38,269 bases of DNA, from NCBI GenBank assembly GCA_038740615.1, contig JAVYLQ010000004.1, positions 1 through 38,269 of the forward strand, given 5' to 3'. A model generated the notes under the pieces. The model saw only the letters and a list, made by a program, of their open reading frames with translations. It was not told the origin of the DNA and did no database searches. This document shows positions 1 to 38,269 of the stretch, piece by piece (positions within the stretch are counted from its first letter, which is position 1; each line of letters begins with the position of its first letter). The DNA comes from Candidatus Anstonellales archaeon (GTDB taxonomy: Archaea; Micrarchaeota; Micrarchaeia; Anstonellales; J096). Position numbers and translations under genes: made by a program.

Positions 1-1785
1 ATCAATTACTTCTGATAATCTATGTAAGATCCATCTATCCACTTTTCTGAGCTTTGGGATGTTAGAGATTGGTTGTAGTTTAGATATGATGTATTTTGAA
101 GCATTCCAGTATTTTATTAGAAATGCTTTCGCATATTTTATATCTTCGTATGAAAAAGGTCTATCTTTAGCTAAAGCTCCACTCATCGCTGCCCATTGTC
201 TCAGCGCATCCACAGGGTACTCTTTGAGTAATTCATCAGGAGAGATTACATTACCCAAACTCTTACTCATCTTTCTCCCATCTGGGGCAAGTACATTTCC
301 ATTCAGCAGAATCTCTTTCCAAGGGATATTACCAGTTATTCTCCAGACCCTATAGATCGTATAGAGCGCCCAGGTTCTAACTATTTCCACCCCCTGGATT
401 CTTATATAATTAGGGAATGTTCTATTGAAAAATTCTCGATCTTCATAATATCTAGAGATTATCAATGGAGTTATACTAGAATCTACCCAGACATCTAATA
501 CTTTGGTCTCTGGTTTCATAGCAGCCCCACATTTACTACATATCTTCTCATCGGCTTTTTCAGGATAGAAAGGTAGTTTATCCGCAGGTTCTATATGATC
601 GCATTTCTCACAGACATAAAATGGTATAGGAGTTCCAAAAACTCGATCTCTACTTATTATCCAATCCCAATCTAGATTGTTGAGCCAATCTATGTAGTGA
701 TATATTCCAAAGCTCGGTGTCCATCTGATCTGTTTGGCAATATCGATGAGTTTATCTTTGTGTTTTTTCAGAGATGCAAACCATTCATATGAATATAATA
801 ATTCTACTGGATTTTTACACCTATCATGTACCCTTACAGTCTTCCTATAGGATTTTTCAGATACAATATATCCTTGAGATCTGAGATCTGCAACTATCCT
901 CGATCTGGCTTCATCTATACTCATACCATCATATTTGCTATTCTTTAACTTACCTTCTTTATCAATCCCTTCTATCACAGGTAGATTATGTCTCTTCTGC
1001 CATACAAGATCCTGGTAATCACCGTAAGTACAAATCATCACTGCCCCCGTACCAAAATCTTTGATCACATCATGATCTGCTATCACAGGAACCTCTCTAT
1101 TATATAGGGGAATCCTCACATTCTTTCCAATCATATCTTTATATCTCTGATCATCTGGATGTACTGCTACGGCAACACATGCATGTAACAGTTCAGGTCT
1201 AGTAGTAGATATTACAATGTTATCAAATCTGATATCATATAAAATAGAATCAATTTCCTTATCCTCCAGTTCTGCTTTTGCAATTGCAGACTTACAGTGA
1301 GGACACCATAGCACAGGATGATTATCCCTGTAAATATCCCCCAATTTCCACATATCTATTACAGACTTCTGAACTTTCTCATGATATTCAGGCAACATTG
1401 TAATGTATTGGTTATTCCAATCTATCATATACCCCATCCTTCTCATCTGATCTCTCATCTTCGATATCATCTCATGGCTCCATTCTACACATTTTGCCCT
1501 AAATTCCTCTCTACTCAAGTTTTTACCGTACTTACTCTCTATCTTCATTTCAGTAGGAAATCCCTGGGCGTCCCATCCCTGGGGATAGAATACTTGATAT
1601 CCTCTGAGTGTTTTGTATCTGGCTATGAAATCTATATATGAATAGCTAAGTATATGGCCCATGTGAAGTGTACCAGATGTGAATGGAGGTGGGGTATCTA
1701 TCACCAATAATTCTCTGTTCAAATCATATTCACGAGGTTTATTCTCCCATATACTCTGCCACTTCTTCTCAATATCTTCAAACAT
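1..1785 (-). CDS. valS: Valyl-tRNA synthetase (runs off the window start; missing from the ORF track)
   Basis: Manual minus-strand translation from ATG at 1785: MFEDIEKKWQSIWE..IDTPPPFTSGTLHMGH (HIGH motif)..GWDAQGFPTE..; DWDWIISRDRVFGTPIP; KMSKSLGN near 255-275. Confidence 0.95.
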   Translation of the reverse strand, partial: MFEDIEKKWQSIWENKPREYDLNRELLVIDTPPPFTSGTLHMGHILSYSYIDFIARYKTLRGYQVFYPQGWDAQGFPTEMKIESKYGKNLSREEFRAKCVEWSHEMISKMRDQMRRMGYMIDWNNQYITMLPEYHEKVQKSVIDMWKLGDIYRDNHPVLWCPHCKSAIAKAELEDKEIDSILYDIRFDNIVISTTRPELLHACVAVAVHPDDQRYKDMIGKNVRIPLYNREVPVIADHDVIKDFGTGAVMICTYGDYQDLVWQKRHNLPVIEGIDKEGKLKNSKYDGMSIDEARSRIVADLRSQGYIVSEKSYRKTVRVHDRCKNPVELLYSYEWFASLKKHKDKLIDIAKQIRWTPSFGIYHYIDWLNNLDWDWIISRDRVFGTPIPFYVCEKCDHIEPADKLPFYPEKADEKICSKCGAAMKPETKVLDVWVDSSITPLIISRYYEDREFFNRTFPNYIRIQGVEIVRTWALYTIYRVWRITGNIPWKEILLNGNVLAPDGRKMSKSLGNVISPDELLKEYPVDALRQWAAMSGALAKDRPFSYEDIKYAKAFLIKYWNASKYIISKLQPISNIPKLRKVDRWILHRLSEVID

Positions 1786-1804
1786 GATTTTTCTTAGGAG
1801 AATA

Positions 1805-1814
1805 TTTTTAAAAA
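1805..1814. promoter_or_regulatory. Palindromic TATA box (TTTTTAAAAA), probably shared by valS (-) and the C/D sRNA (+)
   Basis: Centred between the valS ATG (1785) and box C (1835), about 20 nt from each. Confidence 0.6.
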
Positions 1815-1834
1815 GAATCAATATTATCAAGTTC

Positions 1835-1883
1835 GTGATGATACACAGGTTTGCTGATCAGTGATGACAAACTGGAGCGCTGA
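1835..1883 (+). ncRNA. Archaeal box C/D 2'-O-methylation guide sRNA (dual guide)
   Basis: Box C GTGATGA 1835-1841; 12-nt guide TACACAGGTTTG; D' CTGA 1854-1857; C' GTGATGA 1861-1867; 12-nt guide CAAACTGGAGCG; D CTGA 1880-1883. Perfect boxes, canonical spacing, intergenic, TATA upstream. Confidence 0.92.
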
Positions 1884-1916
1884 ATATTTTTAAATATAGA
1901 TGAAAATATTCAAAAG

Positions 1917-2234
1917 ATGGCAAAATGTGAAAAATGTAAAGTGGAGTATGAAAATTTATATACTTGTCCATACTGTGGGAAGCAGTTCTGTTTCAGACAT
2001 ATAACTCCTACTATAGATAAATTCACATATGGGCATAAATGCGAAGAATATATTAAACAGATGCGGGCAATGGAGCGGGAAAAACCATTATCTAAAATCC
2101 CTAGAATACCTTCTTCAGAACCCAGTAAAGAGGAACTTAGTTTAGAAATAATTAGTTTATTTAAATACACTATTATAGGTATAATAGGGATAGTATTCTT
2201 ACTAATCCTATTGCGGATATTAAGATTAATTTAA
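1917..2234 (+). CDS. AN1-like zinc-finger protein with C-terminal membrane anchor
   Basis: CxxC..CPYCGKQFCFRH..HKC pattern; hydrophobic C-terminal helix IIGIIGIVFLLILL. Confidence 0.75.
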   Translation: MAKCEKCKVEYENLYTCPYCGKQFCFRHITPTIDKFTYGHKCEEYIKQMRAMEREKPLSKIPRIPSSEPSKEELSLEIISLFKYTIIGIIGIVFLLILLRILRLI

Positions 2235-2258
2235 AAATTGGGATGTTATAATTTTAAC

Positions 2259-4214
2259 ATGATAAATTCAAATGTACTAGATTTTTATATTAATAGGAGA
2301 TTAAATCTAATCGAGATCCACTCTAAAGGAGAGGTAGAATTGGATTATGGGGATATTCTATCTTTTGATCCGGGTTTAGCCGATGCACTCCAATCAGATC
2401 CAGATGGATTTTTACAGCTCCTTAGATCTAGATTGTATGAAAGATTTATCAATCTGAATCTTGAGGCTAAGGATATAGATATAAAACTAACTGGGATTAC
2501 TCCTCACGTTATGATCAAAGATATAGGTAGTAAACATGAGAGAAAAGCAATATCCTTCTACGGATTAGTAGTTAGGAGATCTGAGATAGAACCTGTAGTT
2601 GAGATGAATAAATATCACTGTATGTCGTGCAATAGAGAATTCATAGTATCATCTCAAGGAAAATCTACTAGCAAATGTGTGTTTTGTAATAGTAAGAAAA
2701 TAGAACTGGTGGATAGTATAAAGAGGGATGTGCAATACTTAGATGTCCAAGAACTGATTGAACGAACTGAACCAGGAGTACCCGCACCTAAAGTAAAATG
2801 CATTCTAACAGGTAGTTTTATCAACACCTTGCTTCCAGGAGAGATCGTAGAGCTTACAGGAATTCTAAGATTAGTACAATCTCAGAACAAGAGATCTACA
2901 AATCTATCTAAACTCATTGAAATAAGAGGTATTAAGAAAATGCAGATTGATTTCAATTCAATTACTCTAACAGATAGAGATAAGGATGAAATAATGAGAT
3001 TTAGCAAACGTCCCGATGCTCTTGAGAGATTTGCCAATCTAGTATTCCCAGATATATATGGATATGATAATATCAAAAAAGCTATAATATTGCAGCTAGT
3101 AGGAGCGAATAAGAAGAGAACTAAAGCTGGAACAAGATTGAGATCTAACATACACATATTGCTCATAGGGGACCCTGGAATTGCTAAATCCAGAATGCTA
3201 CAACAGGTTTCTAGAATCTCACCCAAAGCAATATACGTTAGCGGTAAATCTGCCTCTGGTGTAGGATTAACAGCTACTGTGGAAAAAGATGATTATGTGG
3301 GTTGGACCCTAAAGGCAGGAGCAGTAGTGTTAGCATCTGGAGGGATAGTCGCTATAGATGAATTTGACAAACTCGATGATGATGAGAAAAGTGCTCTTCA
3401 TGAGGTAATGGAATCTGGAACAGTATCAATAGCCAAGGCTGGAATCGTTGCTACTCTAATAGCAGATACTACAATTCTAGCCGCTGCTAATCCAAAGTAT
3501 GGAAGATTCAGTATAAGGAAGAGGATAATAGATCAATTCAACATTCCACCAAGTCTTCTGAGTAGATTCGATCTTATATTTCCAATAATAGATGATGTGG
3601 ATGTGGCAAAAGATGAGAGATTGGCTGAGGCAATATTGAACCTGCATAGGAATGTGGGATCTACAGAATACGACCCCAGCTTCCTAAGGAAATACATCAG
3701 TTATGCGAGAAAACTCAACCCCAAATTGACCGAAGAGGCTAGCACAGCAATAAAGAATTACTATGTGGAAATGAGAAAGACTGGAGCTAGTAGTGGAAAT
3801 GTAGCGATAACACCTAGGTATCTAGAAGGGTTGGTTAGATTGGCAGAAGCCCATGCTAAGTTTCGATTGAGTGATGCTGTTGAATTAGAAGATGCTAATC
3901 AGGCAATATCTCTTATGAAAGAGATGATAAATTCTGTACTCAAAGATCCTGAAACTGGAGAGGTGAGTGTAGATATCTTGAGCACAGGGATGACTTCTAG
4001 TAGAAAGAGTAAAATGGATGCGGTTTTAGGGATTATCCAAGAATTGGTGGGGAGGGAAGGACATGCATCTAAGAAGAAAATACGGGAAATGGCGAAGGAG
4101 ATAAATATAGAGGAACGAGAATTGGAGGAGATAATTAGAAATCTCATCAATAATGGGGATATTTACGAATCTAGAGGAGGGGAAGATGGTAGTTATTCTC
4201 TTACTAATATCTAA
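2259..4214 (+). CDS. mcm: MCM replicative helicase
   Basis: Zn finger CMSC/CVFC, Walker A GDPGIAKS, Walker B IDEFDK, AANP, arginine finger SRFD; no intein; ATG 2259 preferred over TTG 2238 from TATA spacing. Confidence 0.97.
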   Translation: MINSNVLDFYINRRLNLIEIHSKGEVELDYGDILSFDPGLADALQSDPDGFLQLLRSRLYERFINLNLEAKDIDIKLTGITPHVMIKDIGSKHERKAISFYGLVVRRSEIEPVVEMNKYHCMSCNREFIVSSQGKSTSKCVFCNSKKIELVDSIKRDVQYLDVQELIERTEPGVPAPKVKCILTGSFINTLLPGEIVELTGILRLVQSQNKRSTNLSKLIEIRGIKKMQIDFNSITLTDRDKDEIMRFSKRPDALERFANLVFPDIYGYDNIKKAIILQLVGANKKRTKAGTRLRSNIHILLIGDPGIAKSRMLQQVSRISPKAIYVSGKSASGVGLTATVEKDDYVGWTLKAGAVVLASGGIVAIDEFDKLDDDEKSALHEVMESGTVSIAKAGIVATLIADTTILAAANPKYGRFSIRKRIIDQFNIPPSLLSRFDLIFPIIDDVDVAKDERLAEAILNLHRNVGSTEYDPSFLRKYISYARKLNPKLTEEASTAIKNYYVEMRKTGASSGNVAITPRYLEGLVRLAEAHAKFRLSDAVELEDANQAISLMKEMINSVLKDPETGEVSVDILSTGMTSSRKSKMDAVLGIIQELVGREGHASKKKIREMAKEINIEERELEEIIRNLINNGDIYESRGGEDGSYSLTNI

Positions 4215-4939
4215 ATAAACTTTAGCTCTACACCATATCTCTCCGCAAATCCTCTTATGTAATCTTTCTGATGCTTATCTATAGCTTTCTTTGCCACTAG
4301 AATTCCATCTACTCTTTCTACACTCAGCTCCAGAGCCTGTTTGAACATTTCGTCTCTAAATCCATCTTGATATCTAGCCAATAGATGAGAATATGCAACC
4401 CTATTCTCCAGAGAATATCTTGTTAACTTAGGTACATAGTGTGTCCCATCTATTCCAAAGTAAACATCATATTCATCTGAACTATCAATACTATCCAGAA
4501 CTGCTCTAGCTATCACCTTTGCCGCCTCTGAATCATTCCAATATCTCTCATCACTGCCCAATTCCACAAACATTACTGGTTTACCAAAGAACGGACCATG
4601 ATGATCCACCTCATAAGTTATTTCAAAACCTCTGTACCTCAGAGGTGCATATCTAGATATTATCTCTAACATCTTGGATGGATAACTTATACACAATCTA
4701 CTGTCCAATCCTCCCAACTCTGCTTTACCCCAGTTACCAGGTACATGAACTGTAGCACTGGGAATTCCTGACTTAGATGAATGGGAACTTAGAACGATAT
4801 AATAATCCCTATTAGTCTCTGGAGGTTGAAATCCTATAATACTATCATTTACATCAATCATATCGATATTCCCTTCCATCTGATTGGCTATATTAAGACT
4901 AGCTGTATTCTGAGAGCTATATACTATTAGAGGTCTCAT
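4211..4939 (-). CDS. dtdA: Archaeal D-aminoacyl-tRNA deacylase (DTD2/GEK1 family)
   Basis: SxHxS, TVHVPGN, EVDHHGP, FVELGS, GxHY motifs. Confidence 0.88.
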   Translation of the reverse strand: MRPLIVYSSQNTASLNIANQMEGNIDMIDVNDSIIGFQPPETNRDYYIVLSSHSSKSGIPSATVHVPGNWGKAELGGLDSRLCISYPSKMLEIISRYAPLRYRGFEITYEVDHHGPFFGKPVMFVELGSDERYWNDSEAAKVIARAVLDSIDSSDEYDVYFGIDGTHYVPKLTRYSLENRVAYSHLLARYQDGFRDEMFKQALELSVERVDGILVAKKAIDKHQKDYIRGFAERYGVELKFI

Positions 4940-6774
4940 CTGAATCTCCTTCTCTCCATATTCATAGGAGCATCTGCATTTATCCTAAGTAATTGTTTGA
5001 TAGTTTTTGCAAATTCTTGAGTAGTAGTTTGATCACCATGCATCGTAAACACTTTCCTAGGCGGATTCTTTATAGCTCTCAACCATTCTATCAGTTGATT
5101 CACATCACTATGTCCAGAAAAACCATCAACAGTTACAACTTCAAGCTCAAGGTCGTATTCCTTGTAATCGTCCCCATCCTTAAGAACAACCTTTTTACTA
5201 CCAGCCTGTATTCTACTCCCCAACGTTCCTGGAGATTGATATCCTACAAATATCAAACATGAATTTTTATCATCAGCTAACATCTTCAGATATTCTAATA
5301 TAGGCCCACCATTCATCATACCAGCTGTAGCTATGATGATAGCAGGTTCACCAACTACTTCCTCTTTAGACCTGTTATTAGCAATTTTCAACATCTCCCA
5401 TTCAAAAGGGGATCTATTCTCAAGTATCATGTTACGTATGTTTGAGCTGAGATATTCTAAATATTGACTATACATAGATGAAGCTTCTCGTATCATCCCA
5501 TCAATGTATACAGGAATATTCCAATCTCTATCAGCATATTTGAATAGTGTTACTAATATCTCCTGACTTCTACCTATTGCAAATGCAGGTATTAGCACCT
5601 TCCCTCCTCTATTAATGACTTCTCTTACCTTACTCATAAATTCATTCTCTGCCTGTGACCTAGAAGGTAATACTCTGTTACCATAAGTAGATTCAACAAC
5701 AACTGCATTTGCTATTGGATATCTATCATATGCTGGATCAAATAATTGGGTTTGACCATACTTAAGATCTCCTGAATATATAAATACAAATTTATCAGCT
5801 ATGTTCAGATGGATTGATGCGCTCCCTAGGATATGACCTGCATTGTAGAAAGTTAGTTTAACATCCTTAGAAACATCAGTGGTCTGCCCATAATCCAATA
5901 GAATCGCATGATCAATCATGCTTTTTATATCTTTAGTAGAATACAGATATTCCCTACTATCAGATTTTTCAGCGAGGTTCAGATAATCCATCTGAACTAA
6001 TACAGCCTGTTCAAGAGTTGGTGGGGTCATATAGACTGGTCCATCGTATCCCATTTTGTAGAGATATGGTATTGCTGCTACATGATCAGTATGAGCGTGA
6101 GATACAATAATCCCATCAAGGTCACTCAAGGATCCGATCAGATGGAACATCGGCAATTCGTCTTGAGGGGTTGGAGGAGCAGGATGTACTCCAGCATCTA
6201 TCAGAAACTTGGAGTTCTTGGTCTCAAATAGCATACTGGTTCTGCCAATCTCCTGAAAACCCCCCAACATAGTTAGAGTTATGTAATTGATTGAATCTAT
6301 TCTCTCGCTGATCCGATTACCAACTCTCTTTAGAACCCGATCCACATCCCTCTCGTATTTATTCCTGAACATGCTTTTTGAAAAGCTAGATTCTATGCTT
6401 GGAGCTCTCTCAAAGATAGGATACCAACCTGTAGATAGGATTATTCGATCAGTAGTATCATTCGCTATTTGTGAGATGTTCAAATGTTTAATCCTCAAAT
6501 ACACCTCTCCAAAAGAATCTGAAAAAACCATATCATTTACATCATAACCAGATAGGATTTCTCGAATTATTTTCTCGGCCTCTCTAGGATCTAATCTATT
6601 GGAGTATCTAATGTATATCCTCTTCTTGTATTTCTTTATTATCTCGATTAATTTATTCTGATCTATCTGTACGTACCTATCTAAGAATACATAGACACCA
6701 GTAATATAATCTCTCAGTTTTATGCCATTACCGATAAGATCTTTAAGATCTGCCTTTATTTCATCAAGTAACAT
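4936..6774 (-). CDS. fttA: beta-CASP ribonuclease aCPSF1 / transcription termination factor FttA
   Basis: N-terminal KH-like region, LGGFQEIGR, HAHTDH, AGHILGS, ESTYG, GFSGHSD motifs; 612 aa. Confidence 0.92.
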   Translation of the reverse strand: MLLDEIKADLKDLIGNGIKLRDYITGVYVFLDRYVQIDQNKLIEIIKKYKKRIYIRYSNRLDPREAEKIIREILSGYDVNDMVFSDSFGEVYLRIKHLNISQIANDTTDRIILSTGWYPIFERAPSIESSFSKSMFRNKYERDVDRVLKRVGNRISERIDSINYITLTMLGGFQEIGRTSMLFETKNSKFLIDAGVHPAPPTPQDELPMFHLIGSLSDLDGIIVSHAHTDHVAAIPYLYKMGYDGPVYMTPPTLEQAVLVQMDYLNLAEKSDSREYLYSTKDIKSMIDHAILLDYGQTTDVSKDVKLTFYNAGHILGSASIHLNIADKFVFIYSGDLKYGQTQLFDPAYDRYPIANAVVVESTYGNRVLPSRSQAENEFMSKVREVINRGGKVLIPAFAIGRSQEILVTLFKYADRDWNIPVYIDGMIREASSMYSQYLEYLSSNIRNMILENRSPFEWEMLKIANNRSKEEVVGEPAIIIATAGMMNGGPILEYLKMLADDKNSCLIFVGYQSPGTLGSRIQAGSKKVVLKDGDDYKEYDLELEVVTVDGFSGHSDVNQLIEWLRAIKNPPRKVFTMHGDQTTTQEFAKTIKQLLRINADAPMNMERRRFR

Positions 6775-6779
6775 AAATA

Positions 6780-7373
6780 TTAATCTTCTAGCTTTTCAAA
6801 GTAGGTTATGGGGATTTTGAATTCATCATATGACTTAATTCTCCCAGTTTTCATGTATATCTCTCTAGCTAATAACCAGAAGAACAGGGCAATACTTCTC
6901 TTTCCTCGATTGTTCATAGGTACATAATCCTCCAATCCAGTAGTATCACTATCGGTATCCACCAGTCCAAACACAGGTACCTTGATCTTGTTAGCATCTC
7001 TTATAGCAACTTTTTCACTATTTGGATCACATACTAGCACTGCATCTGGTTCTATGAAATATTTTATGTTTGGATTTGTAAATGTACCTGGGATATATCT
7101 CCCTATCACTATCTTGGTCTCTGGAAATAGCTTGTGGAACTTGGTTAGAGCTATTTTGGCATAGTACCTAGAAGCGATTATAACCAGCTTTGATAGATCT
7201 ACTCTAGCTAATCTGTCAATTACTCTTCTTAGAGCTTCATCAATCTTGTTTATATCAATTACATATACTCCATCTTTCCTTCTCCTAGCTATAAATGCCC
7301 TTGCTCTCCCTAGTTTGGTCTTTGCACCTATATGTATTCCACTCTCTATATAAACAGTCTCAGCTATTAACAT
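6780..7373 (-). CDS. rps2: 30S ribosomal protein uS2
   Basis: [26 protein letters not shown] motifs. Confidence 0.95.
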
Positions 7374-7593
7374 CCCATTTCACCTCTTCAGTAACATATT
7401 CATTAATCAGTATTGATCTATCTTCGACTCCTTCAAATGCAAGAAAATGTCTTCTACAGCAGTATCTATTCAGACCCAGATCATCCATAATTTTACCTCT
7501 ATCCTCTCCTTTATTCACTCTATATTCATATTCTCTGTAAAGATGTCCGATGATCTTTCCACATGTGAAACATCTTATGGGGAATTTATTCAT
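7360..7593 (-). CDS. rpoN: RNA polymerase subunit N (Rpo10)
   Basis: [20 protein letters not shown] at 7593 preceded by GGTGAT SD; conserved position after rps9. Confidence 0.95.
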
Positions 7594-7597
7594 TAGA

Positions 7598-8032
7598 TCA
7601 CCTATATGATTTCTGGAACTTAGCTCTAGCCTTTCTCCTCCTATCTTTCTTAGGCTCAACTCTTCTTATATCCTCTTTTAGTATTGAGCTATCAAACACA
7701 GTCCTCTTCAGTTCAGGATCTATTTGAACTAATCCTCTTGCAATTCCTGTAGCTACTGCCTGTAGTTGCCCTATTTTACCCCCTCCACTAACATTAACAT
7801 CAATATCTAAATTCTTTAGCATCTTAGCAACTCGATCAAATATGCTCTGGAGATACATCTGGTCGAATTTACTCTCAAAATACACCCTCCAATCCAAACC
7901 ATTTATCATTATATTCCCTTTACCTTTGGTCTTTATAGTTACTCTAGCTATAGCTCTCTTCCTCTTACCTCTGCTCAAAAATATCTGAATATCAGACTTT
8001 TTCCTCGTTCTCTTTCTCTTGGTTTCAGCCAT
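7598..8032 (-). CDS. rps9: 30S ribosomal protein uS9
   Basis: [26 protein letters not shown]-terminus. Confidence 0.96.
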
Positions 8033-8444
8033 GGTTCCACCCTAATCTCTTACATAAATCTTCAATATAAATATGAGGTTTTCCAAGATCTTTTATCTTT
8101 GCATCATCAAATGATATTCCCTGGAGATTCTCAGGATTTCCCATTACAACTTTCAATCTCCTAAATGCCTGCCTACCTATAAATTTCTTCCTAGGTAACA
8201 TTCCTCGTATCATTCTCCTAACCAGAAGATTAGGTACTCTTGGATAGTGGGGAGAATGCTCTGGATTTGCCTTGTTTCTCCAAGATCTTCTCATCTTGAA
8301 TTTATTTACAATATAATCAGGATTTCCATTAAGAACAAATTTCTCAGCATTCACTATTGTAACCTCCTCTCCTCTAATCAACATTTTCGCTATTCTGGAT
8401 GCAGCCCGACCAAATACCATATCTTTAGCATCTATCACAATCAT
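8025..8444 (-). CDS. rpl13: 50S ribosomal protein uL13
   Basis: VIDA..GRAAS, IVNAEK, RRMIRGMLP; ATG 8444 with GGTGA SD (alternative GTG 8453). Confidence 0.95.
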   Translation of the reverse strand: MIVIDAKDMVFGRAASRIAKMLIRGEEVTIVNAEKFVLNGNPDYIVNKFKMRRSWRNKANPEHSPHYPRVPNLLVRRMIRGMLPRKKFIGRQAFRRLKVVMGNPENLQGISFDDAKIKDLGKPHIYIEDLCKRLGWNHG

Positions 8445-8449
8445 TCCAA

Positions 8450-8806
8450 TCACCTTATTATCATCAGATCAGAATATTTAATATCATTCAGATTCTTCAA
8501 GAAATCTTCCATGTATATAAATTCCCCACCATTCTTCTGTATATCTCTAATCACTTTTTTACTAGCATCAACAGCAACTATCTTAGCTCTGTGTTTTAAT
8601 CTCTCCCCTCCCAATAGCTTTCCTGGCACTATCACTATTTTACCCTCTTTATAGAACATATTTATTTTTCGCATATTCACTTCTATTCTCTTTCTCCTGC
8701 TCCTATCAACTAATTCTAACACCCTTCTCCAGAATGGTCTGTTTAGTCTCTTGAGTAATCTAACAGTATTCTGCCAAAGAGGATTCTCAAATTCAATGTG
8801 TTTCAT
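8450..8806 (-). CDS. rpl18e: 50S ribosomal protein eL18
   Basis: W..V...RRKRIEVN..KI..VPGKLLG; first gene of the L18e-L13-S9 cluster. Confidence 0.9.
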   Translation of the reverse strand: MKHIEFENPLWQNTVRLLKRLNRPFWRRVLELVDRSRRKRIEVNMRKINMFYKEGKIVIVPGKLLGGERLKHRAKIVAVDASKKVIRDIQKNGGEFIYMEDFLKNLNDIKYSDLMIIR

Positions 8807-8848
8807 AGGATCTCAATTTTTATGAATGACATATTTTTAAATAGTTTT

Positions 8849-9859
8849 CTATAGGACCATCCCTAGAAAAATCAGATACATCAAAACTAATATTACCCCA
8901 TCCTCGCGATATACTTCCTTATCTAAGTACATTAGAAGCAATGCAATAGTAGATATTATCAGAAATATCCAACTAGTCTCAAGAATATCTGATTGGATAC
9001 TTAAGCTATGAATACCAACTATATACGAAGTTATCATACTACCACCAAGGATCATCAGAGTATTGAATATATTACTTCCTATGATATTACCTAATAGTAT
9101 ATCTTGATTCTCCCCTTTTCTCGCTAGCAAAATTGTAGTTACCAATTCTGGCAGAGATGTGCCTATTGCTAGTGCAAGCAGACTTATCAGATCCAATCCA
9201 ACCCCAATCACTTTAGCAGTTTCCTTGAGATATATAATGGTTTGATCTGCACTGAATGCTAATATCAACAGACTGATCACTAATACAATATAATCCCCTA
9301 ATTTTACACTATTCATCTCATCAATCCTCTCCATCCCATCAGAAGAATTGATATAGAAATACACTATAAACATCAACAGAGGTATTATTCCAATTATAGA
9401 ATCTACTGGGGTCTTGATGAATAGGATTATAGGGATTATAGCACTTATAAACAGATACAGGCTCTCGGTTTTCAATAGATTAGTTTTAACAACCAGCCTA
9501 TTACTATTCAGGAAGATCATACTCAGCCCAAATATCAATAGAATATTTGAAATGTTTGATCCTACCAGGTTGAAATAGGCTATCTCGAAATTTCCCTGGT
9601 ATGATGCATATAGAGATGTTACTAATTCAGGAGTAGAGGTACCAAAACCTATTAATATCACTCCTATTAGATAATCCGAAAGTCCCAAAGATTTACCTAT
9701 TTTACTGGCTGTATGTATAAATTTGCTAGATGATATTATTAATAAACTTAGGGCCAAGATGAACAATCCTACCGGCAGATATGTGGAATTTGATATGTAA
9801 AGATATGTTGATACTAGAGCTGATAACACTACCAGAATTAATAGTATTTCTCCCCTCAT
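8849..9859 (-). CDS. Cation:calcium antiporter (CaCA/YrbG family)
   Basis: Duplicated alpha-repeats GTSTPE..GSNISN and GTSLPE..GSNIFN; multi-TM. Confidence 0.92.
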   Translation of the reverse strand: MRGEILLILVVLSALVSTYLYISNSTYLPVGLFILALSLLIISSSKFIHTASKIGKSLGLSDYLIGVILIGFGTSTPELVTSLYASYQGNFEIAYFNLVGSNISNILLIFGLSMIFLNSNRLVVKTNLLKTESLYLFISAIIPIILFIKTPVDSIIGIIPLLMFIVYFYINSSDGMERIDEMNSVKLGDYIVLVISLLILAFSADQTIIYLKETAKVIGVGLDLISLLALAIGTSLPELVTTILLARKGENQDILLGNIIGSNIFNTLMILGGSMITSYIVGIHSLSIQSDILETSWIFLIISTIALLLMYLDKEVYREDGVILVLMYLIFLGMVL

Positions 9860-9919
9860 TGTATTGTTCTATCTATATAATCAATAAAAGTTTAAAAATA
9901 TAACATAAAATCTGAATTT

Positions 9920-11191
9920 ATGAAGATATACTTCGAAACCTATGGATGTACTCTAAATCAGGCTGATACAGAAATAATGAAATCTGTAACTAGACATGAG
10001 GTAGTTGATAGTGAAAATGATGCTGATGTAATAGTTATTAATAGTTGTGGGGTAAAAGGACCTACTGAATCTAAGATAGTAAGTAGATTGGAAGAACTCA
10101 AGAGAGCCGGTAAGAATGTAGTAATAGCTGGATGTTTAACTGCTAATAGAAAGATTATAGATAGATTTGGATACAGTGCGATAACCACATCTGCTATAAA
10201 CCGAATCGATGAGGCGATAGAAGGGGCTATCAGGGGAGAGAAGAGATATATAAATAGCTTGGATAGAAGAGGAAATATCCCAAAGAGATTTACTCCACCC
10301 ATAGCCAAGATTCCAATACAACAGGGTTGCCTATCTGCATGTCATTTCTGCTTTACAAAATTAGCTAGAAGATATCAAAGTCTGGGAATAGGTGAGATTA
10401 TTAGATGGATTAATGCTGCTCTCTACGATGGTTGTATAGAATTAGAGTTCACAGGTACAGATCTTGGGAGTTATGGAAAGGATATAGGAGCAAATCTGAT
10501 TGAATTACTCAGAGCAGTGTTGAATACTGATAGAGATTTTAGAATCAGATTAGGGATGTCTAGTCCACATTACTTTAGAAACATGCTATCTGATCTTATT
10601 CAGCTATATCAGGATGGGAGATTGTATAGATTTGCACATCTATCTGTCCAGAGCGGTAGTGAGAGAGTTGTTAGAGAGATGAATAGATCTCATACTGTAG
10701 AAGATTGGATTGTTGTTAAAGATGCATTCAGATCCGTGTTTGGGGATGAATTCACCATGGCTACAGATATCATAGTAGGTTATCCCACAGAAACTGAGGA
10801 AGATTTTGAATTGACTCTAAAATTCATTGAACAACACAGACCTGATATCGTAAATCTATCCAAGTTCACACCTCGACCAGGTACAGTAGCAGCTACTATG
10901 AGACAGTTACCATCAGAAATCATAAAGAATAGATCTGTGATTGCAAACAACCTAATTAAGGAAATAGCCTCTGAAAATAATCAGAAACATATAGGTAAGG
11001 AATACCGTGTTCTGGTTACAGAAAAGATGAAGGGTAGAACAGATTTCTACAGGCAAGTAGTTCTGGATCAGGATATAGAACTAGGATCATATGTTGATGT
11101 TTATATAGAATCAGCTAATCACACTAGTCTGTTCGGCAGAGTATTATCTAAGCCTATACGCTCTTCCTCTTCTAGAAGCAATCTTTCTTAA
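9920..11191 (+). CDS. Radical SAM tRNA methylthiotransferase (archaeal MiaB-like / e-MtaB type)
   Basis: ETYGC..N, NSCGVK, AGC, CxxxCxxC (CLSACHFC), [18 protein letters not shown]-terminal TRAM-like region. Confidence 0.92.
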
Positions 11192-11605
11192 GTATTTATC
11201 ATCGATAGCACGATCAACCAGGATTACTTCGAAATATTTATACTTCCCATCCTCTCCTACCCAATACGAACCTACAACCTCTGCGTTTGTATGCTTTCTG
11301 TTAGCTCTCTGCTCAGCAATCTTCTGCAAACTCAATCCAGGAGAGATGTATCTGAAATACTTACCAGATTTCCTACCAGCTTTTGGATTTCTCCTAACTC
11401 TATTACCTTTAGCTATCCTAACTCTAACTACGAATACACCTTGCTTGGCCTTGTATCCTAGAGATCTTGCTCTAGCAGGATTCGAGGGTTTTTCTATCCT
11501 CTGAATTGCTGGTTGATCTCTCCACTCCGCTAACCTTCTTCGATAATCTTCACTTCTGTTTTTGTATGATTCTTGAAAATTCTTCTGTATCAATTCGTAT
11601 GGCAT
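11144..11605 (-). CDS. rpl15e: 50S ribosomal protein eL15 (short C-terminus)
   Basis: [39 protein letters not shown] 11605 with GGTGA SD. Confidence 0.94.
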
Positions 11606-11606
11606 A

Positions 11607-11912
11607 TCAATCACCAAGTATCTTACTTAAATCACCATTAGATTTTTTAAATAATTCATATGCCTGATCCCTAGATACATTTTTCATAGACATTATCAAC
11701 TCTAATTCATCCTCTTTGGGTTCTAATTCTTCCCTATCACAAACTATCATATAACTGGTCTGATTCTGAACGTTTATCTTTGTTATTTGGGCATTTATAA
11801 GAGCAATTGGGCGATCCTCTTTGTATATAATAACCTTGGGGGCAGATAGATTCTCTACTCTTCCACCCATACTCCTTATAAGAGCATTTAATTGTTTGGG
11901 ATCTAATTTCAT
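11607..11912 (-). CDS. nac: Nascent polypeptide-associated complex protein (archaeal NAC)
   Basis: DPKQL..L.RSMG start, NAC beta region, C-terminal UBA-like [18 protein letters not shown]. Confidence 0.75.
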
Positions 11913-12484
11913 ATTTCAAACTTTTTAATCATGAAGTAATCTATAGGATTTATCTTATTCAATTCTCTATATATTTTTGTATTCAAAGATTCGTCTATCA
12001 GAGAGTTGATGAAATCTCCAAAGTTCTTATTACCCAATTCCAGTTCTAATTCTACTTGTAGTTTCTTTCTCAAATTTCTTTTCACAATTGCTGAAACCTT
12101 GGCCGAGGTTACTAAGAAAGATTTAACTGTGATTTCCGTACCATCTTTCAGCTTTGCTCTCTGTACATGATGTATAACTGTTTTTCCAGATCTTGCAAGA
12201 TTCTTGAGATAAGATAGAGCAATCTCAAAACCCACAACTTCTGAAGCTATTTGGCTACCTCTTACATGAGTCGTTCTGAAGAGTAATGTGGAATATAAAC
12301 TTTTATCATCATCTATTCTACCTGTGATATCTGCTAAGCTGACTCTTATAACTCTTCCAACTAGATTAGATTCATCATGAGATATAACACTACCTAGTAT
12401 ATGGTTCTTAGTCTGTATGTATTCTGGAGCCACGACCTCATACCATTTTTTCAGTTTCCATCTATTCAAGTTCTTGTTGTACAT
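11909..12484 (-). CDS. rps3ae: 30S ribosomal protein eS1 (S3Ae)
   Basis: WKLKKWYEVVAP, GRVIRVSLADITG, KINPI. Confidence 0.92.
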   Translation of the reverse strand: MYNKNLNRWKLKKWYEVVAPEYIQTKNHILGSVISHDESNLVGRVIRVSLADITGRIDDDKSLYSTLLFRTTHVRGSQIASEVVGFEIALSYLKNLARSGKTVIHHVQRAKLKDGTEITVKSFLVTSAKVSAIVKRNLRKKLQVELELELGNKNFGDFINSLIDESLNTKIYRELNKINPIDYFMIKKFEI

Positions 12485-12485
12485 A

Positions 12486-12938
12486 TCACTTCACCAATAA
12501 CACGGCTAATTCAGGGGAATACTTCCAGTCAGCAGGTAGCACTCCTTCTCTTTTATAGTATTTAACTAATCTATGTATCTTTGAAAGAACATGCTTATAT
12601 TTAGTTTGGTTATGGATATCAGACTTGTGATTCTGGAGATGTTGGTGCATTTTTACAGCTTTCTTCAATAATGATAGGAGATCCTCTGGTAGTTTGTAAA
12701 GACCATGTTCCTTAAGCACTTTTGTTAGTCTCTTTTTAAATACTGCTCTAATCGAAGGAACACCATATCTATCTCTCAAGATCATTCCTATCATGGATGG
12801 AGGATATCTCTGCTTGGCCAATTTTATAACCACTTCCTCAACCTCATCCTTACTCATAACCTGCCATTCAGGAACCTCCCATCTCTTAGGGAACTTTGAA
12901 CGACTATGACCATGTTTTTTAGAATGCAATCTAGCCAT
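12486..12938 (-). CDS. rps15: 30S ribosomal protein uS15 (S13e-like)
   Basis: MARLHSKKHGHSRS, IGMILRDRYGVP, LPEDL, KIHRLVKYYK. Confidence 0.96.
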   Translation of the reverse strand: MARLHSKKHGHSRSKFPKRWEVPEWQVMSKDEVEEVVIKLAKQRYPPSMIGMILRDRYGVPSIRAVFKKRLTKVLKEHGLYKLPEDLLSLLKKAVKMHQHLQNHKSDIHNQTKYKHVLSKIHRLVKYYKREGVLPADWKYSPELAVLLVK

Positions 12939-12980
12939 GATTATCACTCCTATTTTCTTAGCAGAAATGCTTTTAAAAAA

Positions 12981-13706
12981 CTATCGTATATATTGTTTGG
13001 TTGCTTCATTCTCTGATTTCTGAAACTCCTCTATCATCTGAGCTCTAATCCTATCAATATCACTTATCATTCTGTCTATTTCTGTGTAATCTATTCCCAA
13101 TTTGAAAAACTCATCTAATCTCTTGATTACAGATTTAGCAGCTGGTATATCTGGTCCGTCTGTTATCTTAGTGGTTTTTAGAACAATAAGTCCATCTATG
13201 TTTACAAATTGAGATATAGTTGGCAATACAGCCAATACACCAAATACATTTCCTGAAGCTGGCCCTGGCTTAGCAAAATCCTTATATTTCTCTAGAATCT
13301 GCTTGTTATTTGCATATATGTATATCTCATCTTCCTGACCATTTGGATCAGAGTATCCACCTATGCCAATTATCTCTCGCACCTTATACTTCTTAGCTAG
13401 GAGGTTTAGCATGTATGTTGAATAGCTGTAAGGATTCATGGGCTGACTCTCACCATACATTATTATAGTAGAAGCATGTTCTAAGTAGAATAGCTTTGTA
13501 GAGGCAATATTAACAATTCCTTCCTCCAACATAATCGCTCTGGCCGGCTTGAACGAAGAGGAGATTACCTCTCCTATCAGATTAGCCTTAGAATTCTTTG
13601 CTATATACTCTGCAACCATAATACCTATCAATCCCACTCCAGGATAACCTGCAATCACTCTATTCACTCTCTTTCTGATTTTAGAATGTTCAATAAACAT
13701 CTCCAT
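12981..13706 (-). CDS. PAC2-family proteasome assembly chaperone-like protein
   Basis: GYPGVGLIG, GESQP, GIGG, PD..AA; C-terminal YIR. Confidence 0.82.
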   Translation of the reverse strand: MEMFIEHSKIRKRVNRVIAGYPGVGLIGIMVAEYIAKNSKANLIGEVISSSFKPARAIMLEEGIVNIASTKLFYLEHASTIIMYGESQPMNPYSYSTYMLNLLAKKYKVREIIGIGGYSDPNGQEDEIYIYANNKQILEKYKDFAKPGPASGNVFGVLAVLPTISQFVNIDGLIVLKTTKITDGPDIPAAKSVIKRLDEFFKLGIDYTEIDRMISDIDRIRAQMIEEFQKSENEATKQYIR

Positions 13707-13756
13707 AGATCATTAATGATATATTACATTTAAAAACATATCTAAAAGATTAAATC

Positions 13757-14446
13757 ATGTTAAGTATCAGAGCTGAAGATGGGTATTTTGTAATATCCGA
13801 TCCAAAACAGATTCTAATAGCAACTGATACTGAGCGATTGATCTATGGTAACATGACTGGATCTAGAACAGTACCCGATAGATTAGAATTGGACGGGAAA
13901 GTATTTATCCCATTCCAGAGAATTCTTTTATATGTTAAAAATTTTGAAATTATGTTCTCTGGAAACTTCAAGATTCAACTTAGGGAGAGTAAACCTACTT
14001 ACACAGGAGATTTACACAATAAAACCGTAGGCATGACTGGGTATATATTAGAAACTGTAAATAACATTGTTAGAGAGAAAATATCCAATAATAGCTATAT
14101 TAATACTATAATGGCAATACATACCAGGGAAATACTCCCATACGATATCGTATTAGACTATGATGCTAAAGAGGCTAGAGTATTTGGAGACCAATATCGT
14201 TTACCAGCGATGCTACCTATAGCTAAAGGTATTGTTGAATTCTATACCAAACTAGAGGCTTATCAGAATTCTCCAAATGATGATATAAGAGCAAAGCTTT
14301 CAGAGTTGGTAAAGAGTAAACTAGAAGCCAAGATTCGTGGTTTAGATATTCCAAGAGTAATCAAGCTATATGAGCCTGAACTATTGATAACTGGATATGA
14401 TGCATCAGTTGAATATGGAGTAGCTTATGCACACAGATTGATCTGA
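13757..14446 (+). CDS. Hypothetical protein
   Basis: 229-aa ORF filling the gap, TATA about 25 nt upstream; no motif recognised. Confidence 0.7.
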   Translation: MLSIRAEDGYFVISDPKQILIATDTERLIYGNMTGSRTVPDRLELDGKVFIPFQRILLYVKNFEIMFSGNFKIQLRESKPTYTGDLHNKTVGMTGYILETVNNIVREKISNNSYINTIMAIHTREILPYDIVLDYDAKEARVFGDQYRLPAMLPIAKGIVEFYTKLEAYQNSPNDDIRAKLSELVKSKLEAKIRGLDIPRVIKLYEPELLITGYDASVEYGVAYAHRLI

Positions 14447-14447
14447 T

Positions 14448-15386
14448 CTATTCTAGATCTTCCAATCCTAGGAGCTCCTTCAATTCTCTATACCTATTCC
14501 TTATAGTAACCTCTGTAACTCCTGCAATCTCTGCCACTTGTTTCTGGGTTCTTCGTTCTCCTTTCTCCAGAGCAGCTATGTAAAGAGCTGCAGCAGCAAT
14601 ACCAGTTGGACCTCTACCTGATAACATACCCTTTTCCATAGCCATCTCCACGATTTCTTTAGCTCTCTCCTGAACATCCTCACTCAACTGCAGGGCTGAT
14701 GCGTATCTGGGGATATATATGGATGGACTAGTGAATGGGACCTTAAGATTCAATTCTCTCTTTATAAATCTATAAGCTCTTCCTATATCTTTCTTATCAT
14801 TATCAGATATCTGAACGATATCATCAAGAGTCTTAGGGATATTATTCTTTCTACACACAGCATACACAACTGCAGCAACCACACTCTCTATCAATCTACC
14901 TCTGATCAATTGCTTCTCCACAGCTTTCTTGTATATATGAGCAGCCTCTTCAGCCACTCTCTTAGGTAATTGTAATCTATCAGTTATTTTCTCAAGTTCC
15001 TGGAGAGCTGTTGCTAAGTTTCTTTCATACGAAGAGGTCATAGAGATTCTCCTATGCCATTTTCTCATTCTATTTATAGTAGTTTGATGTTTTACAGATA
15101 TCTTACTACCTCTGCTATCTTTGTTAGAAGTATCTATCTCTGTAGTTAGACCTCTGTTTGGTTTCATTACTGATAGAGGCCCCCCAGTTCTAGCTCTCTT
15201 AGCTCTCTGGTCAGCATCAAAAGCTCTCCACTCAGGACCGTAATCAATAGCTTCCTCACTTATCACCAATCCACAATCATTACATATCAATTCAGATGTT
15301 TCTGGATCCTGTGAGATGTTTGTACTTCCACAATCCGGACAGACAAGAGTATTCTCATCATGTTTGTGCTTTTTCTTCTCATCCAT
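14448..15386 (-). CDS. tfb: Transcription initiation factor IIB (TFB)
   Basis: Zn ribbon CPDCG..CNDCG, GPEWRAF B-reader, two cyclin repeats, GVTEVTIRNRY. Confidence 0.97.
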   Translation of the reverse strand: MDEKKKHKHDENTLVCPDCGSTNISQDPETSELICNDCGLVISEEAIDYGPEWRAFDADQRAKRARTGGPLSVMKPNRGLTTEIDTSNKDSRGSKISVKHQTTINRMRKWHRRISMTSSYERNLATALQELEKITDRLQLPKRVAEEAAHIYKKAVEKQLIRGRLIESVVAAVVYAVCRKNNIPKTLDDIVQISDNDKKDIGRAYRFIKRELNLKVPFTSPSIYIPRYASALQLSEDVQERAKEIVEMAMEKGMLSGRGPTGIAAAALYIAALEKGERRTQKQVAEIAGVTEVTIRNRYRELKELLGLEDLE

Positions 15387-15453
15387 TGCACCATCACCTT
15401 TTTAAATTTTATTAATCCAACTTATATTTAAATCTTTCTATGTAAAAGAAAAT

Positions 15454-16047
15454 ATGTTGGATTATCTGTGTCGAGTATACTTTGGGATAGCATTCATAAT
15501 CTTTCTAACAGGATGTATATCTTCTCAAATAACAGAGACTGAACTCTCTCCAAGCGAATTAATAGTTGACAGATCTATTTTATTAGATGAACATGTAAGA
15601 ATAACTAGAGTTAATCAGACTGAAAGAATAATCGTTGTAGGAAGTTTCGCCAATGATGAATCACCATATTATATAACCCTGGAAGATTGGAAGAGAGTAA
15701 AAAATATAGTTACATACCGAGCAGCCCCTCAATCAGATATACTATATTTTAAGATCAGAATTGATAAAAGAGGAAAAACTCCATCTACTATGTATGAATT
15801 ACTGAACTATACTATAAGAACTGCTGTATGTGATGATAATATATGTTATGGACCATCTCGACTCAATAAAAACAGATATGAAGGATTCTCCATATCAGAG
15901 AACTATGTAGTTATACCCGAAGAATTTAGACCAAAAATCGTTATATTATATATGATCCTAGGGAGTGCTTCTTCTCTAACATCTAATCCCGGAAATATGG
16001 TGGTTGTTGGGAAAATAGAGTTAGATAAGCTTAGCCCTATTAGATAA
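15454..16047 (+). CDS. Hypothetical exported / lipoprotein-like protein
   Basis: Hydrophobic N-terminus ending in lipobox-like LTGC. Confidence 0.6.
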   Translation: MLDYLCRVYFGIAFIIFLTGCISSQITETELSPSELIVDRSILLDEHVRITRVNQTERIIVVGSFANDESPYYITLEDWKRVKNIVTYRAAPQSDILYFKIRIDKRGKTPSTMYELLNYTIRTAVCDDNICYGPSRLNKNRYEGFSISENYVVIPEEFRPKIVILYMILGSASSLTSNPGNMVVVGKIELDKLSPIR

Positions 16048-17001
16048 CAATAAGAACACTCCTAAATCACCCTTCAATCTATAACTATGATCTCTTTTCA
16101 ATTCTACACCATATTTCTTAGATATATAATCCTCAATCATCCTAACTCTAATTTCCCTATCCTCGAATAATACCGCATCATACCAAGGATCAAAATCATG
16201 CAATTTATTTATATCTATTATTTTAGCTATAAATCCTGTATCTCCGTGGATAGAATTTTCCATTCTTAATAGCTTTGTCTGATCTAGAGTGACATTACTA
16301 TCCATAGATATTCTAAATCTGGACCGTTCCACTGCTAGAGCGAATTTCTGCATATCCACATCACTCCAATCACCTAGATAGACTCTATCATTCCCTGTGA
16401 TTTCTCTTATGGATCTCAATAATCTAGCCTGCATTCTATTCTTCATATTCTCATATCTAGGTCCCATGAGTAAATTATCTTTCCTGATTATACCAATATC
16501 CTCAATCTTCACGTCTCTAAGGATTAGATAATCTATAATAGCTGATCTAGCATCTCTGGATAGCTCCTGAATCCATCTATCCCTTACATGTATATGAAAC
16601 CCTCTATTTCCAGAGTAATTGATAACTATTCTCTGCAATCCAAATTCACTCTTTAGGATGTCATATAATTCAAAGATATCCTGCTTGATTATATTCAATC
16701 TATCCAAGCTCTCATCAATATCAATTGCAAAATCCGCTCTGATGTATTCTTTCTGATCCATAGGTCTATCTGGATGTTGATAGTAAGATATGGAATAAGA
16801 AATATATATTGGTGTTCTCTCAATCAGAAAATTCTTCAGCTGAGATTCGGATCTAAAAGCCAAATGTCTATACACTATTTTCTTTCCAAAATCTCCTATT
16901 CCGAACTCTCTCTTTTCTATTTCATCTATATGTATATTAATATTCCTATATGCTTCTGAGAACAGGTTTCTTACAATTGCTCTATCTCTTATCCCTTCCA
17001 T
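16021..17001 (-). CDS. priS: DNA primase catalytic subunit PriS
   Basis: REFG, RHLAF, DFAIDID, YSGNRGFHI, D..VT.D..LLR..S.HG motifs. Confidence 0.93.
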   Translation of the reverse strand: MEGIRDRAIVRNLFSEAYRNINIHIDEIEKREFGIGDFGKKIVYRHLAFRSESQLKNFLIERTPIYISYSISYYQHPDRPMDQKEYIRADFAIDIDESLDRLNIIKQDIFELYDILKSEFGLQRIVINYSGNRGFHIHVRDRWIQELSRDARSAIIDYLILRDVKIEDIGIIRKDNLLMGPRYENMKNRMQARLLRSIREITGNDRVYLGDWSDVDMQKFALAVERSRFRISMDSNVTLDQTKLLRMENSIHGDTGFIAKIIDINKLHDFDPWYDAVLFEDREIRVRMIEDYISKKYGVELKRDHSYRLKGDLGVFLLLSNRAKLI

Positions 17002-17711
17002 TGTAGAGGATTATTAATGCCACAATTAGCTACACAGAGTCCTAACTGCCTTATCTTCTCACAGGAGTACATCTTGTATTTATTCTTATAAATATGTTCC
17101 AGGTAATATCTGGTTTTACGTTCGTTAAAATTAGGCAATTGACGGTAGATCTCAATAATCTCATCAATCTCCTTGTTTATATTTATCATATATATCCCTA
17201 GTATTAATCTCTCATAGTGCCCTACATTCTCTCCACTAGAAATTCTATTTAGAATGTTCTGTATACATGGGGGATATGATTTAATAGTTCTAACAATTGC
17301 CTTTGGCAACCAATCTTTAAACATCTCCTGCAGTTCTTTTCGATTAGAATCAACATATTCTCTAATACTTCTAAGCATCATATCTACTCTAACGTTCACT
17401 ATTTCGTCATTATCCAATTCAATATAACCCTCTCTCATTTTCCTAGCAATCAGATTGGGGTGAACTGATATTCTTAAGTATTCTTCAATTCTGAGCTTTG
17501 ATGGGAATATTTGGAAATTTACCCCTCTTGTTCTGTGATATATATTTACCAATATCTCTCGTGCTCTGTCAGTTCTATTTCTTAAGATATTAAAAATTAC
17601 GTGTATCATTAACCTATCTATACTCCTATCATTAGGTATCTCATTCCAGACCCTTTCTGAATTTGCACGTATCTTTTCCTCATTGATTAGTGAAGTATCT
17701 AAATTTAACAT
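16989..17711 (-). CDS. priL: DNA primase large subunit PriL (compact)
   Basis: YPPC, GHYER, PNFNE..T.Y, SC..LC..C Fe-S cysteines; adjacent to priS; ATG 17711 chosen to avoid overlap with trkH. Confidence 0.85.
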   Translation of the reverse strand: MLNLDTSLINEEKIRANSERVWNEIPNDRSIDRLMIHVIFNILRNRTDRAREILVNIYHRTRGVNFQIFPSKLRIEEYLRISVHPNLIARKMREGYIELDNDEIVNVRVDMMLRSIREYVDSNRKELQEMFKDWLPKAIVRTIKSYPPCIQNILNRISSGENVGHYERLILGIYMININKEIDEIIEIYRQLPNFNERKTRYYLEHIYKNKYKMYSCEKIRQLGLCVANCGINNPLQWKG

Positions 17712-17763
17712 CAACTTATATAATATGCAGACATTATTTAAAAACAACTTATAATACAGAACT

Positions 17764-19098
17764 GTGATAGCCAAGATCTCTGAATCGTTTCTAGTAATTA
17801 GCATAATAATATCCATATCCACAATCTATAGTTATCTAAACGACCTACCTAATTTCAATAATTTACTAATTACCAATATTATAACTTTGGCATTCCCAAT
17901 ATTATATACTCTATCACGTGCATATAATTCCATATCATCATTTATCTCAAGATTAATAAGCAAGGATAGATTAGTATTTAGAGATCCAAAGAGAATATTC
18001 AGAGTATCTCAGGGAAGTTTTCTAGCATTCATAGCCATAATATGGTTGATGTTTGGTGTGATCGCATCTATTCCGTTCTATTTGAAAACAGGCAAGATCG
18101 TAGACTCTCTATTTGAATCGTTTAGTGCGATTACTACTAGTGGATTCAGTGTAATAGAGGATGAGTTGGAGGATGATTTACTTATATATAGAGCATTATT
18201 GCAATGGATAGGGGGTTTAGGTGTAACATCTTTCATATTTACAGTGCTTAGAGGCATTTCTGGGAAATATCTTGCAAATAATATTGGGATAGAACAGAAT
18301 TATGTAGATAGTTTCAGAAGCATTCTAATAATATACCTAACATTTACATTGATAATAATTATACTATTGATAATAACTGGTTTGGACTATTTAAATGCAT
18401 TCCTATTATCACTGACTACTACTAGCAATGGAGGTTTTCCTGCAAAGAGTAATGATCTGAATCTAATTCAGAAATATATAATGGGTCTAGGAATGCTGGC
18501 AATGTCAATATCCTTGCCTATTTACTTAGGAAGAGGGGACCTGAAACTAGTAGGGATGTATATTCTATATTTAATTATGGTGATGATACTCTCTCATATC
18601 ACAGGGATGGAGAGTAACGATGCTATTCTATTTACATTAACTACATCTACTTCTGGAGGGTATTCCTATGTCTCGCCTAACCTAAATGACTTACAAATCA
18701 TGATATTCTCTATTGTGATGCTAATAGGAGGAATGACAATATCTACTGCTGGGGGTATAAAGATAAATAGAATTTTTGAGATTATAAAGACTATAAGGTA
18801 CTATGTGTATTCTAAATTATACGGAGCTAAGTTCAAAATCGTAAATGAGCCTGTATTAATATTAATACTGTTTGCTAATTTATACATATTTACCTTTATA
18901 GCTCATTTAATAGAAGGGTTCAATATTAGAGAGAGCATGTTCAACTCTGCATCTGTTGTGGGGAATTGTGGGTATTCCCTTCTGGATTACAGAAATACAT
19001 CAGATATCTTTAAGCTATACATAATCATAGTAATGTACTTAGCTAGAATAGAGATAATACCTATTATCGTACTAGGATTCAAACTTTTAAACAGATAG
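17764..19098 (+). CDS. trkH: TrkH-family potassium uptake membrane protein
   Basis: Pore motifs FESFSAITTSG, QWIGGLG, TSNGG, GG..STAGGIK, GNCG, M.LAR.EI. Confidence 0.9.
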   Translation: MIAKISESFLVISIIISISTIYSYLNDLPNFNNLLITNIITLAFPILYTLSRAYNSISSFISRLISKDRLVFRDPKRIFRVSQGSFLAFIAIIWLMFGVIASIPFYLKTGKIVDSLFESFSAITTSGFSVIEDELEDDLLIYRALLQWIGGLGVTSFIFTVLRGISGKYLANNIGIEQNYVDSFRSILIIYLTFTLIIIILLIITGLDYLNAFLLSLTTTSNGGFPAKSNDLNLIQKYIMGLGMLAMSISLPIYLGRGDLKLVGMYILYLIMVMILSHITGMESNDAILFTLTTSTSGGYSYVSPNLNDLQIMIFSIVMLIGGMTISTAGGIKINRIFEIIKTIRYYVYSKLYGAKFKIVNEPVLILILFANLYIFTFIAHLIEGFNIRESMFNSASVVGNCGYSLLDYRNTSDIFKLYIIIVMYLARIEIIPIIVLGFKLLNR

Positions 19099-19112
19099 TA
19101 TGTATTAGAATT

Positions 19113-19658
19113 ATGAGGATCTTTATATTTGGTTTGGGTGAGATTGGTAAATATCTACTGAACATGTTTGCAAATGCCCATCAGATAGTAGTAAGTGATC
19201 TAGATGTAGACACAATGGAGACTGTTGCTGAAAATTATGGGGTGGAATACCTAGATTATGAAATTCTGGATGATTTGGAGACTAGTTTTGATTATGCATT
19301 TCTTGTATCAGATGATGTGAGTACTAACGTAATGTTGAGTATTCAAATGATCTCACAAGGATGTAAAAATGTTGTATGTTATGTTAATGATGAGCGATCC
19401 AAAAAGGTTCTAGAAAAATTGAATATAATGGCATTCTCTCAGGCAGAGATAGCTAAGAATATTATTCTCAGGAGTTTTAGAGGAGGAATCTACCGTGCTA
19501 TTTTTGAGAATATGCTAGATACATATGAGGGAAAGAGTTTTAGAGGCAAATCACTGAGCCAGATCAAAAATGGATTATTTGTTATATCTAACAATAGGAT
19601 AATAAAAGATCATAATTATGTAATCCAGGATGATGATATAGTTGTGGTTTATAGATAG
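19113..19658 (+). CDS. trkA: TrkA-family NAD-binding regulatory subunit (short)
   Basis: Rossmann GLGEIG, RCK_N pattern, directly after trkH. Confidence 0.82.
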   Translation: MRIFIFGLGEIGKYLLNMFANAHQIVVSDLDVDTMETVAENYGVEYLDYEILDDLETSFDYAFLVSDDVSTNVMLSIQMISQGCKNVVCYVNDERSKKVLEKLNIMAFSQAEIAKNIILRSFRGGIYRAIFENMLDTYEGKSFRGKSLSQIKNGLFVISNNRIIKDHNYVIQDDDIVVVYR

Positions 19659-19691
19659 TATTAAAAAGTCTAGTTGATATACAAAAATAGA

Positions 19692-19776
19692 GCCGAGGTG
19701 GCGGAACCAGGTTAACGCGCCAGCCTGGAGAGCTGGTTCCCGTAAGGGTTTGTGGGTTCAAATCCCACCCTCGGCG
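19692..19776 (+). tRNA. tRNA-Ser(GGA), no intron, no encoded CCA
   Basis: Acceptor GCCGAGG/CCTCGGC, anticodon stem CCAGC/GCTGG with loop CT-GGA-GA, long variable arm, T-arm GTGGG-TTCAAAT-CCCAC, discriminator G. Confidence 0.96.
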
Positions 19777-19808
19777 TTATATTAAAAAACAATTCTCAAT
19801 AAAATAAT

Positions 19809-20549
19809 ATGGATCTATTTAGAATGCAGATATCAGAAGTTGATATAGCTAGATTTCTCTATCTAGCCGCCCATGATAATGCATTCGATAGATCTAGAGG
19901 GGTATTTAGAAACTACCTTGAATATCTCAGAGACAAAAAGGTTGGAAAGGATGTTGGGAATATGAATAGTTTTAAATCTATGCTAGCTAGAGATAAACCC
20001 GAATCATATGTTAAAATCCTGAAGATAATGGAAAGGGCGATAGAGATTGAAATACTAGCATCTATAAGAAACAATGTAGAGCATAATCAAATATTAGCTA
20101 TAAAAGACCATCTATCAGTGGCTTTAAGATATATGGTATGGTTACACAGATTATTATCTGAGATATCTAACAATCGCATATTGAGTTTTGGAGCGTATAC
20201 ATATAGTCCATTAGATCTTAGGGGAGATTTGAATCTCGTTGCATCATATTTATCAAATGCTGGTAAGAGAATTGTATTTGGAGTTAGTTACAGCGTAGTA
20301 TCTGATAGGAGTGTAATAGAAAGAATATTGATCGTAAATTTTAATCACGAAATGCAAACTCTTATAAAGGAATTTCTAAAGACTATAGCTGCTGAACAAA
20401 CAACAGAGAGTGTTAATATTACTGCTATAACTACTAATTTAAATGATAAAGTCTATTCTGGTCTTATAAGAACCGATGATGAAATTGAACTGACAACATT
20501 CCGTAGCAATAATCCAGAAGTAAAATTCTATGTAATAAAAGATATTTAA
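19809..20549 (+). CDS. Hypothetical protein
   Basis: 246-aa ORF; no recognised motif. Confidence 0.7.
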   Translation: MDLFRMQISEVDIARFLYLAAHDNAFDRSRGVFRNYLEYLRDKKVGKDVGNMNSFKSMLARDKPESYVKILKIMERAIEIEILASIRNNVEHNQILAIKDHLSVALRYMVWLHRLLSEISNNRILSFGAYTYSPLDLRGDLNLVASYLSNAGKRIVFGVSYSVVSDRSVIERILIVNFNHEMQTLIKEFLKTIAAEQTTESVNITAITTNLNDKVYSGLIRTDDEIELTTFRSNNPEVKFYVIKDI

Positions 20550-20572
20550 AGTTTAATTATCTAAAAATTATT

Positions 20573-21763
20573 ATGGCATTCTTTTCTGAAACTTCTCAAA
20601 CACCAGATGTAAATAAGGAAAGGGCACTCTACCTCGAACCTATGGCACAATCCCCTGGAGAATTAAATGTGAATGGGGCAAAGATAAGATTTATTAAGCA
20701 GAAAGATGGAGTTTTTGTTGAATTGCCGGATGGTCAGAAAATTCAGATGAAAGAAGGGGATGTGTTGGTTGTATCTAAAGATGGAAAATATACTGTGATA
20801 AGACCTGAGAACAGAGAAGAAGTGATCTCTAGATTGTTGGAGAATGGATATTCTGTAATGATGTGGCATAGAAATGAGCTGTATCGAGTAAGTTTCGATA
20901 AGGATACTAACAGGGCTGTTGCAAAGCTGAATGGAAATAACGTTGAAAACCTTACTGCAGGTGTAAGAAAAAACGAGGATGCATACCAAAAATGGAGAGA
21001 AGGAGAAAGAGATAGTGTAAGGTTGAAAGATGTGAGAGAAGAATATAGAAAACTCTCATTTGATCAGAGGCGTAATCTATTCGAAACTGCTAGAAAAATA
21101 ACCCTGGGGAAATCTGAGATGAGTGAGGAGCAGAGAAAAATATTGGAAAGTCTGAGAGAGGATATTGCAAAATTAAGATCGTTAGGGTTGTCTGAGCAGG
21201 AAATCTTGAATAGGTACTTTGGCTCTGAACATGGTAAGATTATATATGATCTATATACCATGCAGAAAAAGTTATATGGGGAGAAAAAATACGATTTTGA
21301 CACCTATGTGGCAGCACTGTTGATGTCTCTAGGTGCTAAAACAACAAACAACCATAATCAAAATACTTCAACACAAGCCTCGCATGAGTCTCAAGATCAA
21401 GTAGTTGCAACTTTAAATAGAGAGGGAAAAGCCACCGTAAATATTGATGGGGTGGAGATATCTATTAGCTATGTTAAAGATGGAAATGGAAATGCCATAC
21501 ATCTAACTGATGGAAAAACATCTCATATCATCTATTCTCCAGAATTAAATCTAGGTTTCTACTCTTCCATACCCGATCTAAATCAGAATCCGGCTGTTTA
21601 TGCATTAAAGGTTGAAAATGGTACTATTAGAATATTTGATCCGAGATATGATAAAAGTTCTCAAGGAGCATACTTAATAATCCCTCACCCTAATGGTACT
21701 ATAACTTTCTTAAAAATAAAAGAACCGGTAACTAATTTAAATAGAAACAACTATTTTAGTTAA
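20573..21763 (+). CDS. Hypothetical protein, paralogue of 21765-23312
   Basis: 396-aa ORF; N-terminal domain aligns by eye with the next ORF. Confidence 0.75.
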   Translation: MAFFSETSQTPDVNKERALYLEPMAQSPGELNVNGAKIRFIKQKDGVFVELPDGQKIQMKEGDVLVVSKDGKYTVIRPENREEVISRLLENGYSVMMWHRNELYRVSFDKDTNRAVAKLNGNNVENLTAGVRKNEDAYQKWREGERDSVRLKDVREEYRKLSFDQRRNLFETARKITLGKSEMSEEQRKILESLREDIAKLRSLGLSEQEILNRYFGSEHGKIIYDLYTMQKKLYGEKKYDFDTYVAALLMSLGAKTTNNHNQNTSTQASHESQDQVVATLNREGKATVNIDGVEISISYVKDGNGNAIHLTDGKTSHIIYSPELNLGFYSSIPDLNQNPAVYALKVENGTIRIFDPRYDKSSQGAYLIIPHPNGTITFLKIKEPVTNLNRNNYFS

Positions 21764-21764
21764 T

Positions 21765-23312
21765 ATGCAAGCTGTATTAGAACAAAAAGTAGATAAAGAA
21801 TTGGTTTGGTTAAGTGAGGTGCAAAGATTGAGTTTAGATCAATTAAAAAAGCTTGATGCTAAAGATGGAAAATTAGATGGTGTTATTTCCTTAGAGATTG
21901 AGTTAGGTAGTAGAACATATAATATAAAACTTAGTTACAATGAAAAAGGGGAAATCCATTTAGTTATGAATGATGGACAGCGTGTAAAGATAGAGCAAGG
22001 GGACATAATTGCTATAAATGGAGATACGGGTAGGTATACTCTAATAAAGCCAGTTGATCCAAAGATATCCCCTGCCCAGACTATCCATAATCTCATGGGT
22101 AAAGAATGGCACGCTCTATGCTTTTATAATGGTGCGCTTCATCATAGTTTTCTAAATCCAGGAGCAGCTATTGCTAGAGCTAATGGAAATTTTGAACGTC
22201 TGAAACAACTTAAAGGCGGAGAGTTAAGGAATTTTGAGCTTAAGATTGGCGATAGACCTGTTGGATATGCTGATTGGAGAGCTCAGGAGAGAAGCATACC
22301 TCAAAGTCAGGAAAACGGGCAAATGGAAGAGAAGGTAATTGAAAATAAGAATCCTCCTAATATATTTTATAATAGTAAAGAGCTCAATAATCAACAGGTA
22401 AAATATGTGGATCAGTCAAAGACTCAGCAAGAATCTAGATCTACTGATTCTACATCCCTTAACACGGGCACATCTTTCAAGCCAGAAACCCAACAAGAAG
22501 CTAGATATAATAATAATTCAGAGAGTTCTATGGCTGATAATAATTCAAATATAGCAGGGAGAAGAGGAGAATGGAGTAGTTATGGTGAGGAAAGAGAAGA
22601 ATATCCTCCATTATCTAACCAGACCCCATCTTCTAATCAAGCCGTAAGTTCGGAGCAAGTGAGTAGTGGAAATTCTGCAACTACTAAAAAGCTCGATATC
22701 CAACAAGATAAAACTACGAATGATCAATTGCATGATATTACAGGATCTAAATATCAAGCTAATCTTTTAGAAAGTGCCTATCATGCATTATCTAGGAGAT
22801 ATCCAGAATTAACATTCGAGGCTTATATTGAATTGGTAAAGAAACATTTTAGTGATCCTAACAACAATTTTGTAGATAGTTACAGAGCTTTGATGAAAGA
22901 GGTTTATGAGAAATTTGGTAAGAAAGAAACAGTTGAAGAGAGGAGTGGAACTAGTGATCAGAATAATTTAACAAATCCTACCCAGAATTCCTCTGGATCT
23001 GAGACCAGAGACGATTCCGTAGTGCTGACTCCAGGTAAATCTGTAATACACCGTGGAATAAATTATACTTTAAATAGTAGTAATGAATTAGAAATCCAAT
23101 ACATGGGATCGGAAGTTAAACTCCCTCTACCATCAGAGGGCTCAGAGGAATTCATAGTTTATATAGATCCTTTAGGAGGGCTTAAAGTAGTACCATATCA
23201 ATCTATGTCCATAGGATCTTCTTTTAGAACAGAGAGTTTACCTGAAGAATACACTAAGATCACATTAACTCCGTATGGTGTTTTCATAGAGAGAAAGAGA
23301 AAACAGGGTTAA
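21765..23312 (+). CDS. Hypothetical protein with long S/N/Q/T-rich linker, paralogue of 20573-21763
   Basis: 515-aa ORF; shared DGQ(K/R)..(E/Q)GD..G(K/R)YT.I(R/K)P and NGN..Y..WR..ER blocks. Confidence 0.75.
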   Translation: MQAVLEQKVDKELVWLSEVQRLSLDQLKKLDAKDGKLDGVISLEIELGSRTYNIKLSYNEKGEIHLVMNDGQRVKIEQGDIIAINGDTGRYTLIKPVDPKISPAQTIHNLMGKEWHALCFYNGALHHSFLNPGAAIARANGNFERLKQLKGGELRNFELKIGDRPVGYADWRAQERSIPQSQENGQMEEKVIENKNPPNIFYNSKELNNQQVKYVDQSKTQQESRSTDSTSLNTGTSFKPETQQEARYNNNSESSMADNNSNIAGRRGEWSSYGEEREEYPPLSNQTPSSNQAVSSEQVSSGNSATTKKLDIQQDKTTNDQLHDITGSKYQANLLESAYHALSRRYPELTFEAYIELVKKHFSDPNNNFVDSYRALMKEVYEKFGKKETVEERSGTSDQNNLTNPTQNSSGSETRDDSVVLTPGKSVIHRGINYTLNSSNELEIQYMGSEVKLPLPSEGSEEFIVYIDPLGGLKVVPYQSMSIGSSFRTESLPEEYTKITLTPYGVFIERKRKQG

Positions 23313-23360
23313 AAATCGTCTCATTAAATTATTTAAAATTTTTGTTTAGCTAATTTAAAT

Positions 23361-24008
23361 ATGAGAGTTAGATTTCTGGGCCATTCTGCAGTATATATCG
23401 AATCAGATTCAAAGAGATTAATTATAGACCCTTGGATCAGAAACAACCCAAAAGCATTGATAAGTTTTGAGCAGCTCTATAATCTGGATTTGGATTATAT
23501 ATTAGTTACTCATGGACATTTTGATCATGGGTTAGAAGATGGGATAGATGTATCAAAAAATACAGGAGCGAAGATAGTAGGCCATGTGGAAATGATGCAA
23601 TATGCAGGAGAAAAGGGTGCCTCCACTATACCAATGAACATCGGAGGTTATATCCGGGATGGTAATCTAACAATCCACATGTTTCAAGCATATCATACAT
23701 GTCCATACGGAGTTCCAACCAGCTTTGTAGTATCCGATGGTAAAACTAGTATATTCCATGCAGGTGATACAGGATTAACAAGAGATTTTGAGATTGTTGC
23801 TATGAAGTATAAATTGGATTTAGCAATATTACCGATAGGTGGAAGATTCACTATGAGTTATGAAGATGTGGATATAGCTAAACAGATGCTAAAGGCTAGG
23901 AGATATGTGGGGATTCACTATGATACTTTCCCTCTAATAACAATAGACAAGAATATAGCGGAGAAAGAAATAGAGCTCTATGAAAGAACAAAAGAGATAG
24001 ATATTTAA
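23361..24008 (+). CDS. Metal-dependent hydrolase, metallo-beta-lactamase fold (UPF0173-like)
   Basis: LGHS, IDPW, THGHFDH, HAGDT, LPIGG.FTM, HY.TFP. Confidence 0.9.
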   Translation: MRVRFLGHSAVYIESDSKRLIIDPWIRNNPKALISFEQLYNLDLDYILVTHGHFDHGLEDGIDVSKNTGAKIVGHVEMMQYAGEKGASTIPMNIGGYIRDGNLTIHMFQAYHTCPYGVPTSFVVSDGKTSIFHAGDTGLTRDFEIVAMKYKLDLAILPIGGRFTMSYEDVDIAKQMLKARRYVGIHYDTFPLITIDKNIAEKEIELYERTKEIDI

Positions 24009-24030
24009 ATCTATTTAAGATAATATGATT

Positions 24031-24996
24031 ATGGACTTTCTATTCTGGTTATTCGTAGCCGCAATAATAGCAATTATCCTATTCCGACCAATAGTAGTGA
24101 TCAATCAATCTCAGGTAGGATTGCTGATAAGATTAGGAAAATACAGTGGAAAATTAGGTCCAGGAGTGCATATTGTTATGCCTATAATAGAATATGTGAT
24201 GATAGTAGATTTAAGAGAATCTCTGATAGACGTTAAACCCCAAGAGGTGATAACTAAAGATAATGTAAACGTTGTCGTAGATGCTGTTGTTTACTATCAG
24301 ATAATAGACCCAGAAAAGGCAGTATTTGGTGTTACTGACGTTATTCTAGCAATATCTCAATTGGCACAGACTACACTAAGAGCTAGAATAGGAGAATTAG
24401 AATTGGATCAGCTTCTATCAGCAAGAGAAACCTTGAATGCAAGAATGAGAGAGACTTTAGATGTTGAAACTGATAAGTGGGGAGTGAAGATAACCAAAGT
24501 AGAGGTTAAGAGAATAGATCCTCCTCCTAGAATTCAAGAAGCTATGGCACAGCAGATGACGGCAGAGAGAGAGAAGAGAGCTAAGATAACTCTTGCAGAG
24601 GCAGATAGACAGGACGCAATCCTAAGAGCAGAGGGATACAAACAATCCAATATCCTCAAAGCTGAGGGAGATGCTAGATCCAATGTGCTTAGGGCAGAAG
24701 CAGAAGCAAAGGCATACGTATTGAAGATGGAAGCAGAGGCAAAAGGAATTGAATTGAAAGCTAATGCTGAAGCACAGGCAAAAATTATACTAGGAGAGAG
24801 TGAAGCAAGAGTACTGAAAATGATAAGAGAGGAACTCAGTAAGAGCGGAGCTAAGGAATTGTTATTGTATACATATTATAATAACCTACCAAAGCTAGCT
24901 CAGGGTGGTAAATCTATAGTTGTTCCATACGAATCTGCTCAACAGATCAGTTCTCTGATATTAGCATCAGAATATTTGAAGCAGGATAAGGAATAG
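24031..24996 (+). CDS. SPFH / band-7 (stomatin/QmcA-like) membrane protein
   Basis: N-terminal TM, RLGKY..PG, Q.VITKDNV, AQTTLR, WGVK, AM..QM.AER, AEG/AEA repeats; ATG 24031 or 24025. Confidence 0.93.
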   Translation: MDFLFWLFVAAIIAIILFRPIVVINQSQVGLLIRLGKYSGKLGPGVHIVMPIIEYVMIVDLRESLIDVKPQEVITKDNVNVVVDAVVYYQIIDPEKAVFGVTDVILAISQLAQTTLRARIGELELDQLLSARETLNARMRETLDVETDKWGVKITKVEVKRIDPPPRIQEAMAQQMTAEREKRAKITLAEADRQDAILRAEGYKQSNILKAEGDARSNVLRAEAEAKAYVLKMEAEAKGIELKANAEAQAKIILGESEARVLKMIREELSKSGAKELLLYTYYNNLPKLAQGGKSIVVPYESAQQISSLILASEYLKQDKE

Positions 24997-25440
24997 ATGT
25001 TTGAGTTCATCTTTCTTTTTATAGCATTTTTGATCCTTTTAATAGATATATTTATATTACAAACTATATTCATTTCTTTTATCGCAATATGGATGATATC
25101 TTCTTCTATAGTATATTTCTTACTAAGCTTTGTCCCACTTACATTTAATCTTCATTTTGGGATCTCTCTCGTCTTAGGGATGGTACCTGCGTATCTGTAC
25201 TATCAAACCATTAAATCCAAGTATGGTGGAAAGGTCGTTACTGAGGTGAGTTTTGACGAGAAGAAGTTGTTTGGTTTGAGATCAGATAGGGCCAAAGTTA
25301 AGCGAAAGATTGATGATAATAGATATTTAGTCGATGTAGACGGATTGGAATGGACAGCAATCTCAGAAGAACCTCTGAATGAAGGTGAAATAGTTAAAAT
25401 CTATGATATAGAGGGGGCTATTCTAAAGGTTAGAAAATGA
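24997..25440 (+). CDS. NfeD-family protein (short form)
   Basis: N-terminal TMs plus OB-fold V.VDG.EW.A..GE.V.I...G..L.V; typical SPFH partner. Confidence 0.85.
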   Translation: MFEFIFLFIAFLILLIDIFILQTIFISFIAIWMISSSIVYFLLSFVPLTFNLHFGISLVLGMVPAYLYYQTIKSKYGGKVVTEVSFDEKKLFGLRSDRAKVKRKIDDNRYLVDVDGLEWTAISEEPLNEGEIVKIYDIEGAILKVRK

Positions 25441-26114
25441 TCTATACTGTACTAATTCTAATTCCAATTTTCGGTATCATTGCGTCTCTATATCTATTAA
25501 AACCAAATCTGATACTAAGACAATTTATTGGAGCTACTGTTATAAATGCTATTATATTCTTAACTATAGACACATTTCTAACTGGCAAATCTTGGTATTT
25601 CAATCAGGATTATATACTTGGATTCTATCTAATTAACTTACCCATAGAGGAAGTTCTATTCTTTCTAGTTATTCCTCCAATAGTCTACATACTATCTCTC
25701 TATCTACCTTCACATATTAGTTACAGATATATTAATATAGGCATTGTACTAGTGGCTATCTTAATCTTATACTCTGCAAAATCAGGGATATATACTGATT
25801 TAATGATAATACTATCTATAATCGGATTGGTTTATTATATAATTTTTGGTGATATGGAAATAGATAGAGCAGTAATATTATCTTATCTATTATTCTTACC
25901 ATATAATTATGTTTTAACATCTGTTCCTATAGTAGTATATATACCCGAAGGATTCTCTAATATTAGATTTATAACTATTCCTGTGGAGGATTTCTTATTC
26001 AATTTCATCATGATGTTAGGATTTGTCGGTGGTTTCAAGATCGCCAGAGAGTTATCAAAGATGTGCGATTCTATACAGATTCTCTCAGATCTGAAGCGCA
26101 GATTAAGTTTATAA
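25437..26114 (+). CDS. Lycopene cyclase domain membrane protein (fused CrtYc/CrtYd-like)
   Basis: Two repeats of the signature: W.F...LG....LPIEEVLFF and Y......IR..TIPVEDFLF. Confidence 0.72.
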   Translation: MIYTVLILIPIFGIIASLYLLKPNLILRQFIGATVINAIIFLTIDTFLTGKSWYFNQDYILGFYLINLPIEEVLFFLVIPPIVYILSLYLPSHISYRYINIGIVLVAILILYSAKSGIYTDLMIILSIIGLVYYIIFGDMEIDRAVILSYLLFLPYNYVLTSVPIVVYIPEGFSNIRFITIPVEDFLFNFIMMLGFVGGFKIARELSKMCDSIQILSDLKRRLSL

Positions 26115-26139
26115 AGATATATGATTACATAATTATATT

Positions 26140-26991
26140 GTGTTAGAACTCATATTTCTGTTATTCATTGGTTATGTTATAAAAAACCATATCGACGCAA
26201 AAACAATATTCAATATTCTGTTCTATCTAGTAATTCCATGTGCAATAATACTACAGTTTAGTGATATCAAGATAACACCAGATCTAGCGTTATTTCCGTT
26301 GTTATATATTATATCTGGACTTCTAATAATTCATGTAATAGAATTTTTAGGAAAGAGAAGCGGTTTTAATAGAGTACAAATAGGGACTGGAATTATAACA
26401 GTACCAATAATTAACGCCGGAGCACTATATAGTATCTCCTATTATTTCTTTGGAGCGGAAGGATTAGTGAAATCAACATTATACACTATTGGTTATATAT
26501 TCCTCATACCCTATTCCATATTCAGAGCTTCAAACTATTCGGTGCACTATTCTAATAGGGAGGATCTAATAATTGGACAAACTATCAAATCTCCAATAAT
26601 AATTTCAATAATAATTGCTATACTTATGAATTATTTAGATATAAAAATAGAGGGGATTTTTAGAGATATGATCGATATGGTTGTAGATATGTTGGTTCCG
26701 CTGAGTATGATGTCAATAGGGGCAACCATTAATCTATCAACTACTGTAAATAGATTTATACTATCTGTATTGGCAATCAGAACGATTCTCCCTGTATTCA
26801 TAATAATTCTATTATATAATCTACACCTTATAGAATATAATGATCTAAAACTATTGATAATAGCAGCACTATCGCCATTAGGGTTCTTTGGACCTATGAT
26901 ATCAAACAGGATAGGTTTAGATGTTGAACTATCTTCGAACCTAGTATTTGTATCAATAATACTATTTCTAATCATTTTCGTATGGATTTAA
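26140..26991 (+). CDS. AEC-family (auxin efflux carrier-like) membrane transporter
   Basis: About 10 TM; ..P..I, N.G, SP.I, PL.M..IG pattern; GTG start. Confidence 0.7.
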   Translation: MLELIFLLFIGYVIKNHIDAKTIFNILFYLVIPCAIILQFSDIKITPDLALFPLLYIISGLLIIHVIEFLGKRSGFNRVQIGTGIITVPIINAGALYSISYYFFGAEGLVKSTLYTIGYIFLIPYSIFRASNYSVHYSNREDLIIGQTIKSPIIISIIIAILMNYLDIKIEGIFRDMIDMVVDMLVPLSMMSIGATINLSTTVNRFILSVLAIRTILPVFIIILLYNLHLIEYNDLKLLIIAALSPLGFFGPMISNRIGLDVELSSNLVFVSIILFLIIFVWI

Positions 26992-27017
26992 AAATCATAT
27001 CTAACTACTAATTAATT

Positions 27018-27878
27018 GTGCTAGAGCTTTTGGTGTTCTTCATAATAGGATATATTCTTAAGAATTTTATGAAAGATAATAGTTCAATTTTTGATCTATT
27101 GTATTTTGTAATTTATCCTGCAGCCATCATATATGGTATGTTAAATATAGAATTTAATCAGAATCTATTGATATTTCCGATAACTTATATCATAATAGGT
27201 ATTATAAATATCCATATTTTTGAGACTTTGGGGAATCTACTATCGATGGAGAAATACAGAATAGGTGCTACAATCCTATCAATTCCAATAGTAAATTCTG
27301 GCGTAGTATATTCGATAGGTTATATACTAGAGGGTGAGAAAGGATTGATCAAGATGGTTGTCTATACTTTAGGAGATCTAATAGTCATTCCATACTCTCA
27401 ACTGATTGCCTCAAAATACGCTGTTAATTCTAGTAAAACTACTGACCTCAGCTCCATACTAATATCCCCTATAAATTTAGCTATTACTATAGGAACCTTA
27501 ATATTCCTACTGAACATTCAAATACCAGAATTTATAGTTCAGATACTCTCCAAGCTCTCCAGCATGATAACTCCTCTAGTTATGATTGGATTGGGTTCAT
27601 CAATAAATACAGAGGGGCTGTTATCCAAAACAACAGTCAGTTTGATTATACTACGAACAGCCATTGCATCAGTTGTTTCTCTGTTGATTGCAATATTATC
27701 TTCTCTTAGTTATTCTGATACCATACTTCTAATGGCCGCATCTATATCATCACTCGGATTCGTTGGAACTGTGATAGCTAGACAGATAGGATTAGATTAT
27801 AGATTTTCCGCAGCATTAGTTTTCATATCTATTATAATCCTATTTCCTATTCTATTTATCATCAACATTCTATGGTAA
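27018..27878 (+). CDS. AEC-family membrane transporter, tandem paralogue
   Basis: Aligns end to end with the previous ORF (MLEL..IGY..KN, PI.N.G, YT.G..IPYS, S.LGF.G..I...IGLD); GTG start. Confidence 0.7.
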   Translation: MLELLVFFIIGYILKNFMKDNSSIFDLLYFVIYPAAIIYGMLNIEFNQNLLIFPITYIIIGIINIHIFETLGNLLSMEKYRIGATILSIPIVNSGVVYSIGYILEGEKGLIKMVVYTLGDLIVIPYSQLIASKYAVNSSKTTDLSSILISPINLAITIGTLIFLLNIQIPEFIVQILSKLSSMITPLVMIGLGSSINTEGLLSKTTVSLIILRTAIASVVSLLIAILSSLSYSDTILLMAASISSLGFVGTVIARQIGLDYRFSAALVFISIIILFPILFIINILW

Positions 27879-28540
27879 TCTTTCTGGTATTTTTCAGCTT
27901 ATTAGTAATGTTTTTAAGTATACACAAATTGTCTGATGACTATTTATCTATAGCGGATATCACCAGAATCAGATCTTGTATGTTGATTCACGAGAAAAAC
28001 TTCATAGCAAATCTTCTAAACATCAGCACAGATATATATGAATTACATCTAGCTCTAAAAACTATATCTAGTTCATCCCATAATCCACTGGTTAGATTAA
28101 TTGCTGAAGAACTAGACAACAGACTGAAAAAAGAATATCCGAAGATCATATCTATTTATATTAAATCATATCGGCACAATGATAAGTGTATAGGTAGCAA
28201 TCATAGAGTATTAATTATCCCAATAACCTCACTCATATCAATAGATAGTATCAGATTCACAGACGGGTATATAAGATATATCGGAGAAGGTTCTCTTGCC
28301 AACCCATATATTCTAGAATCAATAGTCGAAATAGACTTTGACAATGGAAATCTGTGCATATCTTGCAAACCTGGTAGGTTTATAGTTCTGGGAGAATTAA
28401 CTGATAGGGAGATGGGATATTTTAAGATACTTGAAGGTAAATTTAATCTATCCTCAGAATGTATTCATAGATCCAACAGAGCTCTGGATATACTTGATGA
28501 TGTGCTAGAGATACAGGGTTATTTAAACTTCTGTGAATAG
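27872..28540 (+). CDS. Hypothetical protein with N-terminal signal / TM segment
   Basis: Hydrophobic N-terminus; several Cys; no motif recognised. Confidence 0.6.
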   Translation: MVIFLVFFSLLVMFLSIHKLSDDYLSIADITRIRSCMLIHEKNFIANLLNISTDIYELHLALKTISSSSHNPLVRLIAEELDNRLKKEYPKIISIYIKSYRHNDKCIGSNHRVLIIPITSLISIDSIRFTDGYIRYIGEGSLANPYILESIVEIDFDNGNLCISCKPGRFIVLGELTDREMGYFKILEGKFNLSSECIHRSNRALDILDDVLEIQGYLNFCE

Positions 28541-29463
28541 TGGGCAGCATTATAACCAGCTACTGCCCCTTCTGCTATAGCGTTTACTAGCTGTTTGAAG
28601 GAACCATATCTGATGTCTCCTGCTGCAAATACTCCTTCTAGATTTGTTCTAAACTCCTCGTCAGTAACAATATATCCATCTTTAAGTTCCACTCTCCCTT
28701 CAACCAGCTCTGTATTAGGTTTATACCCTATGAAAATGAATACACCATCCACATCCAAATCTCTTATCTCTCCGGTAATCAGATTTTTGATTTTAACCCC
28801 CTCTAGATTTTCCCCGCCATAAATCTCATCAACAACACTATTCAGTATAAACTCAACGTTAGATCTCTTTCTTAATTCATCGATATTTGCCTGTTCTGCT
28901 CTGAAAGTATCCCTCCTATGCACTAAATACAATTTCCTAACTATATTAGAAAGATATATACTCTCCTTAACCGCAGAATCTCCTCCCCCTACAACTACCA
29001 CATCTCTATCTTTAAAGAAAGGTCCGTCACATATAGCACAAGTGGAAACTCCTTTACCAAAATATCTTTCCTCGCCTGGAACCCCAAGTGTCTTCGGCTT
29101 TACACCCATAGTAAGAACGATTGCTCTTGCCTCAAAAATGTAATCAGCAGCATATACTCTTTTAATATCTGATTCTAACTCCAATCTGGTTACAGGCGTA
29201 AACTCAAGTATATCTACCCCTATTCGTATCATATGATCTTTGTATCTTTTAGCTAGTTCAGATCCTGATATACTAGGCAAGCCGGGATAGTTATCAACCA
29301 ACCATGTACTAGCGATATTCCCTCCAATTCCTTTCCCATCTATCACAAGGGTTTTGGCCCCAGATCTTTTAGCATATATACTAGCGCCCACTCCAGCGGG
29401 GCCTCCTCCAATTACAATCACATCGTAGTATTTTGAATATTCAGTCTTTCTAAACCCAAACAT
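28519..29463 (-). CDS. trxB: Thioredoxin-disulfide reductase
   Basis: GGGPAG, NYPG, CAICDG redox motif, GGGDSA, HRRD, AAGD. Confidence 0.95.
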   Translation of the reverse strand: MFGFRKTEYSKYYDVIVIGGGPAGVGASIYAKRSGAKTLVIDGKGIGGNIASTWLVDNYPGLPSISGSELAKRYKDHMIRIGVDILEFTPVTRLELESDIKRVYAADYIFEARAIVLTMGVKPKTLGVPGEERYFGKGVSTCAICDGPFFKDRDVVVVGGGDSAVKESIYLSNIVRKLYLVHRRDTFRAEQANIDELRKRSNVEFILNSVVDEIYGGENLEGVKIKNLITGEIRDLDVDGVFIFIGYKPNTELVEGRVELKDGYIVTDEEFRTNLEGVFAAGDIRYGSFKQLVNAIAEGAVAGYNAAHYSQKFK

Positions 29464-29514
29464 ACCAATTCCTTTTATGGCAGATTTTTAAAAATTAACT
29501 ATTGATTAAAATTC

Positions 29515-30012
29515 ATGGAAGTTTATTTAATACTATTGAAAGTGTTGTCTAATCTTATCTATGGGATATTCACTCTGATGATATCAATAAGAGTTTTCGA
29601 CGCATTAACCAAGGAGATCAATGAAATAGATGAAATTAAACGGAAGAATATAAGCGTAGGAATAGTACTCTCAGGTATAATAATCTCCATGAGTATAATG
29701 ATTGCGGATGTACTGAAAGATTCTTACATCCCCGATACCATAGAGGAGTTTATACTAACTACACTATTTGATATTTTCAGATATTTGTTTAGCATAATTG
29801 TGGGAATATCAATAATATTTATCAGCTATAATATGTTTAGAATATTGAATGCTAAGAGATTTAATACAATACTAGAGCTAAAGAATGGTAATATCGCTGT
29901 AGCTTTGCTCCTAACTGTTTACTTCATCGCCCTGATGCTAATAATAACTCCCGCTCTCAAGACACTATTCAATGTGATTATTAGTTATAACCTAAAAGTG
30001 GTAATTCCATGA
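29515..30012 (+). CDS. DUF350-like membrane protein (two internal repeats)
   Basis: EI.R.NISVG and EL.NGNIAVA repeats between TM helices. Confidence 0.7.
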   Translation: MEVYLILLKVLSNLIYGIFTLMISIRVFDALTKEINEIDEIKRKNISVGIVLSGIIISMSIMIADVLKDSYIPDTIEEFILTTLFDIFRYLFSIIVGISIIFISYNMFRILNAKRFNTILELKNGNIAVALLLTVYFIALMLIITPALKTLFNVIISYNLKVVIP

Positions 30013-31370
30013 AATTTGACGATTTGCTAGAATTAGGAGATATTGTGGATATAAGATATCCTGCTAAGGGATTTATAGTAATAAAACCATATGGTATGTT
30101 AGCTATTAAGAATCTGTATAGATTGTTTGAAAGAGAATTGGAAATCGACGGGCATGAGCCTGTACATTTTCCTGCGGTTATTCCTGAGAGAAATCTGAGA
30201 TTAGAAGAAGAACATTTCAAAGGATTTGAAGGGGAAGTATTCTGGATCACCAGGGCAGGTCTGAATGAATTGGAAGAGAGATATGTCCTTAGACCCACCT
30301 CTGAGACAGCTATCTACCCTATGTATGCCTTATGGATAAAGAGCTACAGGGATCTTCCAGTGAAGTACTATCTCTCGGGAACTGTGTGGAGGTATGAGAC
30401 AAAATCAACCAGACCACTAATAAGAGGGAGAGAATTTCTGTGGATAGAAACCCATGATGCTTTCAGAAATGAGAACGAGGCTAGATCGCAGATAAGCAGA
30501 GATCTTGAAATCTCTAGGAGAGTAATTAGAGATAGATTGAAACTAGATTTTATTATGGTTAAGAGACCGAGCTGGGATAGATTTGCTGGAGCTGTGGATA
30601 CCTATGCTGTTGATACTCTGCTTCCAGATGGGAAGGTGTTACAGATAGCTACAACACACTATCTAGGAGAGAATTTTGCTAGAGTATTTAATGTAAAATA
30701 TATGGATGATACTGAAACAGATAGATATGTCCATCAGACATGTTTTGGAATAGGTATAAACAGAATTCTAGCGGCAACCATATATAATCATGCTGATGAC
30801 ACAGGTCTGAGACTCCCCAGTTCCATAGCACCATACCAAGCAGTTATAATACCTATACATCCAGTTAGCGATATGTATATAGATAGAGTAATAGAGATCT
30901 ATTCTAAGTATAGGATAAAAGTTGATAGGAGAGAAGGAATAACCCCGGGGAATAAATTCTATTACTGGGACAAGAGAGGAGTTCCTATCAAAATAATCGT
31001 TGGTAAGAGAGAGGAGGAAAACAGTACAATCACCGTATCCACTAGATCTGGGATAAAAGAAACAATACCTCTGGGGGAGGATCTAGATAAGTATTTTGAA
31101 TACTATGATGATAGTATCAAACAGACCTTGAAGATATATGATGCAAAAGATCTGGAAGATTTGAAGAAGATCTTGGATGCTGGTGGGATAGCAAGGGCCC
31201 CATTCTGCAGTGTAGAGAAGGAGGGGGAAGAATGCTATAGAGTCATCAAAGAGCGATTCAAAGCAGAGATCAGAGGAGTGAGAATAGATGTAGACGAGAA
31301 ACCTGAAGGGAAATGTATTGTATCTGGTAGAAAGGCAGAGTATGTAGTATATATTGCAAAGCAATATTAA
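30009..31370 (+). CDS. proS: Prolyl-tRNA synthetase (archaeal/eukaryotic type)
   Basis: GFEGEV.W, LRPTSET, SYRDLP, R.E...RPLIR.REFLW.E.H, QTCFG...R, C-terminal AKQY. Confidence 0.96.
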   Translation: MKFDDLLELGDIVDIRYPAKGFIVIKPYGMLAIKNLYRLFERELEIDGHEPVHFPAVIPERNLRLEEEHFKGFEGEVFWITRAGLNELEERYVLRPTSETAIYPMYALWIKSYRDLPVKYYLSGTVWRYETKSTRPLIRGREFLWIETHDAFRNENEARSQISRDLEISRRVIRDRLKLDFIMVKRPSWDRFAGAVDTYAVDTLLPDGKVLQIATTHYLGENFARVFNVKYMDDTETDRYVHQTCFGIGINRILAATIYNHADDTGLRLPSSIAPYQAVIIPIHPVSDMYIDRVIEIYSKYRIKVDRREGITPGNKFYYWDKRGVPIKIIVGKREEENSTITVSTRSGIKETIPLGEDLDKYFEYYDDSIKQTLKIYDAKDLEDLKKILDAGGIARAPFCSVEKEGEECYRVIKERFKAEIRGVRIDVDEKPEGKCIVSGRKAEYVVYIAKQY

Positions 31371-31372
31371 CC

Positions 31373-32308
31373 ATGGATATATATAGAGTAGATAAGGAGA
31401 TTAATAAAACCACAGAATACAGATTAAATGATAGTAGTAAGTATATATTGGTCTTGGAACGAGGTAAAGATGATGTTTATGGAAATCTGACTCAGTTGAA
31501 TATAGATCCTCTGTTCATTCAAGATACTATTCAGGAAGATGTGATCAAATACGAAAATATCGATGAATTGAGTATTTTTACCCTACTCGTCAATACCTTT
31601 GATATACAGAATAATTCAGTACAATCATACCAATTCTCTATAATAATTCGAGATAATATTATCGCATTTATTGTAGATAATCTAACTCGGGAATATGTTA
31701 ATAGAATCCTGAAAATATATACATCCAAGAGAAATTACTCAGTACAGTATTTAATATATCTTACAATCCATTCGATTCTGACTGATAATATAATGATACT
31801 AGATTATTTAGAGAGCAAATTCATTACCTATGAGAGAAACCTCTCAAATCTCTCTGCTCTGGGTGAAGTGGATTACAAGCAAATCTATCAAATATTCGAT
31901 ATAAAGGATGCTTTGAGCGTACTTAAAAGACAGAGTATCTTATACAGAGAAGTATTTGTCAATATAAAAAATGATATATTCAACCAGGATAGTTTGATAT
32001 ATTATGAAGATCTAGTGGATAGATCAAATATGCTAAGTAAGGATATAGATATATTAAATGATAGGATACAGAACTTCGTAACCCAGATGTTGCTAATAAT
32101 GAACTTCAGTGCAGCTGAAGCTACCAAGCTCCTATCAGCAATATCAGCTATATTCTTACCTATGTCTGTGGTTGCAGGAATCTATGGCATGAATTTTGCC
32201 AACATGCCGGAATTAGAACATCCTATGGGTTATTATTTCGCTCTTCTGATGATAATAATAAGTGGAGTAATATCTTTTTATATCATGAAGAAAAAGAGAT
32301 ATATTTAA
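31373..32308 (+). CDS. corA: CorA-family Mg2+ transporter
   Basis: YGMNF..MPEL signature, two C-terminal TMs, KKKRYI tail. Confidence 0.93.
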   Translation: MDIYRVDKEINKTTEYRLNDSSKYILVLERGKDDVYGNLTQLNIDPLFIQDTIQEDVIKYENIDELSIFTLLVNTFDIQNNSVQSYQFSIIIRDNIIAFIVDNLTREYVNRILKIYTSKRNYSVQYLIYLTIHSILTDNIMILDYLESKFITYERNLSNLSALGEVDYKQIYQIFDIKDALSVLKRQSILYREVFVNIKNDIFNQDSLIYYEDLVDRSNMLSKDIDILNDRIQNFVTQMLLIMNFSAAEATKLLSAISAIFLPMSVVAGIYGMNFANMPELEHPMGYYFALLMIIISGVISFYIMKKKRYI

Positions 32309-32345
32309 AAATATTTTTTATTAATTAATCAATAACGATCCTAAA

Positions 32346-33602
32346 ATGAAACAGAAAATCCTGATAATATCCGAAGGAGGGGCAGGACTCCCAGTAGCAG
32401 TGCAGACTGAACCTAGCCCGAGGCTATACGTAGATAGTGCTTTTCTAAATGTTATAACAGCTCTGATCATTGCTAAGCGGCATAAGAGAGGAGGGGATGA
32501 TGTTACTGTAAGATTTGGAGTACAGTATTTTACAAGTGCAAACGAGTACCATATTCCAGAGAGTTTTGAAAGCTATTTCTACCGTAATTATAGTAGCGGT
32601 AATTATAGTCGTGTGAAGGATTATGGATTAATCGAATTCTTAGATCAGTTCCAGTTGGCAGAAGAGGATAGAAAGCGCCTGCAATTACATCTGTCAATGT
32701 TTCTAGATTATATCGGTAGAGCGCCTGTTGTCTATAGCTATAATGAACACAGTTTCAGAGACATGTTCAATTATATGGGAAAGATGCAGAAGATTATTAG
32801 TATAAATAATGAATACGGTGAATTGCCATTCAAGTTAGAGTTGAATCAAAATCCAAACACCGTAACTAAAGCGTTAATAGAATTTATCGCTAAAACCCTT
32901 AAGATTCAGAATGATATTGAAATCATATTTGATGAAGGTCCTAGACTAGAGTTGAGCAAAGAACAGATTCTTAAGATGATACCAGATAATTTAAAAACAT
33001 TCAAGAAACATTTCAGAGAAATACTAGGGCATCTATATACTTTTATGATCGAGGATCTAGGATACACTCCACCAGATTCATTTCCAATAACAATTGCTTC
33101 TGAAAAGGGGGAAATCTACAATGGCATCAGATATCTGTTTAATGATAAAAACTATGTGAAATTCGTTAGAACATACATGGGTCAAAATCTTGGATATTTT
33201 GATTCTAGAAAGCTCGATAGAAATGAATTGATTGGTAGAATTGAAAAACAGTCATCACCATTCTATTTTAAATTCCCCATAGCAGTATTCGAAGGAGAGA
33301 TGATAATACCTATACAAAGTGCAGATGTACTTCTTGATAGGGAGAAATTCTCTGAATGGAAAAATCAAAATAAAGATGCTGCAAAAGAATACTCTAAAGT
33401 GTATGTTGTAGAAGGAATAGACGGCTACGAGGGTAATCCTCATACCATAGGGTTAAGAGAACGTATAATTAGATACTTTGCCTCTGATGATAAATATATC
33501 CGAGTCAGATCACCTAATATAACAGAATTAGAATATTCAAGTAAATACGTTGAACATTTAACTAAACTGATAAAACATATGGAAGAATCTTTCCGGGACT
33601 AA
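32346..33602 (+). CDS. Hypothetical protein; possible degenerate class I lysyl-tRNA synthetase catalytic-domain paralogue
   Basis: Collinear weak blocks resembling the LysRS1 Rossmann fold (see findings); no HIGH histidine. Confidence 0.5.
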   Translation: MKQKILIISEGGAGLPVAVQTEPSPRLYVDSAFLNVITALIIAKRHKRGGDDVTVRFGVQYFTSANEYHIPESFESYFYRNYSSGNYSRVKDYGLIEFLDQFQLAEEDRKRLQLHLSMFLDYIGRAPVVYSYNEHSFRDMFNYMGKMQKIISINNEYGELPFKLELNQNPNTVTKALIEFIAKTLKIQNDIEIIFDEGPRLELSKEQILKMIPDNLKTFKKHFREILGHLYTFMIEDLGYTPPDSFPITIASEKGEIYNGIRYLFNDKNYVKFVRTYMGQNLGYFDSRKLDRNELIGRIEKQSSPFYFKFPIAVFEGEMIIPIQSADVLLDREKFSEWKNQNKDAAKEYSKVYVVEGIDGYEGNPHTIGLRERIIRYFASDDKYIRVRSPNITELEYSSKYVEHLTKLIKHMEESFRD

Positions 33603-33633
33603 AGTATTTAAATAATTATTACTGAATTAACTT

Positions 33634-33882
33634 ATGGCAAAGATGAGTATTATATATCAAATAAATCTTGATCAGGAGATGATAGATCAGGTATCTGAGA
33701 TACTGAAAGACCAGTACGATGCTAAAGACGTGAAAATTGTGGAAATAGGATTTGGTATCAGAGCTCTGCAAGTGTTGTTTATACTAGATGAAGGGTACCC
33801 TATAGATGAGCTGGAGATGAAATTGGGGGAAATAGAAGGCGTATCATCTGTACAAGTAGTTGGAATGAACAGATTAGGGTAG
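33634..33882 (+). CDS. ef1b: Translation elongation factor aEF-1beta
   Basis: EIGFGIRAL, D.LE..L..IEGVSSVQV..M.RL; 82 aa. Confidence 0.88.
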   Translation: MAKMSIIYQINLDQEMIDQVSEILKDQYDAKDVKIVEIGFGIRALQVLFILDEGYPIDELEMKLGEIEGVSSVQVVGMNRLG

Positions 33883-33884
33883 AG

Positions 33885-33977
33885 AGCCGGGTGTGGGAGT
33901 CGAACCCACCTACACCGGTTTCTACTTTGTAACTGGAGCATCTGCAGCCGGTTGCGTAGCCGCTCCGCCAACCCGGC
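33885..33977 (-). tRNA. tRNA-Cys(GCA) with a 22-nt intron at 37/38 (intron 33920-33941)
   Basis: Minus strand: GCCGGGT/ACCCGGC acceptor, U73, anticodon stem ACCGG/CCGGT, loop CT-GCA-G^A, T-arm GTGGG-TTCGACT-CCCAC; splice helix CUGC:GUAG with 3-nt AA^A bulge (relaxed BHB). Confidence 0.94.
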
Positions 33978-34013
33978 ATTTCTTATTTAAAATATTACAT
34001 TTAAAAATAATAC

Positions 34014-34520
34014 ATGCACTCAATATTAGCTGGAATTCTAATTGGGGCGATCTCTAAATATCTTGACGATGCCCCTCTGACCAACCTAAACATTTTGCTC
34101 ATAATAATATCCTTACCACTATGGTATTTATATTTATCAGATTTCCTGCTTATAGGGTTAGCACTGTTATTAGCTGTGCTAATGGCAGAGAAGATAGATA
34201 CCATTACACTATCTCTCTATTATGTTATAGCAGTTATTGCCCTATTTGCAGTATTACTGACAACAGATCAATCAGGATTCAGATTGGCACCTTTTCTCAT
34301 ATATCTTATAGCTCTATATTATGATGAAAGAGAAATCAAAATATTAGGCATGGAAAGAGTTCTCATATACTTAGGAATTTTAATATCATCTATTATTGCA
34401 ATATATCTACATGTAACAGCTGGACTTGATCTTCAACCATATCTAAAGGATCTTATAGGAATTATTAGCTTTGATATAGGTTATATAATAACTAGCAGAT
34501 TCATTACTCAAAAGATTTAA
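34014..34520 (+). CDS. Hypothetical multi-pass membrane protein
   Basis: Several hydrophobic helices with loop acidic motifs (K..DD, KID, DE). Confidence 0.7.
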   Translation: MHSILAGILIGAISKYLDDAPLTNLNILLIIISLPLWYLYLSDFLLIGLALLLAVLMAEKIDTITLSLYYVIAVIALFAVLLTTDQSGFRLAPFLIYLIALYYDEREIKILGMERVLIYLGILISSIIAIYLHVTAGLDLQPYLKDLIGIISFDIGYIITSRFITQKI

Positions 34521-34543
34521 AAATGTTTTTATAAATATAGAAT

Positions 34544-34571
34544 TGCCGATTACCACTTGTAGTGGGAGGTA
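34544..34571 (+). promoter_or_regulatory. Putative uL1-binding autoregulatory RNA leader
   Basis: UGCC-GAUUA-CCACU-UGU-AGUGG-GA-GGUA: two helices with a 5+2 internal loop resembling the 23S uL1 site; covers the GGAGGT SD of rpl1. Confidence 0.65.
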
Positions 34572-34578
34572 GATAATA

Positions 34579-35214
34579 ATGAAAGAAATCAGAGAAGGTT
34601 TGGAGGCTGCACTTGCAGCTAAGGTTAAGAGGAATTTTCTACAGAGTGTAGAGATGATAGTGAACTTTAGAGGAGTTGATTTTAAGAAAAACAGACTAAC
34701 AATATCAATCAATCTTCCAAAAGGTAAGGGTAAGCCAAATAACATAGTAGTGGTAGCAGATGAAGCCACTGTATACAAGCTCAAGAATTCTGGTCTGGAA
34801 ATAAAATATCTACTTAAACCCGAGGAGATTTCCAATGTAAATATTAAAGATATTAAGAAAATTGCAAGGAGAGGGATATTCTATGTAATGCCTCAATTCA
34901 TACCTAATGTAGCTAAGGTATGGGGTAAGATTTTGGGAAGCAGAGGTAACACAATATTACCTCTAGTGGGTGATCCGATCAAGTTGGTAGAATCTGCTAA
35001 GAACATAGTTAGATTTAGCTCCAGGGGAAAGTTCTTACCAACCGCTCAATTTACTATAGGTGCGGAGAATATGAGTATAGATGATCTATATGATAATGCA
35101 ATGGCTATAATTGAAGAATTGGATAAGAGAAAGCTTAGATCTAATATCAGATCCATATACTTCAAATTATCAATGTCTCCTCCTGTTAAGGTTAAAATGG
35201 GTGAAACACAATGA
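34579..35214 (+). CDS. rpl1: 50S ribosomal protein uL1
   Basis: KRNF.QSVE...NF..VD, LP.G.GK, G..LG.RG, IG.E.M, K.SMSP. Confidence 0.95.
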   Translation: MKEIREGLEAALAAKVKRNFLQSVEMIVNFRGVDFKKNRLTISINLPKGKGKPNNIVVVADEATVYKLKNSGLEIKYLLKPEEISNVNIKDIKKIARRGIFYVMPQFIPNVAKVWGKILGSRGNTILPLVGDPIKLVESAKNIVRFSSRGKFLPTAQFTIGAENMSIDDLYDNAMAIIEELDKRKLRSNIRSIYFKLSMSPPVKVKMGETQ

Positions 35215-36029
35215 AGAGAAAAGAGATGTTACAATCTCAAGTTCAGGAACTCCTAGAATTATCTAAGAAATTTCCTAATATAATCCTAATCGATATAAGA
35301 AAGATTCCTGCCCAATTACAGAAAAATATCAGATCTAAAATTCCTGGTTACAAAAGAGTATTGAAAAAGACTGTTGTGAATAGAGTATTGAAAGCACTGG
35401 GTTCGAACTACAGTGTGGATTATCCTGTAATGTTTATATTTACAGAACTTACTCCTTATCGAGTAGAGAAGATTTTGAGAGCTGAAGTATTGCCTGTAGC
35501 TGCAAAACCAGGACAGATAGCTGATAGAGATATTATTGTAGAGGAAACAGAGACCAATCTCCCTCCAGGTCCGTCACTATCTGTGCTGAAACAGGCTGGA
35601 TTAGATGCCAGAGTTGACAAAGGTAAGATAAAGATAGCTAAAACATCTACATTGGTTAGAGCAGGTCAGGTTATTACCACAAATCATGTACAGGCACTAC
35701 AGTTGTTAGGAATCAAACCATTCACAATCAGAGCTAAGATAAGTTATGGGTTTGATGGATCTACAGAATTCAGATCTGAAGTATTTGAATTGGATTCTGA
35801 AAAATTACAGGAAGAGATCGTTGGGTCATTGGGTAGTGCCATCAATCTAGCTGTGAATGCATCTTATCCTAACACATCATCTATAGAACTTATAGTGATA
35901 AATGCGGTGAATCAGGCAATCAATCTATCAACTAATTCAGGTTATTATTCACCAATGAGCATAGGAAATATAATATATAAAAATATATTGATAGGTAATA
36001 ATATTAAGGTGATAACAAATGAAAGTTGA
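35211..36029 (+). CDS. rpl10: 50S ribosomal protein uL10 (aP0), lacking the acidic C-terminal tail
   Basis: AKPG.IA..DI.V...T..PPGP insertion domain, L..LGI.P, A.NL..N..YP spine repeats. Confidence 0.93.
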   Translation: MKRKEMLQSQVQELLELSKKFPNIILIDIRKIPAQLQKNIRSKIPGYKRVLKKTVVNRVLKALGSNYSVDYPVMFIFTELTPYRVEKILRAEVLPVAAKPGQIADRDIIVEETETNLPPGPSLSVLKQAGLDARVDKGKIKIAKTSTLVRAGQVITTNHVQALQLLGIKPFTIRAKISYGFDGSTEFRSEVFELDSEKLQEEIVGSLGSAINLAVNASYPNTSSIELIVINAVNQAINLSTNSGYYSPMSIGNIIYKNILIGNNIKVITNES

Positions 36030-36321
36030 TCCATATGTACATGCAGCATTAGTGTTGTATGGTGCTGGTAAGCAGATAGATGTAGAGAGTCTAAAGGCTG
36101 TGGTGTCTGCAGCTGGAGTATCTGTAGATGAGGCTAAAGTAAAAGTTCTAGTAGATGCTCTTAAGGATGTAAACTTGGAGGAGGCAATAGCTAAAGCTGC
36201 AGCAGCTCCTGTAGCAGCAGCCCCTGTTGCCCAGGAGACTAAGACAGAAGAGAAGAAGGAAGAGAAAGAGGAGAAGAAAGAGGATGATGGAGCAGCAGGA
36301 TTGGCAGCTCTATTTGGATAG
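36019..36321 (+). CDS. rpl12: Ribosomal stalk protein aP1 (L12)
   Basis: YVHAAL.L, Ala-rich hinge, acidic stretch, GLAALFG terminus. Confidence 0.96.
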   Translation: MKVDPYVHAALVLYGAGKQIDVESLKAVVSAAGVSVDEAKVKVLVDALKDVNLEEAIAKAAAAPVAAAPVAQETKTEEKKEEKEEKKEDDGAAGLAALFG

Positions 36322-36328
36322 ATCACCA

Positions 36329-36377
36329 AACCTCTTTCATTTTATTTTCCCTCTGTTTTTCATGAAAGGTTATTTTT
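36329..36377 (+). terminator. Probable T-rich terminator of the uL1 operon, with imperfect inverted repeat
   Basis: Several T tracts after the rpl12 stop; AACC(TC)TTTCAT..ATGAAAGGTT followed by ATTTTT. Confidence 0.4.
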
Positions 36378-36404
36378 AAATTAAATTGTTGTTAATAATT
36401 ATTT

Positions 36405-38269
36405 ATGGTGTTCCTGCTATTATTACTAATATTCAGTTTCTATTCTTTTGCTCCTACTATAGGAGATGGTTGTAGTGGAGATAGTGGAATTGGTAATCCT
36501 ACGACATGTGAGTATATAAATCAGGAGCAAGATCCTAGCTCAGGAAGTAATAGTGAATCCGGTTCAGGTACTGGAAGCCCACAAGGAGGATCTGGAGGAA
36601 ATATAAATCCACTATCTTCATGTGATGCCTATGATTTGACTTCATTACAAAATGCGTTACAATCCTCTTCTTGTGTGATTGTGAATGTAGTAAATGATAT
36701 AGCCAGTAACAATCTTGTTACCATAACCTCTTCGACTGGAACTAATAAAATTGTTCAAGGTAATGGGAATACTATAACAAACGTCGTTTTTAATAAAGTT
36801 AGTGATAACTTTGAAGTGGACAATTTAATATTAATAAAAGGAGGGATTCGAGCTAGCTACTCTATAGGAAGAATTATTATAAATAGGGTGCATTTTTATG
36901 ACTCTTATATTAATATATGGGATCATGGCCCATTTGAAATAACTAATTCTAATTTTACAAGTATCTCTTATATAGAATTGAGTAATACATCGGGTTATAT
37001 TGAGAATATATCTTTTAGAAACGTTAATACTTCTAGAAGTCTTATCCGTATTTTATATTATTCTCCCCCACCTGCAGCTGGTTCTAATAAGATATTGATG
37101 AAAAACATTAGCTTCATTAATGTTACATCCACTAGCTCTGATGGAGGAATTCATATCTTCTATTATAGTTTTGGATATGGACAAATATGGAAATATTGCA
37201 CATTAATAGAGAATATATTGGTTTTGAATAGTTCGATGAACAGTCTGATTTATGCTAAATCAGAAAATATAAATGATGAACTTTGTATCAATGTTTCATA
37301 TGGAGAAATAAATAGTTCGAAATTTACTAATGGAATAGTTGTTGTAGAGAAATATTTGCATGAATTAAAAATACATAACCTAAAAATATATGAGGTTTTA
37401 GGGGGATTACTACGTCAACTTTATCAAGGATACCGTATTTATATTTTGATCTTATCTTCCAATATAATTAATGTTAATACTAGTAATAATATAATTGATA
37501 TTTCAAAAGTCCACATATTCCACATGTATAATAATTTTGTAAATGCTGAGAAGTCTAATTCTAATGTGATTTATGTATTTGAATGTACTGGAGGAGTCAA
37601 TAATTGTGATATCTATAATAATAGCTTTCATAATTACAAAAATTACTTATTTTATTTAACATCTGGGGGAACATATAAAATATATAATAATTATGTATTA
37701 ACACCCTATTCCAATAAAGTAGGTTACGGCCAATCTATTTTATTTTACAATAATTATGTAGTAGTAAATTATACAAACGATATAGAAATTGGAGCAATGA
37801 CAAACAGTTATTTAAACACTTCTCGACAACCAGGACCTTCTATAATAAATACCCCAGAAATAGGTGGGAATTGCTGGTCCAATATATCTTTGACACACGG
37901 GCCGTGCTATACTTGTACAGATGCAAATAATGATGGATTCTGTGATCAACCGTTCCAGCCAAATTCATATTCATCATTAATAGATTTGTTGCCTTTGCGA
38001 TACATGGGATTAAACGACAATACCCCCCCAGATGTTAATGTAACACATCCTGGTAATAGGGTTACTACTAGTTCTGTGAATGTGAATGTGAGTTTCAATC
38101 TCTGGGATGATATGGTGATAAGTAGATATGAGGTGTATCTGAATGGTAGTTTGGTGTTGGATAATACTTTAAGTGGTATCACTAATGGAACCTACAGTTA
38201 TCTGTTCCAGAATCTGGGTCCAGGTGTGTATAGTGTTAGAGTGGTTGTTTATGATTTGATGAATAATTC
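36405..38269 (+). CDS. Large secreted cell-surface glycoprotein: right-handed beta-helix (NosD/CASH-like) plus Ig-like domain; runs off the window end (missing from the ORF track)
   Basis: Manual translation open for 621 codons: signal peptide MVFLLLLLIFSFYSFA, G/S linker, YNN repeats, IGGNCWS..CTDANNDGFCDQP..DLLPL cap, then DNTPP.V....P..YLNG..G.Y.V.V...D...N; many NxS/T sequons. Confidence 0.85.
   Translation, partial: MVFLLLLLIFSFYSFAPTIGDGCSGDSGIGNPTTCEYINQEQDPSSGSNSESGSGTGSPQGGSGGNINPLSSCDAYDLTSLQNALQSSSCVIVNVVNDIASNNLVTITSSTGTNKIVQGNGNTITNVVFNKVSDNFEVDNLILIKGGIRASYSIGRIIINRVHFYDSYINIWDHGPFEITNSNFTSISYIELSNTSGYIENISFRNVNTSRSLIRILYYSPPPAAGSNKILMKNISFINVTSTSSDGGIHIFYYSFGYGQIWKYCTLIENILVLNSSMNSLIYAKSENINDELCINVSYGEINSSKFTNGIVVVEKYLHELKIHNLKIYEVLGGLLRQLYQGYRIYILILSSNIINVNTSNNIIDISKVHIFHMYNNFVNAEKSNSNVIYVFECTGGVNNCDIYNNSFHNYKNYLFYLTSGGTYKIYNNYVLTPYSNKVGYGQSILFYNNYVVVNYTNDIEIGAMTNSYLNTSRQPGPSIINTPEIGGNCWSNISLTHGPCYTCTDANNDGFCDQPFQPNSYSSLIDLLPLRYMGLNDNTPPDVNVTHPGNRVTTSSVNVNVSFNLWDDMVISRYEVYLNGSLVLDNTLSGITNGTYSYLFQNLGPGVYSVRVVVYDLMNN

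Follow-up and report, generated by a model that had tools for sequence, protein, structure and literature searches.

A free-standing box C/D guide RNA with paired matches to the tRNA-Trp and tRNA-Cys precursors of small-genome archaea

Introduction

What is the substrate of a small RNA whose two guides find complementary sites next to each other in a single tRNA precursor? This question is raised by a box C/D sRNA at positions 1835 to 1883 of the stretch of archaeal DNA analyzed here (hereafter the window, 38,269 nucleotides in full), as both of its guides match the intron-containing precursor of the tRNA-Cys encoded at the other end of the same window. The persistence of short tRNA introns is a long-standing question, with one textbook exception, the guide-encoding intron of archaeal tRNA-Trp. 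A preliminary description of the window had read the sRNA as a guide dedicated to the unspliced tRNA-Cys, with C39 and the sixth intron nucleotide as its methylation targets. Here we describe the matches of both guides within the genome of the window (G000) and the fate of these matches among related genomes.

This genome is represented by a 542-kb assembly of 31 contigs (35% G+C, 83% complete), of which the window is contig C4 and in which only 32 tRNA genes were detected. The DNA of the window occurs in 18 listed sequencing runs, all of them of DNA and nearly all labelled as hot-spring metagenomes. The lineages that carry the sRNA are small-genome archaea (about 0.5-2 Mb) retrieved from hot-spring metagenomes.

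Anatomy and genomic context of the sRNA

The sRNA is encoded by a separate gene of 49 nt on the forward strand (1835..1883), whose sequence layout is that of an archaeal box C/D RNA, with C and D boxes at the ends and D' and C' boxes inside. It begins with the C box GTGATGA (1835..1841), followed by the D' guide TACACAGGTTTG (1842..1853), the D' box CTGA (1854..1857), a 3-nt spacer (TCA), the C' box GTGATGA (1861..1867), the D guide CAAACTGGAGCG (1868..1879), and the D box CTGA (1880..1883). Both guides are exactly 12 nt long. The earlier classification of this locus as a canonical, stand-alone dual-guide sRNA was thus borne out by the boxes, the guide lengths, and the short spacer between D' and C'. 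The fifth base upstream of box D' is G1849, which pairs with C39 of both pre-tRNA-Trp and pre-tRNA-Cys, and the fifth base upstream of box D is G1875, whose partners are C34 of pre-tRNA-Trp and intron nucleotide 6 of pre-tRNA-Cys; Watson-Crick pairs occupy this fifth position on C34 and C39 of tRNA-Trp and on C39 of tRNA-Cys. An A/T-rich, TATA-like stretch, TTTTTAAAAA (1805..1814, forward strand), is centered some 25 nt ahead of the C box and is a possible promoter of the sRNA in what is an AT-rich genome. The neighbors of the gene are, on one side, a reverse-strand class I aminoacyl-tRNA synthetase gene with its start towards the sRNA and, on the other, a small zinc-finger ORF followed by MCM, both on the forward strand.

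Seven C/D candidates, this sRNA included, were retrieved from the genome with a strict pattern, and rRNA was the best match for most of the guides of the other six. The sRNA shares its box layout and length with the Rfam families sR3 (RF01133), sR9, sR2, and snoPyro_CD, and the consensus D guide of sR3 also ends in UGGAGC. Unlike the members of these curated C/D families, it scores below all Rfam gathering thresholds, so that no family was matched at that level; its sub-threshold matches were to archaeal C/D families only, the highest being sR3 (29.5 versus 41 bits). Its predicted fold is not more structured than expected by chance (z = 0.53), which is what a kink-turn-based RNA should show. 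Genes for the proteins of a C/D RNP were found in the same genome above the Pfam cut-offs, namely fibrillarin (PF01269, 245 bits), Nop5 (PF01798, 105 bits), and a member of the L7Ae family (PF01248, 88 bits).

Pairing of both guides with the tRNA-Cys precursor

The tRNA-Cys(GCA) gene was called by ARAGORN in intron mode at 33884..33977 on the reverse strand, with an intron of 22 nt (33920..33941, reverse strand) in the canonical 37/38 placement. When ARAGORN is run without intron mode, 33884-33977 is miscalled as tRNA-Leu(CAG). The D' guide (1842-1852) equals the forward strand at 33911-33921 in 10 of 11 positions, the mismatch being A1847 versus C33916 (G41 of the tRNA). Its site on the reverse strand (33911..33921) thereby consists of the final two intron nucleotides plus A38-A46. 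The D guide (1870-1878) equals 33931-33939 in nine of nine positions, and G1879 adds a G-U pair with the U at 33940. The corresponding docking site, UGCUCCAGUU (33931..33940, reverse strand), covers intron nucleotides 2-11 and contains GCUCCAGUUA. This segment of the Cys intron (GCTCCAGTTA) is identical to G31-G37 of tRNA-Trp plus the first three nucleotides of the Trp intron. The two matched stretches are separated by nine bases (33922-33930).

The order of the two sites on the unspliced tRNA-Cys is the correct one for both guides, as had been described, and the fifth-nucleotide rule combined with the canonical intron placement points to C39 (33918) and intron nucleotide 6 (33936) as the predicted methylation sites. 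Since the D-guide site lies inside the intron, binding by both guides requires the precursor. This part of the original claim of unspliced-tRNA recognition stands, but the D' site alone does not tell spliced from unspliced tRNA: reading the sequence in this genome, A36 and G37 would after splicing take the place of the two intron A's that face the UU of the guide. The minimum free energy fold of pre-tRNA-Cys leaves intron nucleotides 1-16 unpaired within an 18-nt loop that includes A36 and G37, and which sits above a CUGC/GUAG helix and a 3-nt AAA bulge. According to this predicted fold, the dock would be accessible.

Expectation by chance and the choice of substrate

Both guides were scanned against the 16S and 23S rRNAs and the 32 pre-tRNAs of the genome, with scoring on 10-bp cores. 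Taken singly, the best matches are ordinary, as they were equalled by 766 and 701 of 5000 guide shuffles. By contrast with single guides, a two-site match in the proper order, in which both cores score at least 9 with a gap of 0-30 nt, was produced by one of 20,000 shuffles, and one of 20,000 likewise yielded two different RNAs that each carry a dual site (thresholds 9 and 8). The 9-mer targeted by the D guide occurs six times in the genome against 4.1 copies expected by chance, hence its occurrence is uninformative in itself and only its placement in two anticodon regions counts. Ribosomal RNA was rejected as a target, the best cores there scoring at most 8 or having a mismatch at the methylation position, which is typical of shuffled guides. 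A better target could be missing from this set because the genome is 83% complete and has only 32 detected tRNA genes.

The scan did not bear out the dedication of the guide to tRNA-Cys. Pre-tRNA-Trp(CCA), which has a 15-nt intron and is encoded on another contig than the sRNA (G000:C5:13193-13280), is likewise matched by both guides, and the D guide fits it at least as well as it fits tRNA-Cys. On this precursor, the D guide forms nine contiguous Watson-Crick pairs with G31-G37 and intron nucleotides 1-2 and selects the wobble base C34; aligned to GGCTCCAGTTAG, its 12 positions read as one mismatch, nine pairs, one mismatch, and one pair, the fifth position falling on C34. The D' guide forms eight contiguous pairs with intron nucleotides 14-15 and A38-U43 and selects C39; aligned to GAAACCTGTTAG, it reads as one mismatch, eight pairs, two mismatches, and a last position marked by a colon, with the fifth position on C39. 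The guide base A1847, which is mismatched to G41 of tRNA-Cys, pairs with U41 of tRNA-Trp. The anticodon loop of tRNA-Cys, GGCTGCAG, differs from that of tRNA-Trp at a single base, nucleotide 34. The guide is a separate gene and not nested in the tRNA-Trp intron: the two genes lie on different contigs, and the intron is devoid of boxes and, at 15 nt, too short to hold a guide.

The suggestion that the sRNA serves pre-tRNA-Cys exclusively, through C39 and intron nucleotide 6, finds its argument in the core scores of this genome, where the D' guide scores 9 on tRNA-Cys versus only 8 of 10 on tRNA-Trp and the D guide scores 9 on both. Against it stand the exact placement of Trp C34 at the methylation position, within nine contiguous pairs across the exon-intron junction, the fit of A1847 to Trp U41 and not to Cys G41, and homologous sRNAs in two genera (g5 and g28) in which tRNA-Cys has neither the intron nor the complementarity. 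Exclusive use of pre-tRNA-Cys, already contradicted by these comparative data, hardly deserves credence. In our judgment, the sRNA is very probably a real C/D guide for pre-tRNA-Trp, judging from its anatomy and complementarity, and it is best interpreted as a stand-alone form of the classical archaeal guide for Cm34 and N39 of tRNA-Trp. The best reading of these sequences is that pre-tRNA-Trp is the primary, ancestral substrate.

Distribution among related genomes

Relatives were searched for the module formed by the C' box, the D guide, and the D box (TGATGA-NNNN-CTGGAG-NN-CTGA), with the reversed pattern as a control. The module was found in 52 of the 176 species genomes of the order with zero control matches, and a strict pattern for the whole sRNA in 18 of them. 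The search pattern demanded CTGGAG, so the complementarity of the guide core to tRNA-Trp is partly built into these counts and only the flanks are free evidence. Among relatives the boxes are fixed and the guides are variable. Two variants were seen: in genus g30, an insertion of about 106 nt separates D' from C' and the C box is AUGAAGA, and in genus g5 the D' box is degenerate.

The family tracks tRNA-Trp across the order, and it does so also in genera g5 and g28 and in family f6, whose tRNA-Cys lacks an intron. In genera g5 and g28, tRNA-Cys lacks complementarity to the sRNA as well. Of 401 genomes sampled from the phylum, 15 contained the exact dock pattern; each of these belongs to this order, and none of the 265 genomes outside it matched, again with zero control matches.

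Co-variation of the guide with two tRNA precursors

In 19 of the 26 related genomes that have both genes, the Cys intron was found to harbor GCTCCAG plus 2-3 nt, a copy of the site in the Trp anticodon loop. Such copies occur in the majority of family f1, in family f3, where the pairing includes a G-U pair or a mismatch, and, within family f9, in genera g30, g39, and g40. When the Cys intron was scored against the D guide of its own genome, the core reached at least 7 of 10 in 19 and at least 8 in 17 of the 21 genomes with both the sRNA and an intron-bearing tRNA-Cys, and in 13 of these 21 genomes only 0-2 of 2000 intron shuffles equalled the observed score.

Moreover, the co-variation between guide and target that the preliminary description had proposed as a check was seen in related genomes for the Cys pairing of both guides. 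Positions 9-10 of the D guide vary with nucleotides 1-2 of the Trp intron and with the dinucleotide that comes after the copy in the Cys intron. Three states (TT in G000, G001, and G003; AT in G002; TC in G004) were seen within genus g1, each of them common to the complement of the guide, to Trp, and to Cys. In family f3 and in G012, the 5' part of the guide is a better fit to the Cys copy than to Trp. Positions 8-11 of the D' guide pair with nucleotides 42-45 of tRNA-Cys in all 19 dock-bearing genomes versus one of the seven genomes without a dock (G009, G013, G011, G019, G120, G126, and G127); counted by genus, the association is 8/8 versus 1/4. This pairing spans three states, GUGU, GCGU, and GCAU, each matched by the guide, and includes a switch inside genus g6 at which nucleotides 44-45 of tRNA-Trp do not match the guide. 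Among the 21 genomes scored for the intron site, the exceptions are G011, where the dock is missing and the D' guide has diverged, and G019, which has the D'-Cys pairing and no clean dock. In the latter genome, the guide sequence GGTATG co-varies with an intron end GAT|ACC in both Trp and Cys, and this joint change in the two precursors indicates that the unspliced forms are recognized.

Could this likeness be a mere by-product of a guide that acts on tRNA-Trp only, through a common origin, an exchange of intron sequence, or the similarity of the GCA and CCA anticodon arms? The distribution of the sRNA, which follows tRNA-Trp also in lineages whose tRNA-Cys has no intron, and the single base that separates the Cys loop from the Trp loop are what such an explanation has in its favor. 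However, the block in common extends over only about 10 nt, lies at varying offsets in dock-bearing Cys introns that are otherwise unrelated and range from 15 to 154 nt, and varies in parallel with an unlinked antisense guide. Likewise, D' positions 10-11 fit nucleotides 44-45 of Cys and not those of Trp in G000-G004, G006, G007, G014, G018, and G019, and the dock and the D'-Cys pairing occur together as counted above. We therefore regard an action on tRNA-Trp alone as improbable. The permutation and Fisher tests applied to co-variation and association ignore relatedness, so that their significance is overstated and the within-genus switches are the stronger argument. Taken together, the comparative evidence makes it likely that the pairing with pre-tRNA-Cys is under selection.

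Whether this pairing leads to methylation is a separate matter, on which the two sites of tRNA-Cys differ. With regard to the intron site, the position at which methylation would fall is a U facing a guide G in G006, G012, and G020, which makes methylation of intron nucleotide 6 unlikely as the purpose of the pairing and probably incidental. With regard to the D' site, Watson-Crick pairs occupy positions 4-6 of the duplex (A38, C39, and C40) throughout the 19 dock-bearing genomes, and the A-G mismatch at nucleotide 41 (guide position 7, two pairs from C39) is invariant in the same 19. In family f3 the guide mismatches nucleotide 41 of both tRNAs. This mismatch could prevent catalysis on tRNA-Cys.

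Both observations bear on the alternative that the guide binds pre-tRNA-Cys through both of its halves and leaves it unmethylated, either in a chaperone or timing role, by which the anticodon stem would be held open, splicing delayed, or other modifications ordered, or with the intron as a sponge that titrates the RNP of tRNA-Trp. The persistence of the nucleotide-41 mismatch, which a single change in the tRNA or the guide could mend, agrees with such a role, and so do the docks of G006, G012, and G020, in which G-U pairs at and beside the fifth position suggest that pairing is conserved rather than a methylatable site; excerpts from a study of rRNA double-guide sRNAs propose chaperone roles for these (PMC4644070). 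On the other hand, the duplex is intact at positions 4-6 in every dock-bearing genome, as methylation requires, the published prediction rules, as excerpted from the same source, allow one mismatch away from the target base (PMC4644070), and the guide base opposite nucleotide 41 is constrained by U41 of tRNA-Trp, on account of which the mismatch can persist with no function assumed for it. Overall, binding that leaves pre-tRNA-Cys unmethylated seems to us unlikely, and we lean slightly towards C39 of tRNA-Cys being methylated.

A model with two substrates

The explanation that we find reasonably probable on these sequence comparisons is that one guide serves two precursor substrates, with tRNA-Trp as the primary one and tRNA-Cys having evolved to use the same guide by means of a dock in its intron. 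If expressed, the 49-nt RNA would assemble with L7Ae, Nop5, and fibrillarin and act in trans on two intron-containing tRNA precursors. On pre-tRNA-Trp, the D guide would direct formation of Cm34 and the D' guide that of Cm39. Pre-tRNA-Cys would be a secondary substrate, whose intron copy of the Trp anticodon-loop site would dock the D guide while the D' guide pairs with A38-A46, leaving G41 mismatched and placing C39 at the methylation position. Plausibly, the intron dock would be an anchor that makes up for the imperfect D' duplex with its fixed mismatch at nucleotide 41; in line with this idea, two adjacent guide-target duplexes have been argued, in the excerpted text of one study, to stabilize each other (PMC4644070). 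Any methylation of the Cys intron nucleotide would be a by-product discarded with the intron.

Pairing of the D' guide would open the anticodon stem that the splicing endonuclease requires, and splicing would remove the dock, from which we infer that modification must precede splicing. In both substrates the 5' site belongs to the D guide and the 3' site to the D' guide, 2-18 nt apart, and with this order and spacing the linker between them would only have to cross the C'/D' end of the RNP. The D' guide itself would be a compromise, in which position 7 serves U41 of Trp and positions 10-11 serve nucleotides 44-45 of Cys. The single difference between the two anticodon loops, at nucleotide 34, suggests a weak and unproductive affinity of the Trp guide for tRNA-Cys as the starting point. 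A more specific version of the two-substrate model, on which our opinion is evenly divided, is that the tRNA-Cys intron is kept as a mimic of the Trp loop that recruits the Trp guide, with Cm39 of tRNA-Cys being dependent on the intron and formed before splicing.

Relation to known guide systems

Several published systems share parts of this arrangement. The nearest is the dual guide encoded in the tRNA-Trp intron of the euryarchaea Haloferax volcanii and Pyrococcus (sR50 in the latter), which, according to the text available from three sources, selects C34 and nucleotide 39 of pre-tRNA-Trp and acts in trans on the precursor (PMC7994747, PMC11408192, PMC4090602). As in those archaea, the two guides of the present sRNA select C34 and nucleotide 39 of one pre-tRNA-Trp. 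Unlike in them, as far as described in these excerpts, the guide has a 49-nt gene of its own on another contig, the Trp intron is 15 nt long and carries no boxes, nucleotide 39 is a C and not a U, and a second tRNA (Cys) has matching sites. Separately encoded C/D sRNAs aimed at position 34 are represented by the tRNA-Leu and tRNA-Met guides of Pyrococcus, as mentioned in part of a review (PMC7994747). The same review, in its excerpted account of Lui et al. 2018, states that sRNAs directed at tRNAs usually employ a single guide, with the other remaining empty (PMC7994747), whereas here both guides would be used on each of two substrates.

With the double-guide rRNA sRNAs, the present case has in common that two guides address neighboring sites of one substrate; in the excerpts, paired binding is proposed to stabilize imperfect duplexes, and some sites are bound and not methylated (PMC4644070). 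The present sRNA differs from that account in having a pre-tRNA as substrate, with one of the sites located in an intron that is discarded and copying the target of another tRNA. Modifications that depend on an intron are also known from eukaryotes, the instances given in the excerpts being Pus1 on tRNA-Ile and Trm4, which forms m5C34 on tRNA-Leu(CAA) (PMC4090602, PMC11408192). There, as would be the case here, the intron is needed for a modification in the mature part of the tRNA, which hence takes place before splicing. Unlike those proteins, described in the same excerpts as reading an extended anticodon helix, the intron studied here would offer a base-pairing dock to a borrowed RNA guide.

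The portions of text available from Lui 2018 name no pre-tRNA or tRNA-Cys targets (PMC6009581), and those from Randau 2012 mention only a tRNA-Met intron candidate (PMC3491384). Full-text literature searches, as well as the partial texts of the C/D review and of the Pyrobaculum and Nanoarchaeum papers, yielded no account of a tRNA-Cys intron with a copy that docks a guide. On this basis, the guide itself is of a known kind, and the intron-borne, co-evolving target mimic looks new.

Implications

The presence of this sRNA extends the Cm34/N39 guide system of tRNA-Trp to small-genome archaea from hot-spring metagenomes. Compared with the guide carried by the tRNA-Trp intron, the logic is reversed, as the guide is free-standing and the intron of a different tRNA supplies a docking copy of the cognate site. 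From genus to genus, changes in the intron are matched by changes in an unlinked guide RNA and in a second tRNA gene. Should the dock indeed act as an anchor, an intron of roughly 15-50 nt would have a directly testable function, a single guide would be seen to serve two substrates in nature by means of a compromise sequence, and there would be a rule by which intron-dependent modifications may be predicted from genomes alone. If the reading of the intron as a mimic is also correct, one tRNA would borrow the guide RNP of another by target mimicry in a disposable intron, and a short archaeal tRNA intron would have a concrete role that can be read from its sequence.

Genomic context and variation of the guide sRNA

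In the window, the stand-alone box C/D guide sRNA (1835-1883, + strand) lies between a gene for the N-terminal part of a class I aminoacyl-tRNA synthetase that continues beyond the window edge (1-1788, - strand) and one for a 105-aa zinc-finger protein with weak, below cut-off matches to AN1/UBP-type domains (1917-2231, + strand), which is followed by an MCM helicase gene (2238-4211, + strand). The stretch at 1831-1885 was also compared with the Rfam family sR3 (RF01133), whose consensus D guide has the same UGGAGC end as this tRNA-Trp guide sRNA and whose D' guide contains GGGUCUG. The likeness to sR3 may extend past the boxes.

Among the related genomes, the sRNA gene of G058 (locus L103) follows the tRNA-Trp gene, which has the same orientation, at a distance of about 45 nt, and the two may form a dicistronic tRNA-sRNA unit. 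The D' guide of this homologue has lost the AGGTTT core. The D guide for C34 of tRNA-Trp is retained in G011 (L015, L111), where the D' guide (GAGCTCGGTTTT) fits both Trp and Cys poorly and the tRNA-Cys intron has no dock, i.e., the copy of the Trp anticodon-loop site predicted to pair with the D guide. The second guide may have been retargeted, or may be decaying, in this lineage. Homologues from genus g30 (L087-L094) have ATGAAGA as their C box and a GC-rich insertion of approximately 106 nt separating the D' and C' boxes. Those from genus g5 (L117, L118) have a degenerate D' box, which reads CTTA or CCGA. These forms are large structural variants within one guide family.

Introns and insertions in the tRNA-Cys and tRNA-Trp genes

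ARAGORN in default mode called tRNA-Leu(CAG) at 33884-33977 (- strand) of the window, and only its intron mode returned a tRNA-Cys(GCA) whose intron is 22 nt long. In genomes of this kind, automatic annotation may give this intron-bearing gene a wrong label. The tRNA-Cys intron of genus g4 measures 154 nt in G012 (L078/L084) and 414 nt, including a run of N, in G015 (L077). In both genomes it holds repeated units of roughly 70 nt each, which may represent a small mobile or expanding element; the G012 intron retains a D-guide site close to its 3' end. Separately, the tRNA-Trp T-loop (GGTTCAAA...) is broken in L042 (G011), L045 (G012), L046 (G008), and L057 (G032) by an apparent second insertion, which appears to come on top of the anticodon-loop intron.

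A second C/D sRNA candidate

The source genome, G000, carries a further C/D sRNA candidate on another contig (C1:18917-18966, + strand). The methylation position of its D' guide falls on nucleotide 39 of tRNA-Ser(UGA) and tRNA-Ser(CGA), with a core match of 9/10, and this guide also has an internal match in pre-tRNA-Met. In this organism, guides may target position 39 repeatedly.

Follow-up and report, generated by a model that had tools for sequence, protein, structure and literature searches.

A tRNA-Cys intron in an Anstonellales archaeon contains a candidate docking site for a tRNA-Trp-type box C/D guide

Why short tRNA introns are retained in archaea is an old question. The sole role of an archaeal tRNA intron that is cited in reviews, in the text available from them, is that of a guide RNA located in the intron of tRNA-Trp (PMC11408192, PMC4090602). 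The locus described here raises the question in a particular form. The intron of a tRNA-Cys gene contains a near copy of the tRNA's own anticodon loop region, and this copy shows CCA, as in tRNA-Trp, in place of GCA. What may such a sequence do in the intron of tRNA-Cys? The gene is found in a 38,269-nt stretch of DNA (termed here the window). The genome of the window (G000) has 541,905 bases in 31 contigs and is 83% complete. The DNA sequencing runs that contain the window are labelled hot-spring metagenomes, and for its first 10 kb no RNA run was listed.

The features of the tRNA-Cys locus are as follows.

33885..33977, minus strand: tRNA-Cys(GCA) gene with an intron and discriminator U73 (cmscan tRNA, 43.6 bits; ARAGORN with introns)
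33942..33977, minus strand: 5′ exon of tRNA-Cys, ending in C32–G37 (CUGCAG), with the anticodon GCA at 33943–33945
33920..33941, minus strand: intron AUGCUCCAGUUACAAAGUAGAA, 22 nt, at the canonical 37/38 position (ARAGORN, intron-less relatives, fold)
33885..33919, minus strand: 3′ exon of tRNA-Cys (ARAGORN)
33931..33940, minus strand: candidate intronic docking site UGCUCCAGUU, a copy of tRNA-Trp G31–G37 and two intron nt
33911..33921, minus strand: target of the D′ guide, AAACCGGUGUA, i.e. the last two intron nt followed by A38 to A46; C39 is at 33918

The gene was missed by Rfam at the gathering threshold. The cmscan hit, obtained at a relaxed threshold, displays a 25-nt insertion in the anticodon loop. 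ARAGORN gives Cys(GCA) with a 22-nt intron when introns are allowed, and a wrong call, tRNA-Leu(CAG), in its default mode without introns. The cloverleaf, the anticodon GCA and the discriminator U73 of a tRNA-Cys are all present. The anticodon arm of the precursor reads ACCGG CUGCAG / AUGCUCCAGUUACAAAGUAGAA / A CCGGU GUAG. The intron was set at 37/38 because intron-less relatives read CUGCAGA at this position and the 3′ bulge of the predicted fold fits. In the minimum-energy fold the arm consists of the anticodon stem, a helix of 4 bp (CUGC/GUAG) and, at the 3′ splice site, a bulge of AAA; the 5′ splice site is in a large open loop, without an inner helix.

The true loop, GCUGCAGAU (33948–33940), is followed directly by GCUCCAGUU (33939–33931), which is inside the intron. 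The two sequences are the same at 7 of 9 positions, with CCA in GCUCCAGUU where the real loop has GCA. The coordinates were checked, and the imperfect 9-nt tandem that an earlier note on this DNA had described for the precursor stands as read. Two simple uses of the repeat were considered and rejected. Alternative splicing of the gene to a tRNA with a CCA anticodon is out: the discriminator of the gene, U73, is that of a tRNA-Cys, the genome has another gene, with A73, for tRNA-Trp, and a second intron would be needed. Pairing of GCUCC with the tRNA's own D-loop GGAGC is also out, as the D-loop in G014 and G018 is GGAAC and the motif there is unaltered.

At a distance of 32 kb from the tRNA-Cys gene, the window contains a double-guide box C/D sRNA.

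1835..1883, plus strand: double-guide box C/D sRNA (consensus boxes; orthologues parsed in 28 relatives)
1835..1841, plus strand: C box GUGAUGA
1842..1853, plus strand: D′ guide UACACAGGUUUG; its N+5 position pairs with C39 of tRNA-Trp and of tRNA-Cys
1854..1857, plus strand: D′ box CUGA
1862..1867, plus strand: C′ box UGAUGA
1868..1879, plus strand: D guide CAAACUGGAGCG; its N+5 position pairs with C34 of tRNA-Trp and with a C in the intron of pre-tRNA-Cys
1880..1883, plus strand: D box CUGA

The layout is GUGAUGA-UACACAGGUUUG-CUGA-UCAG-UGAUGA-CAAACUGGAGCG-CUGA, with terminal and internal boxes all consensus and two guides of 12 nt each, both of which show a Watson-Crick pair at N+5 on tRNA-Trp. 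By these features of its sequence, the element is an archaeal C/D guide. The gene sits between diverging open reading frames, one on the minus strand ending near 1830 and one on the plus strand from 1917, and an A/T-rich TATA-like stretch is found about 20–30 nt upstream of it. Across the whole window, no Rfam C/D family scores at or above its gathering threshold. As the archaeal sRNA families in Rfam are lineage-specific, the lack of a match says little. The genome contains five to seven canonical C/D sRNAs, genes for L7Ae, Nop5 and fibrillarin (matches to PF01248, PF01798 and PF01269 above cut-off) and a gene for the splicing endonuclease.

The tRNA-Trp(CCA) gene of G000 was located on another contig (C5:13193–13280). 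It has a 15-nt intron, UUAGGUUGAGAAGAA, and its anticodon arm reads ACAGG CUCCAG / UUAGGUUGAGAAGAA / A CCUGU UAG. The D guide pairs with G31–G37 and the first two intron nt (9 bp) with C34 at N+5, and the D′ guide pairs with the last two intron nt and A38–U43 (8 bp) with C39 at N+5. The sRNA and tRNA-Trp occur together in 26 genomes, and in each of them the guides select the same two positions, 34 and 39, as judged by complementarity and the N+5 rule. The sRNA thus represents a stand-alone form of the known 34/39 guide of tRNA-Trp.

The earlier note had proposed, before this gene was located, that the complements of the guides read like a pre-tRNA-Trp with C34 and C39 at N+5, and the tRNA-Trp of G000 bears this out. 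It had also anticipated a short intron without internal C/D boxes that ends in AA, and such an intron is present. The start of the intron was predicted wrongly, as UUUG; it is UUAG. The expected 3′ stem CCUGU-GUA was correct in CCUGU, which is followed by UAG and not by GUA. It is tRNA-Cys that has the GUA read by the D′ guide, and so the guides are not purely Trp-directed. The view of the sRNA as a free gene for a Trp-type guide accordingly stands with respect to the gene being free, and not with respect to a pure Trp guide.

On pre-tRNA-Cys, the D guide forms 9 Watson-Crick pairs and one G.U pair with the intron site, and N+5 falls on the C at 33936, the first C of CC in GCUC*CAG. The D′ guide has C39 at N+5, and G41 is the sole mismatch. 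Among the 32 tRNA genes of G000, a contiguous run of 8 or more with the D guide is found only in the Cys intron (10, with one G.U counted) and in tRNA-Trp (9). In 1000 shuffles of the G000 Cys intron, the observed run was attained in none. Predicted duplex energies for the D guide in G000 are −16.5 kcal/mol on Trp and −16.4 kcal/mol on the Cys intron, and those for the D′ guide are −10.4 kcal/mol on Trp and −11.5 kcal/mol on Cys. The intronic site is predicted to be accessible, in an unpaired loop of the modelled pre-tRNA-Cys arm.

A single site would prove nothing, because the genome has many 12-mers that form nine or more Watson-Crick pairs with a guide (170 for the D guide and 304 for the D′ guide). 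An 11-nt look-alike, UGCUCCAGUUA (G000 contig C6:149), is antisense to the 5′ end of tRNA-Leu(GAG) and is taken as chance. The case depends on the presence of two sites in one pre-tRNA and on conservation. In addition, the arms of tRNA-Trp and tRNA-Cys in G000 are nearly identical and differ only at the 29–41 pair and position 34; part of the D′ match to tRNA-Cys is therefore shared sequence and not adaptation.

To follow the site in related species, the sRNA and the tRNA-Cys and tRNA-Trp genes were located by BLAST and patterns in 40 relatives, 5 belonging to the genus of G000, 13 more to its family and 22 more to its order. A second family (f9, genus g30) contributed a further five genomes: four by way of an order-wide pattern search, plus G131. 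A corrected D-guide/D-box pattern matched in 35 of 41 genomes, and the reversed-pattern control gave one match. A looser class-wide pattern matched in 35 of 401 genomes, with about 11 for the reversed control. As tRNA-Cys is absent from all 8 extra loci inspected from this looser search, only families f1 and f9 (genus g30) are counted. The sRNA was not found in the assemblies of G005 and G015, nor tRNA-Trp in that of G017 (77–84% complete). A tRNA-Cys call in G015 (L018) has a 414-nt intron, is seemingly mis-joined to the 3′ half of another tRNA and is left out of all counts.

The earlier note had asked whether GCUCCAG is conserved in the tRNA-Cys introns of relatives. The exact motif is present in 14 of 20 intron-bearing tRNA-Cys genes with a CCGG stem, in the two families f1 and f9 (genus g30), although these relatives are not independent of one another. 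In ten of the 14 the intron begins with CUCCAG right after G37. Three more genes show G.U-compatible variants that would still pair, i.e. GCUCUGG (G006 and G012) and GCUCUAG (G020). The remaining three (G017, G019 and G030) have a weak intron site or no convincing one, with runs of 5–6; the best site in the G019 intron abuts the D′ site. A D-guide run of 8 or more that includes a Watson-Crick pair at N+5 is found in 16 of the 19 genomes with the sRNA and a CCGG-stem, intron-bearing tRNA-Cys. Intron shuffles in 14 genomes attained the observed run in 0 of 1000 in nine genomes and in 4 or fewer of 1000 in three; the result was not significant in two, G019 and G029, the latter having a tRNA-Cys with a different stem. 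The intron-less or other-stem tRNA-Cys genes of G009, G013 and G029 gave no match to either the D or the D′ guide.

Outside the site, the Cys intron varies freely in sequence, as does its length (15 to 154 nt). The site is 18 nt upstream of C39 in G000 and stays 12–37 nt upstream of C39 throughout, even in introns of 49 and 154 nt, where it is far from the 5′ splice site.

The nucleotides that follow GCUCCAG in the Cys intron vary with the start of the Trp intron and with the 5′ part of the D guide of the same genome, as shown by the following lines.

G000, G001 and G003: Trp intron start UUA; Cys site GCUCCAGUUA; D guide CAAACUGG
G004: Trp intron start UCA; Cys site GCUCCAGUCA; D guide CAGACUGG
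G002: Trp intron start AUA; Cys site GCUCCAGAUA; D guide AAAUCUGG
G020: Cys intron ...AGGGU; D guide AACCCUGG

The Trp and Cys sequences of G005, a genome without a hit for the sRNA, are identical to those of G002. This lineage-specific signal in the flanks is modest, and in an all-against-all matrix most, but not all, of the best partners are the cognate guides.

A stronger signal is that the D′ guide tracks tRNA-Cys. The numbers of genomes in which each guide position is paired are given below.

D′ guide on tRNA-Cys (n = 19): N+1, 7; N+2 to N+6, 19; N+7 (position 41), 0; N+8 and N+9, 19; N+10 (position 44), 19; N+11 (position 45), 19; N+12, 6
D′ guide on tRNA-Trp (n = 26): N+1, 9; N+2 to N+6, 26; N+7 (position 41), 24; N+8 and N+9, 26; N+10 (position 44), 13; N+11 (position 45), 11; N+12, 11

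Trp and Cys have different nucleotides at positions 44–45 in 11 genomes, and there the guide matches Cys. Position 44 of tRNA-Cys is G or A depending on the lineage, and the guide has C or U to match. The paired state of Cys-44 and the guide requires 4 changes on a fibrillarin tree of 28 genomes, of which at least 2 are forced by well-supported branches; the tree is that of one 200-aa protein, with support below 80 on 9 of its 25 inner branches. In both tRNAs, position 43 covaries with the guide, with the exception of G010, where the guide has a Watson-Crick pair to Cys and a G.U pair to Trp. The N+7 mismatch is also found on tRNA-Trp in genus g9 (G020 and G030). Read from these sequences, the D′ guide is a compromise that follows Trp at position 41 and Cys at positions 44–45.

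The ten nucleotides of substrate used by archaeal C/D RNPs are reportedly N+2 to N+11 (attributed to Yang et al. 2016). The conserved pairing is limited to N+2 to N+11, and this is consistent with the use of no more than 10 nt of substrate by these RNPs, for which substrates of 9–10 bp are described as well modified (PMC7229835).

The reading that we consider somewhat probable is that one sRNP serves both pre-tRNAs, with the Cys intron acting as a second anchor for 2′-O-methylation of C39. The sRNA would assemble with L7Ae, Nop5 and fibrillarin. Both guides would pair across the exon-intron junctions of pre-tRNA-Trp, with positions of the tRNA proper. On pre-tRNA-Cys, the D′ guide would pair around C39 in the same register as on Trp, with the mismatch at G41 offset by pairs to positions 44–45. 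The D guide cannot use the true Cys loop, because G34 would face a G at N+5; instead it would use the single-stranded copy of the Trp site in the intron, GCUCCAGUU. The intron may thereby act as an adaptor whose second anchor lets pre-tRNA-Cys be bound as well as pre-tRNA-Trp. The 3′ end of the D-bound segment would lie near the C′ box and the 5′ end of the D′-bound segment near the D′ box. As the D site is 5′ of the D′ site, the 8-nt linker would, given the topology of the sRNA, span only the internal C′/D′ motif. C39 would be methylated prior to splicing, presumably in dependence on the intron site. The RNP would then leave and permit the splice-site structure to form, and the methylated intron C (33936) would be discarded along with the intron. 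The docking of a Trp-type guide on the Cys intron, as suggested in the earlier note, is thus a prediction from sequence that has gained from the Trp match, the conservation of the motif and the covariation.

Two properties of the D′ guide bear on this model. The constant mismatch at N+7 (G41), two nt from the target, counts against it and might prevent methylation. Also, from a reading of the sequences, the D′ guide pairs with mature tRNA-Cys about equally well, and C39 methylation may for this reason not need the intron.

The same pairing and covariation data would apply if the sRNP binds both sites of pre-tRNA-Cys for a purpose other than Cm39, with methylation as a by-product. It could hold the arm open, keep the region of the palindromic CUGCAG loop from misfolding, or postpone splicing until other steps are complete. 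Chaperone roles have already been proposed for double-guide sRNAs. The mismatch beside the target, kept in 19 of 19 genomes, could disfavour catalysis, and the predicted arm displays the 3′ half only of a bulge-helix-bulge, with the 5′ splice site in the large loop. A pure chaperone would however have no need of the register that is seen, in which C39 falls precisely at N+5 and is Watson-Crick paired in all 19 genomes, as on tRNA-Trp, or of pairing limited to N+2 to N+11, the window of catalysis. This explanation is regarded as unlikely.

It is quite improbable that the sRNA is a guide for tRNA-Trp only, and that the Cys matches are functionless leftovers of ancestry or sequence exchange, e.g. 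of an old duplication of the loop region. Such a duplication would give the 7/9 tandem with the real loop, and the close similarity of the two arms (differences at the 29–41 pair and position 34), the abundance of near-matches to single guides in the genome and the weak sites in three lineages are all in line with it. Functionless leftovers would not be expected to persist across two families while the rest of the intron diverges freely, or to change in ways that are G.U-compatible with the guide (G006, G012 and G020). The shuffles (0 of 1000) and the D′ guide, which follows Cys at 44–45 in the 11 differing genomes with at least 2 independent co-changes, also argue against them. Least probable of all appears a role of pre-tRNA-Cys, or of its excised and perhaps circular intron, as a sponge that titrates the D guide and so tunes the methylation of tRNA-Trp. 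The intron site does pair as strongly as the Trp site (−16.4 and −16.5 kcal/mol), and excised archaeal tRNA introns can persist as circles, according to the available part of one report (PMC7994747). A sponge would leave unexplained both the tracking of exon positions 44–45 of tRNA-Cys by the D′ guide and the distance to C39 that is kept in long introns, and a 22-nt intron is unlikely as a stable regulator.

The preferred reading, one sRNP shared by two pre-tRNAs through a second anchor, can be compared with several known systems, each described here from the portions available of the papers cited. In Haloferax volcanii and in Pyrococcus (sR50), the intron of pre-tRNA-Trp is itself a C/D guide for Cm34 and Um39 (PMC11408192, PMC4090602, PMC7994747). 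The sRNA in the window resembles it as a double guide for positions 34 and 39 of tRNA-Trp. The euryarchaeal guide is stated to act on the intron-containing precursor and in trans, and the same logic is proposed here. The differences are that the sRNA is a separate gene, on another contig than tRNA-Trp in G000, and that the Trp intron is 15 nt long and without boxes. In G022, G023 and G029 the sRNA is directly downstream of tRNA-Trp. A further difference is that a second tRNA, Cys, would be engaged by means of an intron element, which is absent from the descriptions in the available text of those papers.

Pyrobaculum sR26 is a stand-alone C34 guide for tRNA-Trp (Lui et al. 2018, PMC6009581) and is similar to the present sRNA in being a free C/D sRNA aimed at C34 of this tRNA. 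The scan in that study, as its available text describes it, covered mature tRNAs only and found dual guides on one tRNA to be rare. One C/D guide can serve several tRNAs that share sequence (PMC6009581, PMC7994747, from the text at hand); in Pyrobaculum the sharing is by identical exon sequence, whereas here it would be by a copy of the site placed in an intron.

The logic of a second anchor is found in eukaryotic C/D snoRNAs, in which extra pairing beside the site can increase methylation by as much as five-fold (van Nues et al. 2011, PMC3116282). In that system the snoRNA itself carries the accessory element, which pairs with permanent rRNA, in contrast to a second guide that would anchor on a disposable intron site. 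Intron-dependent modifications are known in eukaryotes for Pus1 on tRNA-Ile and Trm4 on tRNA-Leu(CAA) (PMC4090602, again in part). These are similar in that an intron is required for the modification of an exon and is then removed, as proposed here for tRNA-Cys. They differ in that protein enzymes read the structure of the precursor, with neither a guide RNA nor mimicry of another tRNA. No prior description of a tRNA intron that bears the guide site of another tRNA, or that docks a trans guide, was found in the literature searched, which was mostly outside subscription journals.

If the model holds, a disposable docking site that recruits the guide RNP of another tRNA would be a second and different function of a tRNA intron. 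It would be an example of the sharing of guide RNAs during genome shrinkage, and would explain the joint evolution of the anticodon stems of two tRNAs and one guide. Target prediction on mature tRNAs, the approach seen in PMC6009581, would miss such interactions.

A possible mirror-image case is found in the same genome. A second sRNA (G000 contig C1:18917, plus strand) has a D guide that pairs with A31–G37 of tRNA-Leu(CAA) (7 bp) with C34 at N+5, and a D′ guide that pairs with the tail of the Leu intron and A38–G45 with U39 at N+5. Within the window's genus, both genes are present in 5 genomes, and in all 5 the elongator tRNA-Met intron contains a 10–11-nt site for this D′ guide, which shuffles attained 0–4 times per 1000. 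Guide and intron display compensating differences, i.e. UAUCC with GGAUA as against AAUCC with GGAUU, and where the D′ guide ends in G or U, the intron has C or A opposite. The D guide of this sRNA pairs on tRNA-Met with A31–A35 only, around C34, and here too the first mismatch is at N+7.

The proposal that short introns serve as adaptor modules with copies of the guide sites of other tRNAs, with Cys/Trp and Met/Leu as two instances in G000, is put forward as a tentative and rather doubtful generalization from these pairings. Should the Leu/Met case hold, the adaptor idea would become general and would offer a selective reason for keeping short archaeal tRNA introns. tRNA-Met would then borrow the Leu(CAA) guide through a copy of the 3′ anticodon-stem region of Leu, and in the genus with the smallest genomes the borrowed guide would have replaced the Met-intron guide of relatives. 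A C/D-like guide in the Met intron has been suggested for Nanoarchaeum, in the text available of that report (PMC3491384). In relatives outside the genus (G006, G007, G011, G017 and G018), the Met intron contains a C/D-like element with a guide to the tRNA's own C34.

The genome containing the window (G000) carries a second double-guide box C/D sRNA, with predicted targets at C34 and U39 of tRNA-Leu(CAA). The loci concerned are as follows.

Contig C1, positions 18917–18970, + strand: double-guide C/D sRNA with the Leu(CAA) guide (locus L141)
Contig C25, positions 2226–2319: elongator tRNA-Met (locus L140)
Contig C16, positions 691–791: tRNA-Leu(CAA) (locus L142)

A 10–11 nt site for the D′ guide of this sRNA is found within the elongator tRNA-Met intron in 5 of the 5 genomes of the window's genus that have both genes, and the intron site and the L141-type D′ guide display compensating changes among these genomes. 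From the sequences, the Leu(CAA) guide and the tRNA-Met intron may be a mirror image of the Cys/Trp case, i.e. the proposal that one sRNP serves both the tRNA-Cys and the tRNA-Trp precursors. A fibrillarin gene is present about 2 kb upstream of the Leu(CAA) sRNA in three genomes of the genus (fibrillarin gene and sRNA, respectively: G000 C1:16388–16987 and C1:18917; G003 C3:44966 and 47422; G004 C4:5627 and 8194).

The tRNA-Met intron of the window's genus is short and box-less, in contrast to that of relatives beyond the genus, where the elongator tRNA-Met intron is 40–106 nt long and has C/D-like boxes (L169 in G006, L150 in G007, L154 in G011, L152 in G017 and L157 in G018). The guide in these boxed introns (..UAUGAGUN-CUGA) is complementary to the anticodon loop of its own tRNA, with C34 at N+5.

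In three other families the tRNA-Trp gene is directly upstream of the Trp-guide sRNA, at about 45 to 800 nt (L046 in G022, L127 in G023 and L052 in G029). Such adjacency hints that the two genes were formerly linked or co-transcribed. The Trp-guide sRNA of some relatives also has a G+C-rich, apparently structured insertion of 60–110 nt between the D′ and C′ boxes (L110 in G009, L047 in G013, L046 in G022, L040/L117 in G024, and L241–L246 in genus g30).

The tRNA-Cys gene of the window would be mislabelled or lost in routine annotation. Default ARAGORN shows positions 33884–33977 as tRNA-Leu(CAG), and an Rfam scan at the gathering threshold gave no match to the gene there.

The sequence UUAACUGGAGC at C6:140–165 of G000 is the 5′ leader and first base of tRNA-Leu(GAG); the 11-nt look-alike it contains, antisense to the 5′ end of that tRNA, is probably due to chance. 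G000 also has five other candidate double-guide C/D sRNAs whose structure is canonical or nearly so (C3:4215, C3:28700, C15:6769, C19:3033 on the − strand and C29:5665 on the − strand). In a scan of the tRNA genes, most of their guides failed to reach 8 consecutive pairs with any tRNA.

An apparent second intron is present in the T-loop of tRNA-Trp genes of four relatives (L072 in G011, L075 in G012, L137 in G008 and L046 in G022), and is long in G008 and G012.
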